Below are positions 1-64,000 of a stretch of DNA of 64,000 nucleotides, piece by piece; the stretch's first letter is position 1, and the number at the start of each line of letters is the position of its first letter. Below the pieces are notes generated by a model. That model did not search any database, was not told where the DNA came from, and saw only the letters and a program-made list of their open reading frames with translations. Source of the stretch: Eledone cirrhosa. Lineage: Eukaryota. The stretch is from positions 69,688,001-69,752,000 of the forward strand of contig OZ024743.1 in assembly GCA_964016885.1 (NCBI GenBank), given 5' to 3'. The translations under genes were made by a program, and so were the position numbers.

Positions 1-2251
1 CGGTCCGAACCAGACCCCGAGCAACTTCACCGGGCCCTCCGTCCAGCGTCCGACGACGCCATCGGAGGGCATCGGTCTGCCCCTCCACGTGCCGAGTTGC
101 AAACCGATCGACTTGTCCCGGTTCAGCTTAGCCCCTGTGAACTTTTCGTACTCCTCCAGTAAGGTGCCGACCGCCTCGATTTCGGAGGCTGTCGACACCA
201 TTACTGTCATGTCATTGGCGTAGGCCGACACCGCTTTCCGCAATCCCGGTTCTAAAGGGATGCCCTGCAACAACTCCAACTTCCGCAGTAGTGGCTCGAG
301 AGTCAACACATACAGAAGGGAGGAGAGAGGGCACCCTTGTCGGATGGACCGCGCGATTTTGAACGGCTCCGAGAGGTAGCCGTTCACCTTGACCCTAGAG
401 CAGATGCGGCTGCTGTGCATAGCAGTGATCCAGCCCCTGAAAACGGGTCCGAAGCCTGCCGCCGCTAGCACCGCATCCAGGTAACCATGGTCGACCCTAT
501 CGAACGCCTTAGATTGATCCAAGTTGATCAGAGCCCCACCAAAGCCGGGTTCGTTCCCAACCCTCTCTATGATGTATCGCATGAGGTGGAGGTTGTCATG
601 GATGGACCTGGACGGGATAGCGCATGTCTGCGCATCTCCCACCAGGTTGCCCACGACAAGCGCCAACTTCTTTGCTAGCACCTTGGCCAAAATCTGTAAC
701 TCTGTATTTAGCAGAGTTATGGGCCTGAAGTTACTTATTTCGTCCCCCTTGTTCCTATCCTTCCTCACTAGCGTGACTACGCCCTTGGTCACAGTACAGG
801 GAATTCTCCCGTTCTGTTGCCAGTTGCAGTAGACCGCCTCGAGGAGATCGGGGAACAAGTCCGGCATAGCTAGATATAATTCGTAAGGAAGACCATCGAG
901 ACCCGGGGATTTGCGTTTGCCGCATTGGCTCAGCACGTCCTCTATCTCAGCCGCCGAAATCGGCTCCTCGCAGGACTTCGCCTCCCTGTCCGAGAGGCGC
1001 GGCAGGCCGTCGAGGTATGGACCGAAGTCCACGTTCCCAACCGGCTCCCCGCCCCTCCCGAACAGTCGGGCAAAGTGCCTTTGAAAGGCCTCACACATCT
1101 GCTTAGGCTCAAGAATCGCCCATCCATCCAGGTCTCGCAAAGACCGGATGGAGGATTTAGTTCCACTGTTGGCCTCTGTCACGCGGGCCCAGCTAACAGC
1201 TTTGGTCCCCTCGTTCCCTAGAGCACGTATTTTACTTCGGACAACGCAGCCTTCGTGCTTCGCGTCGAAAAACTGGCTCAAAGCCGTTCTCGACGCTAGC
1301 ACTCTGGCCACGTCGCCGCTTCTAATTGCCTCTTCTACTCTATCTATTAGCTCCCTTTCCTTCCTATTCCTATCCGCAGCTAGAACCTTACTAAATTCTA
1401 TCGAGACTACTCTAATCTCTCTCTTTAGAGATACCCACCACCTGCTGTTGACGATCGCTCCAGTCAACCGTTCCTTAACTAACGTACTAATCCGATTCCT
1501 GTAGGCTCTACTTGCCGGCAAGGACAAGTTGAGCTTCCAGTAACCGGGGCCCTGTCTATGAGTTCTGTCAAGGTTGACCATGCAGGTCACTAATTTGTGG
1601 TCTGAATAGCCAACCATGCGCATTTTTGGACAACTTAAAAAGTCCTTATCCTTAATTCTAACTAAGAACCTATCTAGGTACGACCTAGATGATCCGCTAC
1701 GATTTGCCCAAGTCCAGGTTGGCGCAGTCGGAAAATCTAGTCGATATCTATCGGCCAGGTCAAATCGACCGATTAACCCTTTGAGGCTATTACACCCCTC
1801 TCTATCGGGGCAGGCCCCTACGTAGTCCCAGCGTGCATCTAGAATACCATTCCAGTGCCCCACTAATAGCAAGGAGCGGGACGTCCCTAGAAAAGTCTCC
1901 AGACGATGGAAGAAGTCCGGCCGCATTGACCCGAAAGGGCCGTAGGCGGCTACCAACCTAAACGCTCTGCCTTTACCACTGCCAAGGTCCAGAACCACTA
2001 GTCGACCCTCCGGGTCCAAATGTACCATCTGTGTTGCGAGACCCAGATGTTTTTTGCAGCAGAACGACAACTCCACCCCCACCTCCGGGCTGACAGAGAG
2101 ATGCGTGCATCTCAAAGTCATCAAAGGTGGGGGCCAGCTGTCGCACGTTGCTGATCCGGGCCTCGCAAATAACCATCACATCTATACGTTGTGACCTGAG
2201 GTCATTTAGAAGCATTGCTTGCTTCCAAGTTGAGCCCAGGCCACGCGCATT

Positions 2252-2253
<2 letters not shown>
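1..2253 (-). pseudogene. 5'-truncated, inactivated copy A of the Tx1/L1-type retrotransposon ORF2 (runs off the window start)
   Basis: Near-identical to 3750-6001 (offset 3749). Carries a +1 T frameshift at ~2050-2055, YADD->YAND (codon 214-216) and GDWN->GHWN (~1856). Its 5' end stops at GCGCATTTA, directly abutting (GATA)n. Confidence 0.93.
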
Positions 2254-2296
<43 letters not shown>

Positions 2297-2325
2297 TATA
2301 GATAAATGGATAGATAAATAGATAT
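2252..2325. repeat. (GATA)n microsatellite: tail of copy B and insertion site of copy A
   Basis: TAGATAGATAGA... run degenerating into GATAAAT/GATATAT, lying between the two retroelement copies. Confidence 0.95.
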
Positions 2326-2588
2326 ATTTCTTTTATTTGCCACTAGGGCATCAAAAGTGGGACAAGTACAAAGGGGGGAGTTTACACAAAAAGGCGTCCT
2401 CAATAAGGAGGAGGCAATAACAAAATATAAAAATAAAATAAGATATAACAAAAAATAAAATTTTTAACAAAATCCTCAATAGAGAGGAGGCGCCTTGGGG
2501 GGTCGCACACACCCCCGAAAAAAGTGTGCAACCCTTCTCCTCAGGAGCACAGAGAAGGGGTGCTCCCTTGGTCTTTCATCTTCCTCAC

Positions 2589-5500
2589 CTATAGTCTGAT
2601 GTAGAGTGAAGGCCCATTCACACGGGCCATTCTCGCCACTTTCACCCATCTTTCATAGAAACGGCTGGGGTGCAGCACCTCTCTCTCCATCCTGATCCTT
2701 CTTCCGAAATGATATCGGAAGAAACGGACCAGTTGTTGGCCAGAGAGAAAGGTGCCCGACCTCAGTCCTTTCAGACGCGTCCACCATACAACCTCTTTCG
2801 CCATGGCTATTACGCACAGAAACACCGCCTCTGCTTCATCTTTGAAGGGGGGAGGCGGCTTGATCATTACAATAGACTCGGTGGTCAACCGGATCGGTCC
2901 CACCCTTGACAGCAGTTGTTCGACATAGCCCCACAGATCGGCTACGCCCGAGCAGTGTACTAAGGCGTGTGCAACGGTTTCCTCGTCGCACACGCATCTG
3001 GGACAGATCTTTTTGGCGGGGTCCCTACCCGGGCGCCCGTGTCTGTAGAGCCTTTCTCGAACGGGTAAAGCCCCTCGGTAGCACTGCCAGGCCAGGGACT
3101 TCTGGAAGTTGTCCATAGGTCCCGGGCTGAATGTCCTACCGAAAAGGCTGGCCAGTTCGTCCTCCTCCATGTCTAGGGCTTCTCCGAGGGCGTCGTCGCA
3201 CCTGCTGCGTACCAGCCCTCTATAGAATGTTGCGGTGGAGTCTCCACTGATAACCGGATCCGCCTGCCAGAGGGCGGTGAGCGCCTGGGCACACTCAGTG
3301 TGCCAGGCGCCCAGTTTTCTCGGTCTTTGCTTGACCCAGGATTGCAGCTCGGTGAGTGAGACGAGTCTGGGAAAGGTTCGTCTCACAAACGAGGCCCACA
3401 CCGGTTGTCCGGTGAGGAATACGTAGAGGTGCCGTAGCCTTAATGCGTGTTTACGCATCATTAGCCACGGCATCCCCAGCCCTCCTTTCGAAGGGTGTTG
3501 ACAGCAGATGGATCTCCTCACCATAGGAGCCCGCCTCTTCCAAAGGAATTGGAAGAGCGCGCGCTCCATCTTGGTGAGGGTTTCCCTTGGGCAGGGCACT
3601 ACGGTCAGGCGGTAGTAGATGACGGACGCTATGTAGGTGTTCGCCACCTCCGCCCGACCTTTCAGGGATAGTTTGCAACTGGCCCACTTCTGGGTCAGTG
3701 CAAACACTCTGTTCGTAACCTCCGCCCAGTTTTTCTCCACCTGGAGGTCCGGTCCGAACCAGACCCCGAGCAACTTCACCGGGCCCTCCGTCCAGCGTCC
3801 GACGACGCCATCGGAGGGCATCGGTCTGCCCCTCCACGTGCCGAGTTGCAAACCGATCGACTTGTCCCGGTTCAGCTTAGCCCCTGTGAACTTTTCGTAC
3901 TCCTCCAGTAAGGTGCCGACCGCCTCGATTTCGGAGGCCGTCGACACCATTACTGTCACGTCATCGGCGTAGGCCGACACCGCTTTCCGCAATCCCGGTT
4001 CCAAAGGGATGCCCTGCAACAACTCCAACTTCCGCAGTAGTGGCTCGAGAGTCAATACATACAGAAGGGAGGAGAGAGGGCACCCTTGTCGGATGGACCG
4101 CGCGATTTTGAACGGCTCCGAGAGGTAGCCGTTCACCTTGACCCTAGAGCAGATGCGGCTGCTGTGCATAGCAGTGATCCAGCCCCTGAAAACGGGTCCG
4201 AAGCCTGCCGCCGCTAGCACCGCATCCAGGTAACCATGGTCGACCCTATCGAACGCCTTAGATTGATCCAAGTTGATCAGAGCCCCACCAAAGCCGGGTT
4301 CGTTCCCAACCCTCTCTATGATGTATCGCATGAGGTGGAGGTTGTCATGGATGGACCTGGACGGGATAGCGCATGTCTGCGCATCTCCCACCAGGTTGCC
4401 CACGACAAGCGCCAACCTCTTTGCTAGCACCTTGGCCAAAATCTGTAACTCTGTATTTAGCAGTGTTATGGGCCTGAAGTTACTTATTTCGTCCCCCTTG
4501 TTCTCGTCCTTCCTCACTAGCGTGACTACGCCCTTGGTCACAGTACAGGGAATTCTCCCGTTCTGTTGCCAGTTGCAGTAGACCGCCTCGAGGAGATCGG
4601 GGAACAAGTCCGGCATAGCTAGATATAATTCGTAAGGAAGACCATCGAGACCCGGGGATTTGCGTTTGCCGCATTGGCTCAGCACGTCCTCTATCTCAGC
4701 GGCCGAAATCGGCTCCTCGCAGGACCTCGCCTCCCTGTCCGAGAGGCGCGGCAGGCCGTCGAGGTATGGACCGAAGTCCACGTTCCCAACCGGCTCCCCG
4801 CCCCTCCCGAACAGTCGGGCAAAGTGCCTTTGAAAGGCCTCACACATCTGCTTAGGCTCAAGAATCGCCCGTCCATCCAGGTCTCGCAAAGACCGGATGG
4901 TGGATTTAGTTCCACTGTTGGCCTCTGTCACGCGGGCCCAGCTAACAGCTTTGGTCCCCTCGTTCCCTAGAGCACGTATTTTACTTCGGACAACGCAGCC
5001 TTCGTGCTTCGCGTCGAAAAACTGGCTCAAAGCCGTTCTCGACGCTAGCACTCTGGCCACGTCGCCGCTTCTAATTGCCTCTTCTACTCTATCTATTAGC
5101 TCCCTTTCCTTCCTATTCCTATCCGCAGCTAGAACCTTACTAAATTCTATCGAGACTACTCTAATCTCTCTCTTTAGAGATACCCACCACCTGCTGTTGA
5201 CGATCGCTCCAGTCAACCGTTCCTTAACTAACGTACTAATCCGATTCCTGTAGGCTCTACTTGCCGGCAAGGACAAGTTGAGCTTCCAGTAACCGGGGCC
5301 CTGTCTATGAGTTCTGTCAAGGTTGACCATGCAGGTCACTAATTTGTGGTCTGAATAGCCAACAATGCGCATTTTTGGACAACTTAAAAAGTCCTTATCC
5401 TTAATTCTAACTAAGAACCTATCTAGGTACGACCTAGATGATCCGCTACGATTTGCCCAAGTCCAGGTTGGCGCAGTCGGAAAATCTAGTCGATATCTAT

Positions 5501-6026
5501 CGGCCAGGTCAAATCGACCGATTAACCCTTTGAGGCTATTACACCCCTCTCTATCGGGGCAGGCCCCTACGTAGTCCCAACGTGCATCTAGGATACCATT
5601 CCAGTCCCCCACTAATAGCAAGGAGTGGGACGTCCCCAGAAAAGTCTCCAGACGATGGAAGAAGTCCGGCCGCATTGACCCGAAAGGGCCGTAGGCGGCT
5701 ACCAACCTAAACGCTCCGCCTTTACTACTGCCAAGGTCCAGAACCACTAGTCGACCCTCCGGGTCCAAATGTACCATCTGTGTTGCGAGACCCAGATGTT
5801 TTTGCAGCAGAACGACAACTCCACCCCCACCTCCAGGCTGACAGAGAGATGCGTGCATCTCAAAGTCATCAAAGGCGGGGGCCAGCTGTCGCACGTTGCT
5901 GATCCGGGCCTCGCAAATAACCATCACATCTATACGTTGTGACCTGAGGTCATTTAGAAGCATTGCTTGCTTCCAAGTTGAGCCCAGGCCACGCGCATTT
6001 AAACAGCCTACTCTTAGCATAGCCAT
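2589..6026 (-). CDS. ORF2 polyprotein: apurinic-like endonuclease, reverse transcriptase and C-terminal CCHC finger
   Basis: 1153-codon open frame, likely ATG at 6026 (MAMLRVGCLNARGL). APE motifs NARG, ICE, GDWN, SYLDRF, SDH; YWKLN linker; RT motifs KSPGLDGLPYE, FRPITLLN, LDQSKAFDRVDH, IRQGCPLS, YADD, LLGVWF; KGGLG; CPRC-x8-H-x4-C. Confidence 0.95.
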   Translation of the reverse strand: MAMLRVGCLNARGLGSTWKQAMLLNDLRSQRIDVMVICEARISNVRQLAPAFDDFEMHASLCQPGGGGGVVVLLQKHLGLATQMVHLDPEGRLVVLDLGSSKGGAFRLVAAYGPFGSMRPDFFHRLETFLGTSHSLLLVGDWNGILDARWDYVGACPDREGCNSLKGLIGRFDLADRYRLDFPTAPTWTWANRSGSSRSYLDRFLVRIKDKDFLSCPKMRIVGYSDHKLVTCMVNLDRTHRQGPGYWKLNLSLPASRAYRNRISTLVKERLTGAIVNSRWWVSLKREIRVVSIEFSKVLAADRNRKERELIDRVEEAIRSGDVARVLASRTALSQFFDAKHEGCVVRSKIRALGNEGTKAVSWARVTEANSGTKSTIRSLRDLDGRAILEPKQMCEAFQRHFARLFGRGGEPVGNVDFGPYLDGLPRLSDREARSCEEPISAAEIEDVLSQCGKRKSPGLDGLPYELYLAMPDLFPDLLEAVYCNWQQNGRIPCTVTKGVVTLVRKDENKGDEISNFRPITLLNTELQILAKVLAKRLALVVGNLVGDAQTCAIPSRSIHDNLHLMRYIIERVGNEPGFGGALINLDQSKAFDRVDHGYLDAVLAAAGFGPVFRGWITAMHSSRICSRVKVNGYLSEPFKIARSIRQGCPLSSLLYVLTLEPLLRKLELLQGIPLEPGLRKAVSAYADDVTVMVSTASEIEAVGTLLEEYEKFTGAKLNRDKSIGLQLGTWRGRPMPSDGVVGRWTEGPVKLLGVWFGPDLQVEKNWAEVTNRVFALTQKWASCKLSLKGRAEVANTYIASVIYYRLTVVPCPRETLTKMERALFQFLWKRRAPMVRRSICCQHPSKGGLGMPWLMMRKHALRLRHLYVFLTGQPVWASFVRRTFPRLVSLTELQSWVKQRPRKLGAWHTECAQALTALWQADPVISGDSTATFYRGLVRSRCDDALGEALDMEEDELASLFGRTFSPGPMDNFQKSLAWQCYRGALPVRERLYRHGRPGRDPAKKICPRCVCDEETVAHALVHCSGVADLWGYVEQLLSRVGPIRLTTESIVMIKPPPPFKDEAEAVFLCVIAMAKEVVWWTRLKGLRSGTFLSGQQLVRFFRYHFGRRIRMEREVLHPSRFYERWVKVARMARVNGPSLYIRL

Positions 6027-6050
6027 GTTGGTGGTGAAGAGAAAAGGCAC

Positions 6051-6842
6051 TTACCTCTCTGCGTCCCGGGTATCGGGCTGCACAATTTCCATTAGGGTGG
6101 GGGATGGGTTGTTGGGTGGGGTGGTGGTTTGTGGAAGTGTGGGGGCATCAGTGTGTTGTGTGGTTGGGGAGCTTGGAGTTGTGAGGGTGTTTGGGGAGGG
6201 GGTGGGATAGTTTTTTAGGAGGACTCGGTTAATGGGCCCGACGCAGGGGGGACCCACGTCCTCTTTAAAATTGTTTTTTAAAGTTTTATAGGTGTCCTGT
6301 GGGGCCTTAATCATTTTGAGGTGGGGGAAATCCCCTGCCTGGGTGAAGTTAGGCCCTTGTGTTTTTATTAGATTGTTGTTGTACACAATGTTTAACAGTT
6401 TTTTGTTTCTTGTATTTATGTATGTGTATGCATGTTTTTGTTTTTGTGTGGTGTTTTTTGTTTGCTGTTGTGAGCTCTTTTGTGTTGGTGTCAGTGTTAT
6501 GTTTTGGGGAGGGGTTTTTTTCATTTGTGTGTCTGAGGTGTGTTTTCTTTTTTTTCTTTTGATTGTGTGGAAGTGCTCCTCCTCGTCTGACGACGAACTA
6601 GGGTCATCTTCCGCGTTGGAGGGGAGGGGTATATTTTCGGGTTGTGTTTGCGGTACGGGTGTTTTGGAAATTGTTTTTGTTTTTTGAGTGGAGGGGATGG
6701 GTTGGACATTGTTTTGTTTTGGTTTGAGCTGTGGTGGTTGTTTTTGTAGTGGTTGTTGTGGTGATTGTGTTGGTTGTGCAGTTGTTGGTGGTGTAGGCAG
6801 GATTGGGGTTTTCTTATTAAGTTGGGGACAGACAGCCCTCAT
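6051..6842 (-). CDS. Partial ORF1-like (Gag-like) frame of the retrotransposon, probably 5'-truncated
   Basis: 263-codon Pro/Thr/Gln/Lys-rich frame with SSSSDEEE and KRKKRK patches, ending in TAA in frame with ORF2. Its ATG is formed at the junction with the GATA repeat, and no CCHC knuckle is visible. Confidence 0.55.
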   Translation of the reverse strand: MRAVCPQLNKKTPILPTPPTTAQPTQSPQQPLQKQPPQLKPKQNNVQPIPSTQKTKTISKTPVPQTQPENIPLPSNAEDDPSSSSDEEEHFHTIKRKKRKHTSDTQMKKTPPQNITLTPTQKSSQQQTKNTTQKQKHAYTYINTRNKKLLNIVYNNNLIKTQGPNFTQAGDFPHLKMIKAPQDTYKTLKNNFKEDVGPPCVGPINRVLLKNYPTPSPNTLTTPSSPTTQHTDAPTLPQTTTPPNNPSPTLMEIVQPDTRDAER

Positions 6843-6872
6843 AGATAGATAGATAGATATTTAGATATATTT
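6841..6872. repeat. (GATA)n tract at the 5' junction of copy B
   Basis: ATAGATAGATAGATAGATATTTAGATATATTT. Confidence 0.9.
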
Positions 6873-7117
6873 ATCCTGGGTTCAATCGGGGGTAACCTCA
6901 GTAAATGAGGTACTCAATACATATTACATATTACATTGACAGTCGGCTTTCCTGATGGTTTCTCTAGAATGAAACAGTTCTAGTCCTGTAGAAGCCATTT
7001 CTATTATATAAATATATATATATATATATATAGTAATAATAATAAAATTGAAGACTAAAATCCAGAGAGGGCTCGATAAGGAAAACATATATAAAATATA
7101 TAAGAACCGAAGAGCAA

Positions 7118-7358
<241 letters not shown>

Positions 7359-7407
7359 TTATATATATATATATATATATACATATAGAGAGAGAGAGAG
7401 GGAGGCG

Positions 7408-7524
7408 TATGAACTCGACCGTTACGCTAAGCGGTTTCGGCTTGTATGTTCAGCAAGCTTTTTTAAAGGGTCTGAATAGGCTTGCTGAACACACAAATCG
7501 AAACCACTTGGCGTCTCGTTCATA
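7408..7524. mobile_element. Degenerate inverted pair of hammerhead-like motifs
   Basis: Plus strand: CTGAATA-GGCTTG-ctgaacaca-CAAATC-GAAAC. Minus strand: GCTTG-ctgaacata-CAAGC-C-GAAA-CCG...CGG-TC. Outer TATGAAC/GTTCATA. Confidence 0.55.
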
Positions 7525-7727
7525 TCCCTTTATATTTTCACTGATTTTTTCCCCATGCATTGAGTACTCGTGTGTGACTGTGTGTATGTATATATATATG
7601 AATGTATGTATAGTATATTTGGCAATATACTGTATGTTTAATTAAACATATTTAGAAGACCATACGCTATCGGTTTTAAAGTAATGACTATGTCACTTAC
7701 TTCTTTTCGGCGAAAGAAGGGAGAGAA

Positions 7728-7764
7728 GCTGACAGTCTGTTTCACGCTGGCTGGCGAACATCAG
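7728..7764 (-). ncRNA. Degenerate hammerhead-like motif
   Basis: Minus strand CTGATGT-T-CGC-cagcca-GCG-T-GAAA-CAG-A-CTG-TC (A9 replaced by T). Confidence 0.4.
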
Positions 7765-7918
7765 ATCAACGCACCCCCTGCTTCCGCCCAAAAATTATAG
7801 AGGCTTGATTCTTATAGAATTCCAGTTATAATTAGGAACTGATTATACAGGGGGATTGCCGGTCCAGCAAAAATTAGGTATTAGGATTGGTGCCCTGCAA
7901 TAGCGATGTATACCATGA

Positions 7919-7970
<52 letters not shown>

Positions 7971-7973
<3 letters not shown>

Positions 7974-8130
7974 ACATCTAATTCTGAACTGTCAGAACTA
8001 GCCGTCGAAACGGCCGGAGCTCAGCCGTCGGGGTTCTGACTCTTTTCCTATTACACACTCTACTACCCATAGTATCTGTACTCTGGTGCATTATGGTCCA
8101 CCTGGTTCCTTACCACACCTTCTTCGTTAT
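7971..8130 (+). mobile_element. Family-A short hammerhead-bearing element in (TA)n (non-palindromic copy)
   Basis: Homologous to 24540-24737 and 38990-39178: TAGCCGTC-GAAA-CGGC-cggagctca-GCCG-TC-GGGG...CCACCTGGTTCCTTACCACACCTTCTTCGT-(TA)n. Confidence 0.8.
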
Positions 8131-8184
8131 ATATATAAGCCGATTTCTCCATAAAAAGCTTGACCGTTTCCTGCACTTTATGTC

Positions 8185-8236
<52 letters not shown>

Positions 8237-8354
8237 CTAAATATTAGATAGGAACAAAAAACAGAGAGGCAGTACAAATGGTAGTTTATTAGGTTCACGC
8301 TTTTGATATATATATATATATATATATACATATACTCACTGTCTTTCTCTTTCC

Positions 8355-8391
<37 letters not shown>

Positions 8392-8441
8392 GAATGAAAG
8401 AAAAAGACAGTGAGTGAGAGAGAGGGGGAGAAAGAAAGAGC

Positions 8442-8556
<115 letters not shown>

Positions 8557-9124
8557 GAGAAAGAAAGAGAGAAAGAGAGAGTAATACTAATATATCGTTG
8601 AAAAGTATTAAAATCCTTACACGCTGTTCTTCTGCAGGATGTGATATATTTGTTGAAAGATGACAAGAAAGTACCTTGAATAGAACACAGTTTATTGAAA
8701 GTAATAAATACATAGACGCCTGCCGAGTGATTGTGAATAAGTAGCATGGCCTAAACACAGAAAATAGTAATTCTTACTTACCAGCCTATTTTTATTCCTT
8801 GTACTTTTCTGTGACATTTATCTTATTCTCTGTAAAATATGTGGAAGAACTATAAATGCCAAAAGACCATCATGTATGAACTCTTAGTATTGTATGTTTT
8901 TATAAGATTTCTGTTTTTGTTTTTTTAACATTTCATGAAGAGCTGTAAAGCCAGGAAGAAAATGTGATGGTGATATGTGTGGCCGTTGTTTTTGTCGCTG
9001 TTGATTCTGTTGTTGTTACTGTTGTTGTTGATCTTGGTGTTGGTGGCATTCATGTTCGTGGTGACTTTTGTGGAGATGAACATGAAGTGGTTTGTAACGA
9101 TGGTATTTGTTTTATTATTTCGCT

Positions 9125-9332
9125 CCTACAGCGGGTCGGACGCCACGCTCTCCAGCATAGAGTCACGGCCCATTATGATCTGAGTTCAAATCCCGCCGAG
9201 GCTAACTTTGCCTTTCATCCTTACGGTGTCTATAAAATAAAGTTCCAATCACGCACTGTGGTCAATTTAATCGACTTTCCACTCGCCCACCCCAAAAAAA
9301 TTCTGGCCTTGTGCCTATATAAGGAACCATTA
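9125..9332 (+). mobile_element. tRNA-derived SINE
   Basis: B-box GAGTTCAAATCC followed by AACTTTGCCTTTCATCCTTACGG..ATAAAATAAAGT and 3' CTGGCCTTGTGCC; many homologues in the window. Confidence 0.8.
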
Positions 9333-9578
9333 TTTTGCTCCTACCACATCTTAGGTAATGCAAGTCATGTCCTCAAATGTCAACTGGGATAGTTCCAGGG
9401 TTGTTCTTTGGGTCAGTAAAGACGAAAGTGTTGATTATTGTGGAGGCATAGCAGCAACCAGTACACATGGAACATCATAACCTAGGAATCTTTGACACGT
9501 ACTTGGGTAGTCAATCATAGTCTACGTGGTTTTTTTCCAGAAATTATATTCTCAGTTTCTTTCGGTTCTCATTCTCTA

Positions 9579-9615
9579 TCTTCTGATGAAAGGTAGTGCC
9601 CGAAACTTTAAGTCT
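9579..9615 (+). ncRNA. Family-D minimal hammerhead-like motif
   Basis: TCTT-CTGATGA-AAGGTAGTGCCC-GAAAC-TTTAAG; homologous to 26906 and 61135. Confidence 0.5.
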
Positions 9616-11071
9616 CAGTCCCTAATATATTAAGCGTTAAACTAAGATATTTATTCATTTTAATCTATTACTTGCTATTTATATATATACGAATGTCCAA
9701 CATGTAAAACAAGGTTACATTAAAATGGTATTATATGTTATTTTACTGTTTAATATAGTAGGAAAAGATGTATATCTTCGGACTTTTGTACTTCGAAAGT
9801 ACAAACTATGAATTTTTTTGACAATTCGACGATGAAATTTCAGTAATTTACTCATTCCTGATGTGATTTTTTTTTTTCCAATCGTAAATATCGTACGTCA
9901 CAGTTTGCGGTATATATGAAGGTTCTATGCAATAAGTGCGGCTGGCTAGTTCTTCTCACAAGTTACTGTTTTAAGAAACAAGGGTGTGCGAAACTACAAC
10001 GTCGATATTATTTTTTGAAACAACGTCTGTTAATTGCGAACCAACTCAGACTCTTCGTAAAAGTTTCAAATATGGCAGCAATTCTATGGCTTCATCCTAT
10101 TCATGAGAAATATTAAGAAATATAGATTATATAATGATGGGAGGATGAAATAATATAGTGTAACGTAAAAAGTGAAATTATATTTTCTATTCTCTTTTTG
10201 TTTTCCCTAACCATTCTACATTAAAACATTCTATATTTAACAAACTATAATAGAAAACACAGATATGTACTTACACACACACACATACACACACATACAC
10301 AGACACACACAGACACAGATAGACACACACACACACACACACAGACACACAGATACACAAACACACACAGACACACACACAGAGACACACACACAGACAC
10401 ACAGATACACAGACACACACATATACACACACACACACAGACACACACATACGCACACAGACACACACAGAGACGCACACACACACACACACACGCACAC
10501 ACACACATATATATACACACATGTATGTGTTATATATATATATATGTATACATATATATACACACATGCATGATTGTGTTATATATATATGTGAAGAAGA
10601 GAGAGAGAGAGAGAGAGAGGCAGGGAGACTGATACCAGTAATAAAATATATTATGAATTTTTATTGAAAGGAATAATAAGATTCTTAAAAGCGTTTGAAT
10701 GTATAAGTTAAAACGGAAATAATATTCAACCAACGAAATATATCTTTGATCACTGTATTGCTACAATATCGCTTTGTTCAAGTAATATGCTAACGGAATA
10801 TCAAGTGACAGAATAGCTGGTTCACAGAGAGAACAGTATGAAAAGAATTAACGGGGACAAACAGCGTGTGGCGGCCATTGATTCCATACTGGTTGATGAG
10901 CAACGTAGAGAAAGGAAATAAGAAAAATGGCGGTAACTAGTAACTCTAACATACTTTTCTACTTCCGGTGGAATCAAATTCAATTCAATATCTCTTGTAA
11001 GTATTTCACTTCATATTGTTGCACTTTTCCTATCTATCTATTTACGTACATATGTAATTGTGTGTATGTAT

Positions 11072-11119
<48 letters not shown>

Positions 11120-11141
11120 TCTCTGTGTGTGTGTATATTTG

Positions 11142-11203
<62 letters not shown>

Positions 11204-11503
11204 TGTATATACATGTGTGTGTATGTATACGTGTGTGTGTGTGTGTATGTGTATGTATGTGTGTGTGTGTGTTTAAAACATACAAAGTTCAAACGAACAA
11301 AGAAATCTCGATAAAATATATATGCAGTACGTACACTCATGAACACACAAACGTGCGTATGTGGGTGTGGAGATAGATATAGATAGATAGGTAGATAGAT
11401 AGATAGATAGATAGAGAGATGGAGAGAGGGATAGATAGATAGATAGATAGAGAGAGAGAAAGAGAGAGAGCGAGAAAGAGGGATAGAGAGTGAGAGAGAG
11501 AGT

Positions 11504-11546
<43 letters not shown>

Positions 11547-12513
11547 GAGATACGTATGCACATTCACACATAAGCGCACGCACAAATATGAGCACATGTA
11601 CACACGCATACATACACACATACTTAGGAATGGTATAACTATATGAAGTCTGTATGTGTTGCAAAGAGGCTTATGGAGAGTTAAAACAAGTATGTTTTGA
11701 ATTTTGCGTACATTAACTATAATAAGGTTGAATAAAATCGAAGATATAACTCATTGAGACTATAAAATGTAAAGAGATTTACCTGCTAGAATTCTACAAC
11801 ATAACTGCCGCATGACGGAAGAACGTCTTACCATTATACCAAGGGAAATCCTGTCATTCCTTTCCATTTTAATTAATGCTCATATCTTTCTGCTAGATTG
11901 TTAGAACGAAAACAATGAAAAGCTTCAAGAATATGTAGTAAGATTGAAATTTAAGAGTATGATTATATTTTGCCAAGACTACTACATCAGTTATTTATTC
12001 TAATATATATAAAGAATGGTAACACTGTTTCCCGGAATACGGAAGTGACGGGATTCTATTCCCACAAGTAATTTTATTCAATGTTTTCGGACTCAACTTA
12101 TTCTATCTCCGGTTGTGGTCCACTATAATACAATTAATACACGTTGTCTGTGTGTCTGTGTGTGGGGGAATTGTGTGGATGTGCGTGTGTGTGTGTTGTC
12201 AGTGATCGCAACTGTGCGCCATACGGCAGATGTGCGACTCCGTTCTTCAGACATTTTCTATCCACCTTTCTGTCTCCAACCGGAATTAGCCGGACGTATT
12301 CGTGACACCTTGTCATAATAAAAGGAAATGAATTTCAAATTTTCGAACTTACCCAAATTCTTCGTAAACGCATTGACTTCGTCAAATATTAAGATTTCAA
12401 TTTAACCCACGGTCAGGTCGCTCTGTGTAATGGTTAGTGTAGATAAGGTGGGATTATCTTCTGGTCATAAGTTTGCCGTATTAGTACCGGCAGCGTGTTA
12501 AAATACCAGCAAT

Positions 12514-12568
12514 AACTACTACTACTACTACTAATACTACAACAACAACAACGACAACAACAACAACA

Positions 12569-12626
<58 letters not shown>

Positions 12627-12701
12627 ATAATAATAATAATAATATAATACTACTACTACAACTACTACGACTACTACTACTACTACAATAACAACAAATA
12701 T

Positions 12702-12736
<35 letters not shown>

Positions 12737-12800
12737 TTACTACTACTACTACAATAGCAACAACTAATGCTACTACTACTACAACAATAACAAAAACACC
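12514..12800. repeat. Compound trinucleotide microsatellite (CTA)n/(CAA)n/(TAA)n
   Basis: Directly visible. Confidence 0.95.
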
Positions 12801-13129
12801 ATCATCACCAACAACAACAACAATTACGATAACAACAGTAATAACAACATCAATTCTAAGACCAGAACCTACACCACTACCACCAACACCATGTTTACCA
12901 ATACCTCCATCTCTACTAATATCTCGATACACAATATCACTATCCTAAATACCAACAACACCAACATCATCTATACCACCATCACCATCATCACTATCAC
13001 TATCATCACCATCACTATCATCACTATCATCACCATCATTACCATCACAATCACTACCACCGCAATCACCATCATCACCATCATCACTGTCAACATCATC
13101 ATCACCATCATCACCATCATTACCATAAC

Positions 13130-15305
13130 AATCACCAACACTACCACCATCACCAACACTACCACCACCACCAACACTATCACCCCACCAGCGCTACCAC
13201 CATCACCAACACTACCACCATCACCAACACTACCACCATCACCAACACTACCACTCTCACCAGCACTACCACCCCACCAACACTACCACCACCACCAACA
13301 CTACCACCATCACCAGCAATACCACCATCACCAACACTACCACCATCACCAACACTACCACCATCACCAACACTACCACCACCACCAACACTACCACCCC
13401 ACCAACACTACCACCATCACCAACACTAGCACCACCACGAACACTACCACCCCACCAACACTACCACCACCACCAAAACTACAACTATCACCAACATTAC
13501 CACCCCACCAACACTACCACCACCACCAACACTACCACCATCACCAACACTACCAACATCACCAACACTACCACCATCACCAACACTACCACCACCACGA
13601 ACACTACCACCCCACCAACACTACCACCATCACCAACACTACCACCACCACCAACACTACCACCCCACCAACACTACCACCCCACCAACACTACCACCAT
13701 CACCAACACTAATCACCATCAAAAACACTACAACCACCACCAACACTACCACCCCACCAACACTACCACCATCAGCAACACTACCAGCATCACCAACACT
13801 ACCACCACCACCAACACTACCACCCCACCAACACTACCACCATCACCAACACTACCACCATCACCAACACTACCAACATCACCAACATTACCACCATCAC
13901 CAACACTACCACCACCACCAACACTACCACCGTCACCAACACTACCACCATCTAAAACACTACCACCACCACCAACACTACCACCCCACCAACACTACCA
14001 CCATCACCAACACTACCACCATCACCAACACTACAACCATCACCAACACTACCAGCATCACCAACACTACCACCACCACCAACACTACCACCCCACCAAC
14101 ACTACCACCATCACCAACACTACCACCATCACCAACACTACCAACATCACCAACACTACCACCATCACCAACACTACCACCACCACGAACACTACCACCC
14201 CACCAACACTACCACCATCACCAACACTACCACCATCAACAACACTACCACCATCACCAACACTACCACCATCACCAACACTACCACCATCACCAACACT
14301 ACCACCATCACCAACAATACCACCACCACCAACACTACCACCGCCACCAACACTACCACCATCTAAACACTACCACCACCACCAACACTACCACTCCACC
14401 AACACTACCACCCCACCAACACTACCACCCCACCAACACTACCACCATCACCAACACTACCACCCCACCAACACTACCACCCCACCAACACTACCACCAA
14501 CACCAACACTACGACCCCACCAACACTACCGCCATCACCAACACTACCACCATCACCAACACTACCACCATCACCAACATTACCACCACCACCAACACTA
14601 CCACCACCACCAACACTACCACCATCACCAACACTACCACCATCACCAACACTACCACCATCACCAACACTACCACCATCACCAACACTACCACTCTCAC
14701 CAGCACTACCACCAACACCAACACTACGACCCCACCAACACTACCGCCATCACCAACACTACCACCATCACCAACACTACCACCATCACCAACACTACCA
14801 CCACCACCAACAATACCACCCCACCAACACTACCACCATCACCAGCACTACCACCAACACCAACACTACCACCATCACCAACACTACCACCATCACCAAC
14901 ACTACCACCCCACCAACACTACCACCACCACCAACACTACGACCCCACCAACACTACCACCGTCACCAACACTACCACTCTCACCAACACTACCACTCTC
15001 ACCAACACTACCACCACCACCAACACTACCACCATCACCAACACTACCACCATCACCAACACTACCACCACCACCAACACTACCACCACCACCAACACTA
15101 CCACCATCACCAACACTACCACCACCACCAACACTACCACCATCACCAACACTACCACTCTCACCAACACTACCACCACCACCAACACTACCACCATCAC
15201 CAACACTACCACCACCACCAACACTACCACCACCACCAACACTACCACCATCACCAACACTACCACCATCACCAACACTACCACTCTCACCAACACTACC
15301 ACCAC
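13130..15305. repeat. 18-bp minisatellite CACCAACACTACCACCAT (with 17-bp CCCC variants)
   Basis: Directly visible, >100 units. Confidence 0.95.
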
Positions 15306-16700
15306 CACCATCACTACCATCACCACCATCACTACCATCACTACCATCACCATCATCACTACCGTCACTACCATCACCACCATCACTACCATCACCACCA
15401 TCACCCCCATCACCACCATCACCACCATCACTACCATCACCACCATCAGTCCCATCACCACCATCACCACCATCACTACCATCACCACCATCACCACCAT
15501 CACTACCGTCACCACCATCACTACCATCACCACCATCACTACCATCACTACCAGCACCACCAACACTACCATCACCACCATCACTACCATCACCACCATC
15601 ACTACCGTCACCACCATTACTACCATCACTACCATCACCACCATCACTACCATCACCACCATCACTACCATCACCAACATCACTACCATCACCACCATCA
15701 CTACCGTCACCACCATTACTACCATCACTACCATCACCACCATCACTACCATCACCACCATCACTACCATCACCAACATCACTACCATCACCACCATCAC
15801 TACCGTCACCACCATTACTACCATCACCAACATCACTACCATCACCACCATCACTACCGTCACCACCATTACTACCATCACCACCATCACTACCATCACC
15901 ACCATCACTACCGTCACCACCATCACCACCATCACTACCATCACTACCATCACCACCATCACTACCATCACCACCATCACTACCGTCACCACCATCACTA
16001 CCATCACCACCATCACCACCATCACCACCATCACTACCATCACTACCATCACCACCATCACTACCATCACCACCATCACCACCATCACTACCATCACTAC
16101 CATCACCACCATCACTACCATCACCACCATCACTACCATCACCACCATCACTACCATCACCACCATCACCACCATCACTACCATCACTATCATCACTACC
16201 GTCACCACCATCACCACCATCACCACCATCACTACCATCATCACCATCACTACCATCACCACCATCACTACCGTCACCATCACCACCATTACTACCATCA
16301 CTACCATCACTACCATCACCACCATCACCAACATCACCACCATCACTACCATCACCACCATCACTACCGTCACTACCATCACCACCATCACCACCATTAT
16401 TACCATCACCACCATCACTACCATCACCACCATCACTACCATCACTACCATCACTACCATCACCAACATCACTACCATCACCACCATCACCACCATCACT
16501 ACCATCACCATCATCACTACCGTCACCACCATCACTACCAGCACCACCATCACTACCATGACTACCATCACCACCATCACCACCATCACTACCATCACCA
16601 CCATCACTACCGTCACCACCATAACCACCATCACCACCATCACTACCATCACCACCATCACTACCGTCACCACCATCACTGCCATCACCACCATCACCAA
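15306..16700. repeat. 9-bp-based minisatellite (CACTACCAT/CACCACCAT)
   Basis: Directly visible; generates the 622-aa and 587-aa shadow ORFs. Confidence 0.95.
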
Positions 16701-16802
16701 TACAATTCACGCCTTCAGTCTTACCATTACGATCACCAACACCGACATCATCATCAACACAACCCAGCAACCATGTTTCCCATTATCCCTCCAATCAACA
16801 AG

Positions 16803-17783
16803 CTACAAACAGCATCATTCCCACAACCAGCACCAGTGGTAACGTCACCACCCACATTCTACAAACAGCATCATTCCCACAACCACCACCAGTGGTAACG
16901 TCACCACCCACATTCTACAAACAGCATCATTCCCACAACCACACACCCGTGGTAACGTCACCACCCACATTTCACAAACATCATCATTCCCACAACCACC
17001 ACCAGTGGTAACGTCACCACCCACATTCTACAAACAGCATCATTCCCACAACCACCACCAGTGGTAACGTCACCACCCACATTCTACAAACAGCATCATT
17101 CCCACAACCACCACCAGTGGTAAAGTCACCACCCACATTCTACAAACAGCATCATTCCCACAACCACCACCAGTGGTAACGTCACCACCCACATTCTACA
17201 AACAGCATCATTCCCACAACCACCACCAGTGGTAACGTCACCACCCACATTCTACAAACAGCATCATTCCCACAACCACCACCAGTGGTAACGTCACCAC
17301 CCACATTCTACAAACATCATCATTCCCACAACCACCACCAGTGGTAACGTCACCACCCACATTCTACAAACAGCATCATTCCCACAACCACCACCAGTGG
17401 TAACGTCACCACCCACATTCTACAAACATCATCATTCCCACAACCACCACCAGTGGTAACGTCACCACCCACATTCTACAAACAGCATCATTCCCACAAC
17501 CACCACCAGTGGTAACGTCACCACCCACATTCTACAAACATCATCATTCCCACAACCACCACCAGTGGTAACGTCACCACCCACATTCTACAAACAGCAT
17601 CATTCCCACAACCACCACCAGTGGTAACGTCACCACCCACATTCTACAAACATCATCATTCCCACAACCACCACCAGTGGTAACGTCACCACCCACATTC
17701 TACAAACATCATCATTCCCACAACCACCACCAGTGGTAACGTCACCACCCACATTCTACAAACAGCATCGTTCCCACAACCAC
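16803..17783. repeat. 56-bp tandem repeat, ~17.5 highly similar copies
   Basis: Unit CTACAAACAGCATCATTCCCACAACCACCACCAGTGGTAACGTCACCACCCACATT starting at 16803, 16859, 16915 and onward. Confidence 0.95.
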
Positions 17784-18555
17784 AACCACCACCACCACCA
17801 TTAACATAATCATCACAAACACCACCATCGCCACAAGAAACACACCCTTCACCAACACTACAGTTAGAAACAACACAACGACTGACACCAGAATCATCAT
17901 CAGCATCATTATCAACACCACCACAGAAGCAACAACACCACTACCACCAGCAACATCATCAATACCACTACCACCACCACCACCACTACCACTACATACA
18001 CCCCCACCACCACCACCACAAGGAACAGAGCCATCGACATCATTGTAGTTACAAACAACACATTCAACACCAGCGTCAGCATCAACACCAACACCAACAA
18101 CACCACGACCACCAACAACACCAACACCACCACCACCACCACCACCCGCATCACCACCACCACCACCACTAGCACCAGCACCACCAGCACCACCAGCACC
18201 ACCAGCACCACCAGCCCCAACACCACCACCACCACCACCACCACCAACAACAACAACTACAACACCAACAACACCACCAGCATCAGCACCAGCACCAGCA
18301 CCACCACCACTAGCACCATCACCACCACTAGCACCAACACCAGCACCACCACCATCAACAACACCACCATCACCACCACCACCACACCGTCCATTACTTC
18401 TACAATAATCTCCGATTGTTAAGAAACAGTAAAAGAAACAAGTAAACAATTTTACCCGTCAATTATCATCAATATTGGCGGCAAATTCGCCTCATCTACC
18501 ATATTAACCATCTTTAGCACCACTAGCAATAAATCCACCTCCAACACACGACAAC

Positions 18556-18830
18556 CCAACACCACCACGCCACTAACTACCTAATCGCCCCCCTCCCCCC
18601 TACACTATAACATCTCCCAACACCACCACACCACTAACTACCTAATCCACCCCCTACACTATAACATCTCCCAACACCACCACACCAATAACTACCTAAT
18701 GCCCCCCCCCACTCTATAACATCTCCCAACACCACCACACCACTAACTACCTACGCCTCCCCGCCCCACTATAACATATCCCAACACCACCACACCACTA
18801 ACAACACCACCCCTCCCACTATAACATATT
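18556..18830. repeat. ~55-bp diverged tandem repeat, ~5 copies
   Basis: CACTATAACATCTCCCAACACCACCACACCACTAACTACCTA recurring. Confidence 0.85.
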
Positions 18831-18993
18831 AGCTAGCTACACTTCCACCTACCCTCCACATTCAACACATTAACAAGTCACAACACTTCCCGTGTTCATT
18901 TAAACAGCCTTTCAGATTGAATCTTATCCGCTGTTTAAACTCTTCATTTGCTCGCTTTCTTATTACATTATTTTACACAAGCGTTCACCCACA

Positions 18994-19109
<116 letters not shown>

Positions 19110-19554
19110 CTCACACACACTCACACACATACACGCATATATACATAAATACTCATGGAGACAAACACACACACACATAGTATATATATATATATATATA
19201 TAAATAAAGTGTGTGTATGCATGTATGTATGATATATCTATTTATGCATGTATGTATGATATATCTATTTAATCACATACATATTTTCGGTTATATATAT
19301 ATATATATATATGTAAATATATATATATACATATGTATATATAAATGTATATATATAGATCAAACAATTTCCGCCATTTTTCACAAGTCCCATGTATGAT
19401 ATTGAATACATTTGCGCATCTTACTGCACATTAGTGGTAATTTGCGTTCACTTAGATAGCTATATATGAACACATGCGCATATAACGTAATTGCAGAAGG
19501 ATTTCAAATTGCACAACATAATGGGGATTTTGGCGTTCATTAAGCTTCATTCTG

Positions 19555-19655
<101 letters not shown>

Positions 19656-20166
19656 TATGTATATATATACATATATATATATACGTATATATATACATAT
19701 ATATATGTATATATATGTATATATATGTATATATATATATATGTATATATATATATGTATATATATGTATATATATATATATATATGTGTGTATGTGTGT
19801 GTGTGTGTGTACGACTATGCATATATATATATATAATGGGTGCTTCTAGAAAATTGTACATGTTATCCTTATATACACAGAAGTGTGAATATATGTATGT
19901 GTCTATATGTATATATATATATATATATAATGAATTTATATATATATGTGTGTGTATGTTTTATTGGTATAGGTATATATCTATATCTATATACATATAT
20001 ACACATATACATATGTACACACATATGTAAACACACACACATATATATATATATGTGTATTTTTATATATGTGTATATATGTAGGGATATATATAATTAT
20101 ATATGTAATCATCTATATATGTATATATGCATATATATATGCATCTGTATATATGTATACGTGTGT

Positions 20167-20224
<58 letters not shown>

Positions 20225-20754
20225 ATGTGTTGTATGTATATAGCTGTACACGTCTATACTTGTTTGTATAGATGAGTATATATATAAATGTTTGCTTGTA
20301 TAGGTGTGTTTTTGTGTGAAAATTTGTGTACGTATTTAGATGTGTTCTTGCAAAATTGACGGAAAACATTTCGTTGAAAGCATTTCATTCAATACAATAG
20401 ATTGTATTTAGAAAAGGCAAGTCTGTTTTATGAGATCTGGTAATAGAGTATTTGCTTTTTCACTAGTAGAATATTAGTAAATAGATACATACTGTTTGAA
20501 ATGCAATTTGATCTAGCAAATTTGTTCTTTATACTCACCTAATACTTTCTATATGTCTATATACTACCACTTAATTTACCTCCTTTTATAAAGTTTTATT
20601 CACTTATTTGTTCATGTGTTTTCTTCAGAGATGTCTTTGTAAGAGATTTTACATTTTCCCTCTCGCTTCGTCGTATATGTCCTTGATGTATGGAGACTCT
20701 TCTTTATATTAAGGAATATATTTTCTACTCTTGGACACGTGCCGGTAATAATAG

Positions 20755-20920
20755 TTTCTGATTTAGGCAGAGGTCAAACTATTTGGAGGATGTGAAAGTC
20801 GATTAAATCGACCCAGTACTTAGCTGGTACTTTATCCTATTGATCCTAGAAAGGGGGAAAGGCAAAGGTGACCGCGGTGGGATTTGAAACTAGAATGTAG
20901 ACGGCCGTAACGAAATGTAT
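20755..20920 (-). mobile_element. tRNA-derived SINE
   Basis: Reverse complement of the 9125 family: CTGGTACTTT...GAAAGGCAAAGG...GGGATTTGAA. Confidence 0.75.
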
Positions 20921-21159
20921 TTCTTCCGATTTACTATCAATAGCATTGAACATATTTATTTTTGGTGTTCAGGATTTAAATGCCATATATTCCAGGATTA
21001 CAGGATAGATGAATAATCATAGAAACTGGGCAATTCGCGTTGTGGTGAATGTTATTGTCTGTGTAAGAGAAACCGAATGAGTCATGTGGAAGTAATTAAG
21101 GATAAAAAATGGTATTTTAATATTTTGTGAGGGGATCCATTCATGACATGCATTGGCCA

Positions 21160-21310
21160 ATAACACCCCAGGGAGTCGGAGGACCATGCATTGACATACG
21201 GCGCCTTTAGGGCATGTTAAAACCTGGCGGAGTCCATCTCTCCAGATCTGAATGCAGCAGATTTCCTCCAGAGAAGGATACAGAGTAAGAAAATGGAAGT
21301 GAGAAAGTGA
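21160..21310 (-). repeat. Unclassified dispersed repeat (second copy at 40680-40800, plus strand)
   Basis: Shared TATCCTTCTCTGGAGGAAATCTG.TG.ATTCAGA segment. Confidence 0.6.
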
Positions 21311-21319
21311 TATAGATGA

Positions 21320-21478
21320 GGAATCGACCTCAGTACTTGACTGGTAGTGTTTTATCAACCTCGAATGGATCCAAGACAAAGTTCACCTCAGTGGAATTTG
21401 AACTCAGAGATCAAAGAGCCAAAACGAATAGAACAAATCTTTCTATCCGACATTCAAACGACGCTATCAATTCACCGA
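21320..21478 (-). mobile_element. tRNA-derived SINE
   Basis: CAGTACTTGACTGGTA...GGAATTTGAACTCAGA. Confidence 0.7.
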
Positions 21479-23201
21479 TTTCAAAGATATAAAATAAATG
21501 TTCAACATAAATATACAAATGATAAACCGAATTAAATATGTGAGTAATCTTGCCGAAATAACTATTTATGGGACAAATATACACATGTTTAATACTAACT
21601 CCATCGCATTTCTTTATAAAATTCACAATCCTAGTTCCTTTGAATTATATTCTATAAGCTCCCTTTTATCCTCAGTATGCAATTTACATTTGGACAAGAA
21701 TGTTTTTAATTCTTTAGGAGGACCAAATTACAATGGTCAGTGGATGACCAGTTTACAACTGGTCAGTTTTTACACTGTTTCTTATTGGAAGAGTGAAGTA
21801 AAATATAACAGTCTACACTGTGCACGCTGTGTGAACGTGCGTGTGTGTGGGGTGGGGTATGTGGAGTGGGAATGTTGGGTGGTGTATGTGTGGTGGGTAT
21901 GTGGGGTATTTTCATCTATATATGTACACTGAAACAAATTCCTAACAAGAGCTGGACATGGAAGAAACAAATTCCCATTGGCTCCGACTCCATTTCACTT
22001 CCCATCTTTTACTATTATAATTAAATGGGGGCCAAAGCGCTGGCCGCAGTTCAAATATATCTACTATGAAGAACAATGTTAAGCCAATGACATCCATTGA
22101 AACAGAAACTTATGTCCATAACTATCCCCTGTTTCTAAAACAAATATCATATTCTCTTTATCTTCTCGTACGTCAAATCTTTGTTCACCTTTCTCTAAAA
22201 TCACTGACCTCCTTAGCTAATATTCTCATTCTGAATTAACCAATACCATTATGATGTTAGACTCTCTCTGAACGTATAGCCAATCTGCATACATGATGCC
22301 TCTTTACACGCATCAGAGGATAACTAACACTGACTATTAAAAAGAGAGTTGTTATGTAAGCTCGCAAGTATCCTATATGTATGTCGATGGATCTTACAAA
22401 CTAAGTTGTATATGTAAACATAAATAAGCAGAAGTGTAAAATTATGTACACCAGTGTGTCTTAAATCCATCCACCCATCCATCCATATATCTATACATGC
22501 ATACATTCTTCTCATATCCTCTTATATGATATTGGCAGCTCATAAATTAATGAGCGCTTCTAGAATCTCATAGTAACATCATCAGGAGTAGTGTTGTTTA
22601 TTTTACTGCATTGTTTTTATTGTAGTCATGTATATTTTATCAAATGGCTTGTTGTCCTCTCTGTTCGCCTGGATTATATAGTATTCTTACCGAAAGTTGA
22701 ATCTTAATCTTGACTGATAGTTCTATGTTACATGGTTATGACGTGTGTATGTTGGTGTATGTGACTAGCATTGAACTGTATATTGATATTGCCTGTACAT
22801 TGCGATATAATATCACTTACATCATTAAACGTTTTTTTGTGTTCCAGGTTCTGTAAATATAGATATTTTTCGTTAATGTTCTTCTCTCTAAAGATGTTGG
22901 GTTTTGCAATTGCCCCTTGTTGTAGATACATGGCGAGCCATCGAGATAGGGTTATACTTGTGTAGCCAACGCCAGAGCCAGAGAGATAGGTGTGTGTGTG
23001 TGGGGGGGGGGGGGGGTTAGGCGAGATGTAGTGATAGAGGGTGAGAGTAAGAGAGAAGTAAAAATATAGCACTGAAGAGGGTGAATGAGATAGATAGTGC
23101 TAAATATCGAGATTTAGATTGGAAGAAAGACACAACGAAAAGGAAAAAGAGAGAACGAGAGAGAGGGAGAGAGAGAGAAAGAGAGAGAGAGATTATGTCG
23201 A

Positions 23202-23236
<35 letters not shown>

Positions 23237-23494
23237 TCAAAGAAAACAAGCAAATATATAAAATATATAAAACAAGACAACAAGCCGTAAATAAGTCACA
23301 AGCATAGCAAAAAAAGAAAACATATATACACGAAGCAATGACTGAAGGGAAACATTTTCATCTGAATCAAATTGCTGAGAACGGAAATACAAACAGGCAA
23401 ATATATAATAATAATAATAACAATAATAATAATAATAATGATAATGATGATGATGTTAATAATAATAATAATAACAACAACAACAACAACAAAT

Positions 23495-23528
<34 letters not shown>

Positions 23529-23616
23529 GAATATACTTAAAAAACACACTGCCAACAAACAACAAACAATGTATATGTAAATAAAAACAACCAAAAACCA
23601 CACATAATCATACACT

Positions 23617-23677
<61 letters not shown>

Positions 23678-24460
23678 TGAGAGAGGGAGAAAGAGAGAAA
23701 GAGAGAGATATGTGTGCGAGAGAGAGAGAGAAAGAGAAATAAAACCAAAAAGACAGAAAGAAATTGTAGTATAAAAACAAAAACAATACTAATAGGGGTT
23801 AAACAAGACAAAACATGCTACAGCGTCAATAACAACAACAACAATAATAGTAATAATAGCAGCAACAGAAACAATAACAGCGCCACCAACAACAATAACG
23901 ATAAAAATAGCAACAAGGGGGAAATGAAAGCAAAGAAAACAAAAAATACTTAACAAGAAACTCACAGGAAAAAAAATAAGAACGAAAAAACTGGTGCGGA
24001 ATATGGTGAAATTGTTAATTATAGGTGAAGTAGTCGGCCATTTTGTTACAGATTCTTGTGGCAATAAATTGTTCTTTTGATGTTTTCGTATATGTTTAGT
24101 TCCTCGGCAAATATCACGGGAAGCCACATAGCTGCCCTTCATAAAGGTCGATCTTCTCTTCCATTTTCATCTAAAGGCGAGGCCCCCATTTATTTATTTA
24201 CTTTGTGTGTTTTTTTTTCAATGGACTTCAGTGCTATTTTTTCTCTCTCTCCTTTCTATCATTCCATCACATTTGTATTTATTTGTTGATTAGTTTCTTT
24301 ATTCATTTCGTATATTGTCTTTTATTTATTTATTTACATTTTCTATTGCTCGTTTATTTATTTCATTTATTCTATCGTTCATTAGGTTATATATATATAT
24401 ATTTCATCATTTATACCGTTTATTGGTACATCTGATCATCTGTTGTGTGTGTATATATAT

Positions 24461-24539
<79 letters not shown>

Positions 24540-24542
<3 letters not shown>

Positions 24543-24737
24543 CGAAGGAAGTGTGGTAAGGAACCAGGTGGACCATAACGCACCTGAGTACTCAATACTT
24601 AGGGTAGTAGAGTGGGTAATAGGAAAATGTTAAAGATCCCGACGGCAGAGCTCAAGCCGTTTCGACGGCTATTCAGTCCAGAAATAGTCGTCGAAACGGC
24701 TTGAGCTCTGCCGTCGGGGTCTTGAACATTTTCCTAT
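24540..24737 (-). mobile_element. Family-A fold-back hammerhead-bearing element in (TA)n
   Basis: Inverted arms 24619-24673 / 24683-24737, turning in the stem II loop; GAAA-CGGC-ttgagctct-GCCG-TC on both strands. Confidence 0.85.
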
Positions 24738-24774
24738 ATATACATATATATATATAGACACACGCACACACACC

Positions 24775-24837
<63 letters not shown>

Positions 24838-24839
<2 letters not shown>

Positions 24840-25010
24840 AAGGCGGGTAAAATTCCCGAGATCCATGGACGAGTTCTCTCCAGCGGTCTCTGTCCCTCAT
24901 TATCGCTGCCATGTCCTGCGTCTCCAACAGAACAGTGTCTGTCCTTAGGGCATCAACATACGTTAACCTTGGTCTTCCTCTTCTAGTGTGTCCATGATAC
25001 ATTGGCTCCC
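24838..25010 (-). mobile_element. RTE-clade LINE 3' end (non-inverted segment)
   Basis: Minus-strand translation HGHTRRGRPRLTYVDALRTDT...[20 protein letters not shown]; the stop is immediately followed by (TA)n. Confidence 0.85.
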
Positions 25011-25690
25011 TACCTTTTTATCATCGTAGTGGACTATTGCACTGGAGAAACACCAGGAATCTGGCTTTACTGTAGCACCGGCTCAGAGCAGGAGAGTTAG
25101 GGCGAAAAAGGCATCGGATGCTGAATTTGCCGACGACATAGTTTTGGTGACAAATACAGTGAAGGAGGCAGAGGATTTGATGCGGGAGGTTGAGACTGTG
25201 TCGATGAGTGTGGGGCTGAGAATGAATGAGACTAAAACAAAATACCTGGTAGAGAATGTTGAGAAGCCAGAGGCGATCACTAATGTAGGCGGGAAGCCGC
25301 TAGAATTGGTTGAGGGCTTCCTGTATTTGGGAGCAAAGATTGGGAATACGGAAAATGATGTGGTTGAGAGGAAGAGCAAGGCCTCAGCGGCGTGCCACAG
25401 CTTGAGATCGGTGTGGAAGTCGGACCTTCGTAGAGACCTGAAAATCCGCCTCTTCATTGCTGTAGTGGAGTCTGTGCTGCTGTATGGGTCTGAGACTTGG
25501 ACACTGACCAAGAAACTCACTCAGATGGTGGATGGGTGCTACACGAGAATGCTGAGGATGGCTCTGAACATTAATCAGTATACACTGAGGATGAAAACTC
25601 AGAGATGTATGGGAGCATCCCAAAAGTCAGCTCAAAAGTGACACAGAGGAGACTGAGGTTAGCTGGACATGCTCACGGACATCCAGAGTT

Positions 25691-25692
<2 letters not shown>
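24996..25692 (+). mobile_element. RTE-clade LINE RT C-terminal segment, inverted relative to its 3' end
   Basis: DTLAPYLFIIVVDY...EFADDI...GLRMNETKT...FLYLG...VLLYGSETWTLT...RLRLAGHAHGHPEL, with frameshifts. Confidence 0.9.
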
Positions 25693-25732
<40 letters not shown>

Positions 25733-25965
25733 TGAGAAGAATAGAGTGCTGCGTGGTTGCACATGGGTTACATATGAATAAAATTAGTCCTTCGTCAGTG
25801 ATTTTCCAACTTTCATTGGTATTTCATCGCTTTAAAAATCATATACGTCTAGTTGGTGCGAGCAATAGCTAAATAAGGCTATTGGGACAAGTAATATAGC
25901 GTAAAGCGAGCGAGACAAGTAAACAAACAAATAAGGTATTGCAACGGAAAGATAGGAAGATATAA

Positions 25966-26048
<83 letters not shown>

Positions 26049-26129
26049 CATACATACATATATATCCGTATGTGGTTACGGCTGAAAGAAAAGAAAAGTG
26101 TACTCAATATTGAATTAGTTTTAATATTC

Positions 26130-26242
26130 ATTTTATTAAGGCTAAATAGTGAGTCTTGTTATTTTGGAGTTTCGCCTGTTTATCGCAGGATCATGTGATA
26201 AAATCCAAAGTAAGAAGACTCACTATTCAGCTTTAATAAAAT
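26130..26242. mobile_element. Diverged fold-back element centred on a hammerhead core
   Basis: Arms ATTTTATTAAGGCTAAATAGTGAGTCTT / AAGACTCACTATTCAGCTTTAATAAAAT. The minus-strand centre reads ATGA-T-CCTG-cgataaa-CAGG-C-GAAAC. Confidence 0.65.
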
Positions 26243-26291
26243 ACTTATATATATATATATAAGTATTAACACACCTGTTAGTTCACCATAA

Positions 26292-26330
26292 CGAGAACAA
26301 TTGTTTCCCCTTATGCGGATCTTCAGCTCA
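26292..26330 (-). ncRNA. Complete minimal type I hammerhead ribozyme motif (Penelope-type)
   Basis: Minus strand TGAG-CTGAAGA-T-CC-gcataag-GG-GAAA-C-AATT-G-TT^CTCG: intact core, stem I GAG/CTC, palindromic ACAATTGT stem III. Confidence 0.7.
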
Positions 26331-26431
26331 GACTTGTAATGGTTACACTGAACAGGAAATACAACCATATGAACGCGCATGTGCAGAAACAGTCAATTCA
26401 TCCAGCGATACAAAACCACGGGCGAAAGGTG

Positions 26432-26553
<122 letters not shown>

Positions 26554-26699
26554 CTCAGCCGTTGGGCAGTAACTCTTTACAATGCCTGCACTCTAGTATC
26601 CTAAGTATCGCGCAGTTAGCTGAATAATTACCTTACACGTCTAAACTTGTAATTCCCAAGCTTCCACTCGCTCCCTCGCCCCTCTCTCTCACGTGCGCG

Positions 26700-26814
<115 letters not shown>

Positions 26815-26905
26815 TCAACATGAATGGACCTGTTATTTTTATCTAAAGACATTTTTTCCTCATCCATCCCGCCCGTCCTCTCAATCTATCTTATTTCTCA
26901 TTCTT

Positions 26906-26941
26906 TCTTCTGATGAAGGACTAGCATCCGAAACGTTAAGA
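26906..26941 (+). ncRNA. Family-D minimal hammerhead ribozyme motif
   Basis: TCTT-CTGATGA-A-GGA-ctagca-TCC-GAAA-CGTT^AAGA; stem I TCTT/AAGA; palindromic AACGTT allows stem III only in a dimer. Confidence 0.7.
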
Positions 26942-27028
26942 CCCTCTTCCTGCTATATCAAGCGTTAACTTAATATATCCCTTCCATATACTGTACCGAT
27001 TGTGTTGTTATTTCTGTTTACCTTTTAC

Positions 27029-27109
<81 letters not shown>

Positions 27110-27114
27110 ATAGC

Positions 27115-27350
27115 CAGGAAGATGCCGTGTCTTTGGGCAAGGCAGTTTATTTCACATTTTACTACCCCTCTCGTCTGGCAAAATTGAGGTTTACCTGTAA
27201 TTCAAAAGGGGACGCCTTGTAACACACAATGTGTCACACTGAATCTCCCTGAGAACTAAGAATACTCGACCATGTGCATGTTCATTACCCGATCGTGCTG
27301 TTCAGCTGTTCAACCTTCTGGAATACTCGTTTTGGGATCCAACGTAGGCC
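27115..27350 (+). mobile_element. CORE-like SINE remnant
   Basis: GTGTCTTTGGGCAAGGCAGTTTATTTCAC core-like motif; related pieces at 41330-41420, 49290-49370, 51430-51600 and 54290-54352. Confidence 0.55.
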
Positions 27351-27504
27351 CTACACTAGACACACAATTAATTCATTGACTCACTTAATTGATCATTTGG
27401 CTGTTGGACCGTTTGTTCGTTGAATCACAAGCTATTCACTTGTCCTCTCCATTCATCTACAGTTGAGGTGAAACATCTCTCAAGAGGCCCGTAGTAAGAC
27501 GGCT

Positions 27505-27585
27505 GAAACCAAAGTCTTTAATGAATCAGCAGAAACCAAAGTCTTTAATGAATCAGCAGGAACCAAAGTCTTTAATGATTTAGCA
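27505..27585 (+). repeat. 3 x 27-bp tandem repeat starting at the GAAAC of a degenerate hammerhead-like motif
   Basis: GAAACCAAAGTCTTTAATGAATCAGCA at 27505, 27532 and 27559. Confidence 0.85.
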
Positions 27586-27929
27586 GTATAACAAAGACTG
27601 GTTCGGTAAATCACATGTTTACAATATCTTTATTTGTGAACAGATCGGAGTGAAAATATATAACAGGAGACTAAATAATTTAATATGTGATATACAATAT
27701 ATATGTATGGTCCTGTAATTCTTCTGAGAGTCGTAGAGGGTCCTTATTGACATATAGTGTTTCTAAGTCATTTTAAAACCTGCTGGAGTTCATCTCTTCA
27801 CCAGGTCTGAATACAGTATATTTCATCCAGAGACTAGACGGCTATATTTTTCTCAACTCCAAATGGATGAAAGGGCACGTTGACATTGGTGTTATCTAAA
27901 CTCAGAGAGCAGACAGCCGAAACGAATAC

Positions 27930-28263
27930 TGTGGGCATGCCAACAAAGTCAGAAAACAGCACAGCTCCCATGACTTTCGGAAACATTTTTTCACGCTCAG
28001 AGTTGCTGAAGCATGGAGCAAACTACCTGCATCAGTTATTAGCTGTCGAGACACAGCATCCTTTAAAACCTCCATGCTTCCTGACATTCGCCAACACTAC
28101 ACCTAATATTCTCCCTCCATACACACGCACGCATGTATATCATGACTCATACACTATGCACTTCTCTGACATTTGTATATTATTCTATGTACTATACATG
28201 CACTTTTGATGAGTTGTAGTGCACCTGAGCACTGTACACAATAATTTCATTATTATTATTATT
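27930..28263 (+). mobile_element. CR1-clade LINE 3' end with (ATT)n tail, nested in a minus-strand SINE
   Basis: GHANKVRKQHSSHDFRKHFFTLRVAEAWSKLPASVISC... matches the CR1 'RGH..K...R..FF..RV...WN.LP' motif; SINE halves on both sides. Confidence 0.8.
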
Positions 28264-29324
28264 GTATTTTATCCGACGTTCTAACAGCCCTGCCAAATCG
28301 CTGCCTCTATACCTAATATATTGCAGTCAATTAGTCTAAAAATATATTGCAGTCAATTATGCTAAAAGTATTGTTGTATGAGTATTTTTTAAAGAAATAC
28401 ACAAAACACACGTGCCTCGAATTTAGTCGCTAAACCCGTGCAATAATCGGATTCACAAACCATCTACGGACACAAAATCCGAACAACTAAAGCTAAACTC
28501 ATTCACTGTCTTCGGCTACTTATAGACGAACAAGACATACAAGAATTTGTACCAACGCTTTATGGTAAGGACCTCACATAGGTAATACATTGAGTAGAAG
28601 CAGGTTTCCTAGGTGAAATTGATTAGATTTCTATACATCTAACCTCCTTCATCTCACAATCTATCGGTTGGTTTTAATGTATTAACTCTCATCGTTTCAA
28701 TATCTCTACGTATTTTAATTTCTCTTAATCTTTTTTTTTTCCGTCTTTCTATAACTTCAATACTTCAGTTCGTTTACTTCTTGGTAGTGGTTGTAATGGC
28801 AGCATTGGTGGAGTTTTTTTTTTGTGGTTGTAAATGCGTTGTTGTTGGTGGAGGTAGGGATTGTGCCTGTAGTGATGTTGGTGGAGGCATTCTTGTTAAT
28901 GGTGGTTGTAGTGGCGTTGTTATTGTTGATGATTGTAGTGGTGCTAATCTTGTCATCGTCGTCGTTGTTGTTGTTGTTGTTATTTATCTTCTTCTTCTTC
29001 TTCTTCTTCTTCTTCTTCTTCTCCCCCCCCTCCTCTTCCTCTTCCATCAGATCTACAACAGCCTCTATATAACCTTGACAGATCATAAACCCATAAACAA
29101 CAGAATATTCACTCCTCACCGATGTTGCTGTGCTCTATTTCACTTTCTCACTCTCTCCCTCATTCCACACCCACTAACATACAAATACACATAAAGATAT
29201 GTGTATATATACACAAGCATGTATATATGGACCTGTGTATATGCTGCAAAGACTGGCGTCCGACCCTCTAACAACACTGCCAATCCACCGCAAAAAATGG
29301 GCCATTAAATATATACACAGAAGG

Positions 29325-29512
29325 GAGGTAAATTGGCAGCCTCGATAGAGGGTCGAACGCCATACTTTGACGCATACAGTTATGGCCCTTGCCATTCTGA
29401 GTTCAAATCCCACCGAGATTAACTTTGCCTTTCATCCTTACGGGGTCGATAAAATAGAGTACCAGTAATGTACTGGGTAATTGCTGGCCTTGTGCCAATA
29501 GTAGAAACAATT
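29325..29512 (+). mobile_element. tRNA-derived SINE (near full length; inverted head fragment at 29240-29291)
   Basis: TGGCAG A-box-like start, GAGTTCAAATCCC B box, TTTGCCTTTCATCCTTACGGGGTCGATAAAAT. Confidence 0.85.
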
Positions 29513-29638
29513 TAATATATACACAGGACATTCACACACACACACACACTCACACACACACATCTATATATGTATGTAGGCGCGCGTGCGTGTGTATGAT
29601 ATATAGTGACTGGAAATAAAAAAATATAATATAAAATG

Positions 29639-29671
<33 letters not shown>

Positions 29672-29679
29672 TATAGATA

Positions 29680-29902
29680 TTATATTTAATTTGTTTGGAT
29701 ACAACAAGCAAAATATTTGTAGAACAGGAGATTCCAACCAGAATGGTTGCATTTTTTCAGGGTATGTCAATATTTATTTATAAAACTAACCTATATTATA
29801 TGTTATCTGATGAAAGCACACCCTAGTTTGCCTTCGTGGCCCTTGAAATATGTATAATGAAATAAATATGGTTTTATAAATATATTTTCCATTTGTTAAT
29901 AT

Positions 29903-29905
<3 letters not shown>
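29680..29905 (+). mobile_element. Family-B hammerhead-bearing element in (TA)n
   Basis: CTGATGAA...TGAAATATGTATAATGAAATAAATATGGTTTTATAAA, homologous to 31511-31687. Confidence 0.7.
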
Positions 29906-29939
<34 letters not shown>

Positions 29940-30367
29940 AGGGTCATATTTGTGTAATAATATTGCCAGAATTAATAACAGAACACACTCACTGTTTGGT
30001 TGGTTTTCGCTTCTGTGTATTTTATATCGATTAATTTAATTTATTCGGTCCTCAATGTTACCAATGACTGACGAACGGTCAAAAATACAGATATAATATA
30101 GATACAAACACATATATATAGTCTAACAAATTTCTTTCGTTGCACATCTGACGATGTTGCAGATGTGCAACGAAAGAACTTTGTTTGACTATATATATGT
30201 GTTTGGTCTATATTATATCTGTATTTTTGACCGTTGGTCACTCAATGGTAACATTGTGGACCGAATAAATTAAATTAACCGATATAAAAGACACAAGCGA
30301 AAACCAACCAAACAGTGAGTGTGTTCTGTTATTAATTCTAGCAATATTATTACACAAATATGACCCT
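29940..30367. mobile_element. Family-C long fold-back element (~210-bp arms) centred on a hammerhead core
   Basis: Arms 29940-30150 / 30160-30367; centre CTGACGA-T-GTTGC-agatgt-GCAAC-GAAA (30148-30175); terminal fragment also at 53991-54033. Confidence 0.85.
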
Positions 30368-30550
30368 CCCAAGTATAACAATATTTGTTTCGACACACGA
30401 TTTCATATCAAAAACCTCGCAAAACTAATTTATATATATATATATATAAAATATATCTAACATACATACACACACACATACATTTATATATTTATGTGTG
30501 TGTGTGTATGCATGTATATACATATATATGTACATACGTTACATATACGT

Positions 30551-30606
<56 letters not shown>

Positions 30607-31097
30607 TCTTAAGTACAAATCCACTTATGAACATGCATGGGAATAAAGGTTGTGTGTAAAGAGTGTGGTAGGGGAGATAATGGAAAGCCCCCTGAAACAG
30701 TAATATGGCATTTCTATTAACAGAAATATCTGTATTTAGATTTAAGAACCCCACCCCTACATATGACCCTTTATTCATCATCTCAACACACATCTCTCCC
30801 TTTCAATGAAATGATTAGTCTATATTACAGTCATATTTCTACAGCTAACAGTGTTTACTATTCGAGGCCTGGGTGTTGTTGTTGCTGTTGTTATTGTTGT
30901 TATGTTTCATACATATATGAGATCCATATTCTATTGCACGTAAAGACAATTACACTATTACTGATACTACTACTACTACTACTACCAGCAGTAACACTAC
31001 TACTACTAATGCCGCCAGCAGCACTACAACTACTACTACCACCACCATCACTACTACTTCTATCACCAACATATACAATTATATGTATATATATATA

Positions 31098-31755
<658 letters not shown>

Positions 31756-31772
31756 ATTTTAAATAGAACTTT

Positions 31773-31819
<47 letters not shown>

Positions 31820-31904
31820 CTATCTATCTATTTCTCTCTCTTTCACTCTCTCTCTATATATATCTATCTATCTATCTATCTATCTATCTCTATCTATCTA
31901 TCCA

Positions 31905-31952
<48 letters not shown>

Positions 31953-31958
31953 CACTCA

Positions 31959-32125
31959 GGCGCGCGGGCGTTCAATTGGCAGAGTCATTAAAATGTCGGG
32001 TAGAACGCTTTGTGGTATTCGTTCCGGCTTTCAGTTCCCTAAGTTTAAATACCGCCGAGGTCAACCTCCCTTCCACCTTCTTGAGGTCGATAAAAAAGTA
32101 CCATTCTAGAACTTGGGTCGATTTT
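31959..32125 (+). mobile_element. tRNA-derived SINE, diverged
   Basis: TGGCAGAGTC...AAGTTTAAATACCGCCGAGGTCAAC...GGTCGATAAAAAAGTACC. Confidence 0.7.
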
Positions 32126-32271
32126 TCCTCTATATAATTTTCTTGATTCCTCTTTCTCACTTGCTATCCGTCTACTGAGAGCAGATGTGACTCGCCACGA
32201 TCAAAATGCCCGAGAAACGCCGCATGTCAATACGACGCCTCTACGACTCTGTTAGAGTTAGAGGACATACC

Positions 32272-32365
<94 letters not shown>

Positions 32366-32396
32366 GTATATTTATATTTACAAACACATACATATA

Positions 32397-32745
32397 TAAT
32401 AATAATAATAATAATGAAATGATTGTGTAAAGTGCTCAGGTGCACTACAACTCGTCAAAGGTGCATGTATAGTACATAGAATAATATACAAATGTCAGGG
32501 AAGTGAATAGTCATGATATACATATGTGTATGTGTATGGAGGGGGAACATTAGGTGTAGTGTAGGCGAATCTCTGGAAGCATGGAGGTTTCAAAGGATGC
32601 AGTGTCTCGACAGCTAATAACTGATGCAGGTAGTTTGTTCCATGCTTCAGTAACTCTGAGCGTGAAAAAATGTTTCCAAGAGTCATGGGAACTGTGCTGT
32701 TTTCTGACTTTGTGGGCATGCCCACGTGTGTTAGACACATGGAAA
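32397..32745 (-). mobile_element. CR1-clade LINE 3' end with (ATT)n tail
   Basis: ORF 32550-32738 SNTRGHAHKVRKQHSSHDSWKHFFTLRVTEAWNKLPASVISC; same family as 27930. Confidence 0.85.
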
Positions 32746-32866
32746 TCAAAAAGGTACTCAGAGTTGTTGTTGGCAAGATGGTTAACATATATATCATACG
32801 TATGGATGTAAATATATATATATATATATATATATCAATAAATATATATATATGTATATACATATG

Positions 32867-32927
<61 letters not shown>

Positions 32928-33063
32928 GAAGGATTTCTAATTAGGACATTCGTAAGATTGTGAATACGTTAAGCGTATGTTCAGCCACTTGAACATTAAT
33001 TTCATGAGCAAGCTGTTCCGTTGATCGGAAAACACTTCGTCGTAACCGACGGAGTGCCTCAGT

Positions 33064-33094
<31 letters not shown>

Positions 33095-33160
33095 CAGATC
33101 GTGTCCCCTACTCTCTAATATATTTGCACTCTACTATCTTAAGTATCGGATAATCTGCTT

Positions 33161-33225
<65 letters not shown>

Positions 33226-33337
33226 ATCTCACACACACCCTCTCTCTCTCTCCCACTAGTAACGTGCAACACCATCTTTATCCACCGAATTGCCTTGGTA
33301 TAGTTGATGAGGAAGGAGATTTGTTTGCTTATATATG

Positions 33338-33394
<57 letters not shown>

Positions 33395-33395
33395 T

Positions 33396-33880
33396 AGAAA
33401 GTGAGGTTTTTCTACAAAATGAAAAATAACCGAGGTGTCCTACACGAGTGAAAGTATAAAGAAAAAAGATGAAGTCGAAAATGCAACTGGAGTCTTATTT
33501 TTAAAGAAATATATATATTTATTTGGTTCCTTTACCGGTTTCGCAGTTCTTCTGCTTTTCAAAAGGGGTTTATAGTAATAGGAATATTTATATTTATATA
33601 TGTTTGATATAACTATAAATATGTAGGGTAGTTCTAAGTACTAACCAGTTACCGGTATGACAAAAGGCTCAATGCAAATTTTCAAGTGTTTTACAGAGCC
33701 GAGATAGAAAGTGTTAAAACGATCAAATTTTAGTTTAGAACATTTATTAGCTGACAATTGTTTCTTCCAGAGGGAAGACTGGAATCATCGGAGCTCCGAT
33801 GATTCGAGACTTCCCTCTGGAAGAAACAATTGTCAGCAAATAAATGTTCTAAACTAAAATCTTATCGTTTTAACACTTTG
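33396..33880. mobile_element. Penelope-like remnant in (TA)n with a terminal fold-back and hammerhead-like motifs
   Basis: Palindrome 33707-33879 centred on GGAGCTCC; arm reads GCT-CCGATGA-TTCCAG...CTGGAA-GAAA-C-AATT-G-TC^AGC (consensus of both arms). A second degenerate motif lies on the minus strand at ~33533-33565 (GCAG-aagaa-CTGC-GAAACCGGTA). Confidence 0.75.
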
Positions 33881-33883
33881 TAT

Positions 33884-33959
<76 letters not shown>

Positions 33960-34058
33960 ATATATATATAGGTAAGAGGAGAGAGTGAAAGGCAAACAAA
34001 ACAAGCTAAGCCACGCAAACATGTTATTGAAATTGATTTATATTTAATCTCATCTGTT

Positions 34059-34116
<58 letters not shown>

Positions 34117-34118
34117 AA

Positions 34119-34194
<76 letters not shown>

Positions 34195-34251
34195 AATATG
34201 TATATACATATATTTTATATATATATATGTATATATATATATACATGTATG

Positions 34252-34297
<46 letters not shown>

Positions 34298-34632
34298 GAT
34301 ATATATATATATATACATATACATAGATACTTTTTATTTATAATGTATGTATGTATACTTATATATTGATGTACATATATATATAATACGTATGATACAT
34401 GATAAATGTATTCGCTTACCAAAGAAACTGATAAAACTATTTACTGACAGTAAGATTACTTTGATCGATTACTAGACAGATAAATCGATATGTAAATCAA
34501 TAAATTGATAAAATTCCCAAAGTTGTTCACATATGCGTGTGTGCGCGAAAGCATCTACGCTTACATATAAATATCTGTATATTTGTAGATGCACACACGC
34601 CCACTCACAAACACACGTACATATATATATAT

Positions 34633-34683
<51 letters not shown>

Positions 34684-35431
34684 TGTGTGTGTATATATAT
34701 ATATGTACATATATATATATGTACACGTAAGTTCGTATATATGGGTGTGTGTGTGTGTGTATGTGTGTTTGTATGCGTGTGTATCCAAATTGTGGGTTTG
34801 GGTAACTGTGTGTATGCGTGCAATTCTTTGTATATTATATATATATTCTTTTCAGTAATACTTGTCAAAACAGCAGGAAAAGTCTTAATATATTTTACAA
34901 TATTATATTCAGTGTAAGAGGTTGATTGGGGCAGTTTGCGTGAACTTTGATGACCCTCCAGGACTGAAATACTTTCTCAATTCTTAGAATGAATTCAAGT
35001 TCCAGTCACTTCCATACCAGATGTCAAAACAAGAAGGAAAGTTAATTTACTTTCGTATTGCAAACCTCCTAAAAATGTAAATAGTAATTCCGATCACCAA
35101 CTGGGACGTTGTAATCGATTATATTGACTGTAGACGAGCTTTTGTTACAACTTGTTAGTGGTACCCCAAAAAGAAATAACCTTGAATCTAGTGCTATTCC
35201 TGACAACAAACGTGCCGATTAGCCGTGTAAGAAAACCACTAGCCTTATTGATATAATTTAAACTATATAACAATGGCATAGAGACTGCATTGGAAATACA
35301 AACAGGTATAGTGGAGATGTGTGGTATGAATATATCTACATGGTTCGATCAGGAGGCCGAGTGAAAATAAGATTTTGTAGAGGAACGGATGTTGTCTGTT
35401 ATAGAAAGTCACAATTTCCTGTTTCTGTTTG

Positions 35432-35713
35432 AAGGATTAGATTAAGACCTCGAGGGTTCTTCATACACAAAAAATTAGAATACACAGCAACCCCTCCCCC
35501 CAATTTTACATATCAAAGTTAGCTTGGCACAAGTAATTGGAATTGAAAAGTTATAAATACAGGTATTAAATTCAAAAATTCTAACCATACTAATACCAAA
35601 AAAAGCCCAACTGAGGGCACAAATAATTTGCTACGGCTATCGCTGGTGAACCCCACCCCACTGCAGGGGGCCCAAGGCATATGGGCTTTTCGTCTCTCAT
35701 TAAATGCGGCCCT
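35432..35713 (+). mobile_element. Non-autonomous DNA transposon (MITE) remnant, same family as 59820-60106
   Basis: Shared internal CTGAGGGCACAAATAA.TTG.TACGG and terminal TTAAAT.CGGCCCT. Confidence 0.7.
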
Positions 35714-35814
35714 ATCTGTTTGCCACCAACGTATCAGAAAACAATGTGAAATCAGTAAATATTTAGTAGCTGAAATTTATGGGAAAATTTACAAAATTTA
35801 CGAAAACCTCCCGA

Positions 35815-36090
35815 CTTACCACCATAGGCGCTGAGCTTGCTAGCTGCAGGTGTGAGCCTCGCGAAATGGAATGGCTCTTCCAGTGCATCTCCCTTACTAC
35901 TCTGCGGGGAAACGCCTTCTCCATTCCGTCCGCCGGGGCCGTGTGTGGGGGGAGGTGGCAGCAATTAGAGCCCCGTTTGCTCATAATAGAAAGAGATGGT
36001 GAGGGCGAGAGAGATGGAGGCGATGACAGTAGGAGTTCGGCTCTTCTGTGTTCGGACCTGGTGTGCAGCATCAGTTGTCTGTAAGGATGT
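35815..36090 (+). mobile_element. CRE-like (restriction-like endonuclease) non-LTR retrotransposon 3' remnant
   Basis: LTTIGAELASCRCEPREMEWLFQCISLTTLRGNAFSI matches the CRE-clade C-terminal 'L.QR.S.A..RGNA' motif. Confidence 0.65.
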
Positions 36091-36894
36091 AGTGATTCAT
36101 AATTACTTATGACAAGCCGACTCATTAATGTATATTGCAGGATTATCACTACCATATCAATGAAAGATTGTATCCAGTTGTGAAGACTATATATTTAGGA
36201 GGAGGTCAGTTTAACAGGGTCAGTAACGGGATGTATATTCGTTCTTGGCTTCTGCTTTCTGAGTTCAAACACTGCGAAAGGAGATTTGGTTTTTCATCTT
36301 TTCGATATCGATAATGAAATTACCAGCCCAGTGCTGGGGCAACACCTCTCCTTCCAGACTTCATCCTATGTGTTCTGCTTGATTAAAATAATGAGGGTCG
36401 AGAGAGAGCTTTTGTTTGTGATTGTGATTGCATGGGCACCTAAAACACTTACTGAAAGCATGGTATATTCTACGAAGTCGAACTTCGTTGCGAATGACAT
36501 CTCTACCTTTTTAAATTATATGTGTAATAAGTTGAACATGAAATTATGTATGTAGAGGTTATTATAACTTATTGTAGAGTACAGCTATATATATACTTCT
36601 TTTCTTCTTTTTCATTGCTCTTCGTTTTGTTGAGACGGCCCCTGGGGCTAACGTTTAAGATCCGTTTTCCAGATGAAGTTATTTAAGAAGCAACCGAAAG
36701 AAAATGATCCGTTAGGACTCCCAAGTGAGACCAACTTAGCTTGTGGATGTTATCTAACTATATTCCTTCTATGGATATTATAAGCCAGCATCATAGCTCC
36801 AATAATATTTTAATGTAATGAATTTAAGAATGATTAGGTCGAATATAACTTCGTATTTATTTTCAACATTTAACCTCGTGCTGCATTAAAATGA

Positions 36895-37085
36895 TTCTTT
36901 CCAGCACTGGTACCTGGCCAGCTATTGTTAAGAAGGGGTATGTCGATTTTATTGAATGCAGTACTTAACTGGTATGTTATTATCTCGGCCTCAGAAGGTG
37001 GAAAGCAAAGTTAACCTCCGTGTGATTTGAACTCAGAACTTAGAGAATCATAACTACGTATTGTGGTAGTGCCAAACCATCTCCT
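36895..37085 (-). mobile_element. tRNA-derived SINE
   Basis: CAGTACTTAACTGGTA...GAAAGCAAAGTTAACCTC...GATTTGAACTCAGA. Confidence 0.7.
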
Positions 37086-37727
37086 TCACGTTAAAATACA
37101 TAATAATAATATGTCGAATATGGAACGATACTGATATATGTCTGCTTTCACGTCAGAATGAAAACAAAACTGGTTTTAAATGTTAACTTTCCCTAAATTG
37201 AACATAAATCCCTCAACCTTTTTTGATTATATTTACAATTTTATTAAATATAATATATTTATTAGACACTTCTTTTCATATTCAAGCCAACTTTTAGCGC
37301 ACTTTCCATCATGTTAACTTATCATTCGTTCATCTTCGTTGATTGGCATTTATCTTCGCCCTTCTTCGTACAATTTCGCCTATCTTCGCCTGCCATCATT
37401 TATCGACTATTCAAGTTTTCGTTTTAATGTCAGCTAGAGGTTGCACAGTTAGCCAAATGGAATCTTGCCAAACTAACAAGCAAGTAAATTGAAAAAAGAT
37501 TCCCTAGAAAATACATGAAAGGGAAATAAGAAGAGTTAGAACTTATAATAGAAAGTAGCCATTTCGTCGTCCAAAAGCCATGTTGAATATCGAAATAACA
37601 TTGACAATACTTGAACAAGTCACGACACACGTACACATATAGATATATAACTACCTACCGCATACATACATACTTCTATACAAAAAAACGCTTTAACTCA
37701 CAGGTATCCACATAACCACAAAAGGCT

Positions 37728-37828
<101 letters not shown>

Positions 37829-37874
37829 ACCTCACACACACTATATATATATATGTTTGTATTTATGTATATAC

Positions 37875-37917
<43 letters not shown>

Positions 37918-38248
37918 CGCCCACACACACACCACACAGAGAATTCTATGCATATGTGGTATATACGCGTAGATGTGTGTATTTTAGGGTAGGGCATACA
38001 GCATGTTCCGTAAGAATAAATCGCTAGCTTCCTTTGGTGGACTTACTTTGTTGTTGCTGTATAGAAAAGATATTTAAAAGAAGCAGACAGTTCATCTTCC
38101 CCAAGGATGTTCCTTGTTATAGTGGATCAATCAGTTATATTAAGCATCAAAGACTAAAACTTCATCGGCGTTATCGATTATCTTGTTGCTTTTGCCATCT
38201 AACATACACCCATACCCACAACTCTACACACACATACACGCACACACG

Positions 38249-38388
<140 letters not shown>

Positions 38389-38606
38389 ATGTGTGTATGT
38401 AAATATGTATATATGTGTGTGTGAAGGGTGTGTGCGTTTCTCTATATATGTATGTAGTATATGTGTATATATAAAAATGTATATATAAAAGTTTCTATCT
38501 ACCTATCTTTTCTTTTCTCCTCTCAACTCCTCTATTGTTAGGTTTTTGTCAGGTATCTTGCTTTATCTCTGTCTCTCTCTCTTTCTCTTACTCACCTTCT
38601 CCCCCA

Positions 38607-38640
<34 letters not shown>

Positions 38641-38879
38641 ATATATATATATTTATATATATATGCAATTCAATGTATTCATTACACTGTCTAGTATAAT
38701 ACAGAACATTCTTAACTCCTAATTCTTCCCCACTTCCATCACCATCACCATCATCATCAACAACAACATCACTACAACCTCGAACAATACCACAACCCAC
38801 ACTATCCACCATCACATATATTACTAACACCAAGAGGATGAGGGCATCAATGGCCATGATCGTGATCATGGGCTATTTC

Positions 38880-39525
<646 letters not shown>

Positions 39526-39782
39526 CACACATACATACATATTTATATATATATAAATATGTTCACACACGTACACATGTGTATATATATGTGTGTGTGT
39601 ATATATATATATAATGTGCAACTCGGTATCTTTAGCTGTATACATCAATAAAGCTGCTCTTATATTCTTCAAAAACTTTCCTGCTAATTTACTGTCCTTT
39701 CAACCAAATTGTTTCACATTTCTAGATTTGCATATGTCTCTATTCTGACGTAGGTGTGTGTAGGCATACACAGGCACACATA

Positions 39783-39885
<103 letters not shown>

Positions 39886-40928
39886 GTAGATACATACGTA
39901 CGTACATATGAATATTTATAATCTTCTTTGTGAAGCTCTCTTCCTTTGTATCCACTGTGGTTTTATTTTTTCCAACACTGAATATATATATATTTTTCTG
40001 AAGCCAATATTTAAATATCCTTCATCATTTTGTTTTAGCTTTGATCCGTTTTTAACATACAGCGTCTTCAAATTGCTTATTTTTGTACCAGCCAAATTGG
40101 TCGCAAATTACTGGCCAGGACAGTTTTCTTTTTATATAATTAAAACAAAAATAACATATCGAAATTTTGCACTAATTAAACAGTCTAGCTAATGAGCATC
40201 CTTTTATCCAGACGTTATTATTGCTAGAAATGTCAGCCATTTTGCTGTATATTGATTTACAAATATGGGGAATGTACATAAGCAATGGAATACACGAGTT
40301 TTAATTTGACTGGTTTTGACTGTTGGAACTGGTTTAATCGTAGGTTTGACGGAATTTTGACTACGGGAACTGGTTTGATCGTAGGTTTTCTTGTAACTCG
40401 GTTGTCCAATTGCTAAGCATTTCTTATTTTACAACAATTCGTTTACCAGTCCATGAGGAGTTATCGATCTATACAAGCATATCTACCATTATTCACTACT
40501 TCCTTATTCGATTAAGCTACCCATTATTTACACAAATCCTTTCTAGTTGCCCTCCCTCATTCCCATTATAAACTATGAAGAATTTAATAAATATATATTC
40601 TTAAGGTGAGGTCAAATTCATATTTAATCTAATTGAGGCTCCAAAAGTTGTACCAGTCTTGTACTGGGGTCGATTACTCCAATCTATCTCTTTCTCACGT
40701 CCCTTTCTCACACTCTATCCTTCTCTGGAGGAAATCTGTTGTATTCAGACCTACAGAGAATTTGGCTCCACCAGGTTTCAAGATGGCCTAGTGATGCTAT
40801 ATGTTAATATGAAGTCACGGGACATGCATGTATGCATATTCTTAAAAACGCAGTTTTCGATTGTTGCTGTCGTTTTTCTTTCTTTTAGAATGGGGAGAAT
40901 CTATTTCATATTTATTTCGTTTCAATAA

Positions 40929-41116
40929 TTGTTTCTAGTTTTGGCACAAGGCCAGTAATTATCTCAGTATAATACTAGTACTTTATTTTATCGATCCCTT
41001 ACGGATGAAAGGCAAAGTTAACCTCGGCGTGATTTGAACTCAGATCATAAAGGTGCGTAACTCTTTGTTGCAAAGCATGGCGTCCGACCCTCTACCGATA
41101 CTGCCAATCCACCACC
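40929..41116 (-). mobile_element. tRNA-derived SINE, near full length
   Basis: Reverse-complement match to 29325-29512. Confidence 0.85.
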
Positions 41117-41579
41117 GTTTCAATAATGGCGTTTAATTTAGAAACAAGTTCAGCAATTTGTGGGGAACTAAATTTGTGGGGAACCTCAGTATTTAGGTAC
41201 TATTCTATTTTATCAAACAAATCTAAATCGTGTGTTCCAGTAAAATCAGCGGAATATCTATGAACCTGTAACGTAGATCTCAAAAAAAGTCAGCACGAAA
41301 TGGTTGGCTCTATGAATTACAGGTACAACTTAGTTTTGCTAGCTGTGTGAACTGGAGTAGCGGGGAGTGAAATGTTTTGCTTAAGGATACAGATACAACG
41401 TGTGACACTAGCCGGGAATAAGCAATGCACCTTAACATTTCGTTTCACTATCGACAATAAAATTCCAATATTTATATTTAAATTTTAATCCAAATTAGTG
41501 TAATATTGAATTTTATATTTATTTATGACAGTGGATATGTGATTTATTGTCATAAAAGAACGCTTTCAACAAAGAGTTG

Positions 41580-41900
41580 CGTGCGAGCACGGATCACCCC
41601 GTAGCCTCCCGCCTCATAGCCATCTTCCGCAGGCGTTGGTACAGACATGTCCTCCGCCTCCTACCATATCATCATACTAGGGGCTTATTCTCGACGCAGT
41701 AGCTACAGGTTGGAAGAGGCCCCGCGAGATGCACAGCACCAAATGGTTGGATGTCATCAAAGAAGTTCTCCAGAGACTCGACGTCACCTTGAAGGATGCA
41801 GAAGAGCTGGCACTAGACCGCCAGTGATGGAGAGCACCAGTGGACCTGGTCGGCGCTACGCACGGTGATGCCTTTGGAATCTCTGACGTATGATGACTCC
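41580..41900 (+). mobile_element. RTE-clade LINE 3' fragment
   Basis: RRWYRHVLRL...GWKRPR...TKWLDVIKEVLQRLDVTLKDAEELALDRQ*WR across frameshifts. Confidence 0.7.
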
Positions 41901-42494
41901 AATCTCATCGTGCAAAAGCAAGAAAAATAAGATAAATATTATAAATGAAACGATTTACCAATAAGATGTGTTTTCTATTTTTAATCAGGTAGTTAGCTTC
42001 ACTTTTGTAACGTAGAACCAGGAATACTTTCAAATGGATATCAAAAGGAATGGTTTTATTGTTGGGAAGAAACCCTAAAATTTCCAACAGGACACAATTT
42101 AATCTAAATTAAATTTGGGCAATGAATATTAGCTTTTCTCAAGATGTTTTCGGAATAAAACCTCACACAAATTGTGCAACATTTTTTGTTTCTCTTTCTT
42201 TTCCTGTAATACATTCTTAATAAAATTTGCATTTTGTTAATTTTCAGACTTTTTTAACATGAGCGGTGAAACTTTATTTTCACCGAATTTAATTCTATGA
42301 GTCTAAACTCGTCCGTGGTGCAGCACAAATACAAATGGATAGCATCATCAATAACGTTTAATTCCAGTATAAAGTTAATATTTCATGTTTATGTGAATAT
42401 ATTAATCGGCAAGAGAGAGTTTTAAAAATAATACATAAAAAATATTGTATATTTACAAGCTACATTTCTGTCTTTCGGTGGCTATTCAACTAAG

Positions 42495-42685
42495 TAATAG
42501 TGTGTCCGTGAAACAGATACATATACACTGAATTCGAACACAAAAGAACCGAAGTCCCGCTGTCACAGCACCCATCTCTCATATTATGAGCAAATGAGAG
42601 ACCACGTGCCAGGGGCCCCGTGGTCCCGGAGGACAGAATAGAGAAGGCGTTTCCCCTGATGATGGATGCACAATGAAACATTTGT
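42495..42685 (-). mobile_element. CRE-like retrotransposon 3' remnant
   Basis: SIIRGNAFSILSSG plus 3' UTR similarity (CTTTTGTGTTCGAA) to the 35815 copy. Confidence 0.55.
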
Positions 42686-42739
42686 TTCAAAACTTACGTC
42701 GTTGTTAATTTATCCTTAGAGATAAAGGAACTGATTCCC

Positions 42740-43628
42740 TTCTGCCATTGACGACGATAAATTGAGGAATTTGGTGAAAGTAAATCCTCGAATAACTGCT
42801 TGAGAGTTTGCAAGAGAGTTAAATGTAAGTAATGAAACAATTCCTGATCATTTGAACCGAACTGGAAAGAAGAAGATTGAAAATGGGTGCCACACGAATT
42901 AAAAGAAAACCAGAAAAATCATAATTATGAAATCTGATCGTCACTTCCTTTCCCTAACAAAAACTACTACCCATTTCTAGATCACATCGTGATAGAGATG
43001 AAAGATTATGGATATCTATAACATGGTTGGCGACGTTCAGCGCAGCAGTTGAGCCGAAATGAAGCTCCTAAATACTTCCCAAAACTGAAATTGCACCACA
43101 AGTAACTTCGTAGAAGTTGGCAGTTAGGGAAATTCATTACAGCTTTCTAAATCATGGTGAACCAATCACAAAATAGATCTGTCGTTACGAAATTGATGAA
43201 ATGTATCACAAACTGCAGCATATTTTTTTAGCATCGCTCAATTGAAAAGATTCAATCCTTTTAAACGCCAACGCCTGACAACACATAACAAATCCAGCAT
43301 TCAAGAATTTGAACGAATTGGGTTACGAAATTTTACATTACCCAGCATACACCTCAGATCCTTCACCAACCGACTACCACATTTTCAAGAATTTCGACAA
43401 TTTCTTGCATGGAAAGGTTTTCAACAACTAAACAGCTGCAAAAATCACTTCTAATAATTTATCGCCTCCAGAATTCTATGTTGCTGGAATAAATAACATT
43501 ATTTCTTGTTGATAAAAATGAGTAGATTCTAACGGTTTTTATTTCAATCAATAAAGTTTGTTCGGAATTGAGATATGTGGTTTTCAAATTAATGTTTCAA
43601 AACGGCATTAATTTCTGAACAACCATAT
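42740..43628 (+). mobile_element. Decayed mariner transposase pseudogene with 3' TIR remnant
   Basis: IDDDKLRNLVKVNPRIT..FARELNVS HTH, WVPHEL, FLDHIV, PAYTSDPSPTDYHIF (YSPDLAP.DY motif); many stops and frameshifts. Confidence 0.85.
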
Positions 43629-44324
43629 ACAATTCTTGGCTAAATTATGACACTTCGTCACCCCATCTAATTTTCATCCAACTATAATAATAACATAATG
43701 GATGTTTATAGCAAATAATCAATAACTTATTTATAGCATGCAAATAGGTTTTTAATTAATTATTTTCACAGTTACTTATACTTTAGAAAACACGTCATTG
43801 CGCTGGACAAATTGTTGCATTATGATGTCGGGCTTCATTTCTCTATTGATATCAACAAGAAATAACAAAATATGTTAAAATGAAAGCAGGGTAAAAACAA
43901 CTCAAGACAATATTTAAACGGTATTTACTAACACAATAAATATAATTTAAAATACTTCCGTTTTCCTATTTCAGTTTTAAATTTCGTAGTCCTAATTCAA
44001 TTTAACAGAAGTACTCTATACAATTACCGATCCCCCCACCGCCTGTTCCAACTCTCTCGCTCATAAGAATTTAACCAAATGTCACCCGCCCCACACACAC
44101 TTATTCCAACTCCCCCTATTATTTGGGACCCGAGAGTAAGAACTGGATAATTATTCACGCAGTTTTTCTTGTTTTTATTGTAGAACTCTGTAATATTTTT
44201 TATTAAATATTCCTACATACATCTCTAATATCATTAAACACTTTATGTATTCAAAAACGTACTCTCGCGGGATTGTGAACACATTTGGTACATATGTGGA
44301 ATTTTTTATTACTAAAATCTATAA

Positions 44325-44590
44325 TTCTTCTTCTTCTTCTTCTTCTTCTTCTTCTTCTTCTTCTTCTTCTTCTTCTTCTTCTTCTTCTTCTTCTTCTTCA
44401 CCTGCTTATTCCTGTGAGGGTCGTAGGGGCAGAGTCCTCAAACATTCCTTCCACCAGTTCCTATCTGAAGCAACTCTCTCCAATTGATCCGACTGGGTCC
44501 GCAAGCGAGACCATCAAATCTCATGGATGTTAACCAACTATCTTGCTCTGGGTCATTCCCTGGCTCTCCTGACGGTTGGTTCTGCCCGTA
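44325..44590 (-). mobile_element. RTE-like LINE 3' end with (GAA)n tail
   Basis: Minus strand WSRL...QLERVASDRNWWKECLRTLPLRPSQE* followed by a long (GAA)n run. Confidence 0.65.
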
Positions 44591-46112
44591 AAATCTGTAC
44601 AGCGATTCTTTCCTGAGACATACATATGAATTAGCAGTTAAAAAACTACATATAGGAATAAATAATATTGTATCTAGTATATATTTCCTAAAATATCTAT
44701 ATATAAAACTTAAAGCTTTTGTGATAAACGCTCTACATAACAATAATGACATGTGTGATAATTTGATTCATTTTGTGTAGCTCTTCGTATAATGTGTAAC
44801 TCTACCAATATATAACGATTGTTTGCTGAAGACTCGTAGCTATGTTGTAAGAATTAAATAACTCAATTCGTCTATAAACTATATTATAAACACTTCGATT
44901 TTCCTCCTTTGTGAAGTTCCAAGATCACGAGATCAGAAGCCAATATACATAAAGTTTTATTCATTCTTATACCAGTGTTAGCTAAACAGTAGATCAAGAT
45001 TCTAGCTATAAATTCATAGTATTTGACCAACATTGGAATTACAGTATAGTAGTCTTCATGGACAACATGCCTTTCACCTTCTGACTTTACCATGCCTTTC
45101 TATGTTTTCGTGAACTCCACTATATATCTATATATTAGCTGGTCATATATGGAAGCCTTGTTTCATTATTTTAATATGTCTTGGGAACTGGAACATGTGC
45201 ACCAGGTATGCATGTCCCTTACAGTCATGAGCACTAAACAAAAGCCTAGATGCTTATGTTTTTTGCCTTGATCTTTTGGATTGATCTTTTCTATCCTACC
45301 TGTGGAAAAGATATCGAGAAATCTTGACGTCAGTTGTAGTTTTATTGGTGCTGTCGTGGTTTATGTTCACAAGCAAAGATTTTCAAGCTGTCAATTATAT
45401 TCTGCTAAGAATTTCGTTTACGCAGCAGTTTGGCCGGTCATCCAGCTAGACCGATTTAAATTTGCCTGGAATAGACAATCTTCGTGCAAATCGTACACGT
45501 AAATCAGTAATGTATCACTATGAGGCCATTCGCATTATTATTATCACCATAAGTTCCACAAAAGCTGGCTCTCTTTAGCAATTTGTAATTCCTTTCATGA
45601 ACAACGACAATGTATCTCTGTTGTTTTCGTTATTCGCTTTTACTCTTCAATCTGGTAAACGTCTTTGTTGATATACACAACATCAAACCCTCTATGTCTT
45701 CTCACTCACTCTCACACATGCACACATATATACCTATATATATATATATATATACATTATGCGCGCACACACGAACACACTTTAAGTCACATGCTCACTC
45801 CATCATTCTCACACACTGTAGCTATGCACCATCTATTCTTCACTCTATTATCTATTGTATTCCACGATGAATCATTACCATTTTCTCACTCCGACGCCAT
45901 TTTACCTTCCTCTTTCCCCCTCCGAACCAATAAACACAATATCATTAGCTGTTTTTTTAAAAGCAAAGCCAAGAAACGTGCACTTATGTAAACACTGGTA
46001 ATTACTTATACGTATACAGAGAAAGAAATGTATATGAAGAGGGATACATTGTCTATACATAAATACAGATACACACAGAAATAGAAATATGAATGTATAT
46101 ATATACATATAC

Positions 46113-46160
<48 letters not shown>

Positions 46161-46266
46161 GTGTGTGTGTGTGTGTGTGTGTGTGTATTTATATATATAT
46201 ACATACATACAAATGTATATTCATGTACATACTAATATGCATATATATATATGCAAATGAATATGC

Positions 46267-46322
<56 letters not shown>

Positions 46323-46644
46323 ATGAATATTACATATGTATTTGCATACATATTTATGTACGATATATATACATATTTACGCGTATTCATATGTGTATAT
46401 ATATAACAGAGCACATATATATGCAGGTATACGCACATATGTACCTCAACATACACATTTGAGAATATATACGTCCAATTACGAATATCTGTGTATACAT
46501 AGCTATAAAGTTACTATGTACAGAGTTATATGAATATACAAGCATATATAGACCGACAGGCATTCAAATACACACACTGACATGCAGAGACAAACATATA
46601 ATATATAATACACACACACAAACACACACACATGTATGTATGTA

Positions 46645-46737
<93 letters not shown>

Positions 46738-46945
46738 CGGCAATATCTGAAGTTCTGATGGAGCATGCATAACATAACATTTAATATGCTGTGTTGGATA
46801 ATCACATCCACAATTATTATTACACTCTCTGGGATAATACAAAGAGACTGATGTAGCATAATTATGTATCATAGTTACACACGTATGAACATCATATTCA
46901 TGTATATATGTATGTATATATATTTAGACACTCACACATAACTTC

Positions 46946-47055
<110 letters not shown>

Positions 47056-47234
47056 TATGACTATATACAACCATGTTTATGTATAAAAACATATATATGT
47101 TTATAAATATACATATATATACATATATATTCGTATATGTATATATATATATATATATATATGCGTTGCAAGATCTTGTGTAATTGCGTCCAACAAATGA
47201 AAGTAAACTAATATGACTACGTATGAATATTTAC

Positions 47235-47307
<73 letters not shown>

Positions 47308-47446
47308 AAGAAAAATTGAAGAAGAGTGAAGGAAAGAGGATGTGGGAGACAGAAATTATCAGATAGAGGTATATATTACAGCATATAATCATATAGCAAC
47401 ATGTATGTAATTGTGTCTAAATGTGTGTGTATGTATACGGGCTTTG

Positions 47447-47480
<34 letters not shown>

Positions 47481-47506
47481 AGTGTAATATAATACAATAT
47501 AATATA

Positions 47507-47567
<61 letters not shown>

Positions 47568-47628
47568 ACGCAATATAATATAATATAATATATATATATA
47601 TATATTATATATACATACATATTTATAT

Positions 47629-47695
<67 letters not shown>

Positions 47696-47967
47696 ATACA
47701 TAGAGATATAGAGAGATAGAGAGAGATGGAAGAGAAGCATATATATATGTATTCCTGTAGATATTCTTGTATGCATGTATATTTAACAATGATACGTTAC
47801 AAATATATATACATAGAGATTAATACACCTTTTATACATACACAATCATATACATATTCATATACATGTATATACTTATACCAATATATTTGAGTATCTA
47901 TATTCTACTATTGTGTAAATATGTGTTCGAGTGTGGGTATATGCATGGAAATATTCGAGTGTGGAAA

Positions 47968-48111
47968 TATTTTTTAGATTATATGTATATTCAATATGTA
48001 TATATATATACATAAAAACATGCAAATACTATGTATACATACTTATTATATATACACACATAAATACCTACATACATACCTACATACATGCATAAATACA
48101 TACATGCATAC

Positions 48112-48163
<52 letters not shown>

Positions 48164-48300
48164 TATTTTTTAGATTATATGTATATTCAAGATGTATATA
48201 TATATATAAATACATGCAAATATATATGTATACATACTTATTGTACATACATACATACATACATACATACATACATACTTACATACGTACATGCATACGT

Positions 48301-48310
<10 letters not shown>
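47968..48310. repeat. Local ~196-bp tandem duplication in low-complexity DNA
   Basis: TATTTTTTAGATTATATGTATATTCAA...CATGCAAATA...GTATACATACTTATT at ~47968 and ~48164. Confidence 0.7.
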
Positions 48311-48346
<36 letters not shown>

Positions 48347-48811
48347 CTGTATGTATATTTCATGCATATATTCATAAATGTTTTCACATATAGACTGTCT
48401 TTTTTGCTGCTGCAAAGTAAAGAGCATAAAATATAATTGTAGTATGTCTGTAGAGAAAACAAGAGGATTTCTCTGTGATTAATTCTAACAAACATTTAAT
48501 ACTTTGAAGTTCAGAATGAGAATAAACGTATAACTATATTTATATATTCATACATGTTTACACACTGTTGAACACACACACACATACAGTCACACATAAA
48601 CACACACACAGATACATATACACAAACAACATGCATACAAACGCTCTCACATACACACGTACATGTTTATGATATACATACATTTAAGTTCATCCATATA
48701 TAAATACACGCGTTTACATATTCTCAAGTGTGTTATTCTGTATGCGCATGTAAGTAAGTATACATATATATATACACATATATAAATATGGAGAGTGAGG
48801 TGTATTCATAT

Positions 48812-48924
<113 letters not shown>

Positions 48925-49134
48925 AGAGAGAAAGGGGAAGGCCTGTGGAATGTTTGCATAAAATATTTGCATCTTTTTTAAAGCTCAACCATTTTCTGCA
49001 ATCTTTTTTTTTTACGTTTAATTCTGCCGCTTCTTCAAACGACTGAACACAAGAAACAACAGAACAATGTGTTCAATTACTGACTTTGTATTTCTCGTAA
49101 TATATCCGTCAATGCAGAATATATAGATATAATT

Positions 49135-49262
49135 ACTAAAGGTAGACGACCGGACGCCATGCTTAGCTGTATAGTGTTACGGTACTTACGGTTTGAGTTC
49201 AAAACCCGTCGAGGTTAACTTTGCCTTTCAACCTTACGGGTCGATAAATTAAATCACCTGCA
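49135..49262 (+). mobile_element. tRNA-derived SINE
   Basis: GAGTTCAAAACCCGTCGAGGTTAACTTTGCCTTTCAACCTTACGGGTCGATAAA. Confidence 0.75.
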
Positions 49263-50389
49263 ATAATATGGTAATGCCTATTTAGATAGGTGTTTTAATA
49301 ACGATCGTAAGGTCACGTGTTCGATACCAGGTGGCACATTGTGTCGTTAAGTAAGGCAGAGTGGTGCTTGCTCTGTTCTTTGTATTTTAATGTTAAAGGT
49401 TCAGTTTTCAAAATTCACTTATCTGTTAAAATGTATTCCCCTGTAATTCAATAAGCCAGTTTTGTCAAACATTGTATCAAAAGGACACCCTGAGATATAC
49501 GTTAGTTTTCGCGAGGCTAGGAAATACTCAGCAATGCTGACGTTCATTTCATGTGCAGGGTGTCGGTTTATAGAAACAACTGCGACAATCATTATCAGAA
49601 CCGATGTACCTCCAACATATATATTACCACCAGTGCTAACAGTACTATGTTGAATAGGTTTATCGTTACAATTCTACGTAGAATCGCATGCCTGTATTTA
49701 TGTTTGAAGAATTCGATTTGCAAGCACATGATTTCGGTTCACTCACACTGTCTGGAAAACTGGGAAAGTGTCCTTATTTATATCCTCCTGTTGACCAAAC
49801 CATTTTGAATGATGTTTGCCTGGCTAAAACATTGTGGAAACCCGTTATGTATAGAGTGTGTGAAAAACATTGAAATCAATGGCCGTCTCCAAGCTTGTGA
49901 ATTAGTGTTATAATGATGACAAATTTTGTGGAATAAATCTTATGATGCTCAACATTAAGCCTGCCTAGACTTGTTGTCGTAGACTTTGTAGTTTCTGGGA
50001 TATTTACGTCTAAAATGATATCTATTTATCTTTTAACACACTGTATATGCGAATCTACTGCTGAGAAACGTGATGCCTTTCCTCGGGATTTGTATGAACA
50101 TTTTGTTAGGTCGATTACGTGTTTCACGGTGTGTCTGGAGTCCGATCGTGTGCCAGTTGAAGAGGCTGAGAGTTCATGGTGACCAGACACTAACCAAACG
50201 GTAAAAGATGTGAAAAATATTTACAGAACATGTCAATGAAGACAGAAGATGAGAAAACACAAGCAGACACACACGCACAAACACACAGACACACACACAC
50301 ACACTCACACACACGCACACACATACATATATATATATATATATACTGACACTCGTGCGCACACAGACACACATACACACACACACACT

Positions 50390-50452
<63 letters not shown>

Positions 50453-51265
50453 AGATAGATAGATGGTTGATAGAGAGAGAGGGGGGAGGGAGTAATGTAG
50501 TTAATACGAATACATTGTGAGACGTGTAGTAAAAGACATAATTTATTTCAACGCTTGTTGAATACGGTAGAAAAATACAAAAGCCACATAATGACATAAA
50601 AAAACAAATGTATTTAAAACAATGTATTTTACTATGATATTGCTGGGCTCCTACCTTATTTTCGGGTGGGAAGCAGAGCATTTCTGACCTATTATTTATT
50701 ACTGTTTTTATTCAGCTGATGAAACTGGCATCTTTAATCCTTAAAATGCCTATATTCCTTTCAGTCGTCTCTATGGAGATTTCAATCTCTTGGCTGCAGC
50801 ATCTTTCAAGATGTTGTTTAACGGAAGAAACCCTCATTGTCACTTATATCTTTATCTGTATATGTAACCTCCATATAGTACTTCCGCTGTATAATGACCT
50901 AATTTTTCTACACGTGATCTTATAGACCACAGCTGCTCTCATGCACACTTCTGCGTTTTGACAAGACGATTAGGAATCATGCTTATATCGGTGTATGGGT
51001 TGGTTTCTGTGGACCAGTCTCCTCAACGAAGGTCCCGAATATGACAGTCCTCTATTTAGTCACTCCCTACGGATGGCTTATGTGATATTAGCTGTAGTCT
51101 TCTTATTGAAATGTGGCAGAATTTAATAGCATAATTTATACTTAGGGGGCAGGTGCCCTCCTTCAATTATTACGTGCTTCTGCCATGCATTTCAGTGATT
51201 GAAAGAAGTAGGGTAGACATTTTCGGTCCACCGAGCTTGACGATGTTAGCATTGGGTATATATGA

Positions 51266-51333
<68 letters not shown>

Positions 51334-51861
51334 TTATACATCTATATATGTATGCATATACATGTAAATAAATATATATATATATTTAGTCATTTGACAA
51401 GATCCCAGACCACATTTGCTTAACAAGTGTGGTGAAGCTCGCCACATCGGACTGGGAAAATAATGTTTACATTGGTCTTTCGATCGCAAATCCAGACAGA
51501 AGGAGCAATGGGAAATAAAATGTCTTGCCCAAGGACATAATGCTTTGTCTGGGAATTGAAATCACGACCACATGATTGTGATTTCTACTCACCCAGGAAC
51601 CTATATATATATATATATATATATATACACTCACATATATATATATGTGTGTGGATGTATGGTGTGTGTGTATCTGTGTGGTGTGTAATTTGTGTATGTG
51701 TAAATGTGTGTCTATATCTATACTCATCTATCAATCTATATACGTGCACGATGTTTCAAGAGGCATTCCATAAATGGAAGTAATTCTTTAAAAACATTAA
51801 TTTGCTGTAAATTTTCTTTTACTTTTCATCTAGCCGCGCTTTCTTACTCGTTCGTATATAT

Positions 51862-51922
<61 letters not shown>

Positions 51923-51923
51923 C

Positions 51924-51962
<39 letters not shown>

Positions 51963-52028
51963 CACACATATATATATATATATATGTATATATATATTTA
52001 TATAAATATAGGTATATATCTATACATA

Positions 52029-52068
<40 letters not shown>

Positions 52069-52095
52069 AATATATATATATATATATATATGTAA

Positions 52096-52133
<38 letters not shown>

Positions 52134-52135
52134 GC

Positions 52136-52188
<53 letters not shown>

Positions 52189-52190
52189 AA

Positions 52191-52356
<166 letters not shown>

Positions 52357-52728
52357 ACATACATAAAAACCTACTTACATAGATACATACATGCATACAT
52401 ACATACATACATACATACACATACATACATACATACATACATGCACTCGTGCGCGTGCGTGTTTGTAATTTTACCATTTTCCAAATACATATAAAAATAC
52501 ATCAATGAAAATTGAAAAAAAAACAAACGCAATCAGTTTTTTCTCCTCTTTTCGTTTACAACAATCCAAATCCAAAACAGAGCAATTCTTCTTTTTTCTT
52601 CCATTTCTCATGACATTTTTATATATATTATTGTAATTTTATCTTCTGTTCAGAAAATAATTAAGGAAAAGTATATATATATATATATATATACATTAAA
52701 CATATATATTTGTATATATATATATATT

Positions 52729-52814
<86 letters not shown>

Positions 52815-52826
52815 TACATATATACA

Positions 52827-52868
<42 letters not shown>

Positions 52869-52949
52869 AATATATATATATATACACATTATATATATAT
52901 TTGTATATATCTATCTATATATTTATATATATATATATGTATATATATT

Positions 52950-52982
<33 letters not shown>

Positions 52983-53180
52983 GCATACATATATACATAA
53001 TACATATACATATATATATATACATATTATATATATATTTGTATATATATATCAATATATTTATATATATTTGTATATATATTTATATGTATATATATAT
53101 ATGTGTGTATATATATGTATATATATATATATTAGTATATATATATATTTGTGTATATATATATATACATATATATGTAT

Positions 53181-53306
<126 letters not shown>

Positions 53307-53319
53307 TATGCATATATAT

Positions 53320-53442
<123 letters not shown>

Positions 53443-53443
53443 C

Positions 53444-53496
<53 letters not shown>

Positions 53497-53951
53497 CAAC
53501 TTGTTCTACTTCTATTTTAGAACATCTCTTCACCAAACCTCTAGTCTTGACTTCTACTTCTTTCCACTATTTGGAGAAGGAATGGAATCGCCTAATTTTT
53601 AATTACAATCTTTCTCCGTGACTTTTTGTCTTACTTCAAACATCTTAATCATTAGTCTTTTCTATTTTTCTCTGAGTTCTTTAAAGGTGAATTTGCAGCA
53701 GGAGATTGTGGGCTCCATTGTGTGTCGGGGATTGGGTGGTGTAGGGTTTGTGTCGCGGCGTGGTTTTCGTTTGCGTTCCATATATATATATATATATATT
53801 TTTTTTTTTTTCTATTGCTTCAATCCCAACCATTCCACCTCCTCTTTCCAACTAATTTACGTTTCTCATCCGATAATCTTATTTAATCTAATAATCTTGT
53901 ATATATGTATGCCTGTCTCTTTGCATGTGTGTCTGTTTTAATATATATATA

Positions 53952-53992
<41 letters not shown>

Positions 53993-54033
53993 TTGGGGAG
54001 GGTCATATTTGTGTAATAATATTGCCAGAATTG

Positions 54034-54069
<36 letters not shown>

Positions 54070-54351
54070 ATGTGTGTGTGCATATGTATGTATGTTTTTA
54101 ATCATATATTGTGTATGTGTGTATGAATATATATATGAATGTATGTAATTATATATATATGTATGAGTGAGTGTATATGTATGAATTCTAATGTATGATC
54201 ATCATATTGAGGTTACTATCTTCCGTACTGTATTCATATCATCGTCTTATATATTTTTCTAGTTCTCTACTATACAAGGTTACCTTAGACCGGAATACTT
54301 ATTGACATTATGTCCTTGGGCAAGTTTCTTTATTTCCCGTTGCTCCAGTTC

Positions 54352-54590
54352 ACATATCAATCAACATTAACGTTTGCAGTGGAGACTTCTGGTGTCATTG
54401 GCCCTGAGACCACTTCTCTACTCACAACCATCGGCAAGTGGAATGGCTCTTCCAACGCGTATCAATCTCCATCGTCCAGGAAAACGCCTTCTCTATTCTG
54501 TCCTCCTGGACAGTCCGGCGGCCAGCGCGTGGGCTGCCGTTTTCTAATAATACTGAGTGTTCTGGTCAGCGAGGGAGGCAGAGGCGGGTA
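54352..54590 (+). mobile_element. CRE-like retrotransposon 3' remnant
   Basis: FAVETSGVIGPETTSLLTTIG / EWLFQRVSISIVQENAFSILS. Confidence 0.7.
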
Positions 54591-54738
54591 AATGAAAAAA
54601 AACATAAAAACTTATTTACTTACTCATTTACCACTTTTACTTTACAATATATCTTCAATATAATTTTATTTATATTAAGTATTTCCGTAGGAAGTGTAAA
54701 GAAAAGGAGAGTGCTCTATGTAAAAGCTACATAACTAT

Positions 54739-54864
54739 TTAGTTATGTAATAAACAACATAAGACAATTATTCCATTTACCAAAGTTTTCACGAAGACAG
54801 ACGAACTCGACACAGACGACTGAAATCGCTCATCAGAATGAAATGTTGTTTATTACATAACTAA
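54739..54864 (-). mobile_element. Hammerhead-like motif enclosed by 22-bp perfect inverted repeats
   Basis: TTAGTTATGTAATAAACAACAT / ATGTTGTTTATTACATAACTAA; minus strand CTGATGA-GCGA...TCGT-GAAAAC-tttg-GTA. Confidence 0.6.
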
Positions 54865-55329
54865 TTTTATTTATATAAAATAAAAAATCATAATCAAATT
54901 TATTTCAAATAGCAACAACACTCAGATATACACAAACGGGAAATGAAGGGAAAGGCATGGTCTCTGGGGTCACAGAAAAATGGGAAGAGGAACGGAGGGC
55001 GTGATGGCCTCTGGGCCTAGGGCACGGTGGTGTTGGTGCTGCACCCTGCGGGCAAGATCGCAAAGGCATTAGCTGCAAAGCTCTAACCACTAAGACAAGC
55101 TGGTTCATTGCGGTTACTGAGAAGCACACTTTTATATACACATATGAAATAGATAGATAGAAAGGCATCAAATATACGGAGAGAGACGGGGAACAGGTTT
55201 GACCTGGTAAATCTAACTGACGGGTGCTTGACTTAAAGTAATTGGAGGACAATCATCACTTGTAAGATGACCCTATCAATGGAAGGAGGCGGACGGGTAT
55301 TTATACTAAAAGTGGAATCAGCCAGTATA

Positions 55330-56225
55330 TGCACCCAGTAGCACCACTACTCCGCCATCGCCAACCTCATAGCCACCTGCTCCCACGAGTTTCCAGCACT
55401 GCCACCGCTTCCATCACAACAAACAACATAATCATCCTCTATACCGTAACCACTATTACTACCACCCCCACCATAATACCGTCCATCACCACCACAGTAA
55501 CAACAATATCAACAAAAACAACATTGTGAAAACCACCACCACCAACAACAACATTGTTATTAACTCCACCATTGCTAACGTTGCCATCACCACCATTATC
55601 ACCCACATACCACCTACACAACCACCAACAATAACACGACCAACGTCACTAGCTACACCACTACCACCGCCACCAACCACATGTTACTGCCACCATTACC
55701 ATTAAGAACACCACGAAAAGCAATACCGTCTCCACCGTTACCATCACCAACATTACCCCCCCCCCCCCCCCACACACACACACACGACCACCATCACATG
55801 CACCAACAGCAGCAACACCGTTACAACCACCACCACCAACACCACCACCAACACCACCACCAGCACTACCACCACCGCTACCACCACTACCACCTCTACC
55901 ACCACCACCACCAACAACACTACTACCACCACCACCACCAACACCACCGCCACCGCCACCTCCACCAACACCAATACCCCCACCACTACCGCTACCACCA
56001 ACACCAACACCACTACCACCACTACCACCACCACAACCAACACCAACACCACTACCAACACACCACCAACACCACTTCCACCACTACCAACACACCACCT
56101 CCACCACTTCCACCACTACCAACACACCACCTCCACCACTTCCACCACCACCAACACCAACACCACTACCAACACGCCGCCTCCACCATTTGCACCACTA
56201 CCACCGCACCACCATCCACAAACTA
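55330..56225. repeat. C/A-rich (CAC/CAA/TAC) low-complexity tract
   Basis: Directly visible. Confidence 0.85.
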
Positions 56226-56621
56226 CAGTGAACTTTGACCGATTTCTGATGATTATAAGAAGGTATAATGGCAGGCGGGGTGTCGGGGGCGGTTGCGTAT
56301 TGTTTTATTTTATATTTCTACTCACGTGTGTTGTAGTCTACTAATTTACTATAGGGGGTCTCCTCTCGACCCCTTAACACAAACATTGACATGTAATATT
56401 AGTCTTTGTCGTAGTAGTCGTTGTAGTTGTAGCTGGTGTTGTTGCTGCTGTTGTGACTTTTGTTGTTGTTGCCCAGTTGACAAGTGCTATGACAAGTGCT
56501 ACGACGCGACGCTTGTCACTTTATACAAATATATTAAATTAATATGCTCAGTAGTAATGTGTGTAAGTGGGTGTAAATATATGTGTGTTTATAGACGTAC
56601 ACACACACACACACAGCACAT

Positions 56622-56677
<56 letters not shown>

Positions 56678-56682
56678 GTATG

Positions 56683-56809
<127 letters not shown>

Positions 56810-57159
56810 GTATATATATATTTATCTATGTATGTGTGTGTGTATATTGTATGGCGTCTGTTTGGAGACACATAAACACGTGGGAACTGTTTTTTTCTTA
56901 CATTCTACAGGTGGGTCCACATAGTAATCGGCATTTTTTAATTCTGTGCCCCAAATATATATGAGAGAGATTCAATAACTGCTTCAATTCTTTTTACTTC
57001 GGTTGAAACGTTGGCAATTAAAAATGTTACTTAATTTGTAATTAACCCCCCCCCCCCCAAAAAAAAAAAAAACAATAAGATAATCACACCAGCCTATTTC
57101 CTGCAGCCAAGCGGCAGCTCACTTGATTTTGATGTCACAATTCTTGGCCAGTAAATAGT

Positions 57160-57375
57160 TTAACTCTAGCATTTAAACCAGCCATATCCGGCCAGAACTC
57201 TCTCACCTCTTTCAGTTCAAACTGGCCACTCATACTGATGTTAAGGTATTGTTATCAAATTAAACAAGATCAAATTCTAATAGATTCGATATTATGCGAG
57301 ATAATATGTAAGATAAAGCCTTTACCACAAAAATACAATAGTAAATATAGAGTAATGTAAATGCTAGAGGGTTAA
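57160..57375. mobile_element. piggyBac-type MITE (TTAA target)
   Basis: TTAA-CTCTAGCATTT ... AAATGCTAGAGGG-TTAA. Confidence 0.7.
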
Positions 57376-57779
57376 ATGTGCTGAAAATAAAAACAGAATC
57401 AGTCTCATATTTGTCTATTTCGTTTATTTAAAGGTATTTTATCTGTTTAATAAACAGCAAATATATTCAAAGACAATTTAATAATTTAAGTCCCAGAATT
57501 CTAAATAACTCTTTTGGTATAATAGTCGTGAGCCCTTTATCTCATAGACACACTGGCTTGTGAGAGGTAATGTGCACTGTCTTAAGAGATAAACAGACCT
57601 CTGAAACCAGAGAGAACGATGTCAATGTTCCGCTGAAATTGTTGTAAGCCCACTCATTTTAGAAGAAAGGTGAGCATGTCGAAAGTTCCAGAAAACCGAT
57701 ATTCTGAGTAGATGATGCACATGTTATATTATTGAATTCACCAGGAAAATCATAGATAATCGGTGAAGAATTGTTTGTC

Positions 57780-58096
57780 TGAGCCTAGATTTCATGGTGA
57801 TTAACTTCAGAGCAATATTATTGCATTTACCAGTGTCGATGCTAGTATAATCTTAAAGAAAATCTCTGATGTAGTTTAACGACTGTTGCAGGAGTATCAT
57901 ATAATTTTAATAAGGTATTGCAGAAGCAGATACAATTTCTGAAGTAAATGCTGTTAACCACCGTTCGGTTATTAATAATATAAACTCTTTTTACAGTCAC
58001 TCTCCTTAGGACCAATAAGTTTTGGTGAAAGATGTGTGTTGTCACCAATTTGGTTGAAAATGTAAATTCCATAGTGGAGAAGTATATTTCAGAAGT
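57780..58096 (-). mobile_element. Possible ancient hAT transposase C-terminal remnant
   Basis: TLLKLYDTPATVV...RFS weakly resembles the hAT dimerisation motif (L..P.T....ER.FS); highly decayed. Confidence 0.3.
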
Positions 58097-58571
58097 TGTA
58101 ATGTTGCCACGAGGAACCAGGTTTGGTAGAAAGATATGATAGGAATATCGAAAACGACTTTTGCTTGGTTTTACATTATTTATTAACAGAAGTTAAGAAG
58201 TGAGTTAAGTTGGCATGCCGAGAGAAATGAAATAATTCAATTAAGATTACAAGAGATAATACGGTCAACTGGCTGAAGGCGTTTAGCCAGCTCCGTAGGA
58301 ATGTTTTGTCGTTACATATTGTTTGCGCTGGCGGAGCAAAAGAACAAGCGGTGTTTACTTAGCATGGTCAAGCCTGGAAGTCATCTAGCCTGGAAGTCAT
58401 CTAGCCTGGAAGTGGTCTAGCCTGGAAGTGGTGGCGTCCTCAAATCTTTGCGGGCTATTTCTCCCTCACAACGCGTAGGGATACATCCTCTTCTACTGGC
58501 GCTGATTGGCTGAGCTGAGCCAAATCACGCACAGAGAATGTATGTGAGCCCGCGGAATGTAGGTCACTACA
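58097..58571 (-). mobile_element. Solo LTR (Gypsy-like), 475 bp
   Basis: TGTAATG...CACTACA termini, 4-bp TSD AAGT (58093-58096 / 58572-58575), minus-strand CCAAT and AATAAA, internal 4 x 16-bp repeat. Confidence 0.8.
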
Positions 58572-59819
58572 AAGTAATTCAGCAGTGTGCAGTGAAGCTT
58601 TATGAACACATGGAAGACTGTAGGAACTAGATAGGTACCAATCTTCTTCAGAACTGTTTCAGCAATTTGCTATAATTATGCATCGTTTTATTATCATTTC
58701 GTCCATGTTTGCAGTGGCACTGATAAACGTCGATCAAAGCTGCCTTTATGGGACTTCATAAACACCTATCCTAAAAGCAGTTTCTCCTTGAAGTGGCTCT
58801 TATGTACGATATATTATTTCAATTACTTCTCTCTTCAGTCATACAGTAAAGGGATATTACAATAGTTTATGCAGACAAGATAATTCGTTACAACTTACCG
58901 TTTTAAAAAGAAATGAAGGAATGCGAAGGCAAAAAGTATTAGAATCAGAAAATAGGTGATCACACAGTTAACATCGACATTATTTCAATCAATCATGGTC
59001 AAATTTTAAGAAGTTTGATCAACAATATAAAATAACGGTTATTCATAGCAACATGTCACGGCTAAACACTTTTAACTCTATAGCAGACATAATTGCTGAG
59101 GTAAGTATTTTAGACGATAAATGGTCGAGTATAGCACACATAAAATAGATTCACCTCGAAAGATTTTAAAACTGCTATATTAAACAAAATATCGCAGCTA
59201 ACGGAAATTATCTAGATAACTGTTGGTGACATATATTATAAGCTTACATCATTTCTACCCATATTTTAATTTTCTTTTTGTACCAATTATAGATGATGTA
59301 TTTTGTTAATTACTAGATGGTAAGTTAGGATTTTCAGGCAAAGGATGTGACCAACTAACTCGTAATCTGGAAATTAGTCTGAACGTGGAACTGTAAGAAT
59401 ATCTGGGAGTTTTCTGAAAGTCAACAAATAGATATATATTTTAGATGCTAAAGAAATCCTTCCGAGAGTATATTGTTTCTGTAAGCCATCGATAGCTCCA
59501 ACACTTGCATAGATACATACACATATGCGGGAATATATCCGTAGATATATTCATACCTATATATTTATAGAGTTACATACATGGATACATATATATATGC
59601 GTAAATAAATCGGTATGTATATATGCATATCTATATATTTATAGAGATACATACATATAATACAAACGATCACTAAATCTGGAACCTTCACACTCTCGAA
59701 AACATATTTACGACTCAAACAATGAACGATTGCTGAAGGGATGGTGACGTGGTGTTTATCGGACACAAAGAAAATAACAAATACCCAAAATTAAGAAAGA
59801 AAACTCATACATATACACA

Positions 59820-60106
59820 CAGTGTTGGATTTAGATATTGTGGGGCCAAGAGCCCTTCAGGTTGGGGATGGGGTGTGGTGGGTGACTTATATACAAAATA
59901 ATAGAATACACAACAAACATCCTAATTTTAATCAAATTTAGCTTCGCGCAAGTAGTTGGTATTAAATTCAAACATTCTAATCATTCTAAAACTACAAAGC
60001 ACAGCTGAGGGCACAAATAAATTGATACGGTCGTCAGTGGTGGGGTGTCATACTGCAGGGGAACCGGGATAATTGCCCACTTTGCCCTCCATTAAATCCG
60101 GCCCTG
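59820..60106 (+). mobile_element. Non-autonomous DNA transposon (hAT-like MITE)
   Basis: Degenerate left TIR CAGTGTTGGATTTA and right TIR TTAAATCCGGCCCTG; second copy at 35432. Confidence 0.7.
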
Positions 60107-60702
60107 CCTACAAACACATTTAGGCAAATAAGTAGACGAGTGTAAACTAAAAAATGCATAAAATGTGAAACATAAAATATAATTGTCAAAAGTCAAACTG
60201 CTACAAAAGGAAGTCGAAACCGGATTATGTCATTCAGAGATTGTGCCATTATTACACACAGACGGTATTGTATAGCGTTCGTTGGTCTGTGGTGACAAAA
60301 CAATAACTAACACACACCGTCTGTCTGGATTTTCCACTTCATACCTTTTCCCAAAGTGACTCAAACGAATCTGGCATCTGATATTCACTTAACTCTTTCT
60401 CCATTCACAAAGCAATCATTGTTACAAAAAAAAAAAAAAATTATAATAATAACAATAATAAAAATAATAATAAGAAGAAGTTGATTCATGGTTTAAATTT
60501 TATTTCAAATCTAACTCCTACATTCAAATGTTACAAGAATCTTTAAGAAAAGGTATATTATATATCTTATTGCAGGTGTCTTCCATTTCTTCTCTCACCT
60601 CGTCCACTTTCACATCTCATTAGAAATATGTCTTCATATATCCCTCCGTTTTCTTGTTTTTATTTGTCTGAATATATTTTTTCACACACACATACATACT
60701 TA

Positions 60703-60745
<43 letters not shown>

Positions 60746-60972
60746 AAATTCAGGACCACGACAACTGGTTTTTACCGACTCCAATCTGATATATATATAT
60801 CACATATTTTTTTATTTGTTTGACCCGAATTACTTGGTCGTTTCTATGGGTGTGCGGATGACGGTTTAACCATCGTCTCAGTGTGTTTGGCCTGGTTCGT
60901 CAGAATTATTGAACGCTTGCCACACATCTCGCTAATTCCAAAGCCGAAATACGATTCTCGCTAATTTATATT

Positions 60973-61057
<85 letters not shown>

Positions 61058-61104
61058 GGTAAACAGAAATAACAAAACAAACGACACAATTCATGGAAGA
61101 GTTA

Positions 61105-61180
61105 TATTGATTTAACGCGTAAAATAGCAGTAGGAGAGTCTTAATGTCTTGGACATAAGTCTTTCATCAGAAGATAGAGT
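61105..61180 (-). mobile_element. Family-D hammerhead-bearing element, mutated copy
   Basis: Minus strand TCTTCTGATGAAAGACTTATGTCCAAGACATTAAGACTCTCC...GCGTTAAA aligns with 26906-26975. Confidence 0.65.
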
Positions 61181-61571
61181 GAGATATAGAAGATAACTAG
61201 AAAATAAAGAGAGCTAAGAGGAAAGAATGGGAAAAATTGGAAAAAATAATTAGGGAGAAAGACTTCATTATGTGTACAAAAGCAGCCATTATGTGTACAA
61301 AGTGGCCTCACAGCCCTCCCAGGAATAAGAAGGCGAATGGGGAGAAGAAGAAGAAGAAGAAGAAGAAGAAGAAGAAACTATAGATCTTTATTAGCTCCAG
61401 TACTTTGTTAGTAGGAGAAGGCAATAGTTACATTATTTCACTATTTGCATTTTTTTCTACTTACTGAGGGTCATACTACCATTAACACACACACACACGT
61501 ACACCCCCCCCCCACACACACACACTGATTGTGTTTCACTTCAGATTTTATTATCAATCAATAAAATGTTA

Positions 61572-61790
61572 TGGGCGGAGGATTTGTAGTATTGATAGTG
61601 TATCAGACGAAATCATTTGCGGCATTTAATTACTGTTCTTTACGTTCTCGGTTAAACTCCTAGAGAGGTCAACTTTACCTTTCATCGTTCCGAATGTCAA
61701 TAAAATAAATTACCAATCCAGTACTAGAGTCGTTTTAATGGACTTTTCTTTCCCATCAAAATTGCTGACCTCGTTCTTAATTGAAAATGC
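61572..61790 (+). mobile_element. tRNA-derived SINE, diverged
   Basis: GAGGTCAACTTTACCTTTCATC...AATAAAATAAATTACCA. Confidence 0.65.
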
Positions 61791-61949
61791 ATTATCACTT
61801 AGATTATTAGATTGTTCATTATTTAATCATTTAAGTGATTTATTAATGAATTTGTTTGTCAGATGTATTTTGTCGCACCCTGTCACTTTATGGTTGACGA
61901 TTTGTTCTTCATGCAACAGTTTTCTATGTATTCTACGAGTATTGGGTTG

Positions 61950-62690
61950 TGAGAAACAAACAGAGAACACACCGTAATTGTTGGTGACATGGAAATGCCT
62001 GCTGATCACCGATGGGTAAAGAGGGGCTGGGTATTCCGAGTAGAACGTAGGTGTGTTTGATAGGTCGACCAAGAAAAACATCGGAGATGTAGTTAAAGAT
62101 GATATCAGGACGCTGAGATCTTCTTTGAAAGGAAATGACAAATGAAGCCAACAAGAGGGGAAAGGTGTGCGAGAGAGGACCCATCCAACACCGACAAGCG
62201 TGGAAAAACGGATGTAAAAATAGACGATGGTCATGATAATGATAACAAGGATAAGGAAGACGACGAAGACGGTGATGATGGGGATAATGATAATGAAGAT
62301 GAAAATGTCAATGGTGATGACGATGACGTGATGAGGGTCAACGAAAATTGATGGTCACGATAATAAAGTTGATGATGATGACGATGGTGGTGATGGTGAT
62401 GCAGTGATGATGACGTCTACGATGTGGATGACGATGGTGATGATGATGATGATGATGATGATTAAGGTGATGATGACGACTACGATGTGGATGATGATGG
62501 TGATGATGATGGTGATGATAATGTTAATAAAGGTGATGATGAAGTGATGATGACAATAACCAATATGATGATGCTGAAATGATGATGTCCACAACGACAT
62601 CAACAGTGATGAGGATAATGCTAATAATCGTGATGATGATGGTGATGATAGTAAAGGCAATGATAATGAAGATGATGATATATGAGTCAT
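61950..62690 (+). mobile_element. RTE-like LINE 3' end grading into a (GAT)n-rich tract
   Basis: WVKRGWVFRVE...RPRKTS..VVKDDIRTL-like C-terminus followed by GAT-rich low-complexity sequence. Confidence 0.55.
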
Positions 62691-62920
62691 CTTTCATTGT
62701 TTGTTTATCAATGGTTATATCTGTTATGTCTGAACGTCAAAATAATACATTGTTTATGACAATTTATTACTTATCATAGACTGGCGGCTAGGAATCCCAT
62801 TCTGTAGCACACCACCCCAAAACATACATTCCCTCCTTCAGACAAACACACATATTTATATATGTAATTAATTTTATATACAAATATATATATACTTTAT
62901 ATATGTAAATGTATATGTGT

Positions 62921-62972
<52 letters not shown>

Positions 62973-63031
62973 TCACACACACAATCACACACATATATAT
63001 ATATATGTGTGTGTGTATGTGTCTCTGTATA

Positions 63032-63097
<66 letters not shown>

Positions 63098-63161
63098 TAC
63101 ACACATATATATAAGGAGGAATTTGTAGTTTACTAGAAAATTGTGTATAGTATATATACAT

Positions 63162-63323
<162 letters not shown>

Positions 63324-63873
63324 GTGTGTCTGTGTGTATGTATGTGTATGTATACATAGAGAGAAAAAGCGAAACAGAGGGGGGAGCAAAGCTGCACGGG
63401 GGAAAAATTCAAATAAATTGGCCAAACGAACAGTCGCATCTAACTTCCTCATCAAGCAAGCTCTGAGTAATGTAATAGAGTTCATTAAAGTGGTGTTACA
63501 CAATATTGATTCCAGGGTTCAGTACAACTTGAACAACCCGCTGGAAAATCCCCCCCCCCCCCACTTTTTTCCTATGATCACTGCGTTTTTTCGCCTTTTT
63601 TTCCTTACTGTTTAATTTCTTTCTCGCTACCACCACCCCTAATAATTTCTTCAAGTTATTGATGCACTGGAGTTAGACATATTTTCTTTAATGCGTTGCA
63701 ATATCCGTGATCTCCAGCAGACAATTGAAGAAGGGATTGTCCCCCGTTTGTGCTTTACTTTTATTTTCAAATAAGATATATATATATCTTTATATATATA
63801 TATATATGTATACATACACACATACACATACATACTCACAGACACACACACGCACACATTTATATATATAAAA

Positions 63874-63949
63874 TGATATTAAATAAATGGAAACTATATT
63901 TATAAAACCATATTTGTTCTATTATATATATATATAATAGAACAAATAT
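63874..63949 (-). mobile_element. Family-B terminal fragment with a 40-bp palindrome
   Basis: ATAAATGGAAACTATATTTATAAAACCATATTT matches 31206 onward, then ATATTTGTTCTATTA(TA)nTAATAGAACAAATAT. Confidence 0.7.
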
Positions 63950-64000
63950 TCATTCTTATGGGGTCGATAAAATAAAGTACCAGTAAAACACTGGGCAATT

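Follow-up and report, generated by a model that had tools for sequence, protein, structure and literature searches.

Two copies of a LINE lie head-to-tail against GATA repeats on contig OZ024743.1 of Eledone cirrhosa, an arrangement which raises the question whether the family inserts specifically into (GATA)n and regenerates its own target in doing so. The window, that is, the whole stretch of 64,000 nt that was analysed, contains both on its minus strand: copy A (1..2253), which extends past the window edge before reaching its own 3' end, and copy B (2330-6842), an L1/Tx1-type LINE. The locus was chosen for its striking look and shows two insertion events at most, with copy A's 3' end outside the window; on this one locus a GATA preference of the family appears probable. 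The explanation that we prefer is given about an even chance: a young L1/Tx1-type family inserted twice into one (GATA)n by target-primed reverse transcription, each copy being 5'-truncated. Targeting of GATA is a plausible reading rather than a demonstrated one, as family-wide specificity rests on a single locus.

The uninterrupted ORF2 with catalytic motifs that the earlier note had described was borne out, and the element is an APE-type L1-group LINE. In copy B a minus-strand frame runs uninterrupted over 6050..2589, and a Met at 6026 opens an intact ORF2 of 1145 aa (2589..6026) with the L1-group set of features. These are an N-terminal APE-type endonuclease (5307..6026; Pfam Exo_endo_phos, E=2.8e-8), a reverse transcriptase core (3762..4493, residues 512-755; Pfam RVT_1, E=5.2e-26) with YADD at residues 686-689, and a C-terminal CCHC zinc-binding region (2931..3101, residues 976-1032) with C-X2-C-X8-H-X4-C at residues 1008-1025. 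The zf-RVT match to this last region is under Pfam's cut-off (E=3.9e-5), and its cysteines are conserved in the alignment. The endonuclease residues N10, E39, Y112, D141, N143, D202 and H227 showed no variation among 13 alignment rows, and the catalytic residues align with those of human L1 ORF2p. With profile A4, L1 ORF2p was matched more closely (E=3e-118) than R2 proteins (E=7e-35 or weaker), L1 and R2 being the only full proteins that appeared. Homologue searches returned 95, 97 and 101 matches with no named Tx1 protein among them; the closest named relative was a protein of the octopod Argonauta (63% identity), and the ESM Atlas gave only generic EN-RT clusters without taxa. Judged from sequence, membership in Tx1 is likely, since the relatives carry an ORF1 with a CCHC zinc knuckle, which has been called consistent with Tx1 (PMC5203782), and L1-Tx1 families are reported to have been active recently in Octopus vulgaris (accessible text of PMC13282606).

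Copy B is very probably 5'-truncated. Its length is 4.5 kb and the frame ahead of ORF2 encodes 263 aa, compared with units of 6.4-6.8 kb and an ORF1 of about 630-730 aa in the relatives. An autonomous full-length element comprises a 5' UTR, a whole ORF1 and a whole ORF2; copy B is not such a complete source element, since the 5' UTR and most of ORF1 (about 250 residues) are absent. The upstream frame (6051..6842, minus strand) is of low complexity and separated from ORF2 by a 24-nt spacer (6027..6050). Its position, composition and motif suggest that it represents the C-terminal part of ORF1: it starts with MRAVCPQ, seven residues compatible with the end of a CCHC knuckle and all that copy B retains of one, and CPQ ends 16 of the 18 knuckle variants in relatives. 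In the relatives' ORF1 the knuckle was recognized by Pfam zf-CCHC in three of four proteins scanned and by pattern in all four. Direct comparison of the remnant with the relatives' ORF1 gave a BLASTP E of 1.9 and a profile score under that of shuffled controls. In copy B the stop of ORF1 is overlapped by GGTAAGT, which resembles a splice donor.

At its other end, copy B has a 3' UTR (2330..2588, minus strand) that closes with a predicted hairpin and AATAAA (2337-2332). By itself the hairpin is not significant (-7.1 kcal/mol, z=-1.8), since 13 of 200 shuffles fold equally well; a hairpin directly before AATAAA was found in 9/9 relative 3' ends, each folded singly without shuffle control. Behind AATAAA the earlier note had seen (TATC)n in place of poly(A), and the sequence agrees: poly(A) is absent, and a tract at 2252-2324 follows, first degenerate and then perfect.

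Copy A is certainly 5'-truncated. It starts within the endonuclease domain at ORF2 codon 10, without the first nine codons, and its homology to the element stops at 2253, where TA is common to element and repeat. This start lies 80 nt past the AATAAA of copy B, head-to-tail in the (TATC)n behind it as had been claimed. Aligned to positions 3750-6001 of copy B, copy A is 98.9% identical, in keeping with the young age proposed before. The two differ by 24 substitutions (10 synonymous, 14 non-synonymous), distributed across the whole 2.25 kb, and by one indel, an extra T in the run 2050-2055 that shifts the frame and is followed by stops.

The repeat between the copies occupies 2252..2329, read as (TATC)n on the minus strand, and is perfect at 2252-2296 and degenerate at 2297-2329. 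A second (TATC)n tract lies directly 5' of copy B (6841..6872, minus strand; perfect over the 19 nt 6841-6859) and adjoins its 5' junction at 6841-6867. According to the earlier note all three visible junctions abut GATA. The contacts exist, but the 5' end of copy A and the 3' end of copy B share one tract, so that these are two tracts and not three independent junctions; the two are probably a single microsatellite split by insertion. The same-strand TATC repeat stands on both sides of the insertion for copy B only (6841-6867 and 2252-2324). Such a flank is rare: outside the element, a perfect TATC phase of 16 nt precedes 30 of 114,200 strand-positions (about 3 in 10,000), and one of 12 nt precedes 54. 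This rarity and the start of copy A well within a pure tract support a GATA preference. No clean target-site duplication was definable at this locus. The tract 5' of copy B agrees with the first part of the downstream tract at 28 of 32 positions, but a 32-bp duplication for copy B was considered and not accepted, because 26-27 matches are obtained with a pure TATC run and 28 with one background window. The 11-nt start common to both tracts recurs twice elsewhere in the window.

An alignment-based scan of genome contigs yielded 44 loci; a single-protein scan of genome contigs gave 33 pattern matches, no relative among them. A sister clade (41% identity) is arranged in long head-to-tail arrays in one public assembly. 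In trees built from unnamed rows together with plant L1s and a single ascidian protein, copy B and P0003 form the sister group of this array-forming clade (SH-aLRT 99-100). The poly(A) tail of mammalian-type L1, missing in copy B, is missing from all 52 3' ends of the relatives as well. None of the 52 is followed by a TATC/GATA tract, and two are followed by a single TATC; neither of the two array edges seen adjoins a GATA tract, and a target repeat between copies is absent. Stacking and the lack of poly(A) had been read as evidence for a self-regenerated target. Both features are real, yet the sister clade has both without GATA, so they are lineage traits for which GATA is not required, and we infer that the stacking habit is ancestral in the lineage. 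No account of poly(A)-less head-to-tail arrays was found in the literature searched, and these arrays may surprise more than a GATA target.

The sister clade's stacking without GATA counts against a GATA preference and lends weight to an explanation in which L1-like nicking at T/A-rich sites and stacking behind the element's own 3' end suffice, the founder having met GATA by chance. The (TATC)n 'tail' may indeed be host flank rather than element sequence, and copy B ends in AATAAA + AG, much as the L020-L023 subfamilies do. The AAAT step that opens both tracts corresponds on the other strand to an L1-type TTT/A site, according to the L1 consensus in the accessible part of PMC1950540. Moreover, 22.6% of the window outside the element is microsatellite, so that insertion into some microsatellite is unremarkable. 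Less easily accommodated is the scarcity of GATA-type tracts, of which degenerate ones make up just 0.57% of the window outside the element (range given 0.2-0.6%). The spacing fits poorly too, since in the relatives AATAAA and the start of the copy behind it are about 3 nt to 17 nt apart, whereas copy A begins about 80 nt downstream in perfect repeat. An origin without GATA preference is considered unlikely.

A single integration with a template jump would account for the common tract without a second nick. Copy A would have been copied first; the enzyme would then have switched to the 3' end of another RNA, B with its UAUC tail, before joining the flank, and any GATA bias would stem from pairing between RNA tail and primer, with no new endonuclease specificity. 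A genomic 5' flank can be seen only once (6841-6872), and end-to-end jumping is known for R2 (work cited in the available portion of PMC4494074). However, the tract that separates the copies is long (78 nt) and partly degenerate, like a host microsatellite, and truncated copies of the relatives retain the 17-nt spacer of full ones, a pattern that resembles target duplication rather than a jump; such an event is rated as quite improbable. A tandem produced at the DNA level, by a duplication or an unequal crossover through the GATA tracts, or by an assembly join of two alleles, is considered very unlikely. In its favour, the join is flanked by repeat tracts, one truncated junction in the relative array L033 is present twice in identical form, so that such arrays do duplicate, and the copy A indel, being located in a homopolymer, may stem from a read error. 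Against it, copy A has its own 5' breakpoint in ORF2, unlike that of B and joined to perfect TATC, and the substitutions are dispersed over its entire length.

Under the preferred explanation, two target-primed insertions into one (GATA)n, transcripts of the integrated form would not be polyadenylated and would read shortly into the flank, acquiring a few UAUC units. The endonuclease would nick the GATA strand within the tract or at its A/T-rich edge, and the freed DNA end would pair with the UAUC tail of the RNA and prime synthesis. An early stop of synthesis and joining over 2 nt of microhomology (TA in copy A and, provided that the first codon of copy B is original, AT in copy B) would leave TATC on both sides, so that the site would stay usable and accept a second copy. 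Two mechanisms fit, a new endonuclease specificity and priming by the complementary RNA tail; a true endonuclease specificity for GATA is possible, with somewhat less than an even chance.

The target choice of L1-EN is shaped by a hairpin loop, which has 11 residues in Tx1L and TRAS1 (accessible text of PMC1950540). In copy B it spans nine residues (about 5433-5459, minus strand). The AlphaFold model of the endonuclease reached a pLDDT of 80, with <50 in the loop, and its best Foldseek matches were L1-EN and the LTx variant (TM about 0.8), the latter ranking first by just a marginal difference. Nine residues were likewise found in the two relatives with 61-63% identity, and 11-13 residues in six of the seven sister-clade proteins measured. 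A sub-lineage with its own shorter loop counts for a GATA preference, which would then belong to the copy B sub-lineage alone; the loop of the promiscuous human L1, also nine residues long, counts against it, as does the greater length of the Tx1L and TRAS1 loops. We tentatively suggest a cephalopod L1/Tx1 lineage without poly(A) that inserts behind its own 3' end and builds satellites of tens of kb, one branch of which, with a remodelled loop, may nick (GATA)n specifically.

Rfam gave no match in the window or in six array loci, and no tRNA gene of the window was detected by ARAGORN, so that a tRNA or snRNA target is absent here; no host gene was found among the 57 window ORFs scanned (of 113 candidates). 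A likeness of the relatives' 3' end to a SINE-like repeat of the window was dropped for want of a BLASTN match. If the suggested scenario holds, the family would have an APE endonuclease of new specificity, and its change from self-targeting to the targeting of microsatellites could be traced; as a mobile element it would split GATA repeats and reseed them. According to PMC3812793 it is not well understood how sequence specificity is gained by APE endonucleases, and the array-forming clade (11-13-residue loops, no repeat target) and the GATA-sited branch (9-residue loop) form a natural pair in this respect. A GATA-homing LINE would also bear on the spread of simple repeats in cephalopod genomes and on tools for site-directed insertion.

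Human LINE-1 (PDB 8sxt and others) shares with copy B the endonuclease/RT architecture, the catalytic residues and the 9-residue loop. It differs by its poly(A) tails and dispersed insertions, whereas in the copy B lineage ORF2 is shorter, the relatives have a knuckle-type ORF1, poly(A) is missing and arrays occur. Waldo, Mino and Dong belong to other clades. These LINEs also live in simple repeats (ACAY, AC and TAA, respectively), with none given for GATA (PMC3812793), and no GATA target of a LINE was found in the literature searched. Tx1L of Xenopus and Tx1-Mar/SINEU-3 form tandem insertions through a regenerated target (PMC4494074 and the accessible part of PMC1950540); their target is a DNA transposon, and the Tx1L loop is longer than that of copy B. 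The L1-Tx1 elements of Octopus vulgaris and other coleoids, for which 13 families with 421 recent insertions are reported, probably share both repeat class and host group with copy B; the available portions of the two reports contain no description of target, tail or arrays (PMC13282606; PMC8967140). Similar in habit are the Tx1 families known for TC, TTC, TTCC and TTTC repeats (PMC4494074), for which the same repeat at >20% of independent copies was the threshold of microsatellite specificity, compared with one locus here. As such microsatellite-targeting LINEs are already known, a GATA target would add an entry to their list without establishing a class of its own, though it would still be useful. 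Kibi, Koshi and the crocodilian (TTCC)n/(TTTC)n families are likewise APE-type L1-group LINEs in microsatellites (PMC4494074; PMC3812793), but they occupy pyrimidine-strand repeats in vertebrates, while the element described here sits in (GATA)n and has its nearest named relative in an octopod.

Copy B (2330-6842) and copy A (1-2253), both on the minus strand, belong to one young LINE family, likely of the Tx1 type. The earlier note had placed them head-to-tail and proposed a (GATA)n-targeting element; its coordinates proved right, and the observation is real, recent and correctly described. The uninterrupted ORF2 it reported for B was borne out as a single open frame (6050..2589, minus strand; Met at 6026, 1145 aa) in which Pfam recognized an endonuclease, a reverse transcriptase (RT) and, weakly, zf-RVT. 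The endonuclease residues N10, E39, Y112, D141, N143, D202 and H227 were invariant in an alignment with 13 diverse relatives and line up with human L1 ORF2p. For L1, D145 and H230 are described as conserved catalytic or structural residues (PMC1950540). Modelled with AlphaFold (pLDDT 80), the domain came closest to L1-EN (TM ~0.8). Copy A differs from B by 24 substitutions (10 synonymous, 14 not) and one indel; its sequence starts with ORF2 codon 10, and an extra T at 2050-2055 shifts its reading frame. The intact ORF2 of B is a mark of youth, not of autonomy.

Copy B is probably 5'-truncated, to judge from its sequence, being ~2 kb shorter than the units of its relatives. Upstream of ORF2 lies a low-complexity frame of 263 aa; relatives have an ORF1 of ~630-730 aa, whose CCHC knuckle sits around residue 250. 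Since the frame begins with MRAVCPQ and 16 of 18 knuckle variants of the relatives end in CPQ, the breakpoint appears to lie within the knuckle. We infer this ORF1 remnant, as its sequence comparison with the relatives gave no statistically supported homology. Just upstream of the 5' tract of B, a short hairpin and GATAAA occupy 6895-6914 on the minus strand (folding z=-0.5), with no second copy within the window; the 5' flank of B may derive from the 3' terminus of a further retroposon.

The best protein matches to B ORF2 were P0003, a relative from the protein search (69%), a protein of the octopod Argonauta hians (63%) and several dozen more at ~35-50%. Together with the repeat landscape, these matches suggest that the window comes from an octopod. 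A profile scan of genome contigs yielded 44 loci, 40 of them on 16 contigs belonging to a single assembly, CAXXMW01; the four distant loci from other assemblies are excluded from the junction counts. In these 40 loci, two-ORF elements are repeated head-to-tail almost throughout, with ORF2s 41% identical to that of B and a unit length of 6.4-6.8 kb; the arrays reach at least 36 kb in a single orientation (5 of 7,870 alignments on the opposite strand), and within one subfamily the units share 98.8-99.9% identity. An RT tree of 36 rows placed B and P0003 as sister to this clade (SH-aLRT 99-100), in agreement with a 64-row FastTree. CAXXMW01 is labelled a bacterial MAG; the fetched parts of its 16 contigs (L001-L038, L041, L043) are almost entirely eukaryotic LINE arrays and look like animal DNA from host contamination. 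Comparison of L009:3037-4100 with the corresponding parts of 12 other loci shows a 3' UTR that stays conserved between subfamilies and a 5' UTR and ORF1 start that have been swapped. Motifs resembling splice donors and acceptors in several of the 5' UTRs hint at an intron.

Pattern matching found neither poly(A) nor a TATC/GATA tract after any of 52 distinct 3' ends of the sister clade, and a single TATC after two; these ends are not independent, and the signal is followed by 21 different 12-mers. All nine ends of relatives that were folded form a hairpin ahead of AATAAA, with stems that differ in sequence. Two truncated copies, independent of each other, both start 17 nt past the previous AATAAA, behind the same spacer as full copies, and at each of two array edges the leading copy begins in unrelated host-like DNA with no adjoining GATA tract. 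On these sequences, stacking and poly(A) loss are traits of the lineage and therefore carry no weight for a GATA target, of which the earlier note had taken both as signs.

The 3' end of B shows AATAAA (2337-2332), then degenerate and then perfect (TATC)n, and lacks poly(A); a second (TATC)n tract occupies 6841-6867 (minus strand). All three junctions thought to abut GATA do adjoin it, but there are only two tracts, because the 5' end of A and the 3' end of B share one. Most simply, the two are a single microsatellite split by B. No target-site duplication can be fixed for B: over 32 positions the tracts agree at 28, a score that a pure TATC run nearly reaches with 26-27. Outside the element, all microsatellites make up 22.6% of the sequence, so that some microsatellite flank by chance is not improbable. 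A GATA flank by chance is unlikely, since perfect TATC phase over 16 nt precedes 30 of 114,200 strand-positions in the window outside the element and degenerate GATA-type tracts cover 0.57%.

Copy A starts ~80 nt past AATAAA, within perfect repeat; the spacing in relatives is 3-17 nt. The endonuclease hairpin loop has 9 residues in B and in two relatives of 61-63% identity, and 11-13 in six of seven sister-clade proteins measured. In L1-EN this loop influences target choice (PMC1950540); human L1, however, also has 9 residues, which counts against the argument from loop length. Flank rarity, the start of A and the loop together favour GATA, and we consider a preference of the family for it fairly probable. 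That the endonuclease encodes the specificity is a tentative proposal, somewhat easier to doubt than to accept. Both gradings are judgements, not computed, and set a prior of a few per cent against a chance rate of ~0.5-1%. From the sequence of one locus, GATA specificity is plausible.

Insertion most likely proceeded by target-primed reverse transcription of a tail-carrying, unpolyadenylated RNA into a GATA tract. What was observed is the enzyme set, the sequence of the junctions and the 3' end of the lineage; where the nick falls, how the RNA ends and in which order the copies inserted, we infer. A nick on the GATA strand would start reverse transcription, with the primer pairing to RNA bearing a few UAUC units; synthesis would end early and joining occur via 2-nt microhomology. 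The TATC left on both sides would then accept a second copy. In B, splice-donor-like GT(A/G)AG motifs are found at each of the two stop codons or no more than ~15 nt away (6050-6056 and 2584-2590, minus strand); most relatives checked have them too, though not the array locus L001, and the background is 3% per 25-nt window. U1 recruitment is able to suppress polyadenylation, and one may speculate that these motifs act in this way.

Other repeats were noticed. In L039 (3036-3199, 3346-3364, 9961-10137), U1 snRNA matches flank a distant L1/Tx1-like element on both sides, and the 19 nt directly before its ORF1 encode MARTKQ, the residues with which histone H3 begins. Within the window, 13131-17827 is taken up by two tandem repeats in succession, an 18-bp minisatellite of ~200 copies and then a 56-bp unit present 17.6 times; strand skew is extreme here, and long frames run free of stops. 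A SINE-like repeat, which we take to resemble an abundant octopus SINE, is dispersed in eight copies, 71-87% alike (9130-9283, 20794-20911, 21322-21408, 29321-29512, 36934-37045, 40927-41119, 49141-49264, 63949-64000). An RT fragment of a different, unrelated LINE (25030-25641) gave matches to RVT_1 and DUF6451 that fall short of the cut-off. A sequence of 333 bp is present in two inverted copies (27931-28263, 32401-32725) with 91% identity; both end in (ATT)n and resemble the 3' ends of LINEs. Long palindromic MITE-like sequences, several between (TA)n runs, occur at 7118-7254, 24619-24737, 29940-30367, 31255-31627, 33704-33883 and 39069-39178.

Among known families, Dewa is linked to tRNA. 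Neither a GATA-targeting LINE nor head-to-tail poly(A)-less arrays of the sister-clade kind turned up in the open papers searched; an earlier annotation may exist. As a class, L1-Tx1 has already been described from Octopus, with recent activity there (PMC13282606; PMC8967140). The consulted part of a 2013 review lists ACAY, AC, TC, TTC and TAA repeats as targets, and GATA is absent from that list (PMC3812793). For Tx1 families, the targets named in a further paper are TC, TTC, TTCC and TTTC repeats, U2 genes and DNA transposons (PMC4494074).
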